Shown: one piece after another, positions 1 to 64,000 of the stretch | Layout: each line of letters begins with the position of its first letter | Position numbering within the stretch: the stretch's first letter is position 1 | Position numbers and translations under genes: made by a program | Assembly (NCBI GenBank): GCA_900540365.1 | Contig: UQFN01000003.1 | Coordinates: 21,139-85,138 of the forward strand | DNA: 64,000 bases | Direction: 5' to 3' | From: an uncultured Mollicutes bacterium | Lineage (GTDB): Bacteria > Bacillota_I > Bacilli_A > RFN20 > CAG-826 | Notes under the pieces: generated by a model | Database searches by the model: none | The model's input: only the letters and a program-made list of their open reading frames with translations | Told to the model about the DNA's origin: nothing

Positions 1-1
1 T

Positions 2-1171
2 GGCCCATCATATACTGACGAATATTCTGGCACATTAACTTATTCAGGACCAGAATCACAAGAAAAATGGGTTAGACAAGTTGCTGCTGACTACAATGCT
101 GAAAGAAAAGCACAAGGAATTCCAGAAATCAAATTTGAATTTGTCCAACATGGTGAAGACAAAGTTGATAGTGAAGTTACTGACTGGAGTACAGGACCAG
201 ATGTTTATGCATTTGCTTCTGATAAAGTTATGCCTTTATTCCAAGCTGGTGCTTTAGCAACTATTAGTGGAATTTATAAAGATAGTATTAATAATACTAT
301 GACTGATGCTGCAATTGAAGCTTCTCAATTTGCTGGAAGAACAGTTTCTTATCCTTATGCAGGAGATAATGGCTATTTCTTATTCTACAATAAGAGTTTA
401 GTTACTGCTGAAGATTGTGCTACAATCGAAGGCTTAATGAACAAAGCTGCTAGTTTAGAAATGGGTGTTGCTTATCCATTAAATACTGCTTTCTATAGCG
501 CTGGTGCTTTATTTACATATGGTGCTGGATATGACATTAATGTTGATGATTCTGGTAAAGTTCAAAGTATTGAAGCTACATTTAATACTGCTGAAGGATT
601 AAAAGCTGGTAAAGCTATTTATCAAATTATGAAACATAGTGCTTACGTTGAAACTCAAGCTGCTCCAATAGCTGCTAACAAATTAGTTGCTTGTATTGAT
701 GGTTCTTGGAACGTTAGTGCTTATCAAACTGCTATGGGTGCTGATTTTGCTTGTATGAAATTACCTACAGTTACAGTTGATGGAGAAACAAAAAATTTAT
801 CATCATACTTAGGTTATAAAATGTTAGGTGTCAACCCATTAGTTAGTGCTGGTGATACACAAAGATTACTTGCAGCTCACAACTTTGCTAGATATTTATC
901 TTCAAAAGAAGTTCAAGAAAAAAGATTTGACACATTTGGTATTGCTCCAACTAATAAAGAAGTTTCTGCTTTAGAAAAAGTTACTTCAAGTGCAGCAATT
1001 AAAGCTATTGGTGATCAAGCTAAATATGCAGTTCCTCAAACAGCAGTTCCAGGAAATATTTGGTCAGCTCCACAAACCTTCACACAAGGTATTATCGATG
1101 GAACTATTACCTTAGATAATATGGCAGCTGCATTAGAAACTTTAAATGCATCTATCGAAGCAAGTAAATAA
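2..1171 (+). CDS. Sugar (maltodextrin/oligosaccharide-type) ABC transporter substrate-binding protein, 5' end outside window
   Basis: The frame of listed ORF 230..1171 stays open back to nt 2 (GPSYTDEYSGTLTYSGPESQEKW...), so the listed Met is internal. Lies directly upstream of MalF/MalG-like permeases. Confidence 0.7.
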   Translation, partial: GPSYTDEYSGTLTYSGPESQEKWVRQVAADYNAERKAQGIPEIKFEFVQHGEDKVDSEVTDWSTGPDVYAFASDKVMPLFQAGALATISGIYKDSINNTMTDAAIEASQFAGRTVSYPYAGDNGYFLFYNKSLVTAEDCATIEGLMNKAASLEMGVAYPLNTAFYSAGALFTYGAGYDINVDDSGKVQSIEATFNTAEGLKAGKAIYQIMKHSAYVETQAAPIAANKLVACIDGSWNVSAYQTAMGADFACMKLPTVTVDGETKNLSSYLGYKMLGVNPLVSAGDTQRLLAAHNFARYLSSKEVQEKRFDTFGIAPTNKEVSALEKVTSSAAIKAIGDQAKYAVPQTAVPGNIWSAPQTFTQGIIDGTITLDNMAAALETLNASIEASK

Positions 1172-1182
1172 TTAATTTATAT

Positions 1183-1209
1183 AGGCCTACTTTTTGTAGG
1201 CCTTTTTTT
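1183..1209 (+). terminator. Intrinsic terminator after the binding-protein gene
   Basis: AGGCCTAC-TTTTT-GTAGGCCT hairpin followed by a T-run. Confidence 0.75.
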
Positions 1210-1226
1210 AAAATAGGGGAAGAAAA

Positions 1227-2786
1227 ATGACAACAATTGAATATTTATCATTATCAACACCTAAAAGAGCTTTATATAAAGTTGGACACTTTTTTAAAGA
1301 AATTCCTATCGCGATATATAATTTTTTAAAAAAGATTCCATTATTTTGTGTAAAATTATTCAACAAAATTAAAAAACCTTTCGTATTTTTATACGAAACT
1401 TTTGTTTATGGCGATTATAAAACAAGATTAAGTTATTTTATTTTTGGTTTTGGAAATTTAGCGCACAAAGAATATATTAAAGGAATATTATATTTACTTT
1501 TTGAAATTTGTTTCATAATTTATATGATTTTAATGGGTGGACCAATGCTTTCTAGCTTAGGAAATCTTGGTGATTTCGCAAGTGCAGAAACTCCTGATCC
1601 AAATATTGGTATTAATACATATAAATATTTTGATAATTCTTTTGAAATTTTATTATACTCAATTGTTACAATCATTATTATTTTAGTAGCAATCGTTTTA
1701 TGGGTGTCATCTATTTCATCAGCTAAAGAACTTCAAGACGATTCTTTAATCGGTAAAGATGGCAACAATATGGCTATTATTAAGAGTTTAGGTGGAAAAC
1801 AATTCCATAAAACCCTTTTAGCTATCCCAATGTTTGGGGTTGTCTGTTTTACAGTAATTCCAATTATTTTTATGATATTAATCGCATTTACTAACTATGA
1901 TTCATATCACTTAACTCCATATAAACTTTTTGACTGGGTTGGTTTTGCTAATTTTAACTCAGTTTTTGCAAGTGGCGGAGCTAGTAACAATATATTCTTT
2001 AAAACATTCTTACAAGTTCTTTTATGGACATTAATTTGGGCATTCTTTGCAACATTTACTAACTATTTCTTAGGAATGATTGTTGCAATTTTAATTAATA
2101 CAAAAGGAATTAAATTAAAGAAAATTTGGCGTACAATTTTAATTACAACTATTGCCGTTCCTCAATTTGTTTCCTTACTTTTGATGAGTAGAATGTTTAA
2201 CCAAGATTTAGGTATTGTTAACCAATTATTAATTAAGATGGGTTGGATAACAAAAGGAATTGGTTGGTTAAATGATTCTGCTAATAACGCACTTTTACCA
2301 AAAGTAATGATTATTTTAATTAATACTTGGATTGGTATTCCTTACACAATGTTAATTTGTACAGGTTTATTAATGAATATTCCTGATGACTTATATGAAT
2401 CAGCTAAGATTGATGGTGCAAGTCCAGTTAAAATGTATATGAAAATTACTTTACCATATATGTTATTTGTAACGACGCCATATCTAATCTCACAATTTGT
2501 TGGTAATATTAATAACTTTAACGTTATTTACTTATTATCAGGTGGTAACCCACTTTATACTTTCGATCCAAATTCAGTTGATATAAATACATTAAATAAC
2601 TTAACTGGTTTAGGAAGAACTGACCTTTTAATTACATGGATTTATAAGATGGCAATGACTAACACCTTCAAAGATTATGGTGTAGCTAGTGTCTTATCTA
2701 TTTTAATTTTCGTTGTAGTAGCTGTAGTCTCATTAATTACTTATAGTAGAACAAACAGCATTAAGAATGAGGAGGATTTCCAATAA
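1227..2786 (+). CDS. Maltodextrin-type ABC transporter permease (MalF-like, long N-terminal region)
   Basis: Multi-TM protein with a BPD-transporter EAA-type loop (ESAKIDGASPVKMYMKITLP). RBS GGGGAAG lies upstream. Operon context. Confidence 0.85.
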   Translation: MTTIEYLSLSTPKRALYKVGHFFKEIPIAIYNFLKKIPLFCVKLFNKIKKPFVFLYETFVYGDYKTRLSYFIFGFGNLAHKEYIKGILYLLFEICFIIYMILMGGPMLSSLGNLGDFASAETPDPNIGINTYKYFDNSFEILLYSIVTIIIILVAIVLWVSSISSAKELQDDSLIGKDGNNMAIIKSLGGKQFHKTLLAIPMFGVVCFTVIPIIFMILIAFTNYDSYHLTPYKLFDWVGFANFNSVFASGGASNNIFFKTFLQVLLWTLIWAFFATFTNYFLGMIVAILINTKGIKLKKIWRTILITTIAVPQFVSLLLMSRMFNQDLGIVNQLLIKMGWITKGIGWLNDSANNALLPKVMIILINTWIGIPYTMLICTGLLMNIPDDLYESAKIDGASPVKMYMKITLPYMLFVTTPYLISQFVGNINNFNVIYLLSGGNPLYTFDPNSVDINTLNNLTGLGRTDLLITWIYKMAMTNTFKDYGVASVLSILIFVVVAVVSLITYSRTNSIKNEEDFQ

Positions 2787-3649
2787 TGAATAATGCAATA
2801 ACATATTATCGTAGCAAAAAAGCTGCTTCGATAGTAAAAAAGACAGCAATTTATATTATTCTTGTCATTATTAGCTTTATTTGGTTAATTCCATTTGTTT
2901 ATTTAATTGCTCAATCTTTTGCTACAACTTATGTATATGGTGACTTTTTTCCAAAAACTTCAACGTTTAATAACTACATAGTTTTATTTACAAGTGAAAC
3001 TTATCCATTTTGGAAATGGTGGTTAAATACATTTATTATTGCAATTGCAACCGCAATTATAAAAACGATTTTAGTATTAATGACTTCTTATGCTTTATCT
3101 AGATTAAGATTTAAATCAAGAAAAACAATCATGAAATTAATTTTAGTCTTCGGAATGTTCCCAGGATTTTTAGGAATGATTGTTATTTATTTCTTATTAA
3201 AATTAATTGGATTAGAAGCATCTATTTTTGGTCTTGTCGTAGTTTATGTAGCAAGTAGTGCTATGGATTATTACATTGCTAAGGGATTCTTTGATACAAT
3301 TTCAAAATCACTTGATGAAGCTGCTATGCTTGATGGTGCTAGTAAAAATACAATTTTTTGGCGCATTATCATGCCTTTATCAAAACCAATCGTTGTTTAT
3401 ACAATTTTAATGGCATTTAATGGACCTTGGGGTGACTATATGCTTGCAAGCTATATTGCTCAAGGTAATCCAAATATGTTTAACGTTGCAGTTGGTCTTC
3501 AACAAATGCTATCAAAAGCAAATATTAATATATACTTCCCAGTTTTCTGTGCAGGTGGTGTTTTAGTTTCTATACCAATTATGATTTTATTCTTCTGGTT
3601 ACAAAGATACTATGTTGAAGGTATTACCGGCGGAGCAGTTAAAGGTTAA
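2786..3649 (+). CDS. Maltodextrin-type ABC transporter permease (MalG-like)
   Basis: Six predicted TM segments and an EAA loop (DEAAMLDGASKNTIFWRIIMPLSKP). ATG overlaps the upstream stop (TAATG). Confidence 0.85.
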   Translation: MNNAITYYRSKKAASIVKKTAIYIILVIISFIWLIPFVYLIAQSFATTYVYGDFFPKTSTFNNYIVLFTSETYPFWKWWLNTFIIAIATAIIKTILVLMTSYALSRLRFKSRKTIMKLILVFGMFPGFLGMIVIYFLLKLIGLEASIFGLVVVYVASSAMDYYIAKGFFDTISKSLDEAAMLDGASKNTIFWRIIMPLSKPIVVYTILMAFNGPWGDYMLASYIAQGNPNMFNVAVGLQQMLSKANINIYFPVFCAGGVLVSIPIMILFFWLQRYYVEGITGGAVKG

Positions 3650-3653
3650 AAAT

Positions 3654-5270
3654 ATGGAAAATAAAAAGTTATTAATTTTAGGCATTACATTATTTAGTCT
3701 TGTTAGTTGCGGAGGAAATTCGAATCCAACTACTGAGATTAACTATGGAGAAAAGATTAATGAAAATCTTCAAGAAGTTACTCCAGTTGATGATAAGTAT
3801 CGTAACTATTATGAAATTTTTGTTGGTTCTTTTAATGACTCTAATGGTGATAAAATGGGAGACTTAAAAGGAGTAACTTTAAAATTAGATTATATTAAAG
3901 ATTTAGGATATAACGGAATTTGGTTAATGCCAATATTCCAATCTTCAAGTTATCATAAATACAATGCTGATAATTATTATCAAATTGATTCTAATTATGG
4001 AACTAAAGATGATTTAATTGAATTAATTAATGAAGCTCACAAAAGAGATATTAATATTATTTTGGATTTAGCTATTAATCATGCTTCATTTAATAATCCT
4101 TTATATATAGATTCTCGTGAAGCTTATAACAAATATCTTCAATATGGAGAAAATAGTTTAACTGAAGAAGAGAAAAATTATAAAGATTTATTTTCTTTTA
4201 AAACTTACTCGGCTTCAATAAAAGGACGTACTTTTACAAGTGCAGGAAAATATAATTTCTATGTTGAAGAAAATTTTACTGGTGGAGGTATGCCAGAATT
4301 TAATTTTGAGTCAACTTTCACTATCGAAGTTGTTAAAGAAATCATGAAATACTATTTAGAATTAGGAGTAGATGGATTTAGATTAGATGCTGTAAAATAT
4401 TATTTTTTAAACGAAACTAGTAAAAATATTTCTTTATTAAATGAACTTTATAGTTATTGTAAACAAATTAATGAGGATGTTTATTTCGTTGGTGAATGTT
4501 GGGATAGTGAACAAATTATTGGACAATATTATGAATCAAATATTGATAGTTATTTTGCTTTCCAAACTTCAACTAGTGGAAATGGATTTATCTCAAGATC
4601 TATTAACCTAGATGGTTCAATGAATTCACTTTATCTTGAAGGAGCTATGAATTTGTTAAATATGTCAAAAAATAACATTCCAGCACCATTTTTAGATAAT
4701 CATGATGTTTCAAGAATTGCAAAAGCTAATAACATGCCAGTTACTAAATTCTTTTATGGTTTACTTAGCATGCTAAATGGAACAACTTTTACTTATTATG
4801 GTGATGAAATCGGTTTAACCGGTAGTGTTCCTAGCGATTTAAACGTTCGTGGATATATGAATTGGTCGGATGATTCATCAAAAAATTGTAATAGTCCACA
4901 AGGAACTTATCCAAGTTATCCTTATGATCCTGTAGATAAACAACTTGAAGATGATAATAGTATTCTAAATTACTATAAAAAAGCTAATTATTTTAGAAAT
5001 AAATTTAAAGCAATTAGTAGAGGAGAAATTCTTGATACATCTAAAACTTTTGATGAAAATTCATTATTAGTTTTAGATAAAACTTATCAAGATGAAGCAA
5101 TTAGTATTGTAATGAATTTCTCTGCTAGTGAATATTATCAATATGACTTTTCAAATACTTCTTATAATGAAGTTGAGGGTCAATTAGTATCAGATATTAA
5201 TACATATATTGGCAAAATTGATGATAAAGTAATCGTTTTACCTCCATATAGTATTGCAATTATAAAATAG
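3654..5270 (+). CDS. GH13 alpha-amylase family lipoprotein
   Basis: Start moved to MENKKLLILGITLFSLVSCGG (lipobox). GH13 regions present: DLAINHAS, DGFRLDAVKY, FVGECWD, FLDNHD. Confidence 0.8.
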   Translation: MENKKLLILGITLFSLVSCGGNSNPTTEINYGEKINENLQEVTPVDDKYRNYYEIFVGSFNDSNGDKMGDLKGVTLKLDYIKDLGYNGIWLMPIFQSSSYHKYNADNYYQIDSNYGTKDDLIELINEAHKRDINIILDLAINHASFNNPLYIDSREAYNKYLQYGENSLTEEEKNYKDLFSFKTYSASIKGRTFTSAGKYNFYVEENFTGGGMPEFNFESTFTIEVVKEIMKYYLELGVDGFRLDAVKYYFLNETSKNISLLNELYSYCKQINEDVYFVGECWDSEQIIGQYYESNIDSYFAFQTSTSGNGFISRSINLDGSMNSLYLEGAMNLLNMSKNNIPAPFLDNHDVSRIAKANNMPVTKFFYGLLSMLNGTTFTYYGDEIGLTGSVPSDLNVRGYMNWSDDSSKNCNSPQGTYPSYPYDPVDKQLEDDNSILNYYKKANYFRNKFKAISRGEILDTSKTFDENSLLVLDKTYQDEAISIVMNFSASEYYQYDFSNTSYNEVEGQLVSDINTYIGKIDDKVIVLPPYSIAIIK

Positions 5271-5282
5271 AAGGAGAAAAAT

Positions 5283-7814
5283 ATGGCAGATCTTAAATTA
5301 GAACATATTTACAAAGTTTATCCAAACGGAGTTAAGGCTGTTAATGATTTTACAATGAATATTAAAGATTGTGAATTCATTGTATTTGTTGGTCCATCTG
5401 GTTGTGGTAAGTCAACAACATTAAGAATGATTGCCGGTCTTGAAGATATTACTGCCGGTGAATTATATATTGGGGATCAAATCGTCAATGATATGGAACC
5501 AAAAGATCGTGATATCGCGATGGTTTTCCAAAACTATGCTCTTTATCCTCATATGACTGTTTATGAGAATATGGCATTTGGTCTTAAATTAAGACATTTA
5601 CCAAATGATGTTATACATGAAAAAGTTATGTGGGCTGCTGAAGTTTTAGGTTTAAAAGAATACTTAGACCGTAAACCAAAAGCAATGTCTGGAGGACAAC
5701 GTCAAAGAGTTGCTTTAGGAAGAGCAATTTTAAGAAATCCAAAAGTTATGCTTCTTGATGAACCATTAAGTAACCTTGATGCTAAATTAAGAAGTCAAAT
5801 GAGAAGTGAAATTTCTAAACTTCATCAAAAATTAAAAACAACATTTATTTATGTTACTCACGACCAAGTTGAAGCTATGACTTTAGGTACTAGAGTTGTT
5901 GTTATGAAACTTGGTAGAATTCAACAAATTGATACACCAAAGAATTTATATGATTACCCAGAAAATAAATTCGTCGCTGGATTTATTGGTACTCCACAAA
6001 TGAATTTCTTTGAAGCAACTTTAAATAAAAAAGATGATAAAGTTGTCGTTAAATTTGAATATACTGAAAATGAATTAGTTTTACCGTTTAGAGATTTAAT
6101 CAAAGTTAAATCAAGTTATTTAGATGGCAAAACAAAAGTTACTGTTGGCTTAAGATGTGAAGATATTTCAGTTGAACCTGAAGTAATTGCTGCTCATAAA
6201 GATTTAGTTGATGTCCGTGTTTCTCACTTTGAGGAATTAGGTAACGAAACTTTAATTTATGGTGACTTAAATATGCAAGGAGAAGGATTTGATGAAACCG
6301 CAACTCGTGTAATTATCAAAGCTACTTCAAGACATAATTTAAAAACTGGTGATATCGTTAAAGCTTACATGAACATGAAAAAAGCTCATTTATTCGATAT
6401 TGATACTGAAATGACAATTAAACCAAGAATTCCAACTGATAACTTAGTTAATGTTTCAGTTAAAGATAATGTTTTAACTTTATGCAAAGAAAAATTAGTT
6501 TTACCAAAAGCAATTTCTATTAAAGAATTTAGTGGCGATATTTTAATTCCTGCTGAAGCAATTAAAATTACAAAAGAAGGAGTTAATGCTAAAGTTAGTG
6601 ATATCGAAGTTATTGATAAAACACAATTAGTTTACTTGGAAGTTAATGGACAAACTTTATTTACAACAAGCGACTTAAATTTAAAAGTTGGTCAAGAAAT
6701 TGGTGTTGAACTTGATTTCTCTTTAATTAATTTAGGTGACAACAAACGTGTCGATGATTTTGATGAATTTAAAGCTAATTTCTATAATTATGAAACTGCT
6801 TATGCTGAAACTTCAGATCAAGACTTTGCTAATTTAAAAGCAAGTAGAGAAAATGAAGTTGCAGCTAAATTTGACAAGTTAATTGAAGAAGAAAATGTTA
6901 GATTTAATAATGAATTAGCTGAGGCAAACAAAATCAATTATGTTGATGTTAAAGCTAAAAATGATGCAACTTTACAAGCTTTAAAGGCTAGTAGTAATGA
7001 AAAAATTAAAGAACTTAAAGCAAAATATAAAGCAGACTTAAGTGTAATTAAGCGCGAACATAGTGCAAATATCAAAGAAATTAAATTAAAAATTAATGAT
7101 ATTTATGCTAAACGTGTTGCTGATGAAAATGAAGATTATAAAAACGTCTTAGCAACTAATAAAGACCGCGATGTTATTATTTTAAGAAAAGCTGATCATA
7201 CATTATTTAAAGAAAATTTACCAAAAGAAAAGGCAAATGATCTTGAAAATAAATTAAATGCAGAAGGATTTGATTTTGATGCTAAGAAGAGCGCTATAAC
7301 CGGTGCTTATAAACGTGAATTAAATAATATTCGTAATAATTTAAAAGAAGAAACTAAGAAATTCGAACGTGAAAATAATTTACTTAACGTTTTAACTAAA
7401 GAACATGAAGCTAAATTAAAAGAACTTAATGCTAAAAAGGTTAGCAAAGTTAATAAAGCTGGATTACTTTTCTTCTTTAAGCTTCAAGGAAACGAAAAAA
7501 CTTATTTTGTTTCACCTGATGTTATTACAAATAAATTAATTCAAGGTGTTGGAAGTAAAGTTTTCTCTAAAGTTTATATTATTAATGTACCTCATAATGC
7601 ATATAAGCTTGATGAAAAAGGCTTTGAAGTCGTTCCACTTAAAGTACTTGATTATAAATTAAGAAAATTTGTTGAATGTGAAGTTAAAGAAACAAAAAAA
7701 CATATCTTTATTGAAACTAAAGAGAACTTAATCGATAAAGATACTGTAAAAGTTTCCTTAGATTTAGAAAAAACACAAATTATCGAAAGCGGTTTGAATA
7801 TTCGTCTATATTAG
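5283..7814 (+). CDS. MsmX/MalK-type sugar ABC transporter ATPase with ~470-aa C-terminal extension
   Basis: Walker A GPSGCGKST, signature MSGGQRQR, Walker B MLLDEPLSNLD, H-loop YVTHDQ, then a TOBE-like region. After about aa 373 come extra OB-like segments and a long K/E/N-rich predicted coiled coil. Confidence 0.85.
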   Translation: MADLKLEHIYKVYPNGVKAVNDFTMNIKDCEFIVFVGPSGCGKSTTLRMIAGLEDITAGELYIGDQIVNDMEPKDRDIAMVFQNYALYPHMTVYENMAFGLKLRHLPNDVIHEKVMWAAEVLGLKEYLDRKPKAMSGGQRQRVALGRAILRNPKVMLLDEPLSNLDAKLRSQMRSEISKLHQKLKTTFIYVTHDQVEAMTLGTRVVVMKLGRIQQIDTPKNLYDYPENKFVAGFIGTPQMNFFEATLNKKDDKVVVKFEYTENELVLPFRDLIKVKSSYLDGKTKVTVGLRCEDISVEPEVIAAHKDLVDVRVSHFEELGNETLIYGDLNMQGEGFDETATRVIIKATSRHNLKTGDIVKAYMNMKKAHLFDIDTEMTIKPRIPTDNLVNVSVKDNVLTLCKEKLVLPKAISIKEFSGDILIPAEAIKITKEGVNAKVSDIEVIDKTQLVYLEVNGQTLFTTSDLNLKVGQEIGVELDFSLINLGDNKRVDDFDEFKANFYNYETAYAETSDQDFANLKASRENEVAAKFDKLIEEENVRFNNELAEANKINYVDVKAKNDATLQALKASSNEKIKELKAKYKADLSVIKREHSANIKEIKLKINDIYAKRVADENEDYKNVLATNKDRDVIILRKADHTLFKENLPKEKANDLENKLNAEGFDFDAKKSAITGAYKRELNNIRNNLKEETKKFERENNLLNVLTKEHEAKLKELNAKKVSKVNKAGLLFFFKLQGNEKTYFVSPDVITNKLIQGVGSKVFSKVYIINVPHNAYKLDEKGFEVVPLKVLDYKLRKFVECEVKETKKHIFIETKENLIDKDTVKVSLDLEKTQIIESGLNIRLY

Positions 7815-7826
7815 GAGGGGCTCTAA

Positions 7827-8417
7827 ATGAAAAAGAAAATAGTTTTACTTTTAAGTTTAATTAGCTCTTTAGGAATTGTTAGTTGTGGAACCTCACCACG
7901 TTATGATGAAGCAATATTAATTCAATATGCTGCTTCCATAACTCCTGCAACATATACAAAGTTTACTGCAACTGGTGAAGGACATGCTTTAGAAGTTGAA
8001 GAAGTTGATAAAACTCTTCGCAATATTGCAATTTCTGGATCAACTTCAATGTTTTTAAGTTTACCTCTTAAGATTGATGCTGGTGAATTTTATTATGTTG
8101 ATTCCAAAGATGAAATGAATACAAGTTGCCAATTTTATCAAATATTTACAGTTTTAGTAGATACATCTTGCTACAATGCAACAAACAACTATATTGATGC
8201 AAACGGATCATTAGTTTTAGAAGCATTTAGTAGTAATAATCAATTGTCAATTAAAAATGTTTTTGATGAAGTTTCACGTTTAAATGCTAGATGGAATTTA
8301 AGATTTGTATATAACAATGAAGGATATTTAATCGAAGAAAGCATTGCTTCAATTAATGATGGAAAAGATCCTAGTACTCAAACAGTTAAATTAATTTCAA
8401 CTTATGAATACGAATAA
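7827..8417 (+). CDS. Lipoprotein of unknown function (starch locus)
   Basis: Signal plus lipobox MKKKIVLLLSLISSLGIVSCG. RBS GGAGGGG. Confidence 0.7.
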   Translation: MKKKIVLLLSLISSLGIVSCGTSPRYDEAILIQYAASITPATYTKFTATGEGHALEVEEVDKTLRNIAISGSTSMFLSLPLKIDAGEFYYVDSKDEMNTSCQFYQIFTVLVDTSCYNATNNYIDANGSLVLEAFSSNNQLSIKNVFDEVSRLNARWNLRFVYNNEGYLIEESIASINDGKDPSTQTVKLISTYEYE

Positions 8418-9096
8418 AATTGTTTTCTTTCTAGCACTATTCTCGATTAGTTTAGTTTCTTGTAATAACATCGAATTAAGAGAAGAAATAGAAAATTACT
8501 TTGAAAAAGTAAATTTTGATAGTGCTAAAAAAAATACGAAGACAATTAAATTAACATCGTCTTTTGAAGTTAAAGAAAATAACAAAATTACATCTTATCG
8601 TTACACTACTTTAGAAGCAAGTTTAGAAGAAGAAAATTATTATTACAATATTCACGAACAATATTTAGGCATATATGCTGAAGGCGGAACAAATGATGCT
8701 ATCAAGAAAATATATTTTGATAGTGATGATAAAAAGTATCATATGTATGAAAATTATGATAATAAAGTTAACGAAAATATTGTTGAAGTAAGTTATGTTG
8801 AGGAAACTCTTACTCGAATATTTTATTCTTCTGATAATAGTGGCTTAAAAACAGGTGGTTTATTTTATGGAGACGATATAAAGCAATTATATCGTTTCCA
8901 AGATTTTATGAGTGTCAATGAAGATACTAATGAACTTACATTGACTATTGAAGATTTTGTTACAGATGATGTTACAAATTCATACTCATATACTTTAAAT
9001 CAATATGGGATGTTACTTTCATATGATTTAATAAGCTATAATTCATTAAAAACGCTAACTGGAACTATTCTAGTTAGTTATAATGAAATTTTATAA
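8404..9096 (+). CDS. Lipoprotein of unknown function (starch locus)
   Basis: Signal plus lipobox MNTNKIVFFLALFSISLVSCNN. Overlaps the upstream gene by 14 nt. Confidence 0.7.
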   Translation: MNTNKIVFFLALFSISLVSCNNIELREEIENYFEKVNFDSAKKNTKTIKLTSSFEVKENNKITSYRYTTLEASLEEENYYYNIHEQYLGIYAEGGTNDAIKKIYFDSDDKKYHMYENYDNKVNENIVEVSYVEETLTRIFYSSDNSGLKTGGLFYGDDIKQLYRFQDFMSVNEDTNELTLTIEDFVTDDVTNSYSYTLNQYGMLLSYDLISYNSLKTLTGTILVSYNEIL

Positions 9097-9107
9097 AGGA
9101 GAAATAA

Positions 9108-12100
9108 ATGAATCTAAAAAGAGGCTTAGTTATTTTATCTTCTTTAGGATTACTTAGTGGGTGTGGACTCATTCCTTCTCAAAATGAAAGTGATGAAGTC
9201 AAAACAGAGCTCCTAGAAGAAGATACTAAAAATAGCGATTTAGTTAAAACAAACTTCGGAACTAAATCAAGTGATGATGAGCTAGAAGATAGTTACACTT
9301 TTCCTGATTTGGTAACAATACATTATCATCGTGATGATAATGCTTATGATGATAAACGTTTTTGGATTTGGTCTGATAATGCTGCACCTGAAATAGAATT
9401 TGAAATGGTTGATGAAGGTAATAATTTTACATATGCTTTTACTTTCTCGCCAATGGAAGTCTTTAAAATCGAAGATCCTTCATTTTCTTTTATGGTCAAA
9501 GTCGCCGGCACTTGGAGTGGAAAATCAGCTGAAATTCCAATTTTATACAAAGATTATCCACCAACTTTACAAGAAGATGGAACTTATTTATTAGAAATAT
9601 GGGCTTTAGCAAGAAATACTGGTTTTGATATTTATAAAACCGAAGAAGATGCACGTAGCGATCAAATTTCCAAAGCTTTTATTTCAAGTGATTTTAAGAA
9701 AATTAATGTTTATACAAGTGATGGAACTGGTAATGGTGAAAGTATTTTAAGTGAATTAAAAATTTATAAATTCACTCAAAGTTATGCTTCCTTTAATAGT
9801 TCCTTACAACAAGGTAAAAAAGAAGACTATCTTTTGTTTAGTGCTTCAAATATTAATAAATCAAGTATTGCAGTTAAATTCTCTAAGACTTTAACTTTAA
9901 ATTGCAAATACGTTTTAGAAGCTAAATTTAAAGATAAACCAGAAAAGACTGCTGTTTATACATTAACTTATGAAAACTTATATGAAACCCCTGAATTTAG
10001 TGCTCTTTCTTATAATGGAGATGATTTAGGAGCTCATGTAGTTAGAGATGGTAATGAAGTAAAAACAGTCTTTAAAGTTTGGGCACCAACTGCTTCGTTG
10101 ATGCAATTGAAACTTTATGATTATGGCTATGATAAATCTTATCTTGATGAAACTAAATATAATAATATAGTTGAACAAGGTATTGTCGATGCTTATGAAC
10201 TTTACGATATGGAGTTAAACTTACAAACATTTGTTTGGGAAGTCGAAATTCCAGGAGATTTAAGTGGCAAATATTATACATATCGTGTTATTAATACTGC
10301 TGGAACTAATGATGTAGTTGATCCATATGCTCAAAGTACTGGTATTGACGGCAGTCGTGGAATGATTGTTGATTTTGATGGCGAAGAAGCAAAACCTTCT
10401 AATTGGGATGATTTACCTCTTAAATGGGATGGTATTGAAGAACTTGATATTACAACTCCACAAGAACTTGTTGTTAGTGAAGTTCATATTCGTGATTTAA
10501 CAATGAGCGATACTTGGAATGGTCCTAAAGAAAAACAAGGTTTATTTACAGGTTTTATTGAAGAAGGTATAACTTATAATGGTGTAAAAACTGGTTATGA
10601 CCATTTAGTTGAATATGGTGTTAATGCGCTTCAACTATTACCTATTTTCGATCAAGATAACGCTGAAAGAGCACGTAAAGAAGTAGTTTATAACGAAGGT
10701 AGTGAAAACGAAAAAGTTGCTCAAGTAGTTGATTATGACACTCTTGGTGATTTTAACTGGGGTTATAATCCTTTAAACTATAATGCTCTTGAAGGTGCTT
10801 ATAGTAGTGATCCACGCAATGGATATACTCGCATAAAAGAATTTAGAGAGTTAGTTCAAAAATTTGCAACTAATGAAAATCATACTCGTATTATTATGGA
10901 CGTCGTCTATAATCACGTTAGCAGTGCTCCAACCTCTAATTTTGAACGTTTGATGCCAAAATATTATTATCGTTTAGATGATTTAGGTGGCTATAGTGAT
11001 GCTAGTGGATGCGGAAACGAAGTTAAAACTGAAGCTCCAATGATGAGAAAATTCATTATTGATAGTGTTTGTCAATGGGCAACAAATTATAAAATTAAAG
11101 GATTTAGATTTGATTTAATGGGTGCTATTGACTTAAAGACAATGAGCGATTTAACTGATGCTTTATATGATATTGATCCTGATATTGTTGTTTATGGTGA
11201 AGGATGGTATGCAACTGCTCCTAGATTAAATAGTAATTATTTAGCGGTTAATCAAAACTTAGCTCAATATTTATATCCAAATAGAACCGAAGAAAGTAAT
11301 ACCCCATATGTTGGTGATGGGTATGTAGGTGGTTTCAATAATGGTGGACGTGACGCTTTAAAAGGCGATAATGATATTAATAATACTGTTGCTTATAGTG
11401 GCTTAATTTCAAATACTAATCCAAGTGAAGATGTTATTAGAAGAAGTAAATTAATGCTTCTTGGAGCAAATGGTTATGGCGGTTGTGGATTTAATCCATT
11501 ACAAAATGTTAACTATGTATCTTGCCATGATAACTATACTTTATTCGATCAATTAAACTGGAATTTAGGTAATTCAACTCATACAATCGAACCTGATATT
11601 GAAACCGTAGCTAGAGCTAGCGTAGCTGTTAACGGTATGGTTTTAATGTCAAATGGTATTTCCTTTATTAATGGTGGTGAAGAAATCTTTAGAACAAAGA
11701 TTGAAACTAGTGAAGAAATTCAAAAAGATGAAGTTAATATGTATGGGAAACGTATTACTCACAATTCATATAAATCTCCAGATGCTACTAACGCATACGA
11801 TTATGGTCGTAAAGCTGAATTAAAAGAATACTTCGATATGTATTGCCAATTAGTTCAACTTAAGAAAGATTTAAAATTTAGCAGTGAAATCGTTGATGAA
11901 ACTACATATTCATCTGGAACCGTCGCTAATATTGAAAGCTTAAATTCAAGCGGCAATAAACTTGGATTATACCGTGAAGGTATTAGTGGAAATTATCATA
12001 TTTACTTTAATGGACCACTAACTTCTCAAGATTATACAACTGTTGGAACAGTAGTATTTTCTAACATTGGTACATTAACTGTTGAAAACGGTAATATTAG

Positions 12101-12140
12101 TTTACCAACAAGTTATGGAATTGTTATTGTTAAGGAATAG
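9108..12140 (+). CDS. pulA: Type I pullulanase (GH13) lipoprotein
   Basis: Lipobox LSSLGLLSGCG. CBM48-like VWAPTASLMQLKLYD. Motifs YNWGYNP, MDVVYNHV, GFRFDLMG, YGEGW, YVSCHDN. Confidence 0.85.
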   Translation: MNLKRGLVILSSLGLLSGCGLIPSQNESDEVKTELLEEDTKNSDLVKTNFGTKSSDDELEDSYTFPDLVTIHYHRDDNAYDDKRFWIWSDNAAPEIEFEMVDEGNNFTYAFTFSPMEVFKIEDPSFSFMVKVAGTWSGKSAEIPILYKDYPPTLQEDGTYLLEIWALARNTGFDIYKTEEDARSDQISKAFISSDFKKINVYTSDGTGNGESILSELKIYKFTQSYASFNSSLQQGKKEDYLLFSASNINKSSIAVKFSKTLTLNCKYVLEAKFKDKPEKTAVYTLTYENLYETPEFSALSYNGDDLGAHVVRDGNEVKTVFKVWAPTASLMQLKLYDYGYDKSYLDETKYNNIVEQGIVDAYELYDMELNLQTFVWEVEIPGDLSGKYYTYRVINTAGTNDVVDPYAQSTGIDGSRGMIVDFDGEEAKPSNWDDLPLKWDGIEELDITTPQELVVSEVHIRDLTMSDTWNGPKEKQGLFTGFIEEGITYNGVKTGYDHLVEYGVNALQLLPIFDQDNAERARKEVVYNEGSENEKVAQVVDYDTLGDFNWGYNPLNYNALEGAYSSDPRNGYTRIKEFRELVQKFATNENHTRIIMDVVYNHVSSAPTSNFERLMPKYYYRLDDLGGYSDASGCGNEVKTEAPMMRKFIIDSVCQWATNYKIKGFRFDLMGAIDLKTMSDLTDALYDIDPDIVVYGEGWYATAPRLNSNYLAVNQNLAQYLYPNRTEESNTPYVGDGYVGGFNNGGRDALKGDNDINNTVAYSGLISNTNPSEDVIRRSKLMLLGANGYGGCGFNPLQNVNYVSCHDNYTLFDQLNWNLGNSTHTIEPDIETVARASVAVNGMVLMSNGISFINGGEEIFRTKIETSEEIQKDEVNMYGKRITHNSYKSPDATNAYDYGRKAELKEYFDMYCQLVQLKKDLKFSSEIVDETTYSSGTVANIESLNSSGNKLGLYREGISGNYHIYFNGPLTSQDYTTVGTVVFSNIGTLTVENGNISLPTSYGIVIVKE

Positions 12141-12151
12141 GAGGAAATAAT

Positions 12152-13336
12152 ATGAAGAAGAATATTTTACTTTTTAGTTTATTGTTATTTGCTCCTTTGT
12201 TTAGCTTAACTGGATGTAATCAAAATGGTACTCAAACTACATCGCAAAGCGCCACAATTGTAATTACTCCAAATGAACATGCCAAAATTGAATGTTCAAT
12301 CTCCTCCCTAAGTGGTAATTCTGGTGATCGTGGTAGTTTAACAATTACTCCAGATAAAGATTATTATGTTAATTCTGTTACTCAAAATGATATGTTCCCA
12401 TTATTAAAAGTAGAAGACAATGTCTATTCGTTTACTTTACTTTCAGGGGAAAATGTTTTTACGGTAAAATTAGACTATGTTGAAACAGAGGAATCTAATA
12501 GTGAATTAATTGGCCAAGGTAATGAAGTTGTTATTACTGATGGTGAATTAACTGATGAAGTTGATCCAATTCCATCTTTAGGAAGTGGAACAACTTTACT
12601 TCCTGATTATGATAATCCAATTACGGTCTACTTTAAAGACAGTGATTGGTGGAATACATCAGCAGCTTCAACAAATATCTTAGTATATGATGAAAATGAC
12701 AAAGTAATTAGTTATAATCCAACTCTTGGAGAAATGATGACTCATATTACTTATAATGCTCAAAGTGGATTTAACTATTGGCAAGCAATTTTAGATGGTG
12801 ATAAAGCTAGTAAGATTCAATTTATAAGAACTGGAGATAATGGCTTTACTGATTGGGGAGCAAGAACCGAAGTATTACCTTTACCAACTGCACCAAATGA
12901 TATGTATATTCTTGATTCAACACCTGCTTGGTATGGTGATGGAAATTATGCTAGTGTCACTGAAGGAATATATGATCCTGATAATGATCCTGAACCAGTT
13001 GATTTAGGCATTTATACAATTTATTTCGAAACAAATAGTTGGTGGAACGCACTTTCAACTGATGCTCCAAATTGTTATATGTGGGGAGCAAATGGTGATA
13101 AATCTGCTTGGCCAGGTTCAGCCATGACTAAAGTTAGCGATAATTTATATTCAATAGATTTTGATACTGCAGTTTATACTCAATGTATTTTCAATACAAA
13201 TGCTGGAGCTTATCAAACTGCTGACTTAAGAGTACCACTAACCTTTGGAAAAGATGCTTCAATTATTGCAAAACTTCCTGCTACAGATCCAGGAAGCAAG
13301 AATTGCACGGTTGAATGGTCATTATATACTGCTTAA
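12152..13336 (+). CDS. Surface lipoprotein with two CBM25/26-like starch-binding modules
   Basis: Lipobox FSLTGCN. Two repeats: ITVYFKDSDWWN... and YTIYFETNSWWN...AWPGSAMTKVSDNLYSIDF...QTADL. Confidence 0.6.
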   Translation: MKKNILLFSLLLFAPLFSLTGCNQNGTQTTSQSATIVITPNEHAKIECSISSLSGNSGDRGSLTITPDKDYYVNSVTQNDMFPLLKVEDNVYSFTLLSGENVFTVKLDYVETEESNSELIGQGNEVVITDGELTDEVDPIPSLGSGTTLLPDYDNPITVYFKDSDWWNTSAASTNILVYDENDKVISYNPTLGEMMTHITYNAQSGFNYWQAILDGDKASKIQFIRTGDNGFTDWGARTEVLPLPTAPNDMYILDSTPAWYGDGNYASVTEGIYDPDNDPEPVDLGIYTIYFETNSWWNALSTDAPNCYMWGANGDKSAWPGSAMTKVSDNLYSIDFDTAVYTQCIFNTNAGAYQTADLRVPLTFGKDASIIAKLPATDPGSKNCTVEWSLYTA

Positions 13337-13345
13337 CTTAATATT

Positions 13346-13376
13346 AAAAAGATGGAATTCAATTCCATCTTTTTTT
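13346..13376. terminator. Bidirectional intrinsic terminator between convergent genes
   Basis: A-run, then hairpin GATGGAA-TTCAA-TTCCATC, then T-run. Confidence 0.8.
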
Positions 13377-13417
13377 ATGCAATTTTTGTAAAAAACCTTG
13401 CAAATCTTAGTTATTTT

Positions 13418-13720
13418 TTAAGATTTTACTTTAAAATGCTCTACTAAATCTAAAAGTCCATTAACTAGATTTTCGTTATTTTCTATTTGTTCAAGCAAAT
13501 TATTTTTGGCTTGTTGGGAATCAATTTCGCCTTTTATTAATGTATCAACTGAAACATTATATAAATATGACATATTAACTAAAGTATCTAGATTTGGTTC
13601 TGAACGATTTATCTCATAATTACATAATTGATAATAATTAATGCCGAGTCTACTAGCAGCTTCTTTTTGAGAAAGACCAGCTTTGACTCTAAAATATTTC
13701 ATGTTTTTTCCGTAATTCAT
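13418..13720 (-). CDS. XRE-family helix-turn-helix transcriptional regulator
   Basis: N-terminal HTH_3-like sequence (YFRVKAGLSQKEAASRLGINYYQLCNYEINRSEPNLDTLVNMSYLYNVSVDTL). Divergent from comEA. Confidence 0.8.
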   Translation of the reverse strand: MNYGKNMKYFRVKAGLSQKEAASRLGINYYQLCNYEINRSEPNLDTLVNMSYLYNVSVDTLIKGEIDSQQAKNNLLEQIENNENLVNGLLDLVEHFKVKS

Positions 13721-13726
13721 ACATTA

Positions 13727-13758
13727 ATTGTATATCAGTTTTTTAAAAAGTCTAGACT
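13727..13758 (-). promoter_or_regulatory. Candidate promoter/operator of the XRE gene
   Basis: On the minus strand: TAGACT-16nt-TACAAT, with the -10 ending 6 nt before the ATG and no SD. The perfect 10-bp palindrome AGTCTAGACT (13749-13758) overlaps the -35. Confidence 0.5.
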
Positions 13759-13769
13759 AAAGAAAAAAA

Positions 13770-13806
13770 TACCCCCCATAAAAAGTTTTTTAAAGCGTCT
13801 TGTATA
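13770..13806 (+). promoter_or_regulatory. Bipartite G/C-rich promoter-like motif upstream of comEA (copy A)
   Basis: TACCCCCCA-N14-AAGCGTCTTGTATA. The same two blocks with the same spacing recur at 58824..58860 (-). Confidence 0.5.
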
Positions 13807-13820
13807 TGAGGAGGTATTAT

Positions 13821-14363
13821 ATGTCTTTAACATTAAAAATTATTTTAGGTGTCGTTATTGTAACAATAATCGGCTTGCTGGCATTTAAACTTATTGATGG
13901 GAGTAGTTTACAAGCAAATGATGTCACTAATCCAGCTGATGTTGTTAGAAATTCAATTGGAATTAGTGGTTATGTCGTTAGTCCTGGTAATTACTTATTA
14001 GATGAAAACTCGACCATGCAAGATTTAATTGATAAAGCAGGAGGAGTAACTGATAAAGCAGATACAAGAGCTTTTTTGCCTGGAGCAATTGTAGAAAAAA
14101 GTGTTCAATATTATATTCCACCAAGATATAATCCAACTGATATTTGTGCAACGGAAGAACTTCAAAAAGTAAACATTAATTCCTACATTGATCCTGAAGA
14201 ATTAAGTTTTATTGAAGGAATTGGCAACACAATTTCACAATCAATAATTGATTATCGTAATGAAAATGGATTATATCAAACATTAGAAGATATCATGAAA
14301 GTTAATGGAATTGGCAATGCAACTTATACAAAATTAAGAAATTATATTATTTTAGTTGATTAA
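13821..14363 (+). CDS. comEA: Competence protein ComEA (DNA receptor)
   Basis: Start moved to the ATG after RBS GAGGAGG (the track start is a TTG). N-terminal TM segment, C-terminal helix-hairpin-helix pair (GIGNTISQSIIDYR...VNGIGNATYTKL). Confidence 0.85.
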   Translation: MSLTLKIILGVVIVTIIGLLAFKLIDGSSLQANDVTNPADVVRNSIGISGYVVSPGNYLLDENSTMQDLIDKAGGVTDKADTRAFLPGAIVEKSVQYYIPPRYNPTDICATEELQKVNINSYIDPEELSFIEGIGNTISQSIIDYRNENGLYQTLEDIMKVNGIGNATYTKLRNYIILVD

Positions 14364-14364
14364 T

Positions 14365-16362
14365 ATGGCAATATTTCTTTGCTTATTATCACTAATTCTT
14401 GGAATTTTACTTTTAAATGTAGAATTTATTTTTCTTAATATAATTATCTTTTCTTTAATTGTTTATATTAATTTAAAGTATTTTAAGAAAAACCTAAAAA
14501 TTATATTATTTCAAATCTTCTTTTTAATAATAGGTTTAGTATTTATAAATATTAACATTGTTGATATAAATACAAGTAACATATGGGGTATTGTTGTTAA
14601 AAAAAGTGACAATTACTTAATTATAAGAACATTTTTTACTAAATATTATGTTACAAATAATGAAGAATTAAATTTATTTGATATTGTTAATGTTTCTGGC
14701 AGTAGAAGTGAATTAAATTTTATTCATTATGAATCATCTTTTGATTTTAATAAATTTCTAAAGCTAAGTGGAACCTCTTATTATTTAAAGATTAACAAAA
14801 TTAATACCTTATTGAAATTTCCATTAGATTTTGAAGGCTATAAAGAAGATATATTAGTAAGAATAAATGATGTTCAACTAAAAAATTATGTGAATTTAAT
14901 ATTATTTAATGAAGAAATAGATGATAAAGCTACGAATTTATTAATAAATATATTATCAATAAGTGGAGTTTACTTGAATTTTGCATTATATGGCCTAAGT
15001 AAGTCATTTGCTTATATATGTAATAAAAAAGAAAGTAGGCTCTTATCTTTGATTTTATTATCACCTTATATATTATTTAATATTTATAGATTTAGTGTGT
15101 TTAAAACAGCAGTTTTGTTTATTTTTAATTTAATCTTTTTAAATAAGCATTACGATAATTTAAAGAAGATTTCACTTTTATATTTGTGCTTTTTGCTTCT
15201 TGATATAAGACTAATTTATTCTGCATCCTTTTATATTTCTTTAATATTTTCTTTTATTTTTATGTTTTCAAAATTATATATTTCTAGTGCACATAAATTT
15301 GTTAAACTATTAAAAACAAAAATTATTTTCTTTATCTTTTTTATACCATTTTATCTAGAATTTAATGGATATATTAATTTTATAAATTTAATATTTAACT
15401 TGAGTTTTGCAGGTTTTTTTAAAATTTTCTTTACTTTTTCATTATTAAGTTTTTATGGAATTCATCTAAAATTTTTAGAAAAACCAATGGTAGATATTTT
15501 AAATTTTTTTAATTTAATTGAAATAAAAGAATTAAATATAAATATTCCTAAATTTGATATTAACATATATATTATTTATTTTTTGTTGATGATTTTATTA
15601 ATGTATTTTTTAGAAATAAACTATAAAAGGAATACCAAAATAATCTTGATATTGACAACTGTATTTTCTTTATTTTATATAATTCCAATTAAAGAATATT
15701 TTACTTTTGAAGTATCGTTTTTAAATGTTGGTCAAGGTGACTCAACCTATATTCATTATAAAGATAAAAACTTTTTAATAGATACTGGAGGTTTATTAAA
15801 TTATGATTTAGCTGAGAATTCCCTAATACCATTTTTAAGAAGAAAACGTGTATACAAATTGGACGCTGTATTTATAACTCATTATGATTATGATCATTAT
15901 GGAAGTTTAGAAAGCTTAAATAAAAAGTTTAACATTCTAACTATATATGATTACAACAGTTCGTTTCCAGTTTATAGTAGTAATTTAAAATTTATAAATT
16001 TGAATACTTTAAAAAATGCAACTGATGAGAATGACAAAAGTTTAGTAATTTATCTAGATGTTAATAATATCTCTTTTTTGTTTATGGGAGATGCAACTAC
16101 TAAGGTTGAAAGAAATATTTTAAATAACTATCAAAATCTTAAATGTGATTATATAAAACTTGGTCATCATGGTAGTGACACTTCCTCATCATATGAATTT
16201 TTAAAAGAAGTTTCTCCAAAAGAAGCTATTGTATCATGTGGAATAAATAATAAATTTAATCATCCTAGCAAAAAAACATTGCAAAATTTAACGAAATTAA
16301 ATATTAAATGTCGTCGTACAGATCTTGAAGGGACAATTACTTATAAATTTAGAGCATTTTAG
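14365..16362 (+). CDS. comEC: Competence protein ComEC/Rec2 (DNA uptake channel with MBL domain)
   Basis: Polytopic membrane protein with a C-terminal metallo-beta-lactamase region (VSFLNVGQGDSTYI...HYDYDHYG...GHHGS). ATG 14365 preferred over TTG 14356. Confidence 0.85.
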   Translation: MAIFLCLLSLILGILLLNVEFIFLNIIIFSLIVYINLKYFKKNLKIILFQIFFLIIGLVFININIVDINTSNIWGIVVKKSDNYLIIRTFFTKYYVTNNEELNLFDIVNVSGSRSELNFIHYESSFDFNKFLKLSGTSYYLKINKINTLLKFPLDFEGYKEDILVRINDVQLKNYVNLILFNEEIDDKATNLLINILSISGVYLNFALYGLSKSFAYICNKKESRLLSLILLSPYILFNIYRFSVFKTAVLFIFNLIFLNKHYDNLKKISLLYLCFLLLDIRLIYSASFYISLIFSFIFMFSKLYISSAHKFVKLLKTKIIFFIFFIPFYLEFNGYINFINLIFNLSFAGFFKIFFTFSLLSFYGIHLKFLEKPMVDILNFFNLIEIKELNINIPKFDINIYIIYFLLMILLMYFLEINYKRNTKIILILTTVFSLFYIIPIKEYFTFEVSFLNVGQGDSTYIHYKDKNFLIDTGGLLNYDLAENSLIPFLRRKRVYKLDAVFITHYDYDHYGSLESLNKKFNILTIYDYNSSFPVYSSNLKFINLNTLKNATDENDKSLVIYLDVNNISFLFMGDATTKVERNILNNYQNLKCDYIKLGHHGSDTSSSYEFLKEVSPKEAIVSCGINNKFNHPSKKTLQNLTKLNIKCRRTDLEGTITYKFRAF

Positions 16363-16376
16363 TATATAATAATTGC

Positions 16377-17360
16377 ATGACTTATTTATTTTTTAGTAAT
16401 GATTCTGAAAGATTAAATATTTATTTAGATTCTTTTATTAATAAATTTTTTAAAGATGAAGAGAAAAATGTTGTCTCATTTAACGCTAATGAAACAAGTG
16501 TTAATGAAATAATTAACGAATGTTATCAATTATCTTTAGCTTATAACAAAAAAATAGTTGTTTTAAAAGATACAATTTTTTTAAAAAAAGAAACTAAATA
16601 TGCAAAAATTAAGAAAAATAAAATATTAAAAAATAATAATTATGAACTTTTAAAAAAATATATTATTCAAGATAATTCAGAAGATGTAATTTTAATTTTA
16701 ACTTATGATGGCGATGATATTGATAAAGAAAATATCATCTATCAAGCTATTGATTCTAAAAATAAGAAATTTTTGACTAATTTAACTGAAGCAGATTGGC
16801 CACTTTATGTTAAAAAATATTTTGAGAAAAGAGAATTTAGCATTGATGAAGAAGCAATAAATGAAATTGTTTTAAGATCAAACGGAAGTTTAAGACATTT
16901 TATAAATGAAGCTGAAAAATTAGAACTTTATTGTAATAAAAAAATCACATTATGTGATGTAAAAGAAATTTTTATCAAGCCTAATGAAGATGACATTTTT
17001 GCCTTAACTAAAGCGTTATTAAAAAATGATAAAGATAAAGCTTTGCAAATTTATCGAGATTTAAGGACTACACAAAATATTGAACCAATTACTCTTATTA
17101 GTATTATGAGCAATTCTTTAATATTAATTAATCAAATTAAATTTCTAATGAAACAAGGGAATAATGTTGATGAAATTGCAAATTTACTTAAAGTTAAAAA
17201 AGGAAAAATTTATTATACCTTACAAGATAGTAAAAAAATAAATGAAGATAGTATAAAAAAAGCTTTAAATGATTTAGCATTACTTGATAAGAAGATTAAG
17301 CATAATGAAGTAGATAGATTTTATGCTTTTGAAATATTTTTACTTAATTTCAATGCATAA
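16377..17360 (+). CDS. holA: DNA polymerase III delta subunit
   Basis: Size and the conserved comEC-holA|rpsT synteny. Sequence itself is weakly diagnostic. Confidence 0.65.
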   Translation: MTYLFFSNDSERLNIYLDSFINKFFKDEEKNVVSFNANETSVNEIINECYQLSLAYNKKIVVLKDTIFLKKETKYAKIKKNKILKNNNYELLKKYIIQDNSEDVILILTYDGDDIDKENIIYQAIDSKNKKFLTNLTEADWPLYVKKYFEKREFSIDEEAINEIVLRSNGSLRHFINEAEKLELYCNKKITLCDVKEIFIKPNEDDIFALTKALLKNDKDKALQIYRDLRTTQNIEPITLISIMSNSLILINQIKFLMKQGNNVDEIANLLKVKKGKIYYTLQDSKKINEDSIKKALNDLALLDKKIKHNEVDRFYAFEIFLLNFNA

Positions 17361-17390
17361 AAAAACTGCTTCAAAAGCAGTTTTATTTTT
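17361..17390. terminator. Bidirectional terminator between holA and rpsT
   Basis: AAACTGCTT-CAA-AAGCAGTTT hairpin flanked by an A-run and a T-run. Confidence 0.8.
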
Positions 17391-17407
17391 CATTATTTTT
17401 TAACTTA

Positions 17408-17671
17408 TTAAGCTAATTTATTGACTAAATTTTGTAAATTAGATTTTTGACGAGCAGCAGTGGATTTATGTTCAATACCTTTTACGACAGCTCTATCGAT
17501 AATACTATTAGCAACTCTTAAAAGTTTAAGTGCTTTTTCTTTATCATTTGCTTCGCAAGCTAATCTAACTTGTTTAATAGCTGTTCTTAATTTTGATTTG
17601 TATGAGACATTTCTAATTCTAGCTTTTTCGTTTGTTTTGTTTCTCTTAATTTGTGATTTAATATTTGCCAT
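17408..17671 (-). CDS. rpsT: 30S ribosomal protein S20
   Basis: MANIKSQIKRNKTNEKARIRN... is a typical S20 N-terminus. RBS AGAGGTG. Confidence 0.95.
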   Translation of the reverse strand: MANIKSQIKRNKTNEKARIRNVSYKSKLRTAIKQVRLACEANDKEKALKLLRVANSIIDRAVVKGIEHKSTAARQKSNLQNLVNKLA

Positions 17672-17698
17672 AGTCTACACCTCTTTCGATACTCATTG

Positions 17699-17727
17699 AT
17701 TATATATAAAAAGTTCTTTCATTGCAA
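17699..17727 (-). promoter_or_regulatory. rpsT sigma-A type promoter
   Basis: Minus strand TTGCAA-17nt-TATAAT, about 27 nt upstream of the ATG. Confidence 0.6.
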
Positions 17728-17830
17728 ATAAATTAGAAAAAAATATCATTTTTATTTAAATAAATTAATTTATTTGTAATAAAACACAAAAAAGTCGAAT
17801 AATTTCCTAATAAATAATATAATATTTAGG

Positions 17831-18784
17831 ATGAAAAAAATAGAAAAACACAATTTGAAAATTTTATATTTAGGAACTCCGGAAATAAGTAGTATTGTCT
17901 TAAGTAAACTTATTGAAAACAATTTTAATATTGTAGGAGTTATTGCCCAACCTGATAAAGAAAAGGATCGTAAAGGTAATATTATTCCAGTTGCAACTAA
18001 ACAAATTGCTTTGGTCCATAATATACCCGTATATCAATTTGATAAAATTAGAAATCATTATGAAGAAGTCAAACAACTTAAGTTTGATATTATTTTAACG
18101 ATGGCTTATGGGCAAATTATTTCTGAAGACATTTTAAGATTACCTCGATTAGGTGCATATAATTTACATGGATCATTATTACCTAAATATCGTGGAGCGG
18201 CTCCAATTCAATTTGCTTTACTTAATGGTGATAAAGAAACAGGTGTAACTTTAATGGAAATGGTTAAAGAAATGGATGCTGGTAAAATGTTTTACAAGGT
18301 AAAAGTTCCTATTTTAGATGAAGATAACTTCACAACTCTTTCTAAAAAAATTGCATATGCCTGTTTTGAAGCTTTTGATCAAGGAATTGAAGATGTCATT
18401 AACGGCCTTAATAAGGGTATTGAGCAAAATATTGAAGAAGTTTCCTTTACAGCTAAAATTTCAAATGATGTTGAAATGATAGATTTTAATCAATCTTCAG
18501 AGAAAATTTGTAATATAATTCGTGCGATTTCGATGAATATCGGTGGTTATTTTATTTATAATGATGAAAAATTTAAAGTTTTCTCGGCATTGCCTGTTAT
18601 TTTGGATGGTAAAACAACACCTGGAAAGATTTCTAAATATGATAAAAATGGATTTTTTGTTGAAACAAAAAATGGTTATATTGATATAAAAATTTTGCAA
18701 AAACCCGGAAAGAAAATTTCTAATTTTAAAGATTTTTACAATGGTAATCAAAAATTGTTCACAGTTGGACAAATTATTAAATGA
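17831..18784 (+). CDS. fmt: Methionyl-tRNA formyltransferase
   Basis: ILYLGTPEISS..., HGSLLPKYRGAAPIQ motif. Confidence 0.9.
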   Translation: MKKIEKHNLKILYLGTPEISSIVLSKLIENNFNIVGVIAQPDKEKDRKGNIIPVATKQIALVHNIPVYQFDKIRNHYEEVKQLKFDIILTMAYGQIISEDILRLPRLGAYNLHGSLLPKYRGAAPIQFALLNGDKETGVTLMEMVKEMDAGKMFYKVKVPILDEDNFTTLSKKIAYACFEAFDQGIEDVINGLNKGIEQNIEEVSFTAKISNDVEMIDFNQSSEKICNIIRAISMNIGGYFIYNDEKFKVFSALPVILDGKTTPGKISKYDKNGFFVETKNGYIDIKILQKPGKKISNFKDFYNGNQKLFTVGQIIK

Positions 18785-21147
18785 AAAAAATAATAGATTT
18801 AAGTGTACATCAATTAGTTGACTTATCTTTAAGAAGCGGAAGTATTGATGAAAGAGTATTTAATCAAGGAACTTTATCTGAAGGAACTTTAATTCATCAG
18901 TATTATCAAAAACAACAAAAATCAAATTATTATCCAGAAGTTAGTTTATCTAGAATTTTTGAATATAGAAATTTAACTATTAATTTACATGGAAGATGTG
19001 ATGGCTTAATTAAAAACGCAGATGGAAGTTTTTCTATCGATGAAATTAAAACAACTAATGCTGATTTAGAATTATTTTATGAGCAAAATAAAAATTGGCA
19101 TTTAGGACAAGCAATTTGTTATGCATATATTTATTGCTTAAATAATAACCTTAATAATATCAGCATCTTTTTAACTTATATTTCACAAAAAAATAAAAAA
19201 ACAAGTGTTAAGAAATTCTCGTTTACAATAAGTGAATTACAACAAGAAGTTGAACATTACCTTGATATTTACATTGATTTTTTATCAATTATTGAAAATC
19301 TAAACAAAGAAAAAATTATTTCTTTACGCAATTTTGAATTTCCATATAGCTTGATGCATAAAGGACAATTCGAATTAATTAGTTTTTGTAAAGATATAAT
19401 CACTAATCGTCAAATAGGTTTTGTTGAAGCAGCTACAGGTCTTGGGAAAACAGTATCAACAATATTTTCAACTTTTGATTCTTTAATAAATAAACAAAAC
19501 GATAAAATTTTTTATTTAACTGCCAAAAATAGTGGATTTTTTCAAGCTAATGAGACTTTTAGACTCTTTGTAAATAAGGGAGCAAAAATTAAAGTAGTTA
19601 ACATTTTAGGCAAAGAAAAAATGTGTTTATGTGAAAAAAGAAAATGTAATCCCGATAACTGTATTTTTGCAAAAGATTATTATGATAAATTACTTAATGT
19701 TTTAAAAAAATGTTTGCATGAAGAAAATGTTTTTGATGAAGAATATTTAAAAAAAGTTGCTTGGGAAAATACAATTTGTCCATTTGAGTTATCACTAGAT
19801 TTAAGCTTATTCTCAGACTTTATTGTTTGTGATTATAATTATTGTTTTCATCCGATTTCGTATTTAAAAAGATTTTTTGAAGCTCCTGATAAGCAATATA
19901 ATATGTTCTTTTTAGTTGATGAAGCTCATAACTTAGTTAGTCGAAGCAAAGATATGTATAGTTCAACATTAACCTTATCAAGTCTTTTATCATTTAAAAA
20001 AGGATTCAAAAAGGAAAAGTCAGTATCAGTAAAAAAAGCAATCAAAGTAATTGAAGAATATTTTGAGGAGTTTATAAATTTTGATTTTACACAAGAAGAT
20101 GGAAGTTTAGCTCAGGATATTTTAGTTAATAATCTTGATGAAGGATTTGTTAATGCCTTAAAAAATTTTGATGAGAAATTTAAAAAATTTTCTAATGATA
20201 ACACTAACTTTTATAGTGAAGATTGCGAAGAATTTTCACGTGAAGTATTTAAATTTTTAAAAATTAATGATTTAAGAAATAAGAGTTTCTATATATATGT
20301 ACATAAATCAACTGAAACAGACTTGTACATCAAATTATTATGTATTGATGCTTCATTTTTTATAAAAAATATTTTAAATAGAACAAATGGAGCAATCTTT
20401 TTTAGTGGTACTTTAACTCCATTAGAATATTATGAAAAAGTTATTATTGGTTCTAATGAATCTAAAAAAATATTATTAAGAAGTCCCTTTGATCCGAATA
20501 ATTTTAATTTATTAATTAATACAAATACATCCATTTTGTATTCAAAAAGAAAAGAAACTATTAACGTAGTAATTGATTACATTAATAATTTTATAGATGC
20601 AAAAATTGGTAATTATCTAGTATTTGCGCCTTCATTTGAATATTTAAGGATGTTAAAAGAATCTATGCCAAAAAATAAAGATAAAAAGCTAATTTTTCAA
20701 AATCGCTTAATGAGTCAAAAAGAAAAAGATAGTTTTATTAAAAATTTTAAAAATAATCCTAAGAAAACTGCTGTTGGATTTGCTGTAATGGGTGGTAGCT
20801 TTAGTGAAGGTATAGATTTAGCAAATGATAAATTAATTGGTGTAATTATTATTGGAATAGGCTTACCTAGTTTTAATTTTGAAAATAATTTAATGAAAGA
20901 ATATTACGACAATCTTTCTCAAAATGGTAATGAATTTGCTTACATTAATCCTGGAATGAATCATGTAATGCAAGCAGTAGGAAGACTAATTAGAAGTGAA
21001 AGTGATAAAGGAAGTGCTTTATTAATTGATACTAGATATTTAAACGCTAATTATCGAAATCTATTTAAGGATGAACGGAATAATTACAAAAGAATTTATT
21101 CTTTTGAAGAATTGCGAAATATTTTGAACAATTTTTACAAAAATTGA
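18781..21147 (+). CDS. PD-(D/E)XK nuclease domain fused to an XPD/DinG-family Fe-S DNA helicase
   Basis: N-terminus has GRCDGLIKNADGSFSIDEIKT and QAICYAY (RecB/Cas4-like motifs). Walker A AATGLGKT, Cys cluster CLCEKRKCNPDNC...CPFE, DEAH box VDEAHNL, motif VI QAVGRLIRS. ATGA overlap with fmt. Confidence 0.7.
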   Translation: MKKIIDLSVHQLVDLSLRSGSIDERVFNQGTLSEGTLIHQYYQKQQKSNYYPEVSLSRIFEYRNLTINLHGRCDGLIKNADGSFSIDEIKTTNADLELFYEQNKNWHLGQAICYAYIYCLNNNLNNISIFLTYISQKNKKTSVKKFSFTISELQQEVEHYLDIYIDFLSIIENLNKEKIISLRNFEFPYSLMHKGQFELISFCKDIITNRQIGFVEAATGLGKTVSTIFSTFDSLINKQNDKIFYLTAKNSGFFQANETFRLFVNKGAKIKVVNILGKEKMCLCEKRKCNPDNCIFAKDYYDKLLNVLKKCLHEENVFDEEYLKKVAWENTICPFELSLDLSLFSDFIVCDYNYCFHPISYLKRFFEAPDKQYNMFFLVDEAHNLVSRSKDMYSSTLTLSSLLSFKKGFKKEKSVSVKKAIKVIEEYFEEFINFDFTQEDGSLAQDILVNNLDEGFVNALKNFDEKFKKFSNDNTNFYSEDCEEFSREVFKFLKINDLRNKSFYIYVHKSTETDLYIKLLCIDASFFIKNILNRTNGAIFFSGTLTPLEYYEKVIIGSNESKKILLRSPFDPNNFNLLINTNTSILYSKRKETINVVIDYINNFIDAKIGNYLVFAPSFEYLRMLKESMPKNKDKKLIFQNRLMSQKEKDSFIKNFKNNPKKTAVGFAVMGGSFSEGIDLANDKLIGVIIIGIGLPSFNFENNLMKEYYDNLSQNGNEFAYINPGMNHVMQAVGRLIRSESDKGSALLIDTRYLNANYRNLFKDERNNYKRIYSFEELRNILNNFYKN

Positions 21148-21153
21148 TATAAT
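21124..21153 (+). promoter_or_regulatory. lepA promoter (extended -10), probably giving a leaderless mRNA
   Basis: TTGAAC-18nt-TATAAT with TGn (TGATATAAT). The -10 ends 8 nt before ATG 21162 and there is no SD. Confidence 0.55.
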
Positions 21154-21161
21154 CAATAACT

Positions 21162-22976
21162 ATGAAATACAATAAATCACGTATTAGGAATTTTAGTATT
21201 ATTGCTCATATCGATCATGGTAAATCTACTTTGGCTGATCGTATTTTAGAACTTACCAATACTATTACTAAACGTGAGATGAAAGACCAAATTCTTGATT
21301 CGATGGACTTAGAAAGAGAAAGAGGTATTACAATTAAATTAAACGCAGTAACTATCGAATATTTGGCTGATGATGGACAAGAATATATTTTTAATCTAAT
21401 TGATACTCCAGGGCATGTAGATTTTACTTATGAAGTTTCGCGTTCTTTAGCTGCATGTGAAGGAGCTTTACTTATTGTCGATGCTACTCAAGGAGTTGAG
21501 GCACAAACCTTGGCTAATATGTATTTAGCAATAGATAATGATTTAGAAATTATCCCTGTTATTAATAAAATTGATTTGCAAAGTGCAATGATTGATGTTT
21601 GCAAAAAAGAAATTAAGGATCGATTAGGTCTTGATGGTGATAATGCTATATTAGCTAGTGCTAAAACCGGAGAAAATGTTAAAGAAATTTTGGAAAGAAT
21701 TGTAAAAGATATCCCTGCCCCATCAGGAAACAATGAAAATCCTTTAAAAGCTCTTATTTTTGATAGCTATTATGATTCGTATCGTGGAGTAGTTGTTTTA
21801 ATTCGAATTAAAGATGGTTCTGTAAAAGTTGGAGACCAAATTAAACTAATGCGTTCAAATAAAATTTATACAGTTACTGAATTAGGAATTCGTACTCCAA
21901 GCGAAATAAAAAGTGATGCTTTATATTGTGGAGAAGTTGGTTACTTATGTGCACAAATTAAGGATATTAAAGATGTCCGTGTTGGTGAAACTATAACTTT
22001 AGTTAATAATGAAGCTAGTGAAGCTTTACCAGGATATCGCAATATTAATCCAATGGTATTTTGTGGAATATATCCAACTGATAGCCGTAAATATCAAGAT
22101 TTAAAAGATGCTTTAGAAAAATTAAGTCTTAATGATAGTAGTTTAAAATTTGAACCTGAAACCTCTCAAGCATTAGGATTTGGCTTTAGATGCGGATTTT
22201 TAGGTCTTTTACATATGGATGTTATTCAAGAACGATTAGAAAGAGAATATAATTTAGATCTCATTTTAACTGCACCAAGCGTTATATATAAAATTGTAAT
22301 GACAAATGGAGAAGTAATTAATTTAGATAATCCTAGCAAAATGCCTGATTTAACTTTAATTAAATCAATTGAAGAACCTTATGTAAAAGCAAGTATTATG
22401 ACGCCAAAAGATTATGTCGGTCCAATTATGCAACTTTGCCAAGATAAACGTGGTATTTATATTGATTTAGAATATTTTGATGATACAAGAATGATTTTGC
22501 ATTATGAAATACCATTAAGCGAAATTATTTATAACTTCTTTGATAAATTAAAAAGCTATAGCAAAGGATATGCTTCACTTGATTATGAATTAAGTGATTA
22601 TAAAGCGAGCAATCTAGCAAAAATGGATGTTTTATTAAATGGGGAAGTAGTTGATGCATTAAGCTCAATTGTTTATAAACCATTTGCTTATCATCGCGGA
22701 ATTAGGCTTGTTAGTAAGTTAAAAGAAGTCATTCCTCGCCAACAATTTGAGGTTCCAATTCAAGCAGCAATTAATGGAAAAATAATTGCTAGAGCAGATG
22801 TTAAAGCAGTTAGAAAAGATGTTTTAGCTAAATGCTATGGTGGAGATATTACAAGAAAACGTAAATTACTCGAGAAGCAAAAAGAGGGAAAGAAACGTAT
22901 GAAATCAATCGGAAGTGTTGATGTTCCGCAAGAAGCTTTTATGAGTATTTTATCTTTAGATGATGAGGAAAATTAA
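21162..22976 (+). CDS. lepA: Elongation factor 4 (LepA)
   Basis: [28 protein letters not shown], and a conserved LepA C-terminus. Confidence 0.95.
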
Positions 22977-22977
22977 G

Positions 22978-23010
22978 TAGTAATTTTTTAGTAATTTTTT
23001 AGTAGATTGA
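22978..23010 (+). repeat. 11-bp-phased TAGTA array (3 units)
   Basis: TAGTAATTTTT TAGTAATTTTT TAGTAGATTGA, starting 1 nt after the lepA stop. Confidence 0.85.
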
Positions 23011-23012
23011 TG

Positions 23013-23041
23013 TTGTCACAAAATCATTTTATTAATATAAT
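23013..23041 (+). promoter_or_regulatory. Sigma-A type promoter for the Fic-like gene
   Basis: TTGTCA-17nt-TATAAT, about 18 nt upstream of the ATG. Confidence 0.6.
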
Positions 23042-23059
23042 TAATAAGAGAGGTTATAT

Positions 23060-24448
23060 ATGGGTGCTAATGATTTAGGAGTTCGCTTTAGTAATAACAT
23101 CTATGCAACTCAGCAAGATGTAAAAAAAGCGATGAAAATACAATTAATAGATAATATTTGGAATCAAATTCTTGAATATAGAAGTAATTTCCAAATTATT
23201 TTAAGCTTAAAACACATTACAGGGGTTAATTATAGTATTTGTTTAACGCCTACTATCAGTGAACGTATAAATAAAGTTGAACGCAAATTAGTTCGTGCAA
23301 TGCTTAATTATTCAAAATTAGGGAAAAATGGAAAAAGAGCTTTTAAAGAAAACTCTTTACACATTATATTAAAGTCTATTGCAAGAAAATATAAATTAGA
23401 AATCAATGAATCTGATTTATCAAATATTATTAATGGCAATGAAAATTTACTTTCACCTGATTTATATATTTTAAGTAGATACTATGATGCTTTAATGAAA
23501 GTCGTTGATAATTATCAATACGATATTAATGATGACTTTTTAGGATTAATTTATAGCGCATTACTTGGAACTAATGATTTAACCGAATTTTATCGAACAA
23601 CAGAAGTTAATTCTGGATTAAGTAAAGTAGTTATCAATCGTTTATATTTAGGAGTTCCTGTTGACAATATTGAAACATCAATGAATTCTTTGATTACTTT
23701 CTTAAAAACTAGCAATGCTTCTTTATTTGTTAAAGCTGTTAGCGCTCTTTATTATGTATACTATATAAAACCATTTGAGACTTTTAGCGAAGAAATAAGT
23801 GTTTTATTATTTAAAAATATCTTAGCTCATAATGATTTAGAAGAAGTTAGTGTCTTTTTAAATGTTGAAGAGTTATTACTTAATAAAGAAGAACTTGAAG
23901 CAATTATCTTAGAAAGTCAAAGAACTTTAGATTTAACTTATGTCATTGATTATGTTTTAAGAAAATTTGAATCTGGTATGGATGAATATTTAGATCGAAT
24001 TGTAAAATCAATGCGTGATGAGATAAAAGAAGAAACATATAGTGTTGACAATAAAGAAAATAAAATAGAAAATGAAACGATTGAAAAGCCTGTAGTTGAA
24101 GAAATTAGTAAACAAGCTGTTGAAGAACCAAAGCAAACAACTAGCGTTCTAAATTACAATAAAACTATTGCCTTTTCAAATATTCCAGAAGGATTAAGTG
24201 AAGAAGAAGCATCTAAACTGGAGACACGTCTTCTTGAAATTTATCCTGATTTATCGCGTTCGCAAGCTTATTTTTATGCAAGACATTGTACTCTTGGATC
24301 AAAATATACTATTGCCCAATTTAAAAAGGAAGTTGGTTGTGCTTATGAAACAGCTAGAACAAGCATGGATTTCCTTGTTTACCTTGGATTTTATCGAAAA
24401 GAACCATTAAAAAATAAATTTGTTTATATACCAGTTAAGAAAAATTAA
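23060..24448 (+). CDS. Fic-fold protein with degenerate active-site motif and C-terminal winged-helix domain
   Basis: YYVYYIKPFETFSEEISVLLF aligns to the Fic core xxIHPFxDGNGRxxRLL, but with His->Lys and GNGR lost. The C-terminus YTIAQFKKEVGCAYETARTSMDFLVYLGFY is wHTH-like. Confidence 0.45.
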   Translation: MGANDLGVRFSNNIYATQQDVKKAMKIQLIDNIWNQILEYRSNFQIILSLKHITGVNYSICLTPTISERINKVERKLVRAMLNYSKLGKNGKRAFKENSLHIILKSIARKYKLEINESDLSNIINGNENLLSPDLYILSRYYDALMKVVDNYQYDINDDFLGLIYSALLGTNDLTEFYRTTEVNSGLSKVVINRLYLGVPVDNIETSMNSLITFLKTSNASLFVKAVSALYYVYYIKPFETFSEEISVLLFKNILAHNDLEEVSVFLNVEELLLNKEELEAIILESQRTLDLTYVIDYVLRKFESGMDEYLDRIVKSMRDEIKEETYSVDNKENKIENETIEKPVVEEISKQAVEEPKQTTSVLNYNKTIAFSNIPEGLSEEEASKLETRLLEIYPDLSRSQAYFYARHCTLGSKYTIAQFKKEVGCAYETARTSMDFLVYLGFYRKEPLKNKFVYIPVKKN

Positions 24449-24462
24449 AGATAGGAGAAATT

Positions 24463-24723
24463 ATGAATTTATTAGATAACAATTTATGGAATAATCCTGG
24501 AATTATTTTAATACTAATTATAGTAGTCTTTGCCATAATTGCTTTATTGGTTTTCTTTATTAGAAAATTAATATTCAAAAATAAAAAAGAAGATAAACCA
24601 GATGAAGATACAATTGTAAAAGAAGATTTGAATCGTTATTTAGTTGATGTAGATGACGAAGAAACTAAAAAAGAATTCGAAAAATTTGAAAAAGAAAACG
24701 AAAATGAAACAAAAGATAAATAG
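24463..24723 (+). CDS. Small single-pass membrane protein with acidic/lysine-rich tail
   Basis: RBS AGGAGA. One TM segment (GIILILIIVVFAIIALLVFFI). The 3' end overlaps the hemW start. Confidence 0.55.
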   Translation: MNLLDNNLWNNPGIILILIIVVFAIIALLVFFIRKLIFKNKKEDKPDEDTIVKEDLNRYLVDVDDEETKKEFEKFEKENENETKDK

Positions 24724-25807
24724 TCTTTATGTTCATATTCCATTTTGTAGAAATATTTGCTCCTATTGTGATTTTTTTAAAATATTAAAAAACAAAACTT
24801 TTGAAGACAAATATATAAATGAACTTGTTAAGGATTTAAAAGAAGTCCAAAACAAGTTTTTATTATTTAAAACAATTTATATTGGTGGAGGAACACCATC
24901 TTGTTTAGAATTTAATAATTTAGAGAAAATACTAAAAGTATTATCTAAAATGCATCTAAATAAATATGAATTTACTATTGAATGTAATCCAGAAGATATT
25001 AATGATGAATTTATAAAATTAATTACTAAATATGGAGTTAATCGAGTATCTATCGGAATTCAAACATTTAATCAAAGTTCATTAGCTAGACTTAATCGTC
25101 AAAGTAATATTGACTTTAAAGAAGCAATAAATAGAACAAAAAAATATATTTCAAATATTAATGTTGATTTTATATATGGTTTACCTAATGAAAATTTAAA
25201 TGATATTAAAAATAATTTAGATACTTTCCTTGAACTAGATGTTAACCATGTTTCTTTATATAGTTTAACAATAAGTAAAAATACTTTATTTTATAATCAA
25301 AAAATAAAAGAAATAAGCGAGGATGATTCACGTATATATTATGACTATATAAGTAGTAGATTAAATAAAAATGGATTTAAATGTTATGAAGTAAGTAATT
25401 TTGCTAAAAAAGGTTTTGAATCAAAACATAATTTAAATTATTGGCTTGATAATTTTTATCTTGGAATAGGAGCAGGAGCACACGGATATATTAACAATGT
25501 GCGTTATAAAGTCTCTTCTAATCTTTTATTATATTTAAATGGCGAAAGAAAAATTGAAGAAGAAGTAATAGATGAAAAACTACATAAAGAAGAGTTTATT
25601 ATGGTTGGGTTAAGACTTAAAAAGGGACTAAGTCTAATTAAATATGAAAGTATTTTTAAAGTTAATTTTTTAGAAGAATTTTCTAAAATAATAGATATAT
25701 TAGTTAAAGAAAGACTTATAAAAATTGATAAAAATTATTTAAAATGTACAAAAAAGGGCTTTATTATTCAGGATCAAATAATAGTTAAATTTTTTGAGTA
25801 TATATAA
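24704..25807 (+). CDS. hemW: Radical SAM heme chaperone HemW (HemN-like)
   Basis: Start moved to MKQKINSLYVHIPFCRNICSYCDF (CxxxCxxC). lepA-hemW-hrcA synteny. Confidence 0.85.
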   Translation: MKQKINSLYVHIPFCRNICSYCDFFKILKNKTFEDKYINELVKDLKEVQNKFLLFKTIYIGGGTPSCLEFNNLEKILKVLSKMHLNKYEFTIECNPEDINDEFIKLITKYGVNRVSIGIQTFNQSSLARLNRQSNIDFKEAINRTKKYISNINVDFIYGLPNENLNDIKNNLDTFLELDVNHVSLYSLTISKNTLFYNQKIKEISEDDSRIYYDYISSRLNKNGFKCYEVSNFAKKGFESKHNLNYWLDNFYLGIGAGAHGYINNVRYKVSSNLLLYLNGERKIEEEVIDEKLHKEEFIMVGLRLKKGLSLIKYESIFKVNFLEEFSKIIDILVKERLIKIDKNYLKCTKKGFIIQDQIIVKFFEYI

Positions 25808-25839
25808 AAATATACTTAAAGTATACTAGAAAACTACTA
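25807..25839 (-). repeat. 11-bp-phased TAGTA array (3 units, inverted relative to hemW)
   Basis: Minus strand TAGTAGTTTTC TAGTATACTTT AAGTATATTTT. Abuts the hemW stop codon. Confidence 0.7.
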
Positions 25840-25902
25840 AATTATATTTTATCTGTTTTTTTCAAGTTTGTACAAAAATGGGTAAAAATATTTAATAAAA
25901 AT

Positions 25903-25929
25903 TTAGCACTTTTTTATTGACAGTGCTAA
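25903..25929 (+). promoter_or_regulatory. CIRCE operator 1 (HrcA binding site)
   Basis: TTAGCACTT-N9-CAGTGCTAA, compared with consensus TTAGCACTC-N9-GAGTGCTAA. Confidence 0.9.
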
Positions 25930-25945
25930 TTTGTTAGTTTATATT
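25917..25945 (+). promoter_or_regulatory. hrcA operon sigma-A promoter
   Basis: TTGACA-17nt-TATATT. The -35 is embedded in CIRCE 1. Confidence 0.7.
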
Positions 25946-25949
25946 ATTG

Positions 25950-25976
25950 TTAGCACTTAGAAAAAATGAGTGCTAA
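25950..25976 (+). promoter_or_regulatory. CIRCE operator 2
   Basis: TTAGCACTT-N9-GAGTGCTAA, just downstream of the -10. Confidence 0.9.
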
Positions 25977-25987
25977 AGAGAACAAAT

Positions 25988-27004
25988 ATGAAACTTACAA
26001 GAAAACAAGAAATATTAAAACTTATTGTTGAAGATTTTGTCCAAACTGCAACCCCAGTCGCAAGTAAATATTTGATTGAAAAATATAGCTTGCCATATAG
26101 TAGTGCAACCGTTAGAAACGAGATGGGAATTCTTGAAGCTGAAGGTTATATTGAAAAACCTCATATTAGTAGCGGTAGAGTACCAAGTGCTAAAGGGTAT
26201 AAATACTATATAAAGAACTTACGTGTTACAAAAGTAGACAATACTTTTAAAAATTCTTTGAGTAAAATATTTGAATCTTCAAAATCAATTGAAGAAGTTC
26301 TAAGAGAATCATGTGCTATTTTATGTCATATGACTAATTTAACTAGCATGGTTTTAGGACCTGAAGGTGACAATGAAAGATTAATAAATATTCAATTAGT
26401 TCCTTTAAATGAAACAACATGTACAGTTATTTTTGTTACTGATAGAGGATATGTAGAAAATAAAACCTTTATTATAAGTAAGAAAAATAAGATGAGCGAA
26501 GTCAATAAGTGTTTAAAACTATTAGATGATCGCTTAAAAGGTACTAAAATAAAAGACTTATTAAAAAAATTAGAGTCACTTAAACCAATTTTGGAACAAT
26601 ATTTAATTGATTATAGTAATATTTATAACGCTTTATTGAAAGTATTTACCGAAATGGCAAATAATCGTGTCGATCGAAGTGAAATTATTGGAAAAGAAAA
26701 TTTATTAGTACAACCTGAATTTATGGGTGATGCTTATGAATTAAGAAAATTATTTGGTTTATTCGATGATCCAGTTCGTCTTGAAGAAGTTATTAAAGAT
26801 AACGATGAGGAATTATTAATTAACGAAGATCAAGATAGCTTATCTGGAAAAGTATCAATCGTATCTAAAGAAATAGTTTTCCCAGGAGATGAAGAAAATT
26901 CACGTAAAATCGCTGTTATTGGTCCAAAAAGAATGGATTACAATAAAGTAATTAGTTATCTAGATTATATAGTTAACGAAATTATTAAACATATGAATAA
27001 ATAG
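25988..27004 (+). CDS. hrcA: Heat-inducible transcription repressor HrcA
   Basis: Start moved to MKLTRKQEILKLIVEDF, because the track's GTG start lies inside CIRCE 2. Has a typical HrcA N-terminal wHTH. Confidence 0.9.
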   Translation: MKLTRKQEILKLIVEDFVQTATPVASKYLIEKYSLPYSSATVRNEMGILEAEGYIEKPHISSGRVPSAKGYKYYIKNLRVTKVDNTFKNSLSKIFESSKSIEEVLRESCAILCHMTNLTSMVLGPEGDNERLINIQLVPLNETTCTVIFVTDRGYVENKTFIISKKNKMSEVNKCLKLLDDRLKGTKIKDLLKKLESLKPILEQYLIDYSNIYNALLKVFTEMANNRVDRSEIIGKENLLVQPEFMGDAYELRKLFGLFDDPVRLEEVIKDNDEELLINEDQDSLSGKVSIVSKEIVFPGDEENSRKIAVIGPKRMDYNKVISYLDYIVNEIIKHMNK

Positions 27005-27013
27005 GAGAGGAAA

Positions 27014-27571
27014 ATGGCTGAAGAAAAAGAAGAAATCAAAGTGTCAGTTAAAAAGAAGTTAGCGAAAAAGGATGAAGAAATCGAAAAAGCCCACGCTGAC
27101 ATGGAACATTGGAAAAATGAATATTACCGTGTTTATGCAGATATGGCTAACTTAAGAAAAGATATCGAAAAAGATCATCGTGAAGTAGTTAAATATCGAA
27201 TTGAAGGATTCGTTGATAAATTAATTGGTATACTTGATGCATTCGACATGGCATTCAAGATTGAGCCAAAAACTGACGAAATGAAAAATTATTTGCAAGG
27301 TTTCAAATATGTCTATTCATCATTAATTAATGTATTAGAAGAGGAAGGAATTCAAGTCATCAATCCTCAATTAGATGCTGATTTTGATGAAAATACAATG
27401 CATGCAGTTGAAACAATTGAATGCGATTGTGAACCTAACAAAGTAAAGGAAGTTACTTTAAAAGGATATAAACTTCATGATCACTTAGTTAGACCAGCAA
27501 TGGTTATTGTTTCTAAAAAGAAAGAAGAACCAGTCGAAACAAATGATCAAGAAGAAAAAAACATTGCTTAA
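27014..27571 (+). CDS. grpE: Nucleotide exchange factor GrpE
   Basis: Operon position and GrpE-like coiled-coil plus beta domain (YKLHDHLVRPAMV). Confidence 0.9.
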   Translation: MAEEKEEIKVSVKKKLAKKDEEIEKAHADMEHWKNEYYRVYADMANLRKDIEKDHREVVKYRIEGFVDKLIGILDAFDMAFKIEPKTDEMKNYLQGFKYVYSSLINVLEEEGIQVINPQLDADFDENTMHAVETIECDCEPNKVKEVTLKGYKLHDHLVRPAMVIVSKKKEEPVETNDQEEKNIA

Positions 27572-27576
27572 TTTAA

Positions 27577-29430
<1,854 letters not shown>

Positions 29431-29448
29431 TAAAGTTAAGTAAATATA

Positions 29449-29471
29449 AGGGAAGCTCAAGTGCTTCCCTT
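29449..29471 (+). other. Stem-loop between dnaK and dnaJ (no T-run)
   Basis: AAGGGAAGC-TCAAGT-GCTTCCCTT, followed by AAAATCG. Confidence 0.6.
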
Positions 29472-29493
29472 AAAATCGTTAAGGAGATAAGTT

Positions 29494-30645
29494 ATGGCAA
29501 CAAAAAGAGATTACTATGAAGTTCTTGGAGTTAGCAAAAGTGCAACTCAAGACGAAATAAAAAGTGCTTATCGTAAATTAGCAAAAAAATATCACCCAGA
29601 TAATAAAGAAACTGGAGATGCTGAAAAATTTAAAGAAGCAACTGAAGCCTTTAGTGTTTTAGGTGATGAATCAAAAAGAAAAACTTATGATCAATTTGGC
29701 CAAGCTGCTTTCGATCAAACTACTGGTGGAGCTAATCCATTTAGTGGAAGTGGTTTTGAAGGATTTAACTTCAATGGTGGAAATTTTGATGATTTAAACG
29801 ATATTTTATCTAACTTATTTGGTGGTTTTGGTTTTGGAAGATCTTCATCAAGAAGAAGTTATTCAGGTCCAGTTGAGGGTGATGATTCCTTAATGCGTAT
29901 CAAAATTAAATTTATGGATGCTGTTAATGGAACTCGAATCACAATTCCTCTAAGTTATGAGGAATCTTGTCCTGAATGTAAAGGAACTGGAGCTAAAAAT
30001 GGCACTGCCTTTGATACATGTCCTGATTGTCATGGTTCTGGAAGAATTGTTACTCAACAACGTACTATTTTTGGTGTAATGCAATCTGAATCAGCATGTC
30101 CTAGATGTCGTGGTACTGGAAAAATTATTCATGAATCTTGTCCTAATTGTGGTGGAAAAGGTTATATTAAAGTTAAAAAAGACATCGAAGTTAGTATTCC
30201 AAAAGGCATCAATAATGGTCAAAGAATTCGTGTTCCTGGAAAAGGCCAAAGAGGACTTAATGGTGGACCAAATGGCGATTTATATATAGAAGTAGTTGTT
30301 GCACCTCATGATCAATTTAAACGAGAAAACAATGATATTCATTTAACTGTTCCGATTGATTTTGTTGATGCTTGTCTTGGAACAACAATCGTTGTGCCAA
30401 CAATTTATGGTGATGAAACTTTAGAAATTCCAAGTGGAACTCAACCAAATGCTATTTTAAAAATGCGTAATAAGGGTGTTAAGGATGTTAGAAGTGATCG
30501 TTTTGGTGATCAATTTGTTCATATTGATATTAAAATTCCAACTAAACTTTCAAAAGAACAAAAAACATATTTAATGCAATATCGTAATTGTGAAAAACCT
30601 AACGAAACAATTTATGATAAGTTTAAAAAAGCATTTAAAAAATAA
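29494..30645 (+). CDS. dnaJ: Co-chaperone DnaJ
   Basis: J-domain ([11 protein letters not shown]), G/F region, four CxxCxGxG zinc motifs. Confidence 0.97.
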
Positions 30646-30681
30646 ATTATAAAATATAGAATATTAAAAAAGAGATTTATT

Positions 30682-31131
30682 ATGCCAAAATGTAAATATT
30701 GTCATGGAAATATAACTAAATTTGATAAAGAACAATGTCCACTTTGTGGAGCATTACGACCTCTTGATGAAAATTCTGAAGAAACAAGTGATATTACTCG
30801 TGTAATAGATACTTTAACAGATGAAGAAAAAGAGCATGTATATAAACCACGTTCACATAAAGCTAATAGTTTATTATTAATGTTTTTAGGAATGTTTGGA
30901 GCTGATGCCTTTTACTTAGGCTTCTTTAAATATGGAATTATTCGATTAGTGGTAAATTTAGTTTTATATGGTGTTTTATTTGTGGTTTTATATTTTTTTG
31001 TGTTTACTGCAAATATTTTATTAAGCGCTTTAATTCCTTTTGGTGTTTTATTTGTTATTTACTTTATTTTTGGAATTATTAGCTTTTTTAAAACACCAAT
31101 TAAAGATAGTAACGGAGTATTTTTAAAATAA
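30682..31131 (+). CDS. Zinc-ribbon plus TM2-domain membrane protein
   Basis: CKYCHG...CPLCG, then a TM2-like segment LLLMFLGMFGADAFYLGF. Confidence 0.65.
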   Translation: MPKCKYCHGNITKFDKEQCPLCGALRPLDENSEETSDITRVIDTLTDEEKEHVYKPRSHKANSLLLMFLGMFGADAFYLGFFKYGIIRLVVNLVLYGVLFVVLYFFVFTANILLSALIPFGVLFVIYFIFGIISFFKTPIKDSNGVFLK

Positions 31132-31844
31132 TGCAAAGATACTTTACTAGTTTTAAAGATGAAAAAAATATCACCATTTCAAATGATGATATTTTTCATA
31201 TAGTAAAAGTAATGCGCATGAAAATAAATGATCAATTTGAAATTAATAATGATGGAGATATATATTTAGCTCAAATTAATTCTTTAGCTCCATTTTCTTT
31301 TAAAATTCTTAAAAAAATAGATGAAAATCACGAATTAAAAACGAAAATTACCCTATTATATTGTTTACCTAAAGGCGACAAAATTGACTTAGTTCTTCAA
31401 AAAGCAACTGAATTAGGTGTTAATCAAATTGTTTTAGTAAATTCTTCACGATGTATTGCAAAAATTAATGATGAAAATAAAGAGAAGAAATTAGCTCGAT
31501 TTAATAAAATTATTAAAGAAGCAACTGAACAATGTAAAAGAAACAATTTACCGGCTTTAAAAGATGTAATTAAATTTAATGAAATAAGTAATTATCAAAG
31601 TGATTTAAATTTAATAGCTTACGAAAATTCAAAGATGAGTAATCAAGAATTAAAAGATATTTTAAGAAATTTTAAAGGTAATATAGTTACTATTTTAATC
31701 GGAGCAGAAGGTGGATTTTCAAAAGAAGAAGTCGAATACGCCTTAAAAAATAATTTTATTTCTATTTCATTAGGTAATAGAATATTAAGAAGCGAAACAA
31801 GCGTATTTAATTTATTGAGTATTTTAGGATATGAATTAGAGTAA
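31131..31844 (+). CDS. rsmE: 16S rRNA (uracil1498-N3)-methyltransferase RsmE
   Basis: MQRYF N-terminus, IGAEGGFSKEE motif, synteny with mtaB. Confidence 0.85.
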   Translation: MQRYFTSFKDEKNITISNDDIFHIVKVMRMKINDQFEINNDGDIYLAQINSLAPFSFKILKKIDENHELKTKITLLYCLPKGDKIDLVLQKATELGVNQIVLVNSSRCIAKINDENKEKKLARFNKIIKEATEQCKRNNLPALKDVIKFNEISNYQSDLNLIAYENSKMSNQELKDILRNFKGNIVTILIGAEGGFSKEEVEYALKNNFISISLGNRILRSETSVFNLLSILGYELE

Positions 31845-31846
31845 TT

Positions 31847-32233
31847 ATGAAATCAGCGTTAGAAGTTTTAAGAAAATATCGTAATAAAAATAGTAATTTA
31901 ATAGATGATTATTATAAAAAGAAGAAACTCGGAATTAAAATTGAAAACTATTCCTCTTTATTTTATGTAATGGAAGATGAGACCTCAAAAGCTTATTTAA
32001 ATCCACATCTCCATTTAGTTGTAATTATTAATAATGATGGATATATTGATAATTTAATTTATTTATATGATCGAAAAATCAAATTTTATGATAGCGTAGA
32101 AATAAATGATAAACTAAAAATTGTACTTAATAATTACTATTTTTCTACTAAATACAACTTTATTGAGAGTTTGTATGAAAATGGGTTCATAAGTTATTTT
32201 TTATTTACTAAGTTAAAAAAAGAGTGTTTGTAA
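31847..32233 (+). CDS. Hypothetical protein (128 aa)
   Basis: Tightly packed between rsmE and mtaB. No recognisable motif. Confidence 0.5.
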   Translation: MKSALEVLRKYRNKNSNLIDDYYKKKKLGIKIENYSSLFYVMEDETSKAYLNPHLHLVVIINNDGYIDNLIYLYDRKIKFYDSVEINDKLKIVLNNYYFSTKYNFIESLYENGFISYFLFTKLKKECL

Positions 32234-32234
32234 G

Positions 32235-33515
32235 ATGAAATTTTTTATAGATTTTTTAGGTTGCAAGGTTAATAGTTATGAGATTGAAGCTGTTGCTTTT
32301 GATTTAAAATCGCATGGCTATCAAGAAGTTACTTTAGATGATAATCCAGATGTTATTATTTTTAATACATGCGCAGTAACTGAAACTAGTAGTGCTAAAT
32401 CTAGAAAATTAATTAAAAGATATAAAAAGAACTATCCTGAAGCAATTTTAGTTGTTATGGGGTGTTATTCCCAATATGACTATGATTATATTTTTAAAGA
32501 ACTAAAGGTAGAAATAGTACTTGGAACATCAAATCGCGATAAAATATATGAATTAATCGAAAAATATTTGAAAAATAAAAAAAGTATTTGTTTGCATGAT
32601 GACTTTAAAGCTATAAGAAAATATGAACCTTTAAACTTAAATAAATATTTTGAAAAAACAAGAGCTTATGTAAAAATACAAGACGGATGCGATAATTTTT
32701 GTACTTATTGTTTAATTCCTTATGTTAGAGGTAGATCTAGAAGTAGAAATAAACAAGATATTTTAAATGAAATTTCAACTTTAATTAAAAACGGTTATAA
32801 AGAAATTGTTATTACTGGAATAGATTTAGGAAGCTATGGTAAAGATTTAAAAACTGGAGATACATTTTCAACTTTATTAAAAGAAATTCTTGAAAATAAT
32901 CCAGATTTATATCGTATAAGAATATCTTCCATTGAAGAAAGTCAAATTGATGATTTGTTTTTAAAATTATTACAAAAACATAAAAATATTGCTAATCATC
33001 TTCATATTCCTTTACAAAGTGGATCTTCAACGATTTTAAAAAAGATGAATCGAAAGTATAATTTGAATGATTTTGTTTCAAAAATTAAAAAAATACGTGA
33101 AATTAGACCTGATATTTCTTTAACAACTGATGTTATCATTGGCTTTCCTGGAGAAGGTGAAGATGAATTTTTAGAAACTTATAATTTCATTAAAAAGATT
33201 AAGTTTTCAAAGGTACATGTTTTTCCTTATAGTGACCGCATAGGAACAATTGCATCTAAACTTGATGGAAAAGTCGATATAATCGATAAAAAAATTCGTG
33301 TTTTAAAATTAATTAATTTGTCAAATCAATTAAAAAAAGCTTATGAAAAGAAATTTTATAATCAAGAAATAGAATTTTTATTTGAATCTTATAATCCAAA
33401 ATTAGATGGATATGTTGGTCATTCTTCGAATTATTTAGAATGCGTATATCATAGCGATGAAAATTTAAAAGATCAAATTAGAGTTGTTGAATACACAAAA
33501 GAAAATTCTCTTTAA
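32235..33515 (+). CDS. mtaB: tRNA t6A37 methylthiotransferase MtaB
   Basis: MiaB-like N-terminus (GCKVNSYE), radical SAM CDNFCTYC, YqeV synteny. Confidence 0.85.
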   Translation: MKFFIDFLGCKVNSYEIEAVAFDLKSHGYQEVTLDDNPDVIIFNTCAVTETSSAKSRKLIKRYKKNYPEAILVVMGCYSQYDYDYIFKELKVEIVLGTSNRDKIYELIEKYLKNKKSICLHDDFKAIRKYEPLNLNKYFEKTRAYVKIQDGCDNFCTYCLIPYVRGRSRSRNKQDILNEISTLIKNGYKEIVITGIDLGSYGKDLKTGDTFSTLLKEILENNPDLYRIRISSIEESQIDDLFLKLLQKHKNIANHLHIPLQSGSSTILKKMNRKYNLNDFVSKIKKIREIRPDISLTTDVIIGFPGEGEDEFLETYNFIKKIKFSKVHVFPYSDRIGTIASKLDGKVDIIDKKIRVLKLINLSNQLKKAYEKKFYNQEIEFLFESYNPKLDGYVGHSSNYLECVYHSDENLKDQIRVVEYTKENSL

Positions 33516-33517
33516 TA

Positions 33518-33534
33518 TTTTGACATTGTCAAAA
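33518..33534. promoter_or_regulatory. 17-bp perfect palindrome TTTTGACA-T-TGTCAAAA
   Basis: Read directly. Lies between the mtaB stop and the rpmF promoter. Confidence 0.5.
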
Positions 33535-33542
33535 AAAATATC

Positions 33543-33570
33543 TTGAAACTTCAAATTATATTTATATAAT
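33543..33570 (+). promoter_or_regulatory. rpmF sigma-A promoter
   Basis: TTGAAA-16nt-TATAAT. Confidence 0.6.
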
Positions 33571-33597
33571 TATTGATGTTTAAGGAGATTATAAGTT

Positions 33598-33789
33598 ATG
33601 GCAGTACCTTTTAGAAGAACAAGCAAAACTACTAAAAGAATGAGAAGATCACATTATAAATTAGAAGTAAGTGGAGTTACTACTTGCCCTAATTGTGGAG
33701 CATTAATTAAACAACATACTGTTTGTCCAAAATGTGGTTTCTATGATGGAAAACAAGTAGTTAAAGGAACAAATAAGACAACTAAATAA
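33598..33789 (+). CDS. rpmF: 50S ribosomal protein L32 (Zn-ribbon form)
   Basis: [24 protein letters not shown]...CPKCG. Confidence 0.95.
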
Positions 33790-33817
33790 AAGGGCATTTT
33801 GGCCTTTTTATTTTTTT
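33788..33817 (+). terminator. Intrinsic terminator after rpmF
   Basis: AAAAGGGC-ATTTTG-GCCTTTTT stem (one G-U pair), then a T-run. Confidence 0.7.
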
Positions 33818-33828
33818 AGGAGAAAAAT

Positions 33829-34464
33829 ATGGAGTATAACAAATTAATTGATAATACTAATTTAAAACCAGATGCATTAGATAGTGATATTATCGCTTTA
33901 TGTGAAGAATCAAAAAAATATCATTTTATGTCTGTTTGTATTAATCCAGCATTTATTAAACTTGCTAAAAAATGTTTAGCTGGAAGTGATGTTTTAGTTT
34001 GTACTGTTATTGGTTTTCCTTTAGGAAGTATGACAACTGAAGCAAAAGTTTTTGAAGCTACTGATGCTTTAAATAAAGGCGCAGATGAAGTTGACATGGT
34101 CATTAATATTTCAAGATTAAAAGCTCATGACGATGAATATGTTTTAAATGAAATTCGTGAGATTAAAAAAGCTTGTGGAGATCACACTTTAAAAGTAATT
34201 ATCGAAACATGTTTATTAACTGATGAAGAAAAAGTACGTGCATGTCAATTAGCAAGCAAAGCTGGAGCTAATTTTGTTAAAACTAGCACTGGATTTTCTA
34301 AATGGGGTGCTAAAGTTGAAGATGTTAAATTGATGCGTGAAACTGTTGGAGATAAACTTGGAGTTAAAGCTAGCGGTGGAGTTAGGACTCACGAAGAAAT
34401 GCTTGCAATGGTTGAAGCTGGTGCTAATAGAATCGGTACTAGTAGTGGCGCAAAATTAATGTAA
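33829..34464 (+). CDS. deoC: Deoxyribose-phosphate aldolase
   Basis: VCTVIGFPLG, VKTSTGF, VKASGGVR motifs. Confidence 0.92.
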   Translation: MEYNKLIDNTNLKPDALDSDIIALCEESKKYHFMSVCINPAFIKLAKKCLAGSDVLVCTVIGFPLGSMTTEAKVFEATDALNKGADEVDMVINISRLKAHDDEYVLNEIREIKKACGDHTLKVIIETCLLTDEEKVRACQLASKAGANFVKTSTGFSKWGAKVEDVKLMRETVGDKLGVKASGGVRTHEEMLAMVEAGANRIGTSSGAKLM

Positions 34465-34535
34465 ATTTATAGTTGAATTTTATTTATTAATTTTGATAAA
34501 ATATGAGCGTTGTCGACGATTGGAGGTGAGAAAAG

Positions 34536-34709
34536 ATGCCAAAAATAGTAATTAGAGAAGGTGAATCACTTGATGAAGGCGTAAGAAGATTTAAACGTCA
34601 AGTTAATAAAGCCGGAATTATCCAAGAATGTCGTAAAAGAGAATTCTATTTAAAGAAAAATTTAAAAAGAAAATTAAAATCAGAAAACGCTAGAAAAAAA
34701 TATAGATAA
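34536..34709 (+). CDS. rpsU: 30S ribosomal protein S21 (below the ORF-track size cutoff)
   Basis: Translated by eye: [69 protein letters not shown]. Confidence 0.9.
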
Positions 34710-34720
34710 TTCAAAAAATT

Positions 34721-34750
34721 AAATAACGATGAAAAATCGTTATTTTTTTT
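34721..34750 (+). terminator. Intrinsic terminator after rpsU
   Basis: AATAACGAT-GAAAA-ATCGTTATT followed by T8. Confidence 0.85.
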
Positions 34751-34770
34751 GCTTAAACTTCCTATTTGCA

Positions 34771-34783
34771 CGCGACTTGTATA
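34771..34783 (+). promoter_or_regulatory. Partial copy (downstream half) of the comEA-type motif
   Basis: CGCGACTTGTATA-TAGGAGGTATTTTATG compared with AGCGTCTTGTATA-TGAGGAGGTATTATATG at comEA. No C6 block upstream. Confidence 0.4.
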
Positions 34784-34796
34784 TAGGAGGTATTTT

Positions 34797-35993
34797 ATGA
34801 GCTATTTTATAAAACAACTAGGTGATAAAGATTGTGGTTTTACTTGTGTAAAAATGCTTTTAAGTATTTATTACCATAATAAGGACTATTTATATTATCC
34901 GCTTCCAAATATTGAATCACGAAGTTCTTTAAGGGAATTAATGCATTTTGCTAAAAAAGAGGAAATGATTTTAGCCGCTTCAAGAGTAGTTGAAAAAGAA
35001 GAGATTTTAAAATTTAAATCTAAAAAATCATTTTTAGCACCGATTAATAAAGAAAATAATTTACATATGGTATTAATTCGTAAAGTTTTTAAAAGAAAAT
35101 TATTAATTTATGACCCATCGATTGGAATTTATTTTTTAAGTAAAAAAGAATTTTTGAAAATATGGAATGGCGAAATTCTTGAAGTAAGTAAAATTGGGAT
35201 TAGTAATTTTAAAACAAAAAAGATTAAAATTATTCCTAAATACAAATTAATTACAACCTTAATATTTCAAATTTTTAGCTTTATGTGCTTAGTTTTAGCA
35301 ATGTTATTTGTTGATAAAAACTTTAATTTTTTAATTCCTTTGTTTTTATTTTTAGGATATATTCTTTTTGAAATTTTATATCAAAAAACAATTATTAATT
35401 CTTTAAAGTTTTTCGATAATGAGATTTTAGCTAATGATTATGTTTATAAACGAATTAATTTTCAAAAATATTTTGAACCGATGAATCGTTTTAAATATTC
35501 GATAATATCTTATCCAATTCAAATAATTTCTTGTTTATTAATATTAAGTTTCGGAATATTTGTGTTAGCTATTAATAATTTAGGAAATTTAATAATATTA
35601 GGAATTACATTTGTTTTACAAATTGCCTTTTTTTTATTTGAAAAATTTAAGTTTAGAAGAAAACTTAATTATTTAGAAGTTCTAGAAAAACGTTTAACTA
35701 ATTATTCAAATGAAAATGCCGATGATTTTAAGATAAATATGACTAAACTAAATGAAGAAACATATAAATGTGTTAGTTATTATAACTTTAAGAAGTATCT
35801 ATTAATTTTTGTTACTATTATTTTATGTTTAATTTATCAAGGGTTCGTTGGTGAAATAAGCTTAAATTTTATGTTATTTCACTTTTTTATATATATTTAT
35901 TTACAAGAAAATTTCGACAAAATTCTTAATGTGAATAAAATTATTAACGATATAAAGTATTATAAATGTCTTTATTTATATTATTTTCATTAA
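34797..35993 (+). CDS. Peptidase C39 domain plus six-TM domain protein lacking an ABC ATPase domain
   Basis: Start moved to MSYFIKQLGDKDCGFTCVKML (Q-x5-C). His in NLHMVLI and Asp in IYDPSIG complete the C39 triad. About six TM segments follow. ybeY comes next, so there is no NBD. Confidence 0.65.
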   Translation: MSYFIKQLGDKDCGFTCVKMLLSIYYHNKDYLYYPLPNIESRSSLRELMHFAKKEEMILAASRVVEKEEILKFKSKKSFLAPINKENNLHMVLIRKVFKRKLLIYDPSIGIYFLSKKEFLKIWNGEILEVSKIGISNFKTKKIKIIPKYKLITTLIFQIFSFMCLVLAMLFVDKNFNFLIPLFLFLGYILFEILYQKTIINSLKFFDNEILANDYVYKRINFQKYFEPMNRFKYSIISYPIQIISCLLILSFGIFVLAINNLGNLIILGITFVLQIAFFLFEKFKFRRKLNYLEVLEKRLTNYSNENADDFKINMTKLNEETYKCVSYYNFKKYLLIFVTIILCLIYQGFVGEISLNFMLFHFFIYIYLQENFDKILNVNKIINDIKYYKCLYLYYFH

Positions 35994-36019
35994 GATGTAA
36001 AAAATGCTAAAATATTTGC

Positions 36020-36475
36020 ATGAATTTAGAAATTAATGATGAATATGGTTTAGCTGATTTAGATAAATTTAATGATATTTATTTAGATTTATTTAAAAAA
36101 ACTTTAGAGATTACAAAATTTAATGACAATGTTCAAATGTCTGTAACTTTTGTTAATAAAGAATTTATTCATCAATTAAATAAAAATTATCGCAATATTG
36201 ATAGACCAACAGATGTTATTTCTTTTGCTTATTTAGATGATAAAAACGAGCATAATATAAAAAGTCCTTATCCAATTGATTTAGGTGAAATTTATATTTG
36301 TATTGATGTAGCAAAAGAAAATGCTTTACAATATAAAAATTCATTAAACCGTGAACTTTCTTTTTTGTTTGTTCATGGTTTATTACATTTGTTAGGTTAT
36401 GATCATATGAAACAAGAAGATGAAGAAGTAATGTTTCATTTACAAGATATAATTTTAGGAGATAAAAATGAATAA
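36020..36475 (+). CDS. ybeY: Endoribonuclease YbeY
   Basis: HGLLHLLGYDH metal-binding motif. Confidence 0.92.
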   Translation: MNLEINDEYGLADLDKFNDIYLDLFKKTLEITKFNDNVQMSVTFVNKEFIHQLNKNYRNIDRPTDVISFAYLDDKNEHNIKSPYPIDLGEIYICIDVAKENALQYKNSLNRELSFLFVHGLLHLLGYDHMKQEDEEVMFHLQDIILGDKNE

Positions 36476-36869
36476 AGAAGAACTTATTGCATTAGCAAAA
36501 GAAGAAACTAAAAGAAGTTACTCACCATACTCTCATTTTGCAGTAGGTGCTGCCCTTTTAACAAAAGATAATAAAGTATTTTTAGGAACAAATATTGAAA
36601 ATGCCGCTTTTGGTCTTTCAATGTGTGCCGAACGTAATGCTATTTTTAATGCTTATGTAAATGGTGTAAAAAAAGATGAAATAGTAGCATTAGCTATAAT
36701 TGCTGATACTGAAGATCCTGTTTCACCTTGTGGAAGTTGTAGACAAGTTTTAAGTGAATTATTCCCAAAAAATGGGAAAATTTATTTAGCAAATTTTAAA
36801 GGTGATATTAAAGAAACTAATATCGTTGAACTTTTACCATATAGTTTTTCTAAGGATGATTTAAATTAA
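36468..36869 (+). CDS. cdd: Cytidine deaminase
   Basis: CAERNAIF ... PCGSCRQVL zinc motifs. Confidence 0.92.
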   Translation: MNKEELIALAKEETKRSYSPYSHFAVGAALLTKDNKVFLGTNIENAAFGLSMCAERNAIFNAYVNGVKKDEIVALAIIADTEDPVSPCGSCRQVLSELFPKNGKIYLANFKGDIKETNIVELLPYSFSKDDLN

Positions 36870-37741
36870 TGAAAAGTGGCTTTGTTTCTTTAATTGGTAG
36901 ACCAAATGTTGGAAAATCTACCTTATTAAATGCGTTAATTGGAACAAAAATCTCAATTGTTACACCAAAAAGTCAAACAACTAGAGATGAAATCCAAGGT
37001 ATTTATAATGACGAAAATTCTCAAATTGTATTTATAGATACTCCTGGCATTCATAAACCACAAAATGAATTAGGAAATGTCCTAGATAAAAGAGCTTATC
37101 GTACAATTCGAGATTGTGAAGTAGCCCTTTTTATAGTTGATGCTAGTAAACAATTTGGTGAAGGAGATCAATATTTATTTGATCATTTAAAGTTTGATTG
37201 TAAATTAATTGTAGTTTTTAATAAAATTGATTTAACTAACATCACATTAATAAGTTCATTAAAAGAAAAATATCAAAAACAATTTAATGATGCACAATTT
37301 ATTGAAATAAGTGCAATAAATGGCTTTAATATTGATAGTCTTATTCAATTAATAAAAAGTAATTTAGATGAAGGACCACAATATTATGATGTAACACAAA
37401 TTACTAATAAAGATTTAAGATTTAGAGTTCAAGAAATTATACGTGAAAAAGCTTTAATGTTTTTAAAAGAAGAAGTTCCTCATGGAATTGCTGTTTTATG
37501 TGATGAAATTGATACATCAAAGAAAGAATTAGATATTTTTGCTAAGATTATCGTTGAGCGTGAATCTCAAAAAAGCATTGTTATTGGCAAAAAAGGTAAT
37601 ATGATAAAACGTATTGGAACAAGTGCTCGACAAGAAATTGAAAAAATAATATTAAAACATATTAGATTAACACTAACAGTGCAAGTAGTTGAAAATTGGC
37701 GTAATTCTAGTAGTTTTCTAGTAAAAATTGGTTATAAATAA
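36869..37741 (+). CDS. era: GTPase Era
   Basis: GRPNVGKSTLLN, DTPG, NKID, C-terminal KH domain. Confidence 0.95.
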   Translation: MKSGFVSLIGRPNVGKSTLLNALIGTKISIVTPKSQTTRDEIQGIYNDENSQIVFIDTPGIHKPQNELGNVLDKRAYRTIRDCEVALFIVDASKQFGEGDQYLFDHLKFDCKLIVVFNKIDLTNITLISSLKEKYQKQFNDAQFIEISAINGFNIDSLIQLIKSNLDEGPQYYDVTQITNKDLRFRVQEIIREKALMFLKEEVPHGIAVLCDEIDTSKKELDIFAKIIVERESQKSIVIGKKGNMIKRIGTSARQEIEKIILKHIRLTLTVQVVENWRNSSSFLVKIGYK

Positions 37742-38410
37742 ATGGAAAAAATTGAAGGCGTTTCTTTATTAATAAGTAAATACAAAGATAACGACGCGAT
37801 AATTAACATCTTAACTAATAATGGATTAGTTAGTGTTTTAGGAAGAGGAATTTTAAGTTATAAATCGAAAAATTTTATTTTTTCATCACCTTTTACCTAT
37901 GCTGAATACGAAATATATCGTGGAAATGTTGGTGGAAATAAACTTAAAACTGGAAAAATATATAAGATATTTAATGACTCGTCAAATGATTATTCAAAAT
38001 TATTAGCTCTAAATTTCTTTAGTGAAATTATATTAAAAACAATTGATGGTATCGATGAATTTTCAACTTTATATAAGAATACTTTAAATTTCTTAGAATC
38101 AATCAATCAAAATGATATTTTTAAAGAATTAGCAATTTTTACGATAAAATTAACCCATTTGCTAGGTATAGACATATTAATAATTGGTTCAAAGTATTTG
38201 GATTACACAACTGGTAAATTAACGAACATGAAAACTGAAAACTCCTTTAGTTTAAATGAAAATGACGTTAACTTTCTAAAAGAAGTTTACAATAAAAATA
38301 TTCCTTCATTTGAAGCGAATTATCTAAAAATTATTACGATTATTGCTCTATTTTTACAAAATCAATTCGATATTAAACTAAATAGTATAGATCTTTTAAA
38401 TAATTATTAA
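37742..38410 (+). CDS. recO: DNA repair protein RecO
   Basis: era-recO-glyQS synteny and an OB-fold-like N-terminus. Sequence is divergent. Confidence 0.65.
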   Translation: MEKIEGVSLLISKYKDNDAIINILTNNGLVSVLGRGILSYKSKNFIFSSPFTYAEYEIYRGNVGGNKLKTGKIYKIFNDSSNDYSKLLALNFFSEIILKTIDGIDEFSTLYKNTLNFLESINQNDIFKELAIFTIKLTHLLGIDILIIGSKYLDYTTGKLTNMKTENSFSLNENDVNFLKEVYNKNIPSFEANYLKIITIIALFLQNQFDIKLNSIDLLNNY

Positions 38411-38428
38411 AAATACACTCATAGTAGG

Positions 38429-38457
38429 TTGACAGCAAAATATATTTATAATATATT
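38429..38457 (+). promoter_or_regulatory. glyQS sigma-A promoter
   Basis: TTGACA-17nt-TATATT. The leader is too short for a T-box. Confidence 0.6.
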
Positions 38458-38478
38458 TTTGAACAATGAGGTTTAAAT

Positions 38479-39855
38479 ATGAATAATATTGAATTTGATA
38501 AAATTGTTACACATTTACAAACAACTGGTTTTGTTTTCCAAGGCTCACAAATTTATGGTGGACTATCTAATTCTTGGGATTATGGACCTTTAGGTAGTGA
38601 ATTAAAACAAAATCTTAAGAATTTATGGCGGAAAAAATTTGTTCATGAATCTCCTACAAATGTCGGAATTGATGCGGCTATTTTAATGAATTCAAAAGTT
38701 TGGCAAGCTACTGGACATGTTTCAACTTTTAATGATCCATTAATTGATTGTAAAAATTGTCATAATCGTTATAGAGCTGATGATTTAATTAGCGAACAAT
38801 ATAAAGATGTTGATGTTAATGGGATGACTATTGATGATTTAAATAAATTTATGAAGGAACATGAATTAAAATGTCCTTATTGTGGAAAATCAAATTTTAC
38901 TGATATAAGACAATTTAATATGATGTTTAAAACTCATATTGGAGTTACTGAAGATAATAAAAGTGAAGTATATTTACGCCCAGAAACAGCACAAGGAGTC
39001 TTTGTTAATTTTAAAAATGTTCAAAGAGCTACTCGTAGAAAATTACCTCTTGGTATCGCTAATATGGGCAAATCTTTTAGAAACGAGATTACTCCAGGGA
39101 ACTTTATTTTCCGTGTTAGAGAATTTGAACAAATGGAATTGGAGTTTTTCTGCAAACCAGGTACTGATCTTGAATGGTTTAAATATTGGAAAGATTTTTC
39201 AATTAATTTTGTTAAATCATTAGGAATTAATGAAGAAAATTTACGTTTTCGTGATCATGAACCAGAAGAACTAGCATTTTATAGTAAAGCAACTACAGAT
39301 ATTGAATATAAATTTCCATTTGGTTGGGGTGAAGTATGGGGTATTGCCGATAGAACTGATTATGATTTAAAACGTCATATGGAATTTAGTGGTGAAAGTC
39401 TTGAATATCTTGACCCAGATACTCATGAAAAATATATCCCATATTGTATTGAACCTTCATTAGGTCTTGAAAGATTATTTTTAATGGTTGTTTGTAATTC
39501 TTATGATGAAGAAACATTAGAAAACGGTGAAATAAGAAAAATTATGCATTTACCTGCATTTTTAGCACCTTATAAAGCTGCAATTTTACCTTTATCTAAA
39601 CAACTTAATGAAGATGCAAAGAAAATATTTAATGACTTAATTCCTTACATAAATGTTAGTTATGACGAAACTGGTTCAATAGGAAAAAGATATCGCCGTA
39701 ACGATGAAATTGGCACGCCATATTGTGTCACCTTTGATTTTGATTCTTTAAACGATCAATGCGTTACAGTTAGAGAAAGAGACTCTATGCAACAAGTCAG
39801 AATGAAAATTTCTGATTTAAAAGATTATTTAATGGAGCATACTTTTTATAAATAA
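38479..39855 (+). CDS. glyQS: Glycine--tRNA ligase (homodimeric type)
   Basis: [20 protein letters not shown] and class II motifs. Confidence 0.95.
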
Positions 39856-41678
39856 TGGATAATAGTTTACACGATTTATCTTTATCAGTTTTAAAAAATT
39901 CAGATATTGTCGAAGTAATTTCTTCAAGAATTAAAGTTATTAAAGCCGGAAGAAATTATAAAGCTGTCTGTCCTTTTCATGATGACAAAAATCCTTCTTT
40001 AATGATAAGTAAGGAAAAACAAATTTTTAAATGTTTCGTTTGTGGGGCTAGTGGCAATGCAATTAGTTTTATTCAAAAATATGATAAAATTTCATTTTTC
40101 GAAGCTGTAAAAGAAGTTGCTAAAATTTCAGGATATAACGATGAACGTTTAACTAATTTAAATCAACCTAAAGTAAGTGTAAATAATGAATATAGTGATA
40201 TATATAATTGTTTAAATGAAATTGCTAATTTTTATGAGATTAGTTTATACCAAAGTGAAGTTGGTAAAAAAGGCTTAGAATATTTAAAAAATCGTGGTTT
40301 AAATGATGATGTAATTCATTATTTTAGAATTGGTTATTCATTAGATGATGGTGAAAACATCATTAACTATTTAAAAGCAAAGAATTTTTCAATTAAAACT
40401 ATTGAAAGAACTGGTATTGGACGTATCAATAATCAAACTTTAACTATTCGTGATAATAATGCAGGAAGAATTATTTTCCCATTAATTTCAAAAAATGATC
40501 AAGTTTTAGGATTTAGTGCAAGAAGAATTGTTAATGACGATACTGCGAAATATATAAATACTGAATCGACTTTAGTATTTAATAAGGGTAATTTGTTATA
40601 TAACTTGAATAAAGCTAAAAACGAAGCTAAACAAGTTAATTATGTTTATTTAGTTGAAGGCTTTATGGATGTAATTGCTTTATATCGAATTAATGTTAAA
40701 TCAACAGTTGCTTTAATGGGTACAGCTTTAACTAAAGATCAAATAAAAGAATTACGTTTGCTTAATGTTGAAGTAAGAATTTGCCTAGACTTAGATAACG
40801 CCGGACAAATGAATACCTTAAGCGTTATTAATAAATTAGAAGAAGCAGGAATTGACTTTAAAGTTGTAAATAACAAAGTTGATTTTAATGAAAAAGATAG
40901 TGATGAAATTTTAACTAAATATGGTGAAGAAAAATTAAAAAGTTTCTTATTTAATTTAATCGATAGTGGAGAGTGGATTTTAAATTACTATACTAAGACT
41001 TTAAATTTAGCAAATACGAACGATAAAAAGATTTTAGTACAAAAAGTTATGCCATATATTGCTAAATTAAAATCGAAATTTGATGTAGAAGCCTATATAA
41101 ATAAACTTTCATTCCAAACAGGATTTAGTAAATCCTTACTTATGGAATATTTAACGAAATTTAAAGAAAAGAATTTAAATTCTGATGATGAACTGTTTAT
41201 TAAAGAAGTAACTAGTCCATCTAAGAAAATTTCAAAAATTGATTTAGCGCAATTTAAAATTCTTAAATATATGTTAGAAGATAAAGTTGCAATCGATATC
41301 GTAAATAGTTCAAATTTATATTTTCCAACCGAAAAATATCGTGAACTTGCGGGTCTATTAATTGATTATGTTACAAGTTTATCTTTAGAACAAAATACAA
41401 TTAACGCTGATGAAATTATTAATTACATTCAAAGTAATGAAAATTTAGAAAATAAAGACAAATTGTCTAATAGTGTTAGCGAAATAGTTTTAAATGAAGA
41501 AATAAAAATTCCCCCATTCACCAAGAGTGAACTTAAAGAATCTATTAATAATTTAAATACTATTCGTCAAACTAAACGTTATAAACAGACGATTCGCGAA
41601 ATTGAGCATTCAAGTAATGATCCAATTAAAAATGCGAAAAGTATACAGTCATTGCTAGAAAAAATGAAACAAAAATAA
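39855..41678 (+). CDS. dnaG: DNA primase
   Basis: CHC2 zinc finger CPFHDDKNPS...CFVCG. TOPRIM VEGFMDVIAL. Confidence 0.93.
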   Translation: MDNSLHDLSLSVLKNSDIVEVISSRIKVIKAGRNYKAVCPFHDDKNPSLMISKEKQIFKCFVCGASGNAISFIQKYDKISFFEAVKEVAKISGYNDERLTNLNQPKVSVNNEYSDIYNCLNEIANFYEISLYQSEVGKKGLEYLKNRGLNDDVIHYFRIGYSLDDGENIINYLKAKNFSIKTIERTGIGRINNQTLTIRDNNAGRIIFPLISKNDQVLGFSARRIVNDDTAKYINTESTLVFNKGNLLYNLNKAKNEAKQVNYVYLVEGFMDVIALYRINVKSTVALMGTALTKDQIKELRLLNVEVRICLDLDNAGQMNTLSVINKLEEAGIDFKVVNNKVDFNEKDSDEILTKYGEEKLKSFLFNLIDSGEWILNYYTKTLNLANTNDKKILVQKVMPYIAKLKSKFDVEAYINKLSFQTGFSKSLLMEYLTKFKEKNLNSDDELFIKEVTSPSKKISKIDLAQFKILKYMLEDKVAIDIVNSSNLYFPTEKYRELAGLLIDYVTSLSLEQNTINADEIINYIQSNENLENKDKLSNSVSEIVLNEEIKIPPFTKSELKESINNLNTIRQTKRYKQTIREIEHSSNDPIKNAKSIQSLLEKMKQK

Positions 41679-41695
41679 ATTAAGGAGATAAAACT

Positions 41696-42943
41696 ATGGG
41701 AAGAGCAAAAAAAGTATTAAATGAAGATGAAATTATCGATGAAATTGATGAAAATGAAGAAGATATAAAAACTCTTGACGATATAATTAAAGAATTTGAA
41801 AAGAAAGGTAAAAAGACTAAAGTTTTTGATCAAGATGAATTTATTGATGCAACATCTTATCTTGATTTATCTGATGATGATTTAGAAAAAGTATATGAAC
41901 ATTTTAAAAATTTAGGTTATGAAATAAGTGGCGAAGGTAATGATGAACAAGATTTAGATGATTTAGATATTTCTGAAGAAGAATTAGAAAATTCTAATCT
42001 TGATGATTTAGAACCTACTGAAATTGATGATGATGAAATTAGCGAAGATGAAAAAGAATCAGCATCAATTGATGTTGATAATTTAGAATCATTAGAAACT
42101 AGTGATGTTAAAGTTAATGACAGTGTCAAATTATATTTAAAAGAAATTGGTCGTGTTCCTTTACTTAAAGCAAGTGAAGAACAAGAATTAGCTAAAAGAA
42201 TTCTTCAAGGAGATTTAGAAGCTAAAAATCAATTAATTACAGCTAATTTACGTTTAGTTGTTTCCATTGCTAAACATTACATTGGTAGAGGAATGTTATT
42301 TTTAGATTTAATTGAAGAAGGAAATTTAGGTTTAATTAAAGCAGTTGAAAAATTTGACTATACTAAAAACTTTAAATTTTCAACATATGCAACATGGTGG
42401 ATTCGTCAAGCGATTACACGTGCAATTGCTGACCAAGCTCGTACAATTCGTATCCCAGTTCATATGGTCGAAACAATTAATAAAATTACTAGAGTTCAAC
42501 GTCAATTAGTTCAAAAGTTAGGTAGAGAACCTACAGCTGAAGAAATTAGCGAAGAATTAAATGGATCTATGACTCCAGATAGAATTAGAGAAATTCAACG
42601 AATTGCACTTGAACCAGTTTCACTTGAAAGTCCAATTGGTGAAGAAGATGATTCTCATTTAGGAGATTTTGTCGAAGATAAAGAAAGTGTTTCACCAACT
42701 GAATATACAACTCAATCAATGATTAGAAGTGCTTTATATGATGTAATGAGTGATTTAACTGATCGTGAAGAAAAAGTTTTACGTTTACGTTATGGTATCG
42801 GAGATGGAAAACCTCGTACATTAGAAGAAGTTGGTAAGGAATTTGGCGTTACTAGAGAAAGAATTAGACAAATTGAAGCTAAAGCTATTAGAAAATTACG
42901 TCATCCAACACGTCAAAAGAAATTAGATGATTATCGTTATTAA
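41696..42943 (+). CDS. sigA: RNA polymerase sigma factor SigA/RpoD
   Basis: Acidic N-terminus. Region 2 [27 protein letters not shown]. Region 4 [20 protein letters not shown]. Confidence 0.97.
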
Positions 42944-42945
42944 AG

Positions 42946-43605
42946 ATGATTTTAAGTAAAAGATTAGAAACTATTATTTATTTAGTTGATCAAGGAGAAA
43001 ATGTCGCTGATATTGGTAGCGACCATGGATTTATTGTTATTGAATTAATTAATCGAAATATAGCCGCTTCTTGCTTAGCTGTTGAAAATAAAATTGGTCC
43101 TTATACTAACCTAGTAAAAAATACTTCCTTAATTAAGAATATTAAAACAAGTTTAAGTGATGGTTTAAAAGAAGTAGATAAGCAATTTTCTACAGTTATC
43201 ATTGCTGGAATGGGTTTTAATACAATTAAAGAAATTATTAATGATTCAATTGAAAAACTTGATTTTATCGATACATTTATCATTGATTCACATACTTTAA
43301 CTTATGAATTGCGTAAATTTATGAGTGAAATCGGTTATTTTATTAAAGATGAACAATGTTTAATAGAAAATAAAATTTTTTATGAAATTATAAAATTTCA
43401 AAAAGGACATAAAGTATATAGTGAAGTTGAATTAAAATATGGACCAATCTTATTAAATAATAGAAGTGAAGATTTTATGACTCATTATTCTAATCAAATT
43501 GAAAAACTTAAATCTTTGGTGCGTCTTCATCAAATTAGTTCTATAAGAAAAAAAGAAATTGCATTAGAAATTTCTTCATTGGAGGCAATTATTTATGAAA
43601 ACTAA
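42946..43605 (+). CDS. trmK: tRNA (adenine22-N1)-methyltransferase TrmK
   Basis: ADIGSDHG motif. Follows sigA as B. subtilis yqfN does. Confidence 0.8.
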   Translation: MILSKRLETIIYLVDQGENVADIGSDHGFIVIELINRNIAASCLAVENKIGPYTNLVKNTSLIKNIKTSLSDGLKEVDKQFSTVIIAGMGFNTIKEIINDSIEKLDFIDTFIIDSHTLTYELRKFMSEIGYFIKDEQCLIENKIFYEIIKFQKGHKVYSEVELKYGPILLNNRSEDFMTHYSNQIEKLKSLVRLHQISSIRKKEIALEISSLEAIIYEN

Positions 43606-44380
43606 TGATTTATTAAAAAAAATTGCTAAATTTTATCCTAAAACCATTGCAAAAAAATATCACGATCCTGTAGGATTACAAACAGGAAAGTTAAAAGAAG
43701 AAACAAAAACAATCTTTTTATGCCTTGATTTTGATGAAATTGTTTACGATTATTTAGAAAAAAACAATCTTTTTAACAAGATTGACTTAATTATTACTCA
43801 TCATCCATTTATATTTGGAACAAAATATAAAGTTTTTAAATATGATGAAAATAAAAGGAAATTGTGTGCATTAATCGATGAAAAAGATATTCCAATATAT
43901 TCTTATCATACGAATTTCGATGAAGGCAAAGATGGAATGAATGATGCTCTTGCTAGAAGACTTGAATTAATAGATATAAAACCTTTAGAAGGTGATCCGA
44001 TGGCAAGAGGAGGCAAATTACCTTTTGAAATGAATATTGAAGATTTTGCAAAATATGCAATTAATAAATTTGATGTTAATTATTCGTTGTTATTAAATTA
44101 TGGAAAATCTACTATTAAATCAGTTGCTGTTGTAGGTGGTGGTGGATGGAGAAGTTTTTCCATTGCTATGAAAGAAAACTACGATATTTTTATAAGTGGT
44201 GACATTCCACATCATGGAAGAAGAGAAGTTATCTCAAATAAATATAATTATTTAGATATGCCTCATGAGATAGAAAAAATATTTATGGAAGCTTTTAAAA
44301 ATAAGCTTCATGAGATTGCTCCTGATATTGAAGTTATTTCAATTGATCATGAAAAATTACCAAAAATTATTTTAAAGTAG
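43595..44380 (+). CDS. NIF3-family metal-binding protein (YqfO-like)
   Basis: ITHHPFIF and SGDIPHH motifs, plus synteny. Confidence 0.8.
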   Translation: MKTNDLLKKIAKFYPKTIAKKYHDPVGLQTGKLKEETKTIFLCLDFDEIVYDYLEKNNLFNKIDLIITHHPFIFGTKYKVFKYDENKRKLCALIDEKDIPIYSYHTNFDEGKDGMNDALARRLELIDIKPLEGDPMARGGKLPFEMNIEDFAKYAINKFDVNYSLLLNYGKSTIKSVAVVGGGGWRSFSIAMKENYDIFISGDIPHHGRREVISNKYNYLDMPHEIEKIFMEAFKNKLHEIAPDIEVISIDHEKLPKIILK

Positions 44381-44417
44381 AAAAATAGTAGTTATTTAGT
44401 TTTAAATAAGTAGGAGG
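44375..44417 (+). repeat. 11-bp-phased TAGTA-type array (4 units)
   Basis: AAGTAGAAAAA TAGTAGTTATT TAGTTTTAAAT AAGTAGGAGG. Includes the NIF3 stop codon and merges into the next RBS. Confidence 0.7.
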
Positions 44418-44424
44418 TGCAAAA

Positions 44425-45777
44425 ATGAAATTTACAGCATTTAATTTAAAAAAAGAAATTGTTGAGTTTTTAAACGATAATAATTATCTCGAAGCGACTC
44501 CTGTTCAAGAGGTTGTTATACCTAAGGCTTTGCGAAACGAAAATATTATCGTTCAAAGTGCAACTGGTAGTGGCAAAACGCATTCTTTTTTGATTCCTAT
44601 TATGAATAATTTAGAAATTAACAATAAGATTCAAGCCATCATTATTACACCTACTCGTGAATTAGCTAGACAAACTTATGAATTTGCTTTGCAATTTAAA
44701 CAAATATATCCAGAATTAAAAGTTAAAATTTTTACGAGCGGAATCGATGTTTCTAGAAATGAAAAACTACTTAATAATAGTTGTGAAGTTATCGTAGCTA
44801 CTCCTGGAAGATTAAAAAGTCTCTTTGATAATGTAGATGTTGATTTATCCTCTCTTAAAACTATTATTCTTGATGAAGCCGACATGCTAATGGATGAAGG
44901 TTTTATAGAAGATATCGAACAAATTATTAAACATTCAAATAATCCACAAATTGGTGTTTATAGTGCTACAATATCGCAAAAAGTAGAAGTTTTTCTAAGA
45001 AAATTTATTTCTCCTGACTATGTTTTAACGATGTCAAATAAAGAAATTACCTCTAATACAGTTAAACACCACTTTATTAATACAAAACATAATGATATTA
45101 ATGAATTAATCTTACATTTTATTAATGTTAAAAATCCTTATTTATTAATGATTTTTGCTAGTAGTAAAGAAAAAGTACAAGATATTTATAATTTTTTATC
45201 TTCAAAAAAATATAAATGTGGAATTTTATCAGGAAATTTAACTCCACGTGAACGTAAATCAATGTTAAAACGCATTAATAATAATGAATTTCCAATAATT
45301 GTTTGTTCAGATATAGCTTCAAGAGGTCTTGATATTATCGATGTTAGCGATGTTTTAAGTGTCGATTTACCAAATAATATTGAATATTATTATCATCGTG
45401 CTGGAAGAACTGGTAGAAATTTTAAAGATGGTAATTCTTATATTTTCTACGATAGTGATCATATTAAAATGTGCTTAAAATTATTAGAAAATGGTTTAAT
45501 AGCTGATTATTTTAAATTTTCTAAAGATTATAATGAACTTGTTAGTGATACGCCAATAAATAAAAGAAGTCAACGTAGAACTAAACGTGTAAACGAAGAT
45601 TTAGAAAAAGAAATTAAAAAAGCAGTTTTTGAAGCTAAAGGTAAAAAAGTTAAGCCAGGTTATAAAAAGAAAGTAAAAAATGCTGTTGAACGTGTTAAAA
45701 AAAGATACAAAAGAGAAATTATCAAACAAGATATTCGTCGTCAAAGGGTAGAAAGGTATAAAAACAATGGAAAATAA
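44425..45777 (+). CDS. cshB: DEAD-box ATP-dependent RNA helicase (CshB/YqfR-like)
   Basis: Q motif, SATGSGKT, DEAD (ILDEADML), SAT, HRAGRTGR, lysine-rich tail. Confidence 0.85.
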   Translation: MKFTAFNLKKEIVEFLNDNNYLEATPVQEVVIPKALRNENIIVQSATGSGKTHSFLIPIMNNLEINNKIQAIIITPTRELARQTYEFALQFKQIYPELKVKIFTSGIDVSRNEKLLNNSCEVIVATPGRLKSLFDNVDVDLSSLKTIILDEADMLMDEGFIEDIEQIIKHSNNPQIGVYSATISQKVEVFLRKFISPDYVLTMSNKEITSNTVKHHFINTKHNDINELILHFINVKNPYLLMIFASSKEKVQDIYNFLSSKKYKCGILSGNLTPRERKSMLKRINNNEFPIIVCSDIASRGLDIIDVSDVLSVDLPNNIEYYYHRAGRTGRNFKDGNSYIFYDSDHIKMCLKLLENGLIADYFKFSKDYNELVSDTPINKRSQRRTKRVNEDLEKEIKKAVFEAKGKKVKPGYKKKVKNAVERVKKRYKREIIKQDIRRQRVERYKNNGK

Positions 45778-46618
45778 AGTTTATATTGGTAGTCATATTG
45801 GAATGTCTGCTCCAAATTATTTTTTAGGTACCGCTAAAGAAGCCCTATCTTATAATGAAACTTGCTTCATGTTTTATACTGGAGCACCACAAAACTTTAA
45901 TCGTGTTCCTTTAGAAAAATGCAAAATTAATGAAGGAATCGACTTTTTAAAAGAAAATAATATTAATCTTGAAAAAATAGTAGTTCACGCACCATATATT
46001 ATCAATTTAGGTAATACAATTGATTTAAATAAATTTAATTTCTCTATTAGTGCGGTTTTAGAAGAACTTCATAGAACTAATAATTTTCATGCTAAATATC
46101 TAGTTTTACATCCAGGAAGTCATTTAAATGCTGGCGTAGAAGCTGGACTTAATCAAATTGTAAATGGTTTAAATCAAATATTTATAAAAGATAAAAGTGA
46201 TGTAATAATTTGTCTTGAAACAATGGCCGGAAAAGGAAGTGAACTAGGTAAAAACTTCGAAGAAATCGCTTATATTATTAAAAATTGTAATTTTCCTTCT
46301 AGGCTTGGAGTTTGTTTAGATACATGCCATGTTAATGATGCAAATTATGATGTTAATGATATTGATGGTCTTTTAGATGAATTTGATAAAGTTATTGGTT
46401 TAGAAAAATTAAAAGTAATTCATTTAAATAATAGTAAAAATCCTCGTGGATCCCATAAAGATCGTCACGCTAATGTTAAAGATGGTACAATTCCATTTGA
46501 AACATTAAGAAAATATGTATTTCATGAAAAATTAAAAGATGTTCCTAAAATTTTAGAAACACCTTATGTTAATGGTTTACCACCATATAAAGAAGAAATC
46601 GCAGAACTTTTAAAATAA
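45767..46618 (+). CDS. nfo: Endonuclease IV
   Basis: IGSH..., HAPYIINL, LHPGSH, CLDTCH motifs. Confidence 0.92.
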   Translation: MENKVYIGSHIGMSAPNYFLGTAKEALSYNETCFMFYTGAPQNFNRVPLEKCKINEGIDFLKENNINLEKIVVHAPYIINLGNTIDLNKFNFSISAVLEELHRTNNFHAKYLVLHPGSHLNAGVEAGLNQIVNGLNQIFIKDKSDVIICLETMAGKGSELGKNFEEIAYIIKNCNFPSRLGVCLDTCHVNDANYDVNDIDGLLDEFDKVIGLEKLKVIHLNNSKNPRGSHKDRHANVKDGTIPFETLRKYVFHEKLKDVPKILETPYVNGLPPYKEEIAELLK

Positions 46619-47674
46619 TTATTTCATCTTATCAAGTTCTTTAAAAAGCTCATTAAGAGCATCTTTTTCTTTTACAGTTTTTAAAATTTTTCCGTCTTTA
46701 AAAATAATATATTCGTTTTTACCACCTGCAAGACCAATATCGCTATTTTTACCTTCGCCGATTCCATTTACAATACAACCCATAATAGCAACTTTTTTAT
46801 TAATATGATTTTTTTCTAAATAATCATAAGTTTTAATGGCTAAAGTTTTTACATCAACTTGAGTTCTTCCACAAGTAGGACAGCTTATAATAGTTGGATA
46901 ATTTGGATATAAACCTAAATCATGTAACAAACGTTTACAAGTTTTAATTTCTTTTAAAGGATCATCAGTTAAAGAAATACGAATTGTATTACCAATTCCT
47001 TTTAAAATTAAAGGTGAAAGAGCAGCGACACTTTTTATAATGCCGATTTCATCAAATCCAGATTCAGTTAATCCAATATGTAATGGGTAATTCGATAAAT
47101 TACTAAATTCTTCATAAGCTTTAATTGTATCGATTATATTGCTAGTTTTTAGACTTATTACTAAGTCAAAAAAGTTATGATTTTCAAAAAAATTAATGTA
47201 CTTTAATGCACTTTGACATAATAAAAAATAAAGAGGTTTGTTAGGAAATTCTTCATATAATTTTTCATCAAGAGAACCGCCATTAACTCCAATTCGAATA
47301 GCTACATGATGTTTTTTTGCTGCTTCAATAATTTGAATTAATTCATCTTCGTTTTTTAAATTTCCAGGATTAATACGAATTTTACTAGCACCATTTTCTA
47401 TAGCCAGAAGTGCAAATTTGTAATTAAAATGAATATCAGCAATTAAAGGAATATTTATTTTACTAACAATTTCTTTAATGGCATAAGCATCATCATAATC
47501 TAAAATGCTAACACGCATTAACTCAGCTCCTTCAATAGCACAATCATTAATTTGTTTTACGACTTCATCGACTTTTGAAGTTTTAATATTACACATTGAT
47601 TGAATTAAAATATGATTATTTCCACCAAGAAAAGTGTTACCGATTTTAACTTGTTTTGTTTTAGTTCTTTCCAT
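46619..47674 (-). CDS. ispG: 4-hydroxy-3-methylbut-2-enyl diphosphate synthase (IspG/GcpE)
   Basis: RTKTKQVKIGN..GG.., CPTCGRT, MGCIVNGIGE. Confidence 0.93.
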   Translation of the reverse strand: MERTKTKQVKIGNTFLGGNNHILIQSMCNIKTSKVDEVVKQINDCAIEGAELMRVSILDYDDAYAIKEIVSKINIPLIADIHFNYKFALLAIENGASKIRINPGNLKNEDELIQIIEAAKKHHVAIRIGVNGGSLDEKLYEEFPNKPLYFLLCQSALKYINFFENHNFFDLVISLKTSNIIDTIKAYEEFSNLSNYPLHIGLTESGFDEIGIIKSVAALSPLILKGIGNTIRISLTDDPLKEIKTCKRLLHDLGLYPNYPTIISCPTCGRTQVDVKTLAIKTYDYLEKNHINKKVAIMGCIVNGIGEGKNSDIGLAGGKNEYIIFKDGKILKTVKEKDALNELFKELDKMK

Positions 47675-47768
47675 ACATAAGATTATATCTTATGAAGTAA
47701 ATATTTTATAGAAAAAAAGTAATATTTGTGGTAATCTATTAGACGTCTATATAGAAGGAGTGAAATAT

Positions 47769-47918
47769 ATGAGAGATTCATTTACATTAAAATGTACAGT
47801 TTGTGGAGAAGAAAATTACATTACAAGTAAAAATAAGAAAAATAATCCTGACAGATTAGAAATCAAAAAATATTGCCCTAGATGTAAAAAAGTTACTGTT
47901 CATAAAGAAAAGAAATAA
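47769..47918 (+). CDS. rpmG: 50S ribosomal protein L33 (below the ORF-track size cutoff)
   Basis: Translated by eye: [59 protein letters not shown]. Confidence 0.88.
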
Positions 47919-47926
47919 AATAAGTT

Positions 47927-48565
47927 ATGATAAAATGTTTTAATTTCGATAATGATTTTAATGAATTTAGTGCAAATACATATGTTGTTGGTGAAAAATC
48001 TAAATCATGTGTCATTATAGATTTAGGATCAACATCCAAAAAAATTATTAATTTTATTAAAGAAAACTTTATTGAAGTTAAAGCAATTTTATTAACACAT
48101 GCTCATTTTGATCATATAAGAGGAATAAATAAATTTTTAGAAGAATTTAAAGATGTTCCTGTTTATATCGATATAAATGATTATGAACTATTAAAAGATA
48201 GTCGACTTAATTGTTCTTTACTTGCTAATGAACCTTTATTAGTTAAAACTAATAACATCATTACTTTTAAAAATAAGGACATCTTAAATTTCGATGATTT
48301 GAATGTATATCAAGTTTATGAAACCCCATTTCATACTGAAGGAAGTGTTTGTTTCTTAAATGCTAAGCTAAATGCTTTATTTAGTGGAGATAGTTTATTT
48401 AAAGGAAGTATTGGTCGATATGACCTTCCAACTTCTAATAAAAATGACATCAAAAGCAGTTTAGAAATTATCAAAGAATTTGATGAAAATTTAATTGTTT
48501 ACCCAGGTCATGGCGAAATTACTACAATTAAAGAAGAACTTAAAAACAATTATTATTTACAATAA
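47927..48565 (+). CDS. Metallo-beta-lactamase fold hydrolase
   Basis: LTHAHFDHIRG motif. About 210 aa, glyoxalase II-like in size. Confidence 0.8.
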   Translation: MIKCFNFDNDFNEFSANTYVVGEKSKSCVIIDLGSTSKKIINFIKENFIEVKAILLTHAHFDHIRGINKFLEEFKDVPVYIDINDYELLKDSRLNCSLLANEPLLVKTNNIITFKNKDILNFDDLNVYQVYETPFHTEGSVCFLNAKLNALFSGDSLFKGSIGRYDLPTSNKNDIKSSLEIIKEFDENLIVYPGHGEITTIKEELKNNYYLQ

Positions 48566-48580
48566 AAGGAGGAAAATACG

Positions 48581-49141
48581 ATGAGTATTAATGTTACTGA
48601 ATTAAGACCAGGAAATTATTTTTTAGAAGATGGCAATATTTATTTAGTTTTAGATATTTTATTAAATAAAACTGCTATGAGAAAAATGGTTGCTAAAGTC
48701 AAAATTAAAAATGTTAGAACCGGATCAATTACTGATATGAGTGCTAATAGTGGTTATCAAGTTGAAACAATTCGTTTAGAGAAAAAGAAAATGAATTATT
48801 TATACGATGGTGGCGACTTTTTAGTCTTTATGGATAATGCAACTTATGAACAAGTTGAAATCCCTCAAGAAAGATTAACTTGGGAAAAACAATTTTTAAC
48901 AGAAAATCTTGAAGTTGAAATTGTTGCTTATGAAGATGAAATTCTTGGAATTAATTTACCTGCAAAAGTTACTTTAAAAATCGTTGAATGTGAACCAGCT
49001 GTTCGTGGCGATACCGTTAATAAAGCCATGAAAGATGCTATCTTAGAAACTGGCTTAAAAGTTAGAGTTCCATTATTTGTTAATAATGGTGATAGTGTCC
49101 TTGTTAGAACTGATACTGGTGACTATGATGGTCGTGCTTAA
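48581..49141 (+). CDS. efp: Elongation factor P
   Basis: N-terminal LRPGNYF...G..Y.V, KPG-like loop region, three OB domains by length. Confidence 0.93.
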   Translation: MSINVTELRPGNYFLEDGNIYLVLDILLNKTAMRKMVAKVKIKNVRTGSITDMSANSGYQVETIRLEKKKMNYLYDGGDFLVFMDNATYEQVEIPQERLTWEKQFLTENLEVEIVAYEDEILGINLPAKVTLKIVECEPAVRGDTVNKAMKDAILETGLKVRVPLFVNNGDSVLVRTDTGDYDGRA

Positions 49142-49162
49142 TATATTAAGGAGAATAGTAGT

Positions 49163-49381
49163 ATGTTGACATGGTGGGCTTGTTTACTTTGGTGTTTATT
49201 AACATTAGTAATAGGACTAGTTGCTGGATTCTTTGGTGCTAGAGCTTACTTTAAAAAACAAATTAGAGATAATCCTCCTATTAATGAAAAAATGATTAGA
49301 GCAATGTTTAATCAAATGGGAAGAAAACCTAGTGAAGCACAAATAAGAGCTGTTATGAACAGCATGAAAAATCAACAATAG
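49163..49381 (+). CDS. yneF: UPF0154 small membrane protein (YneF-like)
   Basis: One TM segment followed by NPPINEKMIRAMFNQMGRKPSEAQI. Near plsY/parEC, as in Bacillus. Confidence 0.8.
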   Translation: MLTWWACLLWCLLTLVIGLVAGFFGARAYFKKQIRDNPPINEKMIRAMFNQMGRKPSEAQIRAVMNSMKNQQ

Positions 49382-49406
49382 TTAATTAAATTAAATTAAT
49401 AAAATA

Positions 49407-49437
49407 AAAATAGTAGCCTAATGGTTACTATTTTTTT
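49407..49437 (+). terminator. Intrinsic terminator after yneF
   Basis: AAAATAGTAGCC-TAAT-GGTTACTATTTT. The G-U pair exists only on the plus strand. Followed by a T-run. Confidence 0.75.
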
Positions 49438-49444
49438 ATTACAA

Positions 49445-49477
49445 TAAATATACTAATAAATTACTAAAAAATTACTA
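49445..49477 (-). repeat. 11-bp-phased TAGTA array (3 units)
   Basis: Minus strand TAGTAATTTTT TAGTAATTTAT TAGTATATTTA, starting 1 nt after the plsY stop. Confidence 0.85.
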
Positions 49478-49478
49478 T

Positions 49479-50237
49479 TTATTTCATCCAAGTAATTTTT
49501 GATTCTGTATTGTTTTGTAAACGTTTAATATTTGAACGATGACGGACAACTAAAATTATAAAGCCAATTGTCATAACAATGGGGAAATAAATACATATTT
49601 CAGGACCTTGACCAAACCATAATAAATTATCAATTACTGAAGTATCTAAAGTCACAGCATATGTAATATATAATGTCCAACTAAACAAAGTAAAAGCAGC
49701 TGTAGAAATAATTGAAGATAAACTAACATGTTTCTTTAATTTTAAAAATCCAAAAAATAAAGCACCACATAAAATAAATGTATTATAACTTATGCAACAA
49801 GCAGTAGCTAAATAAGAAGAAACTGCCTTTCCGCCTTTAAAATTAAGAAAAATACTATAACAATGACCTAAAATTGCTCCTAATGCAGTTAAATACACTC
49901 CAAATTGACATAATGTATTACCTCTACCAAATACATTTAAAGTCGTATCGTTATAGTAACCCATGATATTTTTTAAGCCATCACAATAATAAAAACAAAA
50001 AAATGCTATATAAATTGGAATAACTGTTTTAAGTCCATCTAATAAAATAACAATTACTCCAATAGTTTTTCCCAAAACTCTACCAGCATTAGTTCCACCA
50101 GGATTTTTACTTCCTTCTTGCATGATGTCTTTATGGAAAAAATATTTTGCTATTAAAACACTATTAGGAATGCTTCCAAAAATATATCCTAGTAATAAAA
50201 AAGCGATAAATATTAAAATTTGCAAGAATATTTCCAT
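49479..50237 (-). CDS. plsY: Glycerol-3-phosphate acyltransferase PlsY
   Basis: GSKNPGGTNAGRVLG motif. Polytopic membrane protein. Confidence 0.9.
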   Translation of the reverse strand: MEIFLQILIFIAFLLLGYIFGSIPNSVLIAKYFFHKDIMQEGSKNPGGTNAGRVLGKTIGVIVILLDGLKTVIPIYIAFFCFYYCDGLKNIMGYYNDTTLNVFGRGNTLCQFGVYLTALGAILGHCYSIFLNFKGGKAVSSYLATACCISYNTFILCGALFFGFLKLKKHVSLSSIISTAAFTLFSWTLYITYAVTLDTSVIDNLLWFGQGPEICIYFPIVMTIGFIILVVRHRSNIKRLQNNTESKITWMK

Positions 50238-50317
50238 AAAATCATTCTATTATTTGATTAAGAAAAAATCTAGAAATATATTTTATTTTTATATAAAATA
50301 TAAAAATGGTGAATATA

Positions 50318-52258
50318 ATGAAATTACAAGATAAAGAATATAATGCAAGTAGTATTGAATATTTAACAGGCCTGCAAGGCGTTAGAAAAAGACCTGCAAT
50401 GTATATAGGAAGTACCAATATATATGGTTTACATCATTTAGTTTGGGAAATCGTTGATAATGCTGTTGATGAAGCTTTAAATGGCTTTGGTAATAAAATT
50501 ACGGTTATTATGCGTAAAGATGGTAGCATTAGTGTCATTGATGAAGGTCGTGGTGTTCCTGTTGATATTCATAAACAAACAAAAATGCCTGCTGTTCAAT
50601 TAATTTTTACAACTTTACATAGCGGTGGTAAATTTTCTGAACAAGCTTATAAAACTAGTGGTGGACTTCATGGAGTTGGTAGTAGTGTTACTAATGCTTT
50701 AAGTCTATTTTGTGATGTTGTTGTTTATAAAAATAATAAAATTTATCATATTAGATTTGAAAACGGTGGTAAAGTTGCAGTTCCTTTAGAAGAACTAGGT
50801 CCAACAACAAAACATGGAACAATGGTCACATTTAAACCTGATCCAAAAATATTTGAAACTGTAGATTTTAAATGGGATATGATTTATAACCATCTGCAAG
50901 AATCCGCATTTTTACTTAAGAAAGTTCATTTTATATTAAAAGATGAAAGAACTAATAGTGAAGCTGATTTTTATTATGAAAAAGGTTTAAAAGAATATAT
51001 AGATACATTAAATAGTACTAAGCAACCTTTAGGTCCAGTTATTGATTTTGAAGAAACTATCGATGATATTAGTATCGAAATTGCTCTTCAATATTCACAA
51101 AATGAATATAATGAAATCATTTATAGTTATGTAAATAATGTTCGTACTCGTGATGGTGGTACGCATGAATCAGGCTTTAGAAGTGGTATTACAAAAGCTG
51201 TTAATGATTTTGCCGAAACTAATAGTTTATTAAAAAATAAAACTAAACTTGATGGAAGTGATGTTCGTGAAGGATTAACTGCAGTTATTTCTTTAAGAAT
51301 GCCAGAAAATACTGCTCAATTTGAAGGTCAAACTAAAGGAAAATTAAATACTCCTCAAGCTCAAAGTGCTGTAAGCAATTTAACTTATACTAAATTTACC
51401 TATTATTTAAATGAAAATAAGGAATTTGCAGTTAATTTAATTAAAAAATGCCTTGATAGTCAAAGAGCTAGAATTGCTGCTAGAAAAGCTAAAGATGAAG
51501 CTCGTTCTAATAAAAAAACTAAAGAAACTTTGCTTTTAAGTGACAAATTAACTCCAGCTCAAGGCAAAGATTATAAATTAAACGAATTATTTATTGTTGA
51601 AGGAGATAGTGCTGGAGGAACTGCTAAAAAAGGAAGAGATGCTAAATTTCAAGCAATTTTACCTTTAAGAGGTAAACCTTTAAATACTGATTCAATTACA
51701 ATTGATAAGCTTTTAAAAAATGAGGAAATTTCAACATTAATTAATACAATTGGTGCTGGTTATGGTCAAAATTTTGATTTAGATGATGCTCATTATGGAA
51801 AAATAATTATTATGACCGATGCTGATACTGATGGGGCGCATATTCAAACTTTATTATTAACTTTCTTCTATAATTATATGAAACCATTAATTACTAGTGG
51901 AAAAGTTTATGTTGCTGTTCCACCTTTATATCGAATTTATAAAGAAACAAATAGTGGTATTAATTATCGCTATGCTTGGAATGATAATGATCTTGAAGAA
52001 GCCAAAAAAGAAATTGGTAAAGGCTATAAAATTAATCGATATAAGGGTCTAGGTGAAATGAATGCTAATCAATTAAAAGAAACAACTATGGATCCTCGAC
52101 ATCGTTTATTAATTCAAGTAGGAATTGAAGATCCATTAAATGTTGAAAAGAAAATTTCAATTTTAATGGGCAAAAATCCAGATTTAAGAAAAAAATGGGT
52201 TGAAGAAAACATTGATTTTAATGAAAACGATGAATTTGTTAAGGAGGTAATTAAATAA
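50318..52258 (+). CDS. parE: DNA topoisomerase IV subunit B
   Basis: GHKL ATPase and TOPRIM motifs (LHHLVWEIVDNAVDE, EGDSAGG, PLRGK). The partner subunit lacks a GyrA box. Start 50318 (GGTG SD) preferred over 50306. Confidence 0.75.
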   Translation: MKLQDKEYNASSIEYLTGLQGVRKRPAMYIGSTNIYGLHHLVWEIVDNAVDEALNGFGNKITVIMRKDGSISVIDEGRGVPVDIHKQTKMPAVQLIFTTLHSGGKFSEQAYKTSGGLHGVGSSVTNALSLFCDVVVYKNNKIYHIRFENGGKVAVPLEELGPTTKHGTMVTFKPDPKIFETVDFKWDMIYNHLQESAFLLKKVHFILKDERTNSEADFYYEKGLKEYIDTLNSTKQPLGPVIDFEETIDDISIEIALQYSQNEYNEIIYSYVNNVRTRDGGTHESGFRSGITKAVNDFAETNSLLKNKTKLDGSDVREGLTAVISLRMPENTAQFEGQTKGKLNTPQAQSAVSNLTYTKFTYYLNENKEFAVNLIKKCLDSQRARIAARKAKDEARSNKKTKETLLLSDKLTPAQGKDYKLNELFIVEGDSAGGTAKKGRDAKFQAILPLRGKPLNTDSITIDKLLKNEEISTLINTIGAGYGQNFDLDDAHYGKIIIMTDADTDGAHIQTLLLTFFYNYMKPLITSGKVYVAVPPLYRIYKETNSGINYRYAWNDNDLEEAKKEIGKGYKINRYKGLGEMNANQLKETTMDPRHRLLIQVGIEDPLNVEKKISILMGKNPDLRKKWVEENIDFNENDEFVKEVIK

Positions 52259-54840
52259 TGGCTAAAAAGAAAGTTATTGAAACTCCTGATTATAAAGAAA
52301 ATATTCAAAATCAATCACTTGATTTTGTTATGGGCGATCGTTATGCCGTATATGCAAAATATGTCATTCAAGACCGTGCTATTCCAGATGCTCGAGATGG
52401 CTTAAAGCCAGTTCAAAGACGTATTATTTATTCGATGTATCAAAATGGAAATACATATGATAAACCAAATAAAAAATGTGCTACCATCGTTGGAGCAGTA
52501 ATGGGTAAATTACATCCTCATGGTGATACCTCAATTTATGATGCTTTAGTTAGAATGTCTCAACCTTGGAAAATGAATATGCCTTTAATTAGTTTCCAAG
52601 GAAATAATGGAAGTATCGATAATGATGGACCAGCTGCATATAGATATACAGAAGCTAAACTTAATGAATTTGCAATGAATTTAGTTCGTGATATCGATAA
52701 AAACACTGTTGATATGACTTTGAATTTTGATGATACTGAACTTGAGCCAATTGTTTTACCATCAAGATTTCCAAATTTATTTGTAAATGGTAGTGAAGGT
52801 ATTGCAGTAGCAATTGCAACTGAAATTCCTCCACATAATTTAAATGAAATTATTGATGCTGCAATTTATCGTATAAATAATCCTTTATGTCGAATTGAAG
52901 AATTACTCGAATTTGTTAAAGGTCCAGATTTTCCTACTGGAGGAATAATTTATGATTCCGAAGGTTTAAAAGATATTTATTATTATGGAAAAGGTAAAAT
53001 TGAAATTGCTTCTAAAGTTGAAATTAAAGAAGAAAAAGATGCTAATTATTTAATTATTACTGAAATTCCTTATAAAGTAGTTAAACAAGACCTTGTTTTT
53101 AATATTGATAAAATAAGAAAAAGTCGTGATATAGATGGAATCGTTGAAGTTTTAGATGAATCTGCTAATGATGATATTAAGATTGTTGTTGAACTTAAAA
53201 AAGAAGTTGATCCTAATATTGTTCTTACCTATTTATATAATAAGACTCAACTAAAAGTTAATTATTCAGCAAATATCGTAGCAATTTCCAATGATCGTCC
53301 AAAAACTTTAAATTTAGTTAGTTATTTAGATACTTATATTAATCATCAAGTTGATGTAGTTACTCGTAAATCTAAATACGAATTAAAAGTATGTGAAGAT
53401 CGTTTACATATCGTTGAAGGTTTAATAAAAGCTGTAAGTATAATTGAACAAGTAGTTGATACAATTAGAAAAAGTAAAGATAAAGCTGATTCTAAAAAGA
53501 ATTTAATAGAAAAATTTGGTTTTAGTGAAGTTCAAGCTGAAGCTATTGTAATGATGCATCTTTATCGTTTAAGTAATACTGATATTACAACTTATTATAA
53601 AGAAAGAGATTCCTTAACTGCTAATATAAACGAATTAAAGTCAATTTTATCTAATGATAAGAAGTTAAGAAAAATTATTATTAAAGATTTAACTGCAATT
53701 AAAGAAAAATATGGCGTGAATCGTAAAACTTTAATAACTTCAGAAATTAAAGAAGTAAGTATTGATAAACGAGACTTAATTATTAAAGAAGATGTATATG
53801 TTGTTATAACTAAAGCAGGTTATGCAAAAAGAACTAGTTTAAAGTCTTATAAAGCTAGTAATAATGCAATGACTGGAGTAAAAGAAGGAGATTCAATTGT
53901 TTTACAAACTATTGCTAATACTGCTGATTATATCCTTGCTTTTACTGATAAAGGTAATTATTTATTTATTCCAGTTAATGAATTAAATGACATTAAATGG
54001 AAAGATGAAGGTAAACATATTAATAGCTTTATTACTTTACCAGTTGATGAAAATATTATTCGCTGTATTGTTGTAAAAGATTTTAATAAAAATGTTTCAA
54101 TTGCCTTAGTAAGCAAAAACGGACAAATTAAGAAAACTTTATTAAAAGAATTTTTTGCAACTAGATATACTAAACCAATTAGTTGTATGCGTTTATTAAA
54201 AGATGATAATGTCGTTGATGTTAGTGTTTGTAATGGTAATAGTAATTTATTTATTATTACAAAATCTGGCAATGCCACATATTTTAATGAAAATGAAATA
54301 TCTAATCTTGGCTTAAAAACTAGTGGAGTTAAGGCAATATCTACTTTAAAAAATAGTACGATTAAATGCTTATTTTCATATCGTCAAAACGAAAAAGGAA
54401 AGATCTTATTGTTAACACAAGAAGGAATGTATCGTATATTTGATATTTCAAATCTTGAATTAACATCTAGATTAGGTAAAACTCAAACAGTATTTAAATC
54501 ATTTAAGAGTGATCCACATAATTTAATATATGCAACTAAAATTCAAAATAAGAATGAACCAGTCGAAATTACTGCTTTAATGAGTGATAATTCGATTAAA
54601 ACATTTAAAATTGATGATTTATATTTAACTCCAATTGTAAAAATGTGTCGTAAAAACTTAGATTTCCCTGACAATTTAACAATCAAAAATGTTTACTTTA
54701 ATAATGTTCAAGTAATTGATGATAAAACAGTTGAAGAAGCTGCACCAGTATTAAAGGAAACTAAAGAGCAAACTAACAAGGATTCATCAGAAAACACTGT
54801 AGACTATGAGCAAATCTCAATATTTGATGATTTGGATTAA
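52258..54840 (+). CDS. parC: DNA topoisomerase IV subunit A
   Basis: Active-site region AAYRYTEAKL. No QRRGGKG GyrA-box where one would be expected (YKASNNAMTGVKEGD). plsY-parE-parC synteny. Confidence 0.75.
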   Translation: MAKKKVIETPDYKENIQNQSLDFVMGDRYAVYAKYVIQDRAIPDARDGLKPVQRRIIYSMYQNGNTYDKPNKKCATIVGAVMGKLHPHGDTSIYDALVRMSQPWKMNMPLISFQGNNGSIDNDGPAAYRYTEAKLNEFAMNLVRDIDKNTVDMTLNFDDTELEPIVLPSRFPNLFVNGSEGIAVAIATEIPPHNLNEIIDAAIYRINNPLCRIEELLEFVKGPDFPTGGIIYDSEGLKDIYYYGKGKIEIASKVEIKEEKDANYLIITEIPYKVVKQDLVFNIDKIRKSRDIDGIVEVLDESANDDIKIVVELKKEVDPNIVLTYLYNKTQLKVNYSANIVAISNDRPKTLNLVSYLDTYINHQVDVVTRKSKYELKVCEDRLHIVEGLIKAVSIIEQVVDTIRKSKDKADSKKNLIEKFGFSEVQAEAIVMMHLYRLSNTDITTYYKERDSLTANINELKSILSNDKKLRKIIIKDLTAIKEKYGVNRKTLITSEIKEVSIDKRDLIIKEDVYVVITKAGYAKRTSLKSYKASNNAMTGVKEGDSIVLQTIANTADYILAFTDKGNYLFIPVNELNDIKWKDEGKHINSFITLPVDENIIRCIVVKDFNKNVSIALVSKNGQIKKTLLKEFFATRYTKPISCMRLLKDDNVVDVSVCNGNSNLFIITKSGNATYFNENEISNLGLKTSGVKAISTLKNSTIKCLFSYRQNEKGKILLLTQEGMYRIFDISNLELTSRLGKTQTVFKSFKSDPHNLIYATKIQNKNEPVEITALMSDNSIKTFKIDDLYLTPIVKMCRKNLDFPDNLTIKNVYFNNVQVIDDKTVEEAAPVLKETKEQTNKDSSENTVDYEQISIFDDLD

Positions 54841-54841
54841 T

Positions 54842-54885
54842 AAGTAATTATTTAGTATTAAATTAGTAATATTATAGTATTAAAT
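54842..54885 (+). repeat. 11-bp-phased TAGTA array (4 units)
   Basis: AAGTAATTATT TAGTATTAAAT TAGTAATATTA TAGTATTAAAT, starting 1 nt after the parC stop. Units 2 and 4 are identical. Confidence 0.85.
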
Positions 54886-54948
54886 ATTTTTATTATTTTT
54901 GAATAAATACTGTTATATTTTAAGACTGTTTATTATATAATAATAAAG

Positions 54949-55482
54949 ATGAAAAAAATATTGCCCTTTGCACATGCAAAATGTGTTTACGATATTAATC
55001 CAGATTTTTTTAAAAAGATGAACGTCAAATATATTTTCTTAGATTTAGACAATACTTTAGCAACTCATAAAACATTAGTACCTTCAAAAGAAACATTATC
55101 ATATATTAAAAAATTAAAAGAAAACGACTTAATTCCAATAATAATTTCTAATAATAAAGAAAGTCGCGTTAAAACTTTTGCTGATAAGTGCGATGTTAAC
55201 TATATTTATAAGACATGTAAGCCTTATACTTTTAAATTAAATAAATTTTTAAAGGTTAATAATATATCGAAAGAATATGTTATAATGATAGGTGATCAGT
55301 TATTAACTGATATCAAATGTGCAAATAGGTTAGGGGTAAAATCAGTATTAACAGAAAAATTGTGGTCAGGAGATCAACTTATTACTAAATTCACTCGTTG
55401 GTTGGACACAATTAAACGTAATAAATTAAGGAAAGATAATCAACTAATTGATTGGGAGGTAATTTATGGCCGAATTAAATAA
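54949..55482 (+). CDS. yqeG: YqeG-family HAD phosphatase
   Basis: DLDNTL motif, GDQLLTD, synteny with yqeH. Confidence 0.85.
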   Translation: MKKILPFAHAKCVYDINPDFFKKMNVKYIFLDLDNTLATHKTLVPSKETLSYIKKLKENDLIPIIISNNKESRVKTFADKCDVNYIYKTCKPYTFKLNKFLKVNNISKEYVIMIGDQLLTDIKCANRLGVKSVLTEKLWSGDQLITKFTRWLDTIKRNKLRKDNQLIDWEVIYGRIK

Positions 55483-56602
55483 AGTTTCAAGATGTTATCG
55501 TTGTGGTGCAATATTACAAACCGATGATCCAACAGCAGATGGATATATTTCTCCAGAAATAGTTGATAAATATCCAGAAGGATTACTTTTATGTAATCAT
55601 TGTTATGAAAATGAACGTTTTAATGATCATCCACAAGAAGCTCGATTTGAAGATGATTTTCAAACTATTTTAAATAACATTAAGAAAACTAATGGACTTA
55701 TTGTTTACGTTGTTGATTTATTTAGCTTTGAAGGAAGCTTTATTTCTAAATTAAATGATGCAATAGCAGGACTTGATGTATTAGTTGTTGCAAATAAACG
55801 TGATTTAATGCCTAAAAATGCTAATGATGAACATTTACTTAAATATGTAGCACATCGTTTAAGAGTAGCTAAATTAAATGTTAAAGAAGTAGTTTTAGCT
55901 TCTTCAAGTACTAATTATAATATTGATGTAATGTATGAAAAAATAATCGAATTAGCTAATAATCGAGATGTTTTCTTTATTGGTGCAAGCGTTTCTGGTA
56001 AAAGTAGCCTTATTACCGGACTTTTAAAAAGATTTAAAAATCAAACTCGTATTCCAATTACTGTTTATACATTTAAAGATACACAAATTAGAGGATACCG
56101 TATCCCAATTACTAACAAGAATTCAATTTATGAATTACCAGGTACTGATATTAATAATAGTATGCTTAGTAAAGTTGAAAGATCTGTTCAAAATGCAATT
56201 ATGCCTAAAAAAGCGGTTGTTGCTAAAAAAATTAACTTGCTAAAGAGATATTCAGTTGCTCTTGGTGGTTTAGCAATTATCGAATTAATTAATGGAAAAA
56301 ATACACCAGCTCATTTTTATGTAAGTAGTTCAGTAAATGTTAGAACTAGAAGATGGAATTCTGAAAAACATTTAAAATATATTTTATCGAAACATAATAA
56401 TAAGCCATGTAGCAATAATTTTATAAATACAAATGAATTTGATGCATATGATTTCCATATTACTGAAGAAGGAAATCGTGATATTGGTATTGCTGGTTTA
56501 GGGTGGTTTTCTTTTAAAGGAAACGATCAAACATTTAGAATATTTGTTCCAAAAGGAGTCTACGTTTATACTTCACGTAGTAAAGTAATCAATGATAAAT
56601 AA
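55466..56602 (+). CDS. yqeH: Ribosome biogenesis GTPase YqeH
   Basis: N-terminal CxRC...CxxC zinc finger. Circularly permuted GTPase (NKRDL then GASVSGKSS). Confidence 0.88.
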   Translation: MAELNKVSRCYRCGAILQTDDPTADGYISPEIVDKYPEGLLLCNHCYENERFNDHPQEARFEDDFQTILNNIKKTNGLIVYVVDLFSFEGSFISKLNDAIAGLDVLVVANKRDLMPKNANDEHLLKYVAHRLRVAKLNVKEVVLASSSTNYNIDVMYEKIIELANNRDVFFIGASVSGKSSLITGLLKRFKNQTRIPITVYTFKDTQIRGYRIPITNKNSIYELPGTDINNSMLSKVERSVQNAIMPKKAVVAKKINLLKRYSVALGGLAIIELINGKNTPAHFYVSSSVNVRTRRWNSEKHLKYILSKHNNKPCSNNFINTNEFDAYDFHITEEGNRDIGIAGLGWFSFKGNDQTFRIFVPKGVYVYTSRSKVINDK

Positions 56603-56891
56603 TAAGCAAAAAGCAGAATTAAAAAGAATTGCTCATAGCACCCAATTAGTTAAATTTAATATTGGAAAAGATGGAATTGATGCTAATGTTTTAAAAATGC
56701 TTAGAAATGCTTTTGATAAATATGAATTAGTGAAAGTGGCTTTTTTAAAAAGTTCTCTTGATAATTTTAATTTTGAAGAAATGATTATTGATTTGAGTAG
56801 TAGTTTAAATGCAACAATTATTCAAAAAATAGGTAAAACAATTATCTTATATAAAGAAAATAAAAAAATAAAAAATCATATTGTTCTTTAA
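56592..56891 (+). CDS. yhbY: CRM-domain RNA-binding protein YhbY/YqeI
   Basis: KQKAELKRIAHS...IGKDGID...ELVKV pattern. Confidence 0.85.
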   Translation: MINNKQKAELKRIAHSTQLVKFNIGKDGIDANVLKMLRNAFDKYELVKVAFLKSSLDNFNFEEMIIDLSSSLNATIIQKIGKTIILYKENKKIKNHIVL

Positions 56892-56896
56892 TTTTT

Positions 56897-57997
56897 ATGG
56901 AAAATAAGCAGAAAATCATTATTTTTGGTGGATCTTTTGACCCAATACATAATTCACATATTACATTATGTAAATATTCAAAAGATTTAATTAATGCTGA
57001 TAAGCTTATTTTAGTTCCTAGTAAAAATCCTAGATGGAAATCTCCAACAGAAACAATTTCTGATCGTTTAAATATGATTAAATTAATATTAAATGATTAT
57101 CATTTAGATTATGAAATAGAAGAATGTGAGGTTAATTCTTGGAAAGATGTTGATTATACAATCGAAACAATCGAATATTTACAACAAAAGCATAAAAACG
57201 CTGAATTTTACTTATTAATTGGTGCTGATCAAGTAAATAAATTTAATAAGTGGCGTAAAGCTAAAGAAATAGCAGAAGCCGTGCAAATTATTTACTATCC
57301 TCGTCCTGGATATGTAATTAATCAAAATAACGTAAATAAATACAAAATGCGCTTAATTGATGGTGTTTTAGTTGATACATCTTCGACTAAAATACGTGAT
57401 TTAAATAGTTTAGATACTTCAATTTCAGTTATTAATTATATAATCGATAATAATTTATATTTCATGAATAAAATAAATAAATATTTAAGTGGAAGTAGAC
57501 TAAAACACTCGATTAGTGTAGCAAATTTAGCATATCAAGTAGCAGTAAGTAACAATTTAGAAATGCCTGGAACCTATTTTTTAACTGGTTTAATACATGA
57601 CATAGGTAAAAATGTTGATACAGTAACTAAAAAAGAGATAATGGAGAAGTACTTTAGAAAATATTCTGATATACCTGAATTTGCTTATCATCAATTTGTT
57701 GGAGTAGCAATTGCTATTAAAGAATTTGGCATTACAAATGATTTGATTTTAAACGCAATTATGTTTCATTGCACTGGAAATTCAAATTTATCTCCCTTAG
57801 CTAAAGTAATTTATGCTTGTGATAAAATTGATCCGTTAAGAGGCTATGATAGTAAATTTATGATTGATAAGCTTATGGAAAATTATGAAGATGGTTTTAA
57901 ATTAGTTGTAAAAGAAAATTACAATTATTTAAAAGAAAAATGTAAAGACTCAATTGATTTATCCTTAAGCAAAAAATGTTTTGATTATTATCTTTAG
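56897..57997 (+). CDS. nadD: Fusion of nicotinate-nucleotide adenylyltransferase (NadD) and an HD-domain YqeK hydrolase
   Basis: N-terminus GGSFDPIHNSH (nucleotidyltransferase). C-terminus HSISVANLA...GLIHDIGK (HD domain). These are two adjacent genes in B. subtilis. Confidence 0.85.
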   Translation: MENKQKIIIFGGSFDPIHNSHITLCKYSKDLINADKLILVPSKNPRWKSPTETISDRLNMIKLILNDYHLDYEIEECEVNSWKDVDYTIETIEYLQQKHKNAEFYLLIGADQVNKFNKWRKAKEIAEAVQIIYYPRPGYVINQNNVNKYKMRLIDGVLVDTSSTKIRDLNSLDTSISVINYIIDNNLYFMNKINKYLSGSRLKHSISVANLAYQVAVSNNLEMPGTYFLTGLIHDIGKNVDTVTKKEIMEKYFRKYSDIPEFAYHQFVGVAIAIKEFGITNDLILNAIMFHCTGNSNLSPLAKVIYACDKIDPLRGYDSKFMIDKLMENYEDGFKLVVKENYNYLKEKCKDSIDLSLSKKCFDYYL

Positions 57998-58040
57998 AAA
58001 AATTTTAAACGCGAAGTAGCAAAGCAAAATTACTATTTTA

Positions 58041-58073
58041 AATAAGGTTAGTAATAAGTTAACCTTATTTTTT
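58041..58073 (+). terminator. Intrinsic terminator after nadD-yqeK
   Basis: AATAAGGTTA-9nt-TAACCTTATT followed by a T-run. Confidence 0.8.
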
Positions 58074-58219
58074 AATTAATATACTACTTCGTATAATATC
58101 TATTATGTTAAATAAAGTCAAATAATATAGATATAATCGATACTTTTTTATTTTACTATTTAATTACTAACTAAATGTTGTAGATTATAATAATGACTTT
58201 TCCACACTATTTATACATA

Positions 58220-58252
58220 AAAATATACTAAATAATTACTAATTATTAACTA
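58220..58252 (-). repeat. 11-bp-phased TAGTA array (3 units)
   Basis: Minus strand TAGTTAATAAT TAGTAATTATT TAGTATATTTT, immediately after the stop of ORF 58253..58732. Confidence 0.8.
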
Positions 58253-58732
58253 TTAACAAATACAAACTTTTTCGAATTTAGCATTTTTACTCATTAATTG
58301 AGATAAAAATTCTTTATAATAAGCTACTATTTTCCTTGTATAAAGTTCATCTACGTAAATTCTTCCTTCATTTATTAATTCATCGTTTATAATTAGATTT
58401 TTACTTAAACGATGTATTTTATGAATTAAAGCAACATATTTTTCATTATTATTAAACAAATTAATTTTCCCTACATTAATTCCAATTGTATCAATATTTC
58501 TAGATTCTGAAACTATTGGACAAATTATTGTAGTATTATCTTTTTGAGATGAATCTTCTAAAACAATACCTAAAAAATGATTATTATTATAATCTTTAAA
58601 TCTAATTATTTGATTCTTAAATAGTAATAAAATATTTTTATTTTTCCCTATTAAAGAAAAATTTGCCCATTCTAATTGACTTATCAAACGATTGTTATCA
58701 AAAAATACTTTATAAATTACTTCCTTTTTCAT
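58253..58732 (-). CDS. Hypothetical 159-aa protein with weak PemK/MazF-like toxin-fold pattern
   Basis: RBS GAGGTG. The segment GIVLEDSSQKDNTTIICPIVSES...YVALIHKIHRLSKNLI resembles the MazF pattern xLVLSxxxxNxxxxxVIVAPITS...SVALxxQIRTIDKxRL. No adjacent antitoxin ORF. Confidence 0.35.
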   Translation of the reverse strand: MKKEVIYKVFFDNNRLISQLEWANFSLIGKNKNILLLFKNQIIRFKDYNNNHFLGIVLEDSSQKDNTTIICPIVSESRNIDTIGINVGKINLFNNNEKYVALIHKIHRLSKNLIINDELINEGRIYVDELYTRKIVAYYKEFLSQLMSKNAKFEKVCIC

Positions 58733-58823
58733 TTTTCACCTCATTTCGGCTGTAATTAAACGTATAAGGGACCATTTAGTTACAGCCATCTATGGAAAGC
58801 AAGAGGTTAAAACACCCCTTATG
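58733..58823 (-). promoter_or_regulatory. Structured 5' leader (candidate cis-regulatory RNA) of ORF 58253..58732
   Basis: Minus strand hairpins: AAGGGGT-GTTTTA-ACCTCTT (58801-58820) and GGCTGTAAcTAAA-14nt-TTTAaTTACAGCC (58748-58787). ATAAGGG (58816-58822) is complementary to the loop sequence CCCTTAT (58764-58770). Confidence 0.4.
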
Positions 58824-58860
58824 TATACAAGTCGCTTCCAAAATGAATTGTTGGGGGGTA
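58824..58860 (-). promoter_or_regulatory. Bipartite G/C-rich promoter-like motif (copy B)
   Basis: Minus strand TACCCCCCA-N14-AAGCGACTTGTATA, with the same blocks and spacing as 13770..13806. Confidence 0.5.
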
Positions 58861-58867
58861 ATTTTGA

Positions 58868-59647
58868 TTATTTTTTTAAAAAATTTCTTTTTATTAAATA
58901 AATTAAAGAGTCTAAAATGATAAAAATAATTAAAATAATAATGATTAGAGCGTATATATTTACAAATTCGTTATTTGTATATGATAAATATAAAATTCTT
59001 CCTAAACCTTCTAATGTTAAAGAGTTCATAAGTACTTCTGCAGTAATTTCGACTTTTAAAGCTAATCCAAATGAAGTTAAAAAAGAAACAATAATATAAG
59101 GAAAAGCTAATGGAATCATAACTTTAAAAATCGAATTAAAATTATATAATCCTTCAATTCTTAGTGATCTAATAATATTTTCGTCTAAATTATTTATTCC
59201 AGATTTAATTCCTTCATACATAATTGGAAAAATAACCATAAATACAATAATTATCGCTCCAACTAACTTATTAAGAGGTAAATATACAAAGATAATAAAA
59301 ACAAAGCATGGAACTGGAATGCATTTAAATGTAGCAATAATTGGTCTTAATATTAAATCAACTTTTTTAAATAATCCTCCTAAAATGCCAAAAATAAAAG
59401 CAAAAACAAAAGATATTAATAAAGATAATAAAGTTCTTAATAAAGTATATCCAATTCCTGTATAAGTACTTTTTTGACTTAAAAATCTTCCAAAAGCTTG
59501 AAATATTTCATTTAACGAAGGAAAAATAATTGTATTTCCACTAAATAAATGGAGAAATTCTAATATTAAAAGCATTAAAAAAACTCCAATTCCCATAAAG
59601 ACAATTTCGATTAAGTTATTTCTAAGGGTGGAGTTTAATTTCTTCAT
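58868..59647 (-). CDS. ABC transporter permease (NitT/TauT/ThiX-like family)
   Basis: Six TM segments. EAA-type loop NLDENIIRSLRIEGLYNFNSIFKVMIPLAFPYI. Confidence 0.8.
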   Translation of the reverse strand: MKKLNSTLRNNLIEIVFMGIGVFLMLLILEFLHLFSGNTIIFPSLNEIFQAFGRFLSQKSTYTGIGYTLLRTLLSLLISFVFAFIFGILGGLFKKVDLILRPIIATFKCIPVPCFVFIIFVYLPLNKLVGAIIIVFMVIFPIMYEGIKSGINNLDENIIRSLRIEGLYNFNSIFKVMIPLAFPYIIVSFLTSFGLALKVEITAEVLMNSLTLEGLGRILYLSYTNNEFVNIYALIIIILIIFIILDSLIYLIKRNFLKK

Positions 59648-59651
59648 TTAA

Positions 59652-60590
59652 TTATTTTAATATATTTAAGAAAGAATTTATATCATCGATTGTAAAATTT
59701 ACTGCAGGATCAACAATTCCAAATTGATTTGCACCATTATTTTGTAAATTAAACATAATATTTTCATTAAACCCATATCTAGCAGCTTGTGTTTTAAGAT
59801 CTTCGCTATAAGAATGCATAGTTTCTTTAACTTTTGTTGGATTATTTAAGGCATCTGCAAGCATTTGATTAACTTTATTTTTAAAAGCCGCAACTTCATC
59901 TTGATGATTTTCTTTATATGTTTTATTTACAAATAAACCTGCTTGTGGGATGTAATCAACATTATATAATTCTTTAAATTTATCCTTAATGTTAATGTCT
60001 ACTCCATTTTTAACTAAATTATCAAAATCAGAATTACTACTTCTTAAAGAAAATAAAGCTGGTTGAGCAATAAAAATCCAATCAATTTGTTGATTATTTA
60101 CTTTTCCTTCAGCGTCAATACTTTTTAAATAACTACTTAAATCAGTTACAGAAGCAAATAAATTATCCATTGGAGCATCTTGATATAATTTAGTATAAAC
60201 TTTATTAGGAATTAAATTTTTGTTACCAAAACCTACGATATAATCATCATTTGTTGGTACATCATCAAGAGTTTTATTTATTCCAATTAAATGGAAATTA
60301 CCTCCCGTAAGTAAACTAACAAACTCATAATTAGATTTATTTTGATTTTGGAAAGTTATACCATTAATGCTATCAAAAATTAAATATTTATAATTATTTG
60401 CAACAAAATTATCTTTAACTTCGTTTGTGTTAGTTGTAACGATTACTTCATTATTAAGAGCTACTTCTTCATATAAAGCTAAAGTTGGAGCTCCACTTGG
60501 CATTAATAAAAAATTTTCAGGTTCTGAAGTTGATGAACAACCTACAAGTAAAAAACTGCATGCAAAAATTGCTAAAAAACGATTTTTCAT
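59652..60590 (-). CDS. ABC transporter substrate-binding lipoprotein (unknown ligand)
   Basis: Lipobox FLLVGCSS. Size and position next to the permease. Confidence 0.65.
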   Translation of the reverse strand: MKNRFLAIFACSFLLVGCSSTSEPENFLLMPSGAPTLALYEEVALNNEVIVTTNTNEVKDNFVANNYKYLIFDSINGITFQNQNKSNYEFVSLLTGGNFHLIGINKTLDDVPTNDDYIVGFGNKNLIPNKVYTKLYQDAPMDNLFASVTDLSSYLKSIDAEGKVNNQQIDWIFIAQPALFSLRSSNSDFDNLVKNGVDINIKDKFKELYNVDYIPQAGLFVNKTYKENHQDEVAAFKNKVNQMLADALNNPTKVKETMHSYSEDLKTQAARYGFNENIMFNLQNNGANQFGIVDPAVNFTIDDINSFLNILK

Positions 60591-60591
60591 A

Positions 60592-61788
60592 TTATTTAAA
60601 TAACTCCTTAATATTTTCGCCGATCATTGATTGATCTTTATTTAAATTAAAATTAAATAAAATCGAGGCACCAATGTCAGCAAATGAATTTCTTTCAGGT
60701 AAATTTTTACCATCATTAATTGATTTAGAATATATTAATAAAGGGACATTTTCACGGGTATGATCAGTTCCTTTCCAAGTTGGATCATTACCATGATCAG
60801 CTGTAATCATTAATAAATCATCATCTTTCATATTATTAATTAAAACTTTTAATTCTTTATCAAAAGTTTCAATTGCATTACCATAACCAACTGGATTTCT
60901 TCGATGTCCAAATTCACTATCAAATTCAACTAAATTTACAAAGCAAAAACCTTCTTTAAAGTTTTTATCATTAATAATTTCAATAGTTTTTTCCATTCCA
61001 TCAGAATTTGAGGTAGTATGAACGGTTGAAGTTACTCCACAACCATTAAAAATATCATTGATTTTACCAACACATTTTACATCATAATTAGCTTCTTTTA
61101 ATATATCCATTGCAGTAATTCCACTAGGTGAAATCGTATAATCATGACGATTTGATGTACGTTTAAAATTATCTTTATTAGTTCCTATAAATGGACGAGC
61201 AATAACTCTACCTACAAACCATTCAGGTTTTAAAGTTAATTTTCTTGCAATTTCACAACATCTATATAATTCATTTAAACCCATTGTTTCTTCATGTCCA
61301 CAAAGTTGAAGGACACTATCACTACTTGTATAAATAATTAAAGCATTTTCTTTCATGCATTGTTCACCAAGTTGTTTTAAGATCTCAGTGCCACTTGCTG
61401 CATAATTTCCAATTAATTTATGACCAGTTTCTTTTTCTAATTCATCAATTAATTCTTTAGGAAAACCAGTATCGGTAAAAGTTTGGAATGGTTTAGTTGT
61501 TAAAATACCCATCATTTCCCAGTGTCCAGTCATTGTATCTTTACCATTACTTGCTTCTTTTAAAACTAAAGAATAACTATTTTTATGATTAACTTTAGTT
61601 GTTCCCTTAATTTCATCTAAATCTGCAATCCCTAATGAGTTAAGAGTTGGAATATTTAAACCATTTGGAAAATGTTTACTAATATGTTTAAAAGTATTGC
61701 TACCTTCATCACCAAACTTATTAGCATCAAGGGCTTTTCCAATTCCTAAGCTATCCATAACTATTAATATAATTCTTTTAAATTTCAT
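60592..61788 (-). CDS. deoB: Phosphopentomutase
   Basis: VMDSLGIG, TADHGNDPT, alkaline-phosphatase superfamily motifs. Confidence 0.92.
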   Translation of the reverse strand: MKFKRIILIVMDSLGIGKALDANKFGDEGSNTFKHISKHFPNGLNIPTLNSLGIADLDEIKGTTKVNHKNSYSLVLKEASNGKDTMTGHWEMMGILTTKPFQTFTDTGFPKELIDELEKETGHKLIGNYAASGTEILKQLGEQCMKENALIIYTSSDSVLQLCGHEETMGLNELYRCCEIARKLTLKPEWFVGRVIARPFIGTNKDNFKRTSNRHDYTISPSGITAMDILKEANYDVKCVGKINDIFNGCGVTSTVHTTSNSDGMEKTIEIINDKNFKEGFCFVNLVEFDSEFGHRRNPVGYGNAIETFDKELKVLINNMKDDDLLMITADHGNDPTWKGTDHTRENVPLLIYSKSINDGKNLPERNSFADIGASILFNFNLNKDQSMIGENIKELFK

Positions 61789-61816
61789 AATTTTATCTCC
61801 AATACAACATTATAAT

Positions 61817-62704
61817 TTACTTTCTTTTTGAATACAAATCTAAAGCATCTAATATTTTTTTTGTCGATAAATGCGTATAAATTTGTGTTGTTTCGATTTT
61901 TGAATGACCTAATAATTCTTGTACAACTCTTAAGTCTGCTCCGTTTTCAAGTAAATGTGTAGCGAAGCTATGTCTTAATGTATGAGGAGAAATTTTTTTA
62001 TCAATTCCTGCTCTTTTTGCATATTTATTAAGTTCAACAAAAAAATATTGTCTTGTTAAAGGTTTTCCATCTTTTTTATTTATAAATAGATACTTACTTT
62101 TTGAAAAAACTTTATTATTTTTATTTTGACTTAAATAATTATTTAAATATTCAAGAGCTATATAATTAAGTGGAACAAAACGTTCTTTATTTCCTTTTCC
62201 TTTTAAAGTAATTAATTTCTCTTCAAAATTAATTGATCTTTTTTCTAAATTTATTAATTCACTAACACGTAAACCAGCACTATACATTACTAAAACCATA
62301 GTTTTATCACGATATTCAGTTGGTTTTGTTTCATCAAAAACACTTAATAAGTTTTTTATTTCATCTATACTTAAAAAGGTTGGAATATGCTTTTCTTTTT
62401 TTGGTAATATAACTTCTTTAACTAAATTTGTAGCAATCTTTTCATTTTCTAAAAAAAGAAAGAAATTCTTAATTGTAGAAATTCTTCTTGAAATAGTCGA
62501 ACTTTTTAAATCATTTAAAGATTGTTCATAAATAAAATTATCAATTAATTCATCATTTAAATCATCAACAGTTTTAATATTAGGAAAATATTTTAAAAAC
62601 ACTTTAAAATCATCCTTATAATCTGGAATAGTTGATTTAATATTAAGGCCTTCTTCAACCGCTTTATATTCTAAAAAAAGTTCGATAGCATCATTTATAT
62701 CCAT
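61817..62704 (-). CDS. xerD: Tyrosine recombinase XerD/RipX-like
   Basis: RHSFATHLLENGADLRVVQELLGHSKIETTQIYTH catalytic region. 295 aa. Adjacent to deoB as in Bacillus. Confidence 0.8.
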   Translation of the reverse strand: MDINDAIELFLEYKAVEEGLNIKSTIPDYKDDFKVFLKYFPNIKTVDDLNDELIDNFIYEQSLNDLKSSTISRRISTIKNFFLFLENEKIATNLVKEVILPKKEKHIPTFLSIDEIKNLLSVFDETKPTEYRDKTMVLVMYSAGLRVSELINLEKRSINFEEKLITLKGKGNKERFVPLNYIALEYLNNYLSQNKNNKVFSKSKYLFINKKDGKPLTRQYFFVELNKYAKRAGIDKKISPHTLRHSFATHLLENGADLRVVQELLGHSKIETTQIYTHLSTKKILDALDLYSKRK

Positions 62705-62705
62705 A

Positions 62706-63896
62706 TTATTTCTTTAAATCACTTAGCTTTTTAAAAGCTTCTTTATTCATTTCACGATTTAACTCATTTATTATAACAAAAGTTTTGTTTTCTTTTTCTT
62801 GAATTTGATAATTGAATAAGTTTAATTGGGTATTAACTTCATTTTTATTTTTAAAATTTTTTAATGAAAAACCAATTAAACGTATAATTTCGAAATTAAA
62901 ATGTTCTTTAAATAGGTGTAAAGTTTCTTTTAAGATATATTCGTAATTATCTGTATAACTAGAAAAAGTTTTACTAAATGAAGTTTGTTTAAAATGAGTT
63001 TCTGAAGCAGCATCTTTATAATTTATTGTGATAGTTTTAGCAAGTTTTTCTTCTCTTTTTAAAGATTCACAAACCGATTTAACTTCTTTAGTTAAAATAT
63101 CAATAATAATATTTTCTTCATTTGTATCATAATCTAAAGTACGACTCATTCCAATCGATTTAGGATCGTTATCACTTAAATCTATTTGATCATCACTATT
63201 TCCTTCTAATAAATCGCAAATTGATTCACTAAACTTTCCTAGTGTATTTATGAGCTCTGGGTCGTTATTTTTAGCTTTATAATATAAATCACCAATTGTG
63301 TAAATACCAATTTGATTTAATCGTGGAACTGTTTTTCTTCCAACTCCAAAGAAATTTTTAACTGGTAAAGGAAATAAGATTTTTTCAATATCTTTATTTC
63401 TTATAATCGTAATTCCTAAGGGTTTATGAATATCGCTTGCCATTTTAGCAATAAATTTAGTTGTTCCTACTCCAATTGAGCATTTTAAATTTAAATCTTT
63501 AAAAACTCCTTGTTGAATTTCAATCAAAATTGACTTTATATCTTTCTTATTTTTATAAAAATAATCCGTTAAATCCACAAAACATTCATCAATCGACATC
63601 GGTTCTATTTTTGATGAATATTTTTTTAAATAATGAAAAAATTCACGCGATAATAGCTGATAAAAAGGGAAATCTGAATTAATTATCTTAATATTTGGGC
63701 AAAGCATTTTTGCTTGAAAGGTTGGCATTCCACTATGAATGCCGTATTCTCTAGCTTTATATGAACAAGTTGAAACAATACCTCTACGTCCATCACCACC
63801 GACAATAAAAGCTTCATTTTCTAATGAAGGATTTTTGATTTCCTCTGCTCGGCAGAAGAATGCATCCAAGTCGCAGTGAAGAATAATACGTTTCAT
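62706..63896 (-). CDS. dinB: DNA polymerase IV (Y-family)
   Basis: MKRIILHCDLDAFF, SIDECFVD motifs. Confidence 0.9.
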   Translation of the reverse strand: MKRIILHCDLDAFFCRAEEIKNPSLENEAFIVGGDGRRGIVSTCSYKAREYGIHSGMPTFQAKMLCPNIKIINSDFPFYQLLSREFFHYLKKYSSKIEPMSIDECFVDLTDYFYKNKKDIKSILIEIQQGVFKDLNLKCSIGVGTTKFIAKMASDIHKPLGITIIRNKDIEKILFPLPVKNFFGVGRKTVPRLNQIGIYTIGDLYYKAKNNDPELINTLGKFSESICDLLEGNSDDQIDLSDNDPKSIGMSRTLDYDTNEENIIIDILTKEVKSVCESLKREEKLAKTITINYKDAASETHFKQTSFSKTFSSYTDNYEYILKETLHLFKEHFNFEIIRLIGFSLKNFKNKNEVNTQLNLFNYQIQEKENKTFVIINELNREMNKEAFKKLSDLKK

Positions 63897-63903
63897 AATA
63901 CTT

Positions 63904-63936
63904 ATATATTACTATAAATATACTAAATAACTACTA
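63904..63936 (-). repeat. 11-bp-phased TAGTA array (3 units)
   Basis: Minus strand TAGTAGTTATT TAGTATATTTA TAGTAATATAT. The first TAG is the stop of the edge ORF. The array ends 7 nt before the dinB ATG. Confidence 0.8.
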
Positions 63937-64000
63937 TTTTAATTTTTCTAGCTTTTCTTTTGCTTCTTCAATATTTTTTTCAATATCGCTAATTAATGTG
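63934..64000 (-). CDS. 3' end of an unidentified gene running off the window (coiled-coil-like tail)
   Basis: Minus-strand frame is open from nt 64000: ...TLISDIEKNIEEAKEKLEKLK, then TAG TAG. Confidence 0.4.
   Translation of the reverse strand, partial: TLISDIEKNIEEAKEKLEKLK

Follow-up and report, generated by a model that had tools for sequence, protein, structure and literature searches.

SigH-like sigma factors activate the late com genes in Staphylococcus aureus and Lactobacillus sakei (PMC3364868). They are encoded between cysS and nusG, the classical sigH locus of Bacillota, where they are extremely divergent (<30% identity within a genus), and the sigma-H family is structurally close to the ECF sigma factors (PMC3364868). 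In Listeria, sigma-H promoters follow the pattern RMAGGRWWW-N11-12-RRMGAAW, with a -10 element GGCGAAT, and lie 19 and 22 nt before comG and comEA (PMC4754846). The corresponding streptococcal element, the ComX box, is TACGAATA (PMC11288034).

Here we describe a G/C-rich bipartite motif in a 1.29 Mb genome (25-29% G+C) of the Candidatus Onthovivens lineage. It was noticed in a 64,000-nt stretch of this genome (C3:21139-85138), which we call the window and to which all coordinates without a contig name refer. We consider it likely that the motif is the promoter of a competence regulon, covering DNA uptake and recombination, that is read by a divergent sigma factor of the SigH/ComX family.

Results

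Copies of the motif in the window

The full motif, TACCCCCCA-N14-AAGCGNCTTGTATA, occurs twice in the window, where none is expected by chance. Both copies read TACCCCCCA-N14-AAGCG[T/A]CTTGTATA (two matches versus 0.00 expected in 100 shuffles) and lie exactly where the first-pass annotation of this DNA had reported them, at 13770-13806 on the plus strand and at 58824-58860 on the minus strand. That annotation had also placed the first copy 15 nt upstream of the comEA start codon, and the motif does end 15 nt before the ATG at 13821. The third locus that it had described, with the downstream half of the motif only, is equally real: behind the half-site GCGACTTGTATA at 34772-34783 come AGGAGG and an ATG at 34797. 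The shorter pattern GCGNCTTGTATA has three matches in the window versus 0.39 expected. The features are as follows.

13770..13806, plus strand: full promoter-like motif before comEA, TACCCCCCA-N14-AAGCGTCTTGTATA; in the top-scoring class among the 12 sites of the genome
13772..13777, plus strand: C-run CCCCCC, proposed -35 element (CCCCCA-N17-CGTCTT geometry), with the spacing to CGWC constant in 9/9 C-run sites
13795..13807, plus strand: GCGTCTTGTATAT, the proposed -10 hexamer GCGTCT/CGTCTT with the conserved GTATAT, from the alignment of sites
13808..13814, plus strand: comEA Shine-Dalgarno sequence GAGGAGG, complementary to the C-run block with one mismatch
13821..14363, plus strand: comEA, 180 aa, with SLBB and HHH_3 domains (domain scan)
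14356..16362, plus strand: comEC, 668 aa, directly after comEA, called by position and size only
16377..17360, plus strand: holA, 327 aa, an ORF named by its position after comEC only
34749..34754, plus strand: TTGCTT in the place of the C-run, 17 nt before GCGACT; the orthologous promoters in G023 and G017 have a C-run
34772..34784, plus strand: GCGACTTGTATAT, -10 block before the C39-peptidase gene, after an intrinsic terminator-like hairpin at ~34722-34749
34797..35993, plus strand: polytopic membrane protein with a C39-peptidase domain, 398 aa, encoded at the head of an operon with ybeY-cdd-era-recO-like genes
58824..58860, minus strand: second full copy, TACCCCCCA-N14-AAGCGACTTGTATA, with the genome's highest position weight matrix score
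58253..58732, minus strand: orphan ORF, 159 aa, with a leader of ~100 nt and no family match

The holA ORF is likely the last gene of the comEA operon. The only C6 and G6 runs in the window are those inside the two full copies, as had been noted before; with 1.15 such runs expected, two runs alone are not unusual. No sigma-70-type promoter was predicted between comEA and its upstream gene, which for comEA bears out the earlier remark that a convincing sigma-A promoter is lacking. An Rfam scan of the window at gathering thresholds returned no RNA family.

The orphan 159-aa ORF had been labeled PemK/MazF-like. This label is unsupported, as Pfam and NCBIfam gave a match neither to PemK/MazF nor to any other family. 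Orthologues of 167-176 aa are present in two relatives, G023 and G017, each behind a box and a leader of ~100-150 nt.

Genome-wide distribution of the box

We compiled an inventory of sites from an exact search for GCGNCTTGTATA, relaxed scans and a position weight matrix applied to the whole genome. The exact pattern occurs five times. Relaxed scans and the matrix brought the total to 12 sites in 1.29 Mb, all 12 of them intergenic, gene-proximal and oriented toward the next gene, and no further site in the genome scored above the matrix threshold. The aligned consensus is taCCCCC(C)AACAa-N11-r(G)CGWCTTGTATat, and the spacing CCCCCA-N17-CGWCTT is invariant in all nine sites with a C-run. The other three carry TTGNNN in its stead, and their orthologues in sister species keep the C-run. 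The sites lie before the following genes.

comEA-comEC-holA
comFA-comFC
dprA-topA
recA-rny
rpsF-ssb-rpsR
A pilus-like operon encoding a T2SSE-family ATPase, two polytopic membrane proteins and two 60-aa pilin-like proteins
The C39-peptidase membrane protein, followed by ybeY-cdd-era-recO
A 60-aa leader-bearing membrane peptide
A pair of fused ABC/permease proteins whose best match is the bacteriocin-export subfamily
A Cys-containing lipoprotein and two membrane proteins, one with an RDD domain
The orphan 159-aa ORF
No ORF; this site has a short hairpin behind it

As the downstream genes include the core natural-transformation set, these data confirm the enrichment before other competence genes that the first-pass annotation had suggested looking for: the motif precedes comFA-comFC, dprA, recA, ssb and the pilus operon. 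The proposal of a small competence-linked regulon was supported with respect to competence; with 12 promoters, the regulon is larger than had been thought. The possibility it had named as a refutation, that the two full copies belong to a larger repeated or mobile element, did not hold, since only ~37 bp are common to the copies and their flanks are unique.

The distance from the box to the gene is short. The ribosome-binding site (RBS) mostly lies 1-3 nt after GTATAT and the start codon 22-26 nt after CGWC. At comFA there is no RBS and the ATG is 8 nt after CGAC; at the pilus operon, likewise without an RBS, the ATG is 10 nt after CGTC. Several sites start 2-20 nt past the upstream gene's terminator, which means that they open transcription units and that only read-through could transcribe them from upstream.

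Several of the genes and sites merit description in their own right. The pilus-like operon (C6:14088-18744, plus strand) is not of the ComG type; besides the T2SSE ATPase (351 aa) and the two polytopic membrane proteins, it encodes two 60-aa proteins in tandem, both beginning with MGELKGQLL, and in three species its first gene has no RBS. The 60-aa peptide (C3:103270 region, minus strand) has a double-glycine-type leader, L-x-x-x-E-L-D-x-I-x-V-G followed by E or D, that is kept in four species. Its regulon-mates include the C39-peptidase protein (34797-35993) and the bacteriocin-exporter-like ABC pair (C14:4896, minus strand). Judging from these sequences, the peptide, the peptidase and the ABC pair may form a competence-linked exported peptide or fratricide system. 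The radC gene lies directly behind the 60-aa peptide gene in the relatives G023 and G012 and is not there in this genome or in G017.

Within the comFA box (C1:168749-168780, plus strand), GCGACT and AGTCGC form a hairpin that has the ATG in its loop and T6 behind it; an RBS is lacking. Box copies with a short hairpin and no ORF occur at C9:59240-59330 (plus strand) and at one site in G017, and both might, judging by sequence, produce small RNAs induced in competence. Downstream of the C9 copy is an ordinary TTACTT-N17-TGATATAAT promoter that serves a putative acetyltransferase gene and dxs. For the putative acetyltransferase, Pfam found no family and GNAT is a guess from the sequence.

Conservation in relatives

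For comparison we used 40 relatives, with codes such as G003 or G023. By RecA, the nearest named relatives are metagenome-assembled genomes that carry the labels Candidatus Onthovivens, Mollicutes or Bacilli bacterium. Sampled in this way, the genus is deep (RecA identities 67-86%), and 39 of the 40 relatives have no match to the exact pattern. A reading of this absence as non-conservation was ruled out by a relaxed pattern and by the orthologous upstream regions. The relaxed pattern, CCCCC-N20-22-CTTGW, has nine matches in G023, eight in G017 and five in G012, versus none for the reversed pattern that served as control. These three sister species have their own variants of the box, ACGACTTGTATAAT, CCTACTTGTATAGT and CTACTTGTATA, before the same genes, which matches the expectation of the first-pass annotation that related species would retain the element. 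Taken together, the three species have boxes before ssb, recA, the 60-aa peptide gene (followed by radC in two of them), the pilus operon, the lipoprotein genes, the orphan ORF, the C39-ybeY operon, comEA-comEC, the ABC pair and dprA-topA; one G017 site has no ORF behind it. Other members of the genus have no C-run, yet their recA and comEA genes have in common a species-specific box in the corresponding position. The variants, with examples from this last group, are as follows.

G023: ..TTACGACTTGTATAAT
G017: CCCCCTTTTT..CCTACTTGTATAGTGA
G012: ..ATACTACTTGTATA
G003, no C-run: TTCCATACGACAT
G007, no C-run: CGTCTTGTAT
G010, no C-run: TTACATTCTTGAATAGTGAA
G011/G015, no C-run: GAATTCCCCCCCTATTAATAGT

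The occurrence of species-specific boxes at the same place indicates that the box keeps its position and function and that its sequence evolves fast.

A candidate sigma factor at the sigH locus

A search of the genome with Pfam Sigma70_r2 identified three sigma genes, the primary one and two of the ECF type. By the same criterion G003 and G020 have the primary sigma only. A later, lenient scan with the broader TIGR02937 model gave weak, full-length sigma-like ORFs in G003, G016 and G020, and all of these are located directly after rlmB, an rRNA methyltransferase gene. L11 motifs failed as a route to the sigH locus because L11 is atypical here, and the locus was reached via rlmB.

In this genome, the sigma-like ORF encodes 196 aa and is found outside the window at C4:15431-16021. 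The order at this locus is cysS, rlmB, the 196-aa ORF, a gap, nusG and rplK; the gap corresponds to rpmG and secE in a relative, whose locus reads cysS-SpoU methylase-X-L33-SecE-NusG-L11. The 196-aa protein matches TIGR02937 over its whole length (E = 2.6e-5), although at 23.9 bits it scores below the curated cut-off of 42.9, and it has no significant match in Pfam. A profile built from seven orthologues and run against all PDB sequences had as its best match 3mzy, 'RNA polymerase sigma-H factor', across regions 2 to 4 (E = 3.4e-7). The AlphaFold2 model of the protein is poor (mean pLDDT 59), and a Foldseek search with it gave no match at E <= 0.001; sigma factors ranked first. The first-pass annotation had advised a search for a ComX/SigH-like sigma gene elsewhere in the genome, and a candidate thus exists at the sigH locus.

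The 63-nt region upstream of the sigma-like gene has no recognisable RBS, a feature reminiscent of sigH in S. aureus, which is translationally cryptic (PMC3486894). Other matches to sigma region 4 were discarded as candidates: they were a LuxR-type response regulator, YlxM and two genes in foreign DNA of higher GC content. A scan of genome contigs with a sigma alignment gave no match. One of the two ECF genes, C15:7531-8052 (minus strand), forms a pair with a membrane-protein gene and is conserved in part of the genus. This pair and its orthologues have a conserved promoter of their own, CCAATAAAAT-N12-CGTATTAAT, and the start codon, ~10 nt after CGTA, suggests that the mRNA would be leaderless or nearly so.

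Complementarity between the box and the ribosome-binding site

The upstream block, or an element in the spacer, is often complementary to the RBS. A G-run (GGGG or GGGGG) follows the box where GGAGG would be expected in four of the nine C-run sites, versus ~4% of genes, and such G-runs occur even where no ORF follows. The C-run and the G-run form pairs with covarying flanks: TTACCCCCT/AGGGGGTAA, TAACCCCC/GGGGGTTA and ATCCCCC/GGGGGAT. Before comEA, a perfect complement of the RBS region (7-9 nt) is present 15-40 nt upstream in 6 of 13 species, versus 1.1% of 751 control genes, and the pairing sequences differ between species. In the comEA upstream regions and at the G017 sites, this 7-9 nt anti-SD/SD complementarity encloses the box, covaries between species and has a T-run after its 3' arm. 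Such an enclosing pair may act as a fold-back or terminator lock against read-through. As many sites are without pairing, it appears to be an add-on and not the core of the element.

Proposed promoter model and alternatives

The motif, its fixed geometry, its exclusive placement, its species-specific variants and the sigma gene with its synteny can be read directly from the genomes. On sequence evidence we infer a reader protein, transcription starts and co-induction of the genes. The C-run CCCCCA would serve as the -35 element and (G)CGWCTT, 17 bases downstream of it, as the -10 element. Transcription would start ~7 nt past the -10 element, inside or just after the conserved GTATAT, and the mRNA 5' end would consequently lie at the RBS or 1-3 nt before it; for comEA this would put the start at ~13807-13809. 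The comFA mRNA would begin at the ATG itself, making it a candidate leaderless transcript; the comFA box doubles as the terminator-like end of the upstream gene. The reader is likely the 196-aa sigma-like protein of C4:15431-16021, encoded between rlmB and rpmG-secE-nusG. When this sigma factor is made, the 12 promoters would fire together.

Some observations are not demanded by a simple promoter model, namely the GTATAT past the proposed -10 element and the complementarity between the upstream block and the RBS. The published consensus sequences (AGGA at -35 with GAAT at -10, or TACGAATA) are not matched. The C-run has no likeness to the AGGA core of known sigma-H promoters, and the -10 element is only partly alike (GCGACT versus GCGAAT; TACGAC versus TACGAA). 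This mismatch is to be expected if the sigma factor has diverged, but it is still no match.

Three other explanations were weighed. ECF promoters, such as those of Bacillus subtilis SigW, SigX and SigM, carry AAC at -35 and CGT or CGAC at -10, and many of the C-run sites, which read CCCCCAAC-N15-CGWC, resemble them. The genome has two real ECF sigmas, C6:22141-22650 and C15:7531-8052, the latter with a membrane anti-sigma-like partner and with an own promoter in its family that begins CCAAT or CCAAC, so that either could be thought to read the box. However, the C6 sigma has no orthologue in G012 or G023, though both have the box; the C15 type is absent in G003, G016, G020, G007, G009 and G013, where the box is still present before recA and comEA. 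Neither ECF operon is preceded by the box, and the C15-type promoter differs from it in the -10 block and in spacing. The ECF reading was rejected on this phylogenetic distribution and on the ECF's different own promoter, and we regard it as highly improbable. The first-pass annotation had proposed an alternative sigma of the ECF or the ComX/SigH type; of the two, the latter is favored, as the distribution of the box follows neither true ECF sigma. That annotation had also raised an operator as an alternative. In such a scheme the housekeeping sigma would use the TATAAT-like part as its -10 element, and the C-run and CGWCTTG would be the operator of a competence activator or repressor. A perfect TATAAT does lie inside the box in G023 and G012, and the cognate sigma of the promoter model is a candidate known from sequence. 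In this genome, however, the hexamers (TATATG, TATACA, TAAGTG, TAATTA and others) mostly lack the near-invariant final T and have no -35 element at 17 nt. A start 7 nt past them would fall inside or behind the RBS, and at comFA within the coding sequence. The two blocks form no dyad and are spaced as the -35 and -10 elements of a sigma-70-family holoenzyme. An operator of this kind is unlikely.

The box could also be an RNA element, a 5'-UTR hairpin in which the C-run or anti-SD pairs with the RBS and the conserved loop GCGWCUUGUAUA is the target of a protein or small RNA whose binding opens the hairpin. The frequency of perfect complements in the comEA leaders described above would fit this idea, as would C-run/G-run stems with covarying flanks at 9 of 28 sites (6 of 7 in G017) and folding z-scores of ~-4.5 at the ssb and ABC sites. 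Against it, pairing is missing at dprA, the pilus operon, the C9 site and all sites of G012; comFA and the pilus operon have no RBS to hide; and a C-run 2-3 nt past an upstream terminator leaves no room for a promoter from which it could be transcribed. The distance of the anti-SD from the box varies in other species, which fits an add-on and not a core element, and Rfam recorded no family match. We consider such an element quite improbable. The preferred reading, a promoter read by a SigH/ComX-family sigma, agrees with what distinguishes such promoters: boxes directly upstream of the late competence operons (comE, comF, pilus, dprA, ssb and recA), paired -35 and -10 blocks at fixed spacing, and a SigH/ComX-family gene at the cysS-rlmB-sigH-rpmG-secE-nusG locus, albeit one whose scores are below curated cut-offs.

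A possible translational lock

If the box is a sigma-dependent promoter, the pairing around it might have a separate use. It could be speculated that the competence promoters carry a translational lock: read-through transcripts would fold back and not be translated, while those started by the sigma factor, without the 5' arm, would be. The upstream arm would be the -35 C-run itself in this clade and a CCTCC-type block in the spacer in the sister species, and read-through transcripts might also terminate at the U-run that follows. From the pairing patterns, we hold this to be possible but rather doubtful. The transposase genes of IS10 and IS50 provide a precedent, in that read-through transcripts are inhibited by fold-back and only transcripts from the native promoter are translated. 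As there, an upstream sequence here would pair with the translation initiation region; what would differ is that the pairing serves a host regulon and that, in some species, the -35 element is at the same time the anti-SD. If true, a -35 element that doubles as an anti-SD and covaries across a genus would be a new route to strict dependence on one sigma factor.

Discussion

Candidatus Onthovivens and its relatives are common, uncultured gut Bacilli with small genomes whose gene regulation is unstudied. In the literature searched, no paper listed as naming Candidatus Onthovivens is a study of competence or sigma factors, and none of those that name the genus does so in its title or abstract. 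The box provides a complete, testable list of genes that would be co-expressed for DNA uptake, among them a pilus operon of a non-ComG type and genes for a peptide, a peptidase and an ABC exporter, which as a set may have an effect on neighboring cells. It also points to a hidden sigma factor whose induction would be required for these bacteria to become transformable. Each of four sister species has a different consensus sequence, suggesting that a SigH/ComX-type sigma and its promoter co-evolve quickly, and as a consequence curated models miss both the factor and its sites.

A comparison with Mycoplasma genitalium is instructive. Its Sigma-20 (MG428) is a cryptic, barely recognisable sigma that turns on recA and other recombination genes. 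By description, our candidate would be similar, a cryptic sigma in a small, AT-rich relative among the wall-less or wall-poor Bacillota with recA in its regulon; the MG428 regulon differs in its promoter consensus and is not known to include DNA-uptake genes. The conserved blocks are also distinct from the AAAA-N5-TTTT AT-box dyads of the ComK type in Bacillus.

The streptococcal ComX/SigX cin-box, or com-box, is another close system (PMC11288034). It too is one short box per late competence operon (comE, comF, dprA, ssb, recA/cinA) with a TACGA/GCGA core, comparable to TTACGACTTGTATAAT and TTACGAC in G023, and bacteriocin-like export genes are part of the regulon. Unlike the cin-box, which has no conserved -35 partner, the box described here has a strong -35 block. 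In pneumococci, moreover, comX is not at the sigH locus.

Also among the closest systems are the SigH promoters of non-sporulating Bacilli, namely those of Listeria monocytogenes comG, comE and coiA, of Staphylococcus aureus comG/comE and of Lactobacillus sakei (PMC4754846, PMC3486894, PMC3364868). Common to these and to the present genome are a sigma gene at the cysS-...-nusG locus, sigma sequences that diverge sharply between species, and a bipartite promoter ~20 nt before late competence operons. The -10 elements are similar (GGCGAAT in Listeria, GCGACT/GCGTCT here), and the ~21 nt from the core of the C-run to CGWC are compatible with the AGG-to-CGAA distance of Listeria. Unlike in those systems, the -35 element is a C-run, CCCCCA, and not AAGGAWWT, GTATAT follows the -10 element, the regulon adds recA, rpsF-ssb and a pilus operon not of the ComG type, and the divergence of the sigma is such that curated models fail to recognise it. 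Given the likeness at -10, the spacing, the short distance to the gene and a C-run that is unlike the known -35 elements, we place the motif among those that work like a SigH/ComX promoter, and it is very probably a member of this kind with a consensus of its own. It is a known type of control with a new sequence in an unstudied lineage.

Follow-up and report, generated by a model that had tools for sequence, protein, structure and literature searches.

An uncultured gut Bacilli lineage (Candidatus Onthovivens and relatives) carries short arrays of a five-base motif, TAGTA, repeated exactly once per DNA helical turn at the ends of many operons. The arrays are conserved across genera, and are in two cases written into protein-coding DNA with rare codons. 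They therefore look like a previously undescribed signal, read by an unknown factor. The window analysed here, a 64,000-nucleotide stretch of contig UQFN01000003.1, holds eight such arrays of three or four cores at exactly 11-nt spacing, and the same arrays are found at orthologous sites in seven further genomes. My tentative interpretation, held with less than even confidence, is that they are phased binding sites for an unidentified clade-specific factor, more likely a DNA-binding oligomer, marking transcription-unit boundaries. No named element class fits.

Identification and conservation of the arrays

The original prediction described seven intergenic loci with 3-4 tandem 11-nt units, and this observation is confirmed: all seven are present at the positions and on the strands it gave. 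In order to test whether the arrays exceed chance, a comparison with shuffled sequence that had been set in advance, on a genome-wide scale, as a condition for the idea to stand, I searched the window for TAGTA-N6-TAGTA-N6-TAGTA with at most 1 mismatch, and obtained 10 matches against 0.03 expected in dinucleotide shuffles. Same-strand TAGTA-TAGTA distances give 13 pairs at 11 nt and 4 at 22 nt, and essentially none at other distances. A relaxed three-unit detector gives 12 hits at period 11 and 0-2 at periods 8-14; across eight genomes it gives 27 arrays at period 11, and 0-1 at any other period from 7 to 16.

Several details differ from the original prediction. There is an eighth locus (array C), embedded antisense in a coding region. 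Arrays E and H each have a fourth, degenerate unit, which in array H overlaps the dinB ATG. The cores of array D are AAGTA, TAGTA, TAGTT and AAGTA. The sub-block TTAGTATATTT, thought to recur in four loci, occurs exactly in three. Finally, the proposal that arrays begin 0-2 nt from the stop codon holds in the window, but in relatives the offset is -19 to +12 nt, with one exception at 75 nt. The predicted TTGTCA-17-TATAAT promoter beside array A is confirmed, and is one of the three best (11 of 12) matches in 17-36 kb.

Table 1. Arrays and neighbouring features in the window. Labels beginning with L in the last column denote DNA from relatives.
Feature	Position	Strand	Description	Occurrence in relatives
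Array A	22978-23010	+	3 units (TAGTAATTTTT TAGTAATTTTT TAGTAGATTGA), 1 nt after the lepA stop; last core starts 13 nt before the -35 of the next gene's promoter	Orthologous arrays in L209, L211 and L002; GC-rich relatives L003, L004 and L015 keep 1-2 TAGTAGTT units at the same place
Promoter (context, not part of the repeat)	23013-23041	+	TTGTCA-17-TATAAT promoter of the 462-aa Fic-like gene, directly downstream of array A	Last core 11-14 nt before the -35 in eight genomes, 23 nt before it in L211
Array B	25807-25839	-	3 units (TAGTAGTTTTC TAGTATACTTT AAGTATATTTT), flush with the hemW stop but inverted relative to hemW and hrcA	Inverted array conserved in L209 and L210; in L210 it fills a 36-bp spacer between co-directional genes
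ORF128	31847-32233	+	Conserved 128-aa ORF containing array C
Array C	32118-32150	-	3 units (TAGTAGAAAAA TAGTAATTATT AAGTACAATTT), embedded antisense in ORF128	Four genomes in all
Array D	44375-44418	+	4 units (AAGTAGAAAAA TAGTAGTTATT TAGTTTTAAAT AAGTAGGAGGT), spanning the NIF3 stop and running into the cshB Shine-Dalgarno sequence	Orthologous arrays in L082, L083 and L085; in L086 and L087, where ispH is inserted, an array in the same orientation is embedded in the ispH coding DNA
Array E	49434-49477	-	4 units after the plsY stop (convergent spacer), followed directly by a bidirectional hairpin terminator	Orthologous arrays in L082, L083, L086 and L087; L088 reduced to one unit plus a hairpin
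Array F	54842-54885	+	4 units, 1 nt after the parC stop; leaderless-type promoter of yqeG (TATAAT, 7 nt, ATG at 54949) about 50 nt further downstream	Orthologous arrays in all six relatives; in L086 followed by a hairpin terminator and then a separate promoter
Array G	58220-58252	-	3 units flush with the stop of the 159-aa ORF with a predicted MazF fold (convergent spacer that also holds dif)	Orthologous arrays in all six relatives
159-aa ORF	58253-58732		Predicted MazF-fold protein, clade-restricted orphan
Array H	63893-63936	-	4 units between xseB and dinB; first TAG is the xseB stop, last unit (AAGTATTATGA) contains the dinB ATG, with no Shine-Dalgarno sequence	Orthologous arrays in all six relatives

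I next compared the arrays between genomes. They are present at the same sites in genomes with ParC identity of 83, 73, 70, 70, 66 and 62%, and in L002 (LepA identity 75%), whereas no TAGTA-N6-TAGTA pair occurs in the other low-GC Firmicutes loci examined. Over 119 units, core positions 2-4 are 98-99% invariant, T1 is 83% and A5 is 88%, while the spacers are close to an even A/T mix and drift freely between orthologous arrays. G3 is found in 118 of 119 units, with T in the one exception and never A; 17% of units are AAGTA, and by the fifth core base TAGTA accounts for 88% and TAGTT for 10%. As RNA the arrays are unstructured, as no array folds better than shuffled sequence (z from -0.9 to +1.4).

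Placement at gene ends and within coding DNA

The arrays lie at the downstream ends of transcription units. The original prediction had named a genome-wide lack of bias toward gene 3' ends or orientation as grounds for rejection, and in the loci examined the bias is clear: 21 arrays lie in 82 co-directional spacers, 9 in 17 convergent spacers and 0 in 22 divergent spacers. Of these 30 arrays, 29 start within -19 to +12 nt of the adjacent stop, even when the spacer is 95-260 bp, and 7 of 8 intergenic site classes are co-oriented with the upstream gene. The flanking genes are independent units in at least some genomes, since yqeG, cshB and dinB have their own TATAAT-type promoters and the array sites coincide with gene insertions in relatives. 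All known sites lie within 36 kb of dif, none lies in positions 1-22.9 kb of the window, and the genome-wide distribution and distance from dif were not examined; a terminus-specific role therefore cannot be excluded. A polarity toward dif of the fork-trap or KOPS type was however rejected, as orientations left of dif are 3 plus and 3 minus, and the plsY array follows gene direction rather than replichore direction.

Further observations nevertheless qualify the idea that abutting a stop codon is the defining feature of these arrays. The inverted hemW array is conserved in three genomes. In L210, the array of the lepA site lies after a hairpin terminator, 75 nt from the stop and 13 nt before a -35, having stayed next to the downstream promoter after a gene insertion. 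Two arrays are embedded antisense in coding DNA, in ORF128 (four genomes) and ispH (two genomes), and are maintained by rare codons. In ORF128, all four genomes use the rare codons that create the cores (Tyr TAC at 10-16% usage, Leu CTT/CTA about 20%, Ile ATA or Val GTA about 25%), with a joint chance of about 0.0015 per genome.

I also examined pentamer usage within genes by synonymous-codon shuffles. Only coding-strand TACTA is depleted (0.59, or 0.75 with the strict null), while TAGTA (1.02), AACTA and TAGTT are not; no version of the model favoured below predicts this. A maximal-order Markov test had shown no depletion, but was superseded because the constituent 4-mers are themselves depleted. 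The depletion suggested that arrays act against transcription in the TACTA-reading direction, but this was rejected, because the embedded arrays would then cripple their host genes (ORF128, ispH), yet are positively maintained.

Possible functions of the arrays

The interpretation in the original prediction is partly supported. Its proposals that the arrays are one repeat family beyond chance, tied to gene 3' ends at operon boundaries, mostly with the polarity of the upstream gene, lacking a hairpin and matching no named class, are all supported. Of its four hypotheses, a phased binding array for an unknown DNA- or RNA-binding protein is the one favoured by the evidence, while back-up stops, a T-tract pause signal or intrinsic curvature, and a purely UP-like element are not supported.

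In the model I favour, tentatively, the arrays are cis-acting recognition sites for one sequence-specific factor restricted to this lineage, with the cores (TAGTA, minor variants TAGTT and AAGTA) placed so that a cooperative oligomer can occupy them in register. I consider a double-stranded-DNA-binding protein sitting on one face of the helix only marginally more likely than an RNA-binding factor. The factor would demarcate transcription units, limiting transcription that crosses the boundary in the TAGTA-reading direction, that is, read-through of the upstream gene at most sites, and antisense transcription at the hemW and ORF128 sites; antisense copies would lie inside coding DNA where no spacer exists. 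The analysis itself establishes the family and its exact phasing, selection on the cores only, conservation at orthologous sites across genera, the distribution among spacer classes, maintenance by rare codons inside genes and the absence of RNA structure. That a protein binds, that it binds DNA, and that the consequence is boundary, terminator or insulator activity, are on the other hand inferences.

Several points favour recognition at the DNA level: the spacing of strictly one helical turn, the conserved inverted hemW array (including in the 36-bp co-directional spacer), the antisense embedded arrays, and the position of the L210 array. In addition, a phage contig (L297) has about nine phased TAGTA/TAGTT units directly upstream of tandem consensus promoters (TTGACA-17-TATAAT), and the two core variants are the reverse complements of the two pentamers preferred by the Rok winged helix, which covers about 5 bp (PMC6212790). 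However, no binding protein has been identified, and a DNA-binding model does not by itself explain the orientation bias. At plsY, and at parC in L086, the array lies between the stop codon and a hairpin terminator, so it is transcribed, and as a terminator it would be redundant. Where the array fills the whole spacer, the downstream gene (cshB, dinB, or yqeG in L083, L085 and L087) has no room for a separate promoter, and termination there cannot be complete unless a promoter overlaps the array.

An RNA-level element is less likely, but is the strongest alternative. Here the arrays would function as (UAGUA-N6)n in transcripts, where an oligomeric RNA-binding or RNA-cutting protein would recognise the phased pentamers, following the logic of TRAP or HutP on phased UAG repeats. 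It would terminate, process or stabilise the RNA at the end of the upstream cistron, and, where the array abuts the next start codon, set translation of that gene or create short-leader mRNAs. In agreement with this, most arrays have the polarity of the transcript they follow and start at its stop codon, the plsY and L086 parC arrays are inside the 3' UTR, arrays run directly into the cshB Shine-Dalgarno sequence or the ATG of dinB and yqeG, which lack one, the arrays are unstructured, their absence from divergent spacers matches transcribed 3' elements such as REP, and pentamer usage in genes is strand-specific. In contrast, the hemW and ORF128 arrays have no same-strand gene and could act only on antisense RNA, the L210 array lies downstream of a hairpin terminator, exact 11-nt spacing without any tolerance is unusual for flexible RNA, and the pentamer avoided in mRNAs is UACUA, not UAGUA.

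A candidate factor for this alternative is the 159-aa protein. Its AF2 model (mean pLDDT 76.5) has a predicted MazF/CcdB fold, with MazF and CptN as the best Foldseek hits (E about 1e-3, target-normalised TM-score 0.6-0.7), and it has only 19 representative clusters among 1.84 billion proteins. MazF enzymes typically read 3-7-nt (often 5-nt) single-stranded RNA motifs. The sequence match is however below threshold (Pfam PemK E = 0.06), no conserved Arg appears among the invariant columns, catalytic residues were not verified, no adjacent small antitoxin gene appears in the gene calls, and its link to the arrays is only co-occurrence in one lineage.

It is less probable that the arrays are primarily activator-binding or UP-like sites for the downstream promoter, as with OmpR/PhoB-type direct repeats, with proximity to the upstream stop resulting only from genome compaction. 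The conserved spacing to a near-consensus -35 at the lepA site, the units retained there in GC-rich relatives, the L210 array and contig L297 all argue for this. So does the fact that dinB and yqeG start 0-11 nt after the last unit without a Shine-Dalgarno sequence, so that any promoter of their own would have to overlap the array. However, promoters are concentrated in divergent spacers, where no array is found, while 9 of 17 convergent spacers have one, at gene ends with no downstream gene. The plsY arrays (five genomes) are followed only by a terminator, the distance from array to promoter is variable at parC (about 20-60 nt) whereas that to the upstream stop is roughly constant, and embedded arrays have no evident promoter.

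A protein-independent physical signal, either curved or anisotropically flexible DNA, or a hairpin-independent U-rich pause or termination signal read by RNA polymerase with or without NusG, is very unlikely. The period is about one helical turn, spacers are T-rich on the sense strand (about 56% T among the A/T spacer bases), and about half of the units create TTNTTT across the unit junction, which matches the B. subtilis NusG pause motif. However, the conserved part is TAGTA with its G rather than the A/T tract, many spacers are TATA-type rather than A-tracts (curvature was not computed), and arrays are found in both orientations and inside genes. Back-up stop codons closing all three frames are effectively refuted: successive TAG triplets do fall in all three frames, TAGTAA and TAGTAG units are double stops and arrays begin at stop codons, but TAA would serve equally well and G3 is never A, T4 and A5 are conserved even in TAGTAT units (TAT is not a stop), 17% of units are AAGTA, random stops are already frequent at 26% GC, and inverted and coding-embedded arrays cannot act as stops. 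Chance or a neutral or selfish slippage repeat, although short tandem repeats arise easily at this GC content, is refuted by the shuffles, the absence from the loci examined in other equally A/T-rich Firmicutes, the non-identical units with conserved cores and diverging spacers, and the rare codons.

If the arrays are read by a dedicated factor, this lineage has a general genome-punctuation signal unlike the two textbook bacterial solutions, hairpin terminators and Rho. It would show how a very A/T-rich, compact genome marks operon boundaries, give a concrete motif for annotating transcription units in an abundant but uncultured group of gut Bacilli, and provide a compact (33-44-bp), possibly directional insulator part for synthetic biology. 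The coding-embedded copies would be a clean natural example of a non-coding signal overriding codon preference, and the avoidance of TACTA and the orphan MazF-fold protein give two independent handles for finding the factor. A bolder reading, unlikely but not excluded, is that of a second, hairpin-independent and direction-specific "end of transcription unit" code, used alongside hairpin terminators and read by a clade-specific factor, possibly the domesticated orphan MazF-fold protein encoded next to dif, with selection strong enough to write it antisense into coding DNA wherever no spacer is available.

Comparison with other repeats and further searches

Boxes of the OmpR/PhoB family (for example B. 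subtilis PhoP TT(A/T/C)ACA repeats with 11-bp periodicity, and S. aureus SaeR GTTAA-N6-GTTAA) share with the arrays a short core with an A/T spacer, strict 10-11-bp head-to-tail phasing, and 2-4 or more units. Those boxes sit at or over the -35 of a limited regulon, a position found here only at the lepA site, while the arrays are far denser (8 in 64 kb), anchored to gene 3' ends, present at convergent ends and inside genes, and absent from divergent promoter regions. The clade DNA examined was about 300 kb of terminus-proximal sequence, and whether a cognate winged-helix regulator is encoded in the genome was not assessed. Similarly, an UP element, an A/T-rich tract at -40 to -60 directly upstream of a -35, fits in position only at the lepA site, and the conserved part is TAGTA.

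The preferred pentamers of Rok, a B. subtilis xenogeneic silencer, are TACTA and AACTA, with a central G:C flanked by TpA steps (PMC6212790), and correspond to the two main cores. Rok sites are however not phased, lie in horizontally acquired A/T-rich islands, and the under-representation of both pentamers on both strands expected for Rok was not found, as only coding-strand TACTA is depleted. A tblastn search with verified Rok found nothing in 12 clade loci; whole genomes were not covered, and this result does not decide whether a homologue exists.

TRAP and HutP targets are phased (G/U)AG repeats read in Bacilli by a ring-shaped oligomer, and TRAP sites can overlap an intercistronic Shine-Dalgarno sequence, as at trpG. 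Their spacing is 5 or 7 nt, they are found at one or a few loci per genome, and they act through leader terminator/antiterminator structures or Shine-Dalgarno occlusion. Most arrays read UAGUA in the sense transcript but those of hemW and ORF128 read UACUA, an observation that settles the resemblance neither way. No competing structure was found, overlap with a Shine-Dalgarno sequence occurs only at cshB, and most sites are 3' ends, with others antisense.

REP/BIME and other dispersed extragenic repeats share the many copies after stop codons between co-directional or convergent genes and the absence from divergent spacers, but REP-type elements are imperfect palindromes that fold into hairpins and are conserved over their whole length, while these are unstructured direct repeats with 5 of 11 positions conserved. 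The arrays also lack the G+C-rich hairpin and U-tract of intrinsic terminators, genuine examples of which exist elsewhere in the window. Iterons and ParR-bound parC-type centromeres are 11-bp direct repeats bound cooperatively on one face of the DNA, but are single loci next to a rep or par gene on plasmids, with whole-unit conservation, while the arrays are dispersed on a chromosome at gene ends. Type III toxin-antitoxin systems (ToxI, CptI with ToxN/CptN) share the occurrence of a MazF/CptN-fold protein together with tandem direct repeats, but their repeats are 34-45 nt, structured, single-locus and immediately upstream of the toxin gene, whereas here they are 11 nt, dispersed, and downstream of the MazF-fold gene. 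The 135-nt leader upstream of that gene showed no evident repeats in the alignment and has no Rfam match. Rfam gave no hit at gathering threshold for the whole window, and none at E <= 1 around dif and the MazF-fold gene.

A metagenome-wide pattern scan, which was not exhaustive, was dominated by ordinary perfect 11-bp tandem repeats and an unrelated Bacteroidales-like family, and yielded no extra clade sequence; scans of viral contigs found only unrelated phage iterons, apart from L297. I also considered the 462-aa gene downstream of array A as the factor, but it belongs to a broad Fic-like family that extends to relatives with at most 1-2 units and no arrays elsewhere in the loci fetched. 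In one GC-rich relative, the apparent array at L004:18255 is in-frame coding sequence, not an element.

Occurrence and conservation of the phased arrays

The window is 26% G+C, uses the standard genetic code (stops TAA 47, TAG 8, TGA 2) and derives from a metagenome assembly, with Candidatus Onthovivens MAGs as its nearest named relatives. Its gene order is of the Bacilli type, with lepA-hemW-hrcA-grpE-dnaK-dnaJ, then dnaG-sigA-trmK-NIF3-cshB, then parE-parC. The original prediction described seven intergenic loci with TAGTA cores repeated at exactly 11 nt, and had named their frequency relative to expectation as a point on which it could fail. The observation is real: TAGTA-N6-TAGTA-N6-TAGTA with at most one mismatch gives 10 matches against 0.03 expected, and the same-strand TAGTA spacing histogram has 13 pairs at 11 nt, 4 at 22 nt, and almost nothing elsewhere. 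A relaxed detector gives 12 hits at period 11 and 0–2 at periods 8–14, and finds exactly eight loci, all between 22.9 and 63.9 kb. The seven reported loci are correct and the eighth is new, while two loci have a fourth unit, and the sub-block TTAGTATATTT, said to recur in four loci, is exact in three.

The related genomes had also been proposed as a test, and I fetched syntenic DNA from relatives through ParC and HrcA homologues, and through LepA (these loci are designated below by L-numbers). Arrays are present at the orthologous sites, namely the lepA, hemW, NIF3, plsY, parC, 159-aa-ORF and xseB 3′ ends, in genomes whose ParC is only 62–83% identical, and in the relative L002. Over 119 units, A2, G3 and T4 are 98–99% invariant, T1 is 83% (otherwise A) and A5 is 88% (otherwise mostly T), while the six spacer positions are close to an even A/T mix and differ between orthologues. 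There is also internal order, as a TAGTAG(W)T(W)TT unit is followed by a TAGTATA unit in 23 of 29 cases, and AAGTA variants appear mostly as the first or last unit of an array. Across eight genomes the detector gives 27 arrays at period 11 and 0–1 at any other period. In contrast, the other equally A/T-rich Firmicutes loci examined have no TAGTA-N6-TAGTA pair at all, and GC-rich relatives (L003, L004, L015) keep only 1–2 units, upstream of one promoter. This is purifying selection on a 5-nt core and on its phase, and it rules out chance and neutral slippage.

Position relative to genes and promoters

A bias towards the 3′ ends of genes had likewise been set beforehand as a condition, and I next mapped the arrays onto spacers of at least 20 bp in 11 clade loci. 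Arrays occupy 21 of 82 co-directional, 9 of 17 convergent and 0 of 22 divergent spacers; orthologous sites are not independent, so at the level of site classes the contrast is weaker. In 29 of 30 cases the array starts −19 to +12 nt from the stop of the adjacent gene, even in spacers of 95–260 bp, for example at parC in the window, L082, L086 and L088, and at the 159-aa ORF in all genomes. At plsY (five genomes), and at parC in L086, the order is stop, array, hairpin terminator.

The flanking genes are separate transcription units in at least some genomes: yqeG, cshB and dinB have TATAAT-type elements 6–8 nt before the ATG, and the array sites coincide with gene insertions in relatives (ispH after NIF3, a Zn-ribbon gene after lepA, and a PHP gene after hemW). 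Several genes, in the window and (yqeG, cshB and dinB) in L082, L086, L087 and L088, have such a hexamer 6–8 nt before the ATG and no Shine-Dalgarno sequence, suggesting that leaderless or very short-leader mRNAs are common in this lineage. The arrays therefore mark downstream boundaries of transcription units, and about half of such boundaries in the window carry a hairpin and about half carry an array.

Three facts complicate a simple 3′-UTR reading. First, the hemW array is inverted in the window, L209 and L210, and in L210 it fills a 36-bp spacer between co-directional genes. Second, the eighth locus lies antisense inside a genuine, conserved 128-aa ORF. In all four genomes its cores are created by rare codons (Tyr TAC at 10–16% usage, Leu CTT/CTA at about 20%, and Ile ATA or Val GTA at about 25%), with a joint chance of about 0.0015 per genome, and an array embedded in ispH in L086 and L087 shows the same use of CTA and TAC. 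The signal is therefore selected at the nucleotide level inside genes, where it can sit only in the antisense orientation, because the sense reading contains stop codons in all frames. Third, in L210 a gene with its own hairpin terminator was inserted after lepA, and the array now lies after that terminator, 75 nt from the stop, and 13 nt before the −35 of the next promoter. In eight genomes the last core of this array lies 11–14 nt before that −35. Phage contigs (L297, L243 and L271) also carry 11-bp-phased TAGTA-type direct repeats directly upstream of consensus promoters, and in L297 about nine phased units lie before two tandem TTGACA-17-TATAAT promoters.

Nature of the arrays and candidate factors

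The best-supported reading, although a tentative one, is that the arrays are phased recognition sites for one clade-specific factor, and that they demarcate transcription units. The phasing, core conservation and placement are shown by the sequences, whereas the factor and its action are inferred. I lean towards double-stranded-DNA recognition, given the exact helical phasing, function in both orientations and inside genes, the position after a terminator and next to promoters, and the phage example, and I lean towards action on transcription in the TAGTA-reading direction. All the sites examined lie within 36 kb of dif, and the genome-wide distribution and any terminus-specific role were not tested; the first 22.9 kb of the window has no array, which under a uniform distribution of eight sites would occur with probability about 0.03. 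An RNA-level mechanism of the TRAP/HutP kind, or processing by the predicted MazF-fold protein described below, is a serious rival. None of the known families considered satisfied its own defining criteria.

The interpretation given with the original prediction is supported in part, as a phased binding array for an unknown protein was among its proposals, but others are not supported. The arrays are not hairpins (fold z from −0.9 to +1.4), and match no Rfam family. They are not back-up stops, since G3 is never A, T4 and A5 are conserved in TAGTAT units where they form no stop, and 17% of units are AAGTA. They are not A-tract curvature or T-tract signals, because those parts are not the conserved ones. 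Nor are they oriented by replication, as left of dif the orientations are 3 plus and 3 minus, and the plsY array follows the gene.

Pentamer usage in clade genes (window, L083, L085–L088) is strand-specific. With synonymous-codon shuffles, TACTA on the coding strand is the second most depleted of 1024 pentamers (observed/expected 0.59), and with a null that preserves codon-junction dinucleotides it is fourth (0.75, z = −5.1), whereas coding-strand TAGTA is not depleted (1.02). Control low-GC Firmicutes give 0.85 and 0.93 for TACTA under the two nulls. Reverse complements of −10-like hexamers (ATTATA, AGTATA, ATTCTA) and the homopolymers AAAAA and TTTTT are also strongly depleted in the clade. 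The simple reading is that the pentamer is harmful in the TACTA direction, but this conflicts with the positively maintained embedded arrays, and I therefore record it as unexplained. It could account for the orientation bias of intergenic arrays if UACUA in mRNA is disfavoured for an independent reason, although counts outside arrays in spacers are too small to test this.

As for the factor itself, the two core variants are the reverse complements of the two pentamers preferred by the Rok winged helix, which covers about 5 bp (PMC6212790), but no Rok homologue occurs in the clade DNA examined. The orphan 159-aa ORF, at a syntenic position beside dif in every relative, has no Pfam family above threshold and is predicted, with mean pLDDT 76.5, to adopt a MazF/CptN fold. 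It has no adjacent antitoxin gene, and is restricted to this lineage, with only 19 representative clusters among 1.84 billion proteins. This restriction parallels that of the arrays, and MazF enzymes read short RNA motifs, but the link is circumstantial. The 462-aa gene downstream of the array that follows lepA is not a good candidate: it belongs to a large, broad Fic-like family in uncultured Bacilli, of which one member is named ‘Fic family protein’ by its source and another carries PF02661 (Fic). The gene itself has no Pfam hit, and its promoter keeps a TAGTAGTT unit even in 54–61% GC relatives.

Replication terminus and other features of the region

The window spans the replication terminus, with a GC-skew sign change near 58 kb, genes converging there, a xerD-like gene and a dif site, ACTTCGTATAATATCTATTATGTTAAAT, which matches the B. 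subtilis dif site (sequence in PMC3025954) at 23 of 28 positions and is conserved in all six syntenic relatives. Between dif and the array that follows the 159-aa ORF lies a DnaA-box-like nonamer of unknown function, conserved in six of the seven genomes (TGTGGAAAA[G/C]), while L088 has TGTGGATAAA. The non-coding leader upstream of the 159-aa ORF has a conserved CCCCCC...ACGACTTGTATA...GGGG block in relatives, and no Rfam match even at E ≤ 1. No tRNA genes and no Rfam family at gathering threshold were found anywhere in the 64 kb (positions 1–64000).

Positions of the features described in the text (window coordinates unless a contig is named).
Feature	Position	Strand	Remarks
462-aa Fic-like gene after lepA	23060–24448	+	
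CIRCE-type inverted repeat, first	25903–25929	+	TTAGCAC-N13-GTGCTAA; overlaps the −35
hrcA promoter	25917–25945		TTGACA-17-TATATT
CIRCE-type inverted repeat, second	25950–25976	+	TTAGCAC-N13-GTGCTAA; just downstream of the −10
Eighth array, in the 128-aa ORF	32118–32150	−	
TATAAT-type hexamer near ATG	17818–17833		
TATAAT-type hexamer near ATG	54936–54951		
dif site	58086–58113	+	
DnaA-box-like nonamer	58198–58206	+	TTTTCCACA on the plus strand, TGTGGAAAA on the minus strand
159-aa ORF, predicted MazF/CptN fold	58253–58732	−	
Leader of the 159-aa ORF	58733–58867	−	135 nt, non-coding
xerD-like gene	61817–62704	−	
Phased units in phage contig L297 (IMG/VR 3300028797_000845)	L297:480–720	−	

The two CIRCE-type repeats lie at the hrcA promoter, which is the expected HrcA operator arrangement; textbook CIRCE is TTAGCACTC-N9-GAGTGCTAA. 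Finally, an unrelated recurrent family of 4–8 tandem 11-nt units of TAGTAGGTGAT or TAGTAGGTTAT was found in nine metagenome contigs of 43–52% GC (L097, L100, L101, L104, L119, L130, L132, L137 and L165). In several of these contigs the units lie downstream of Bacteroidetes-type promoter motifs (TAnnTTTG), and are followed by ACCATC-N-ACCATC.
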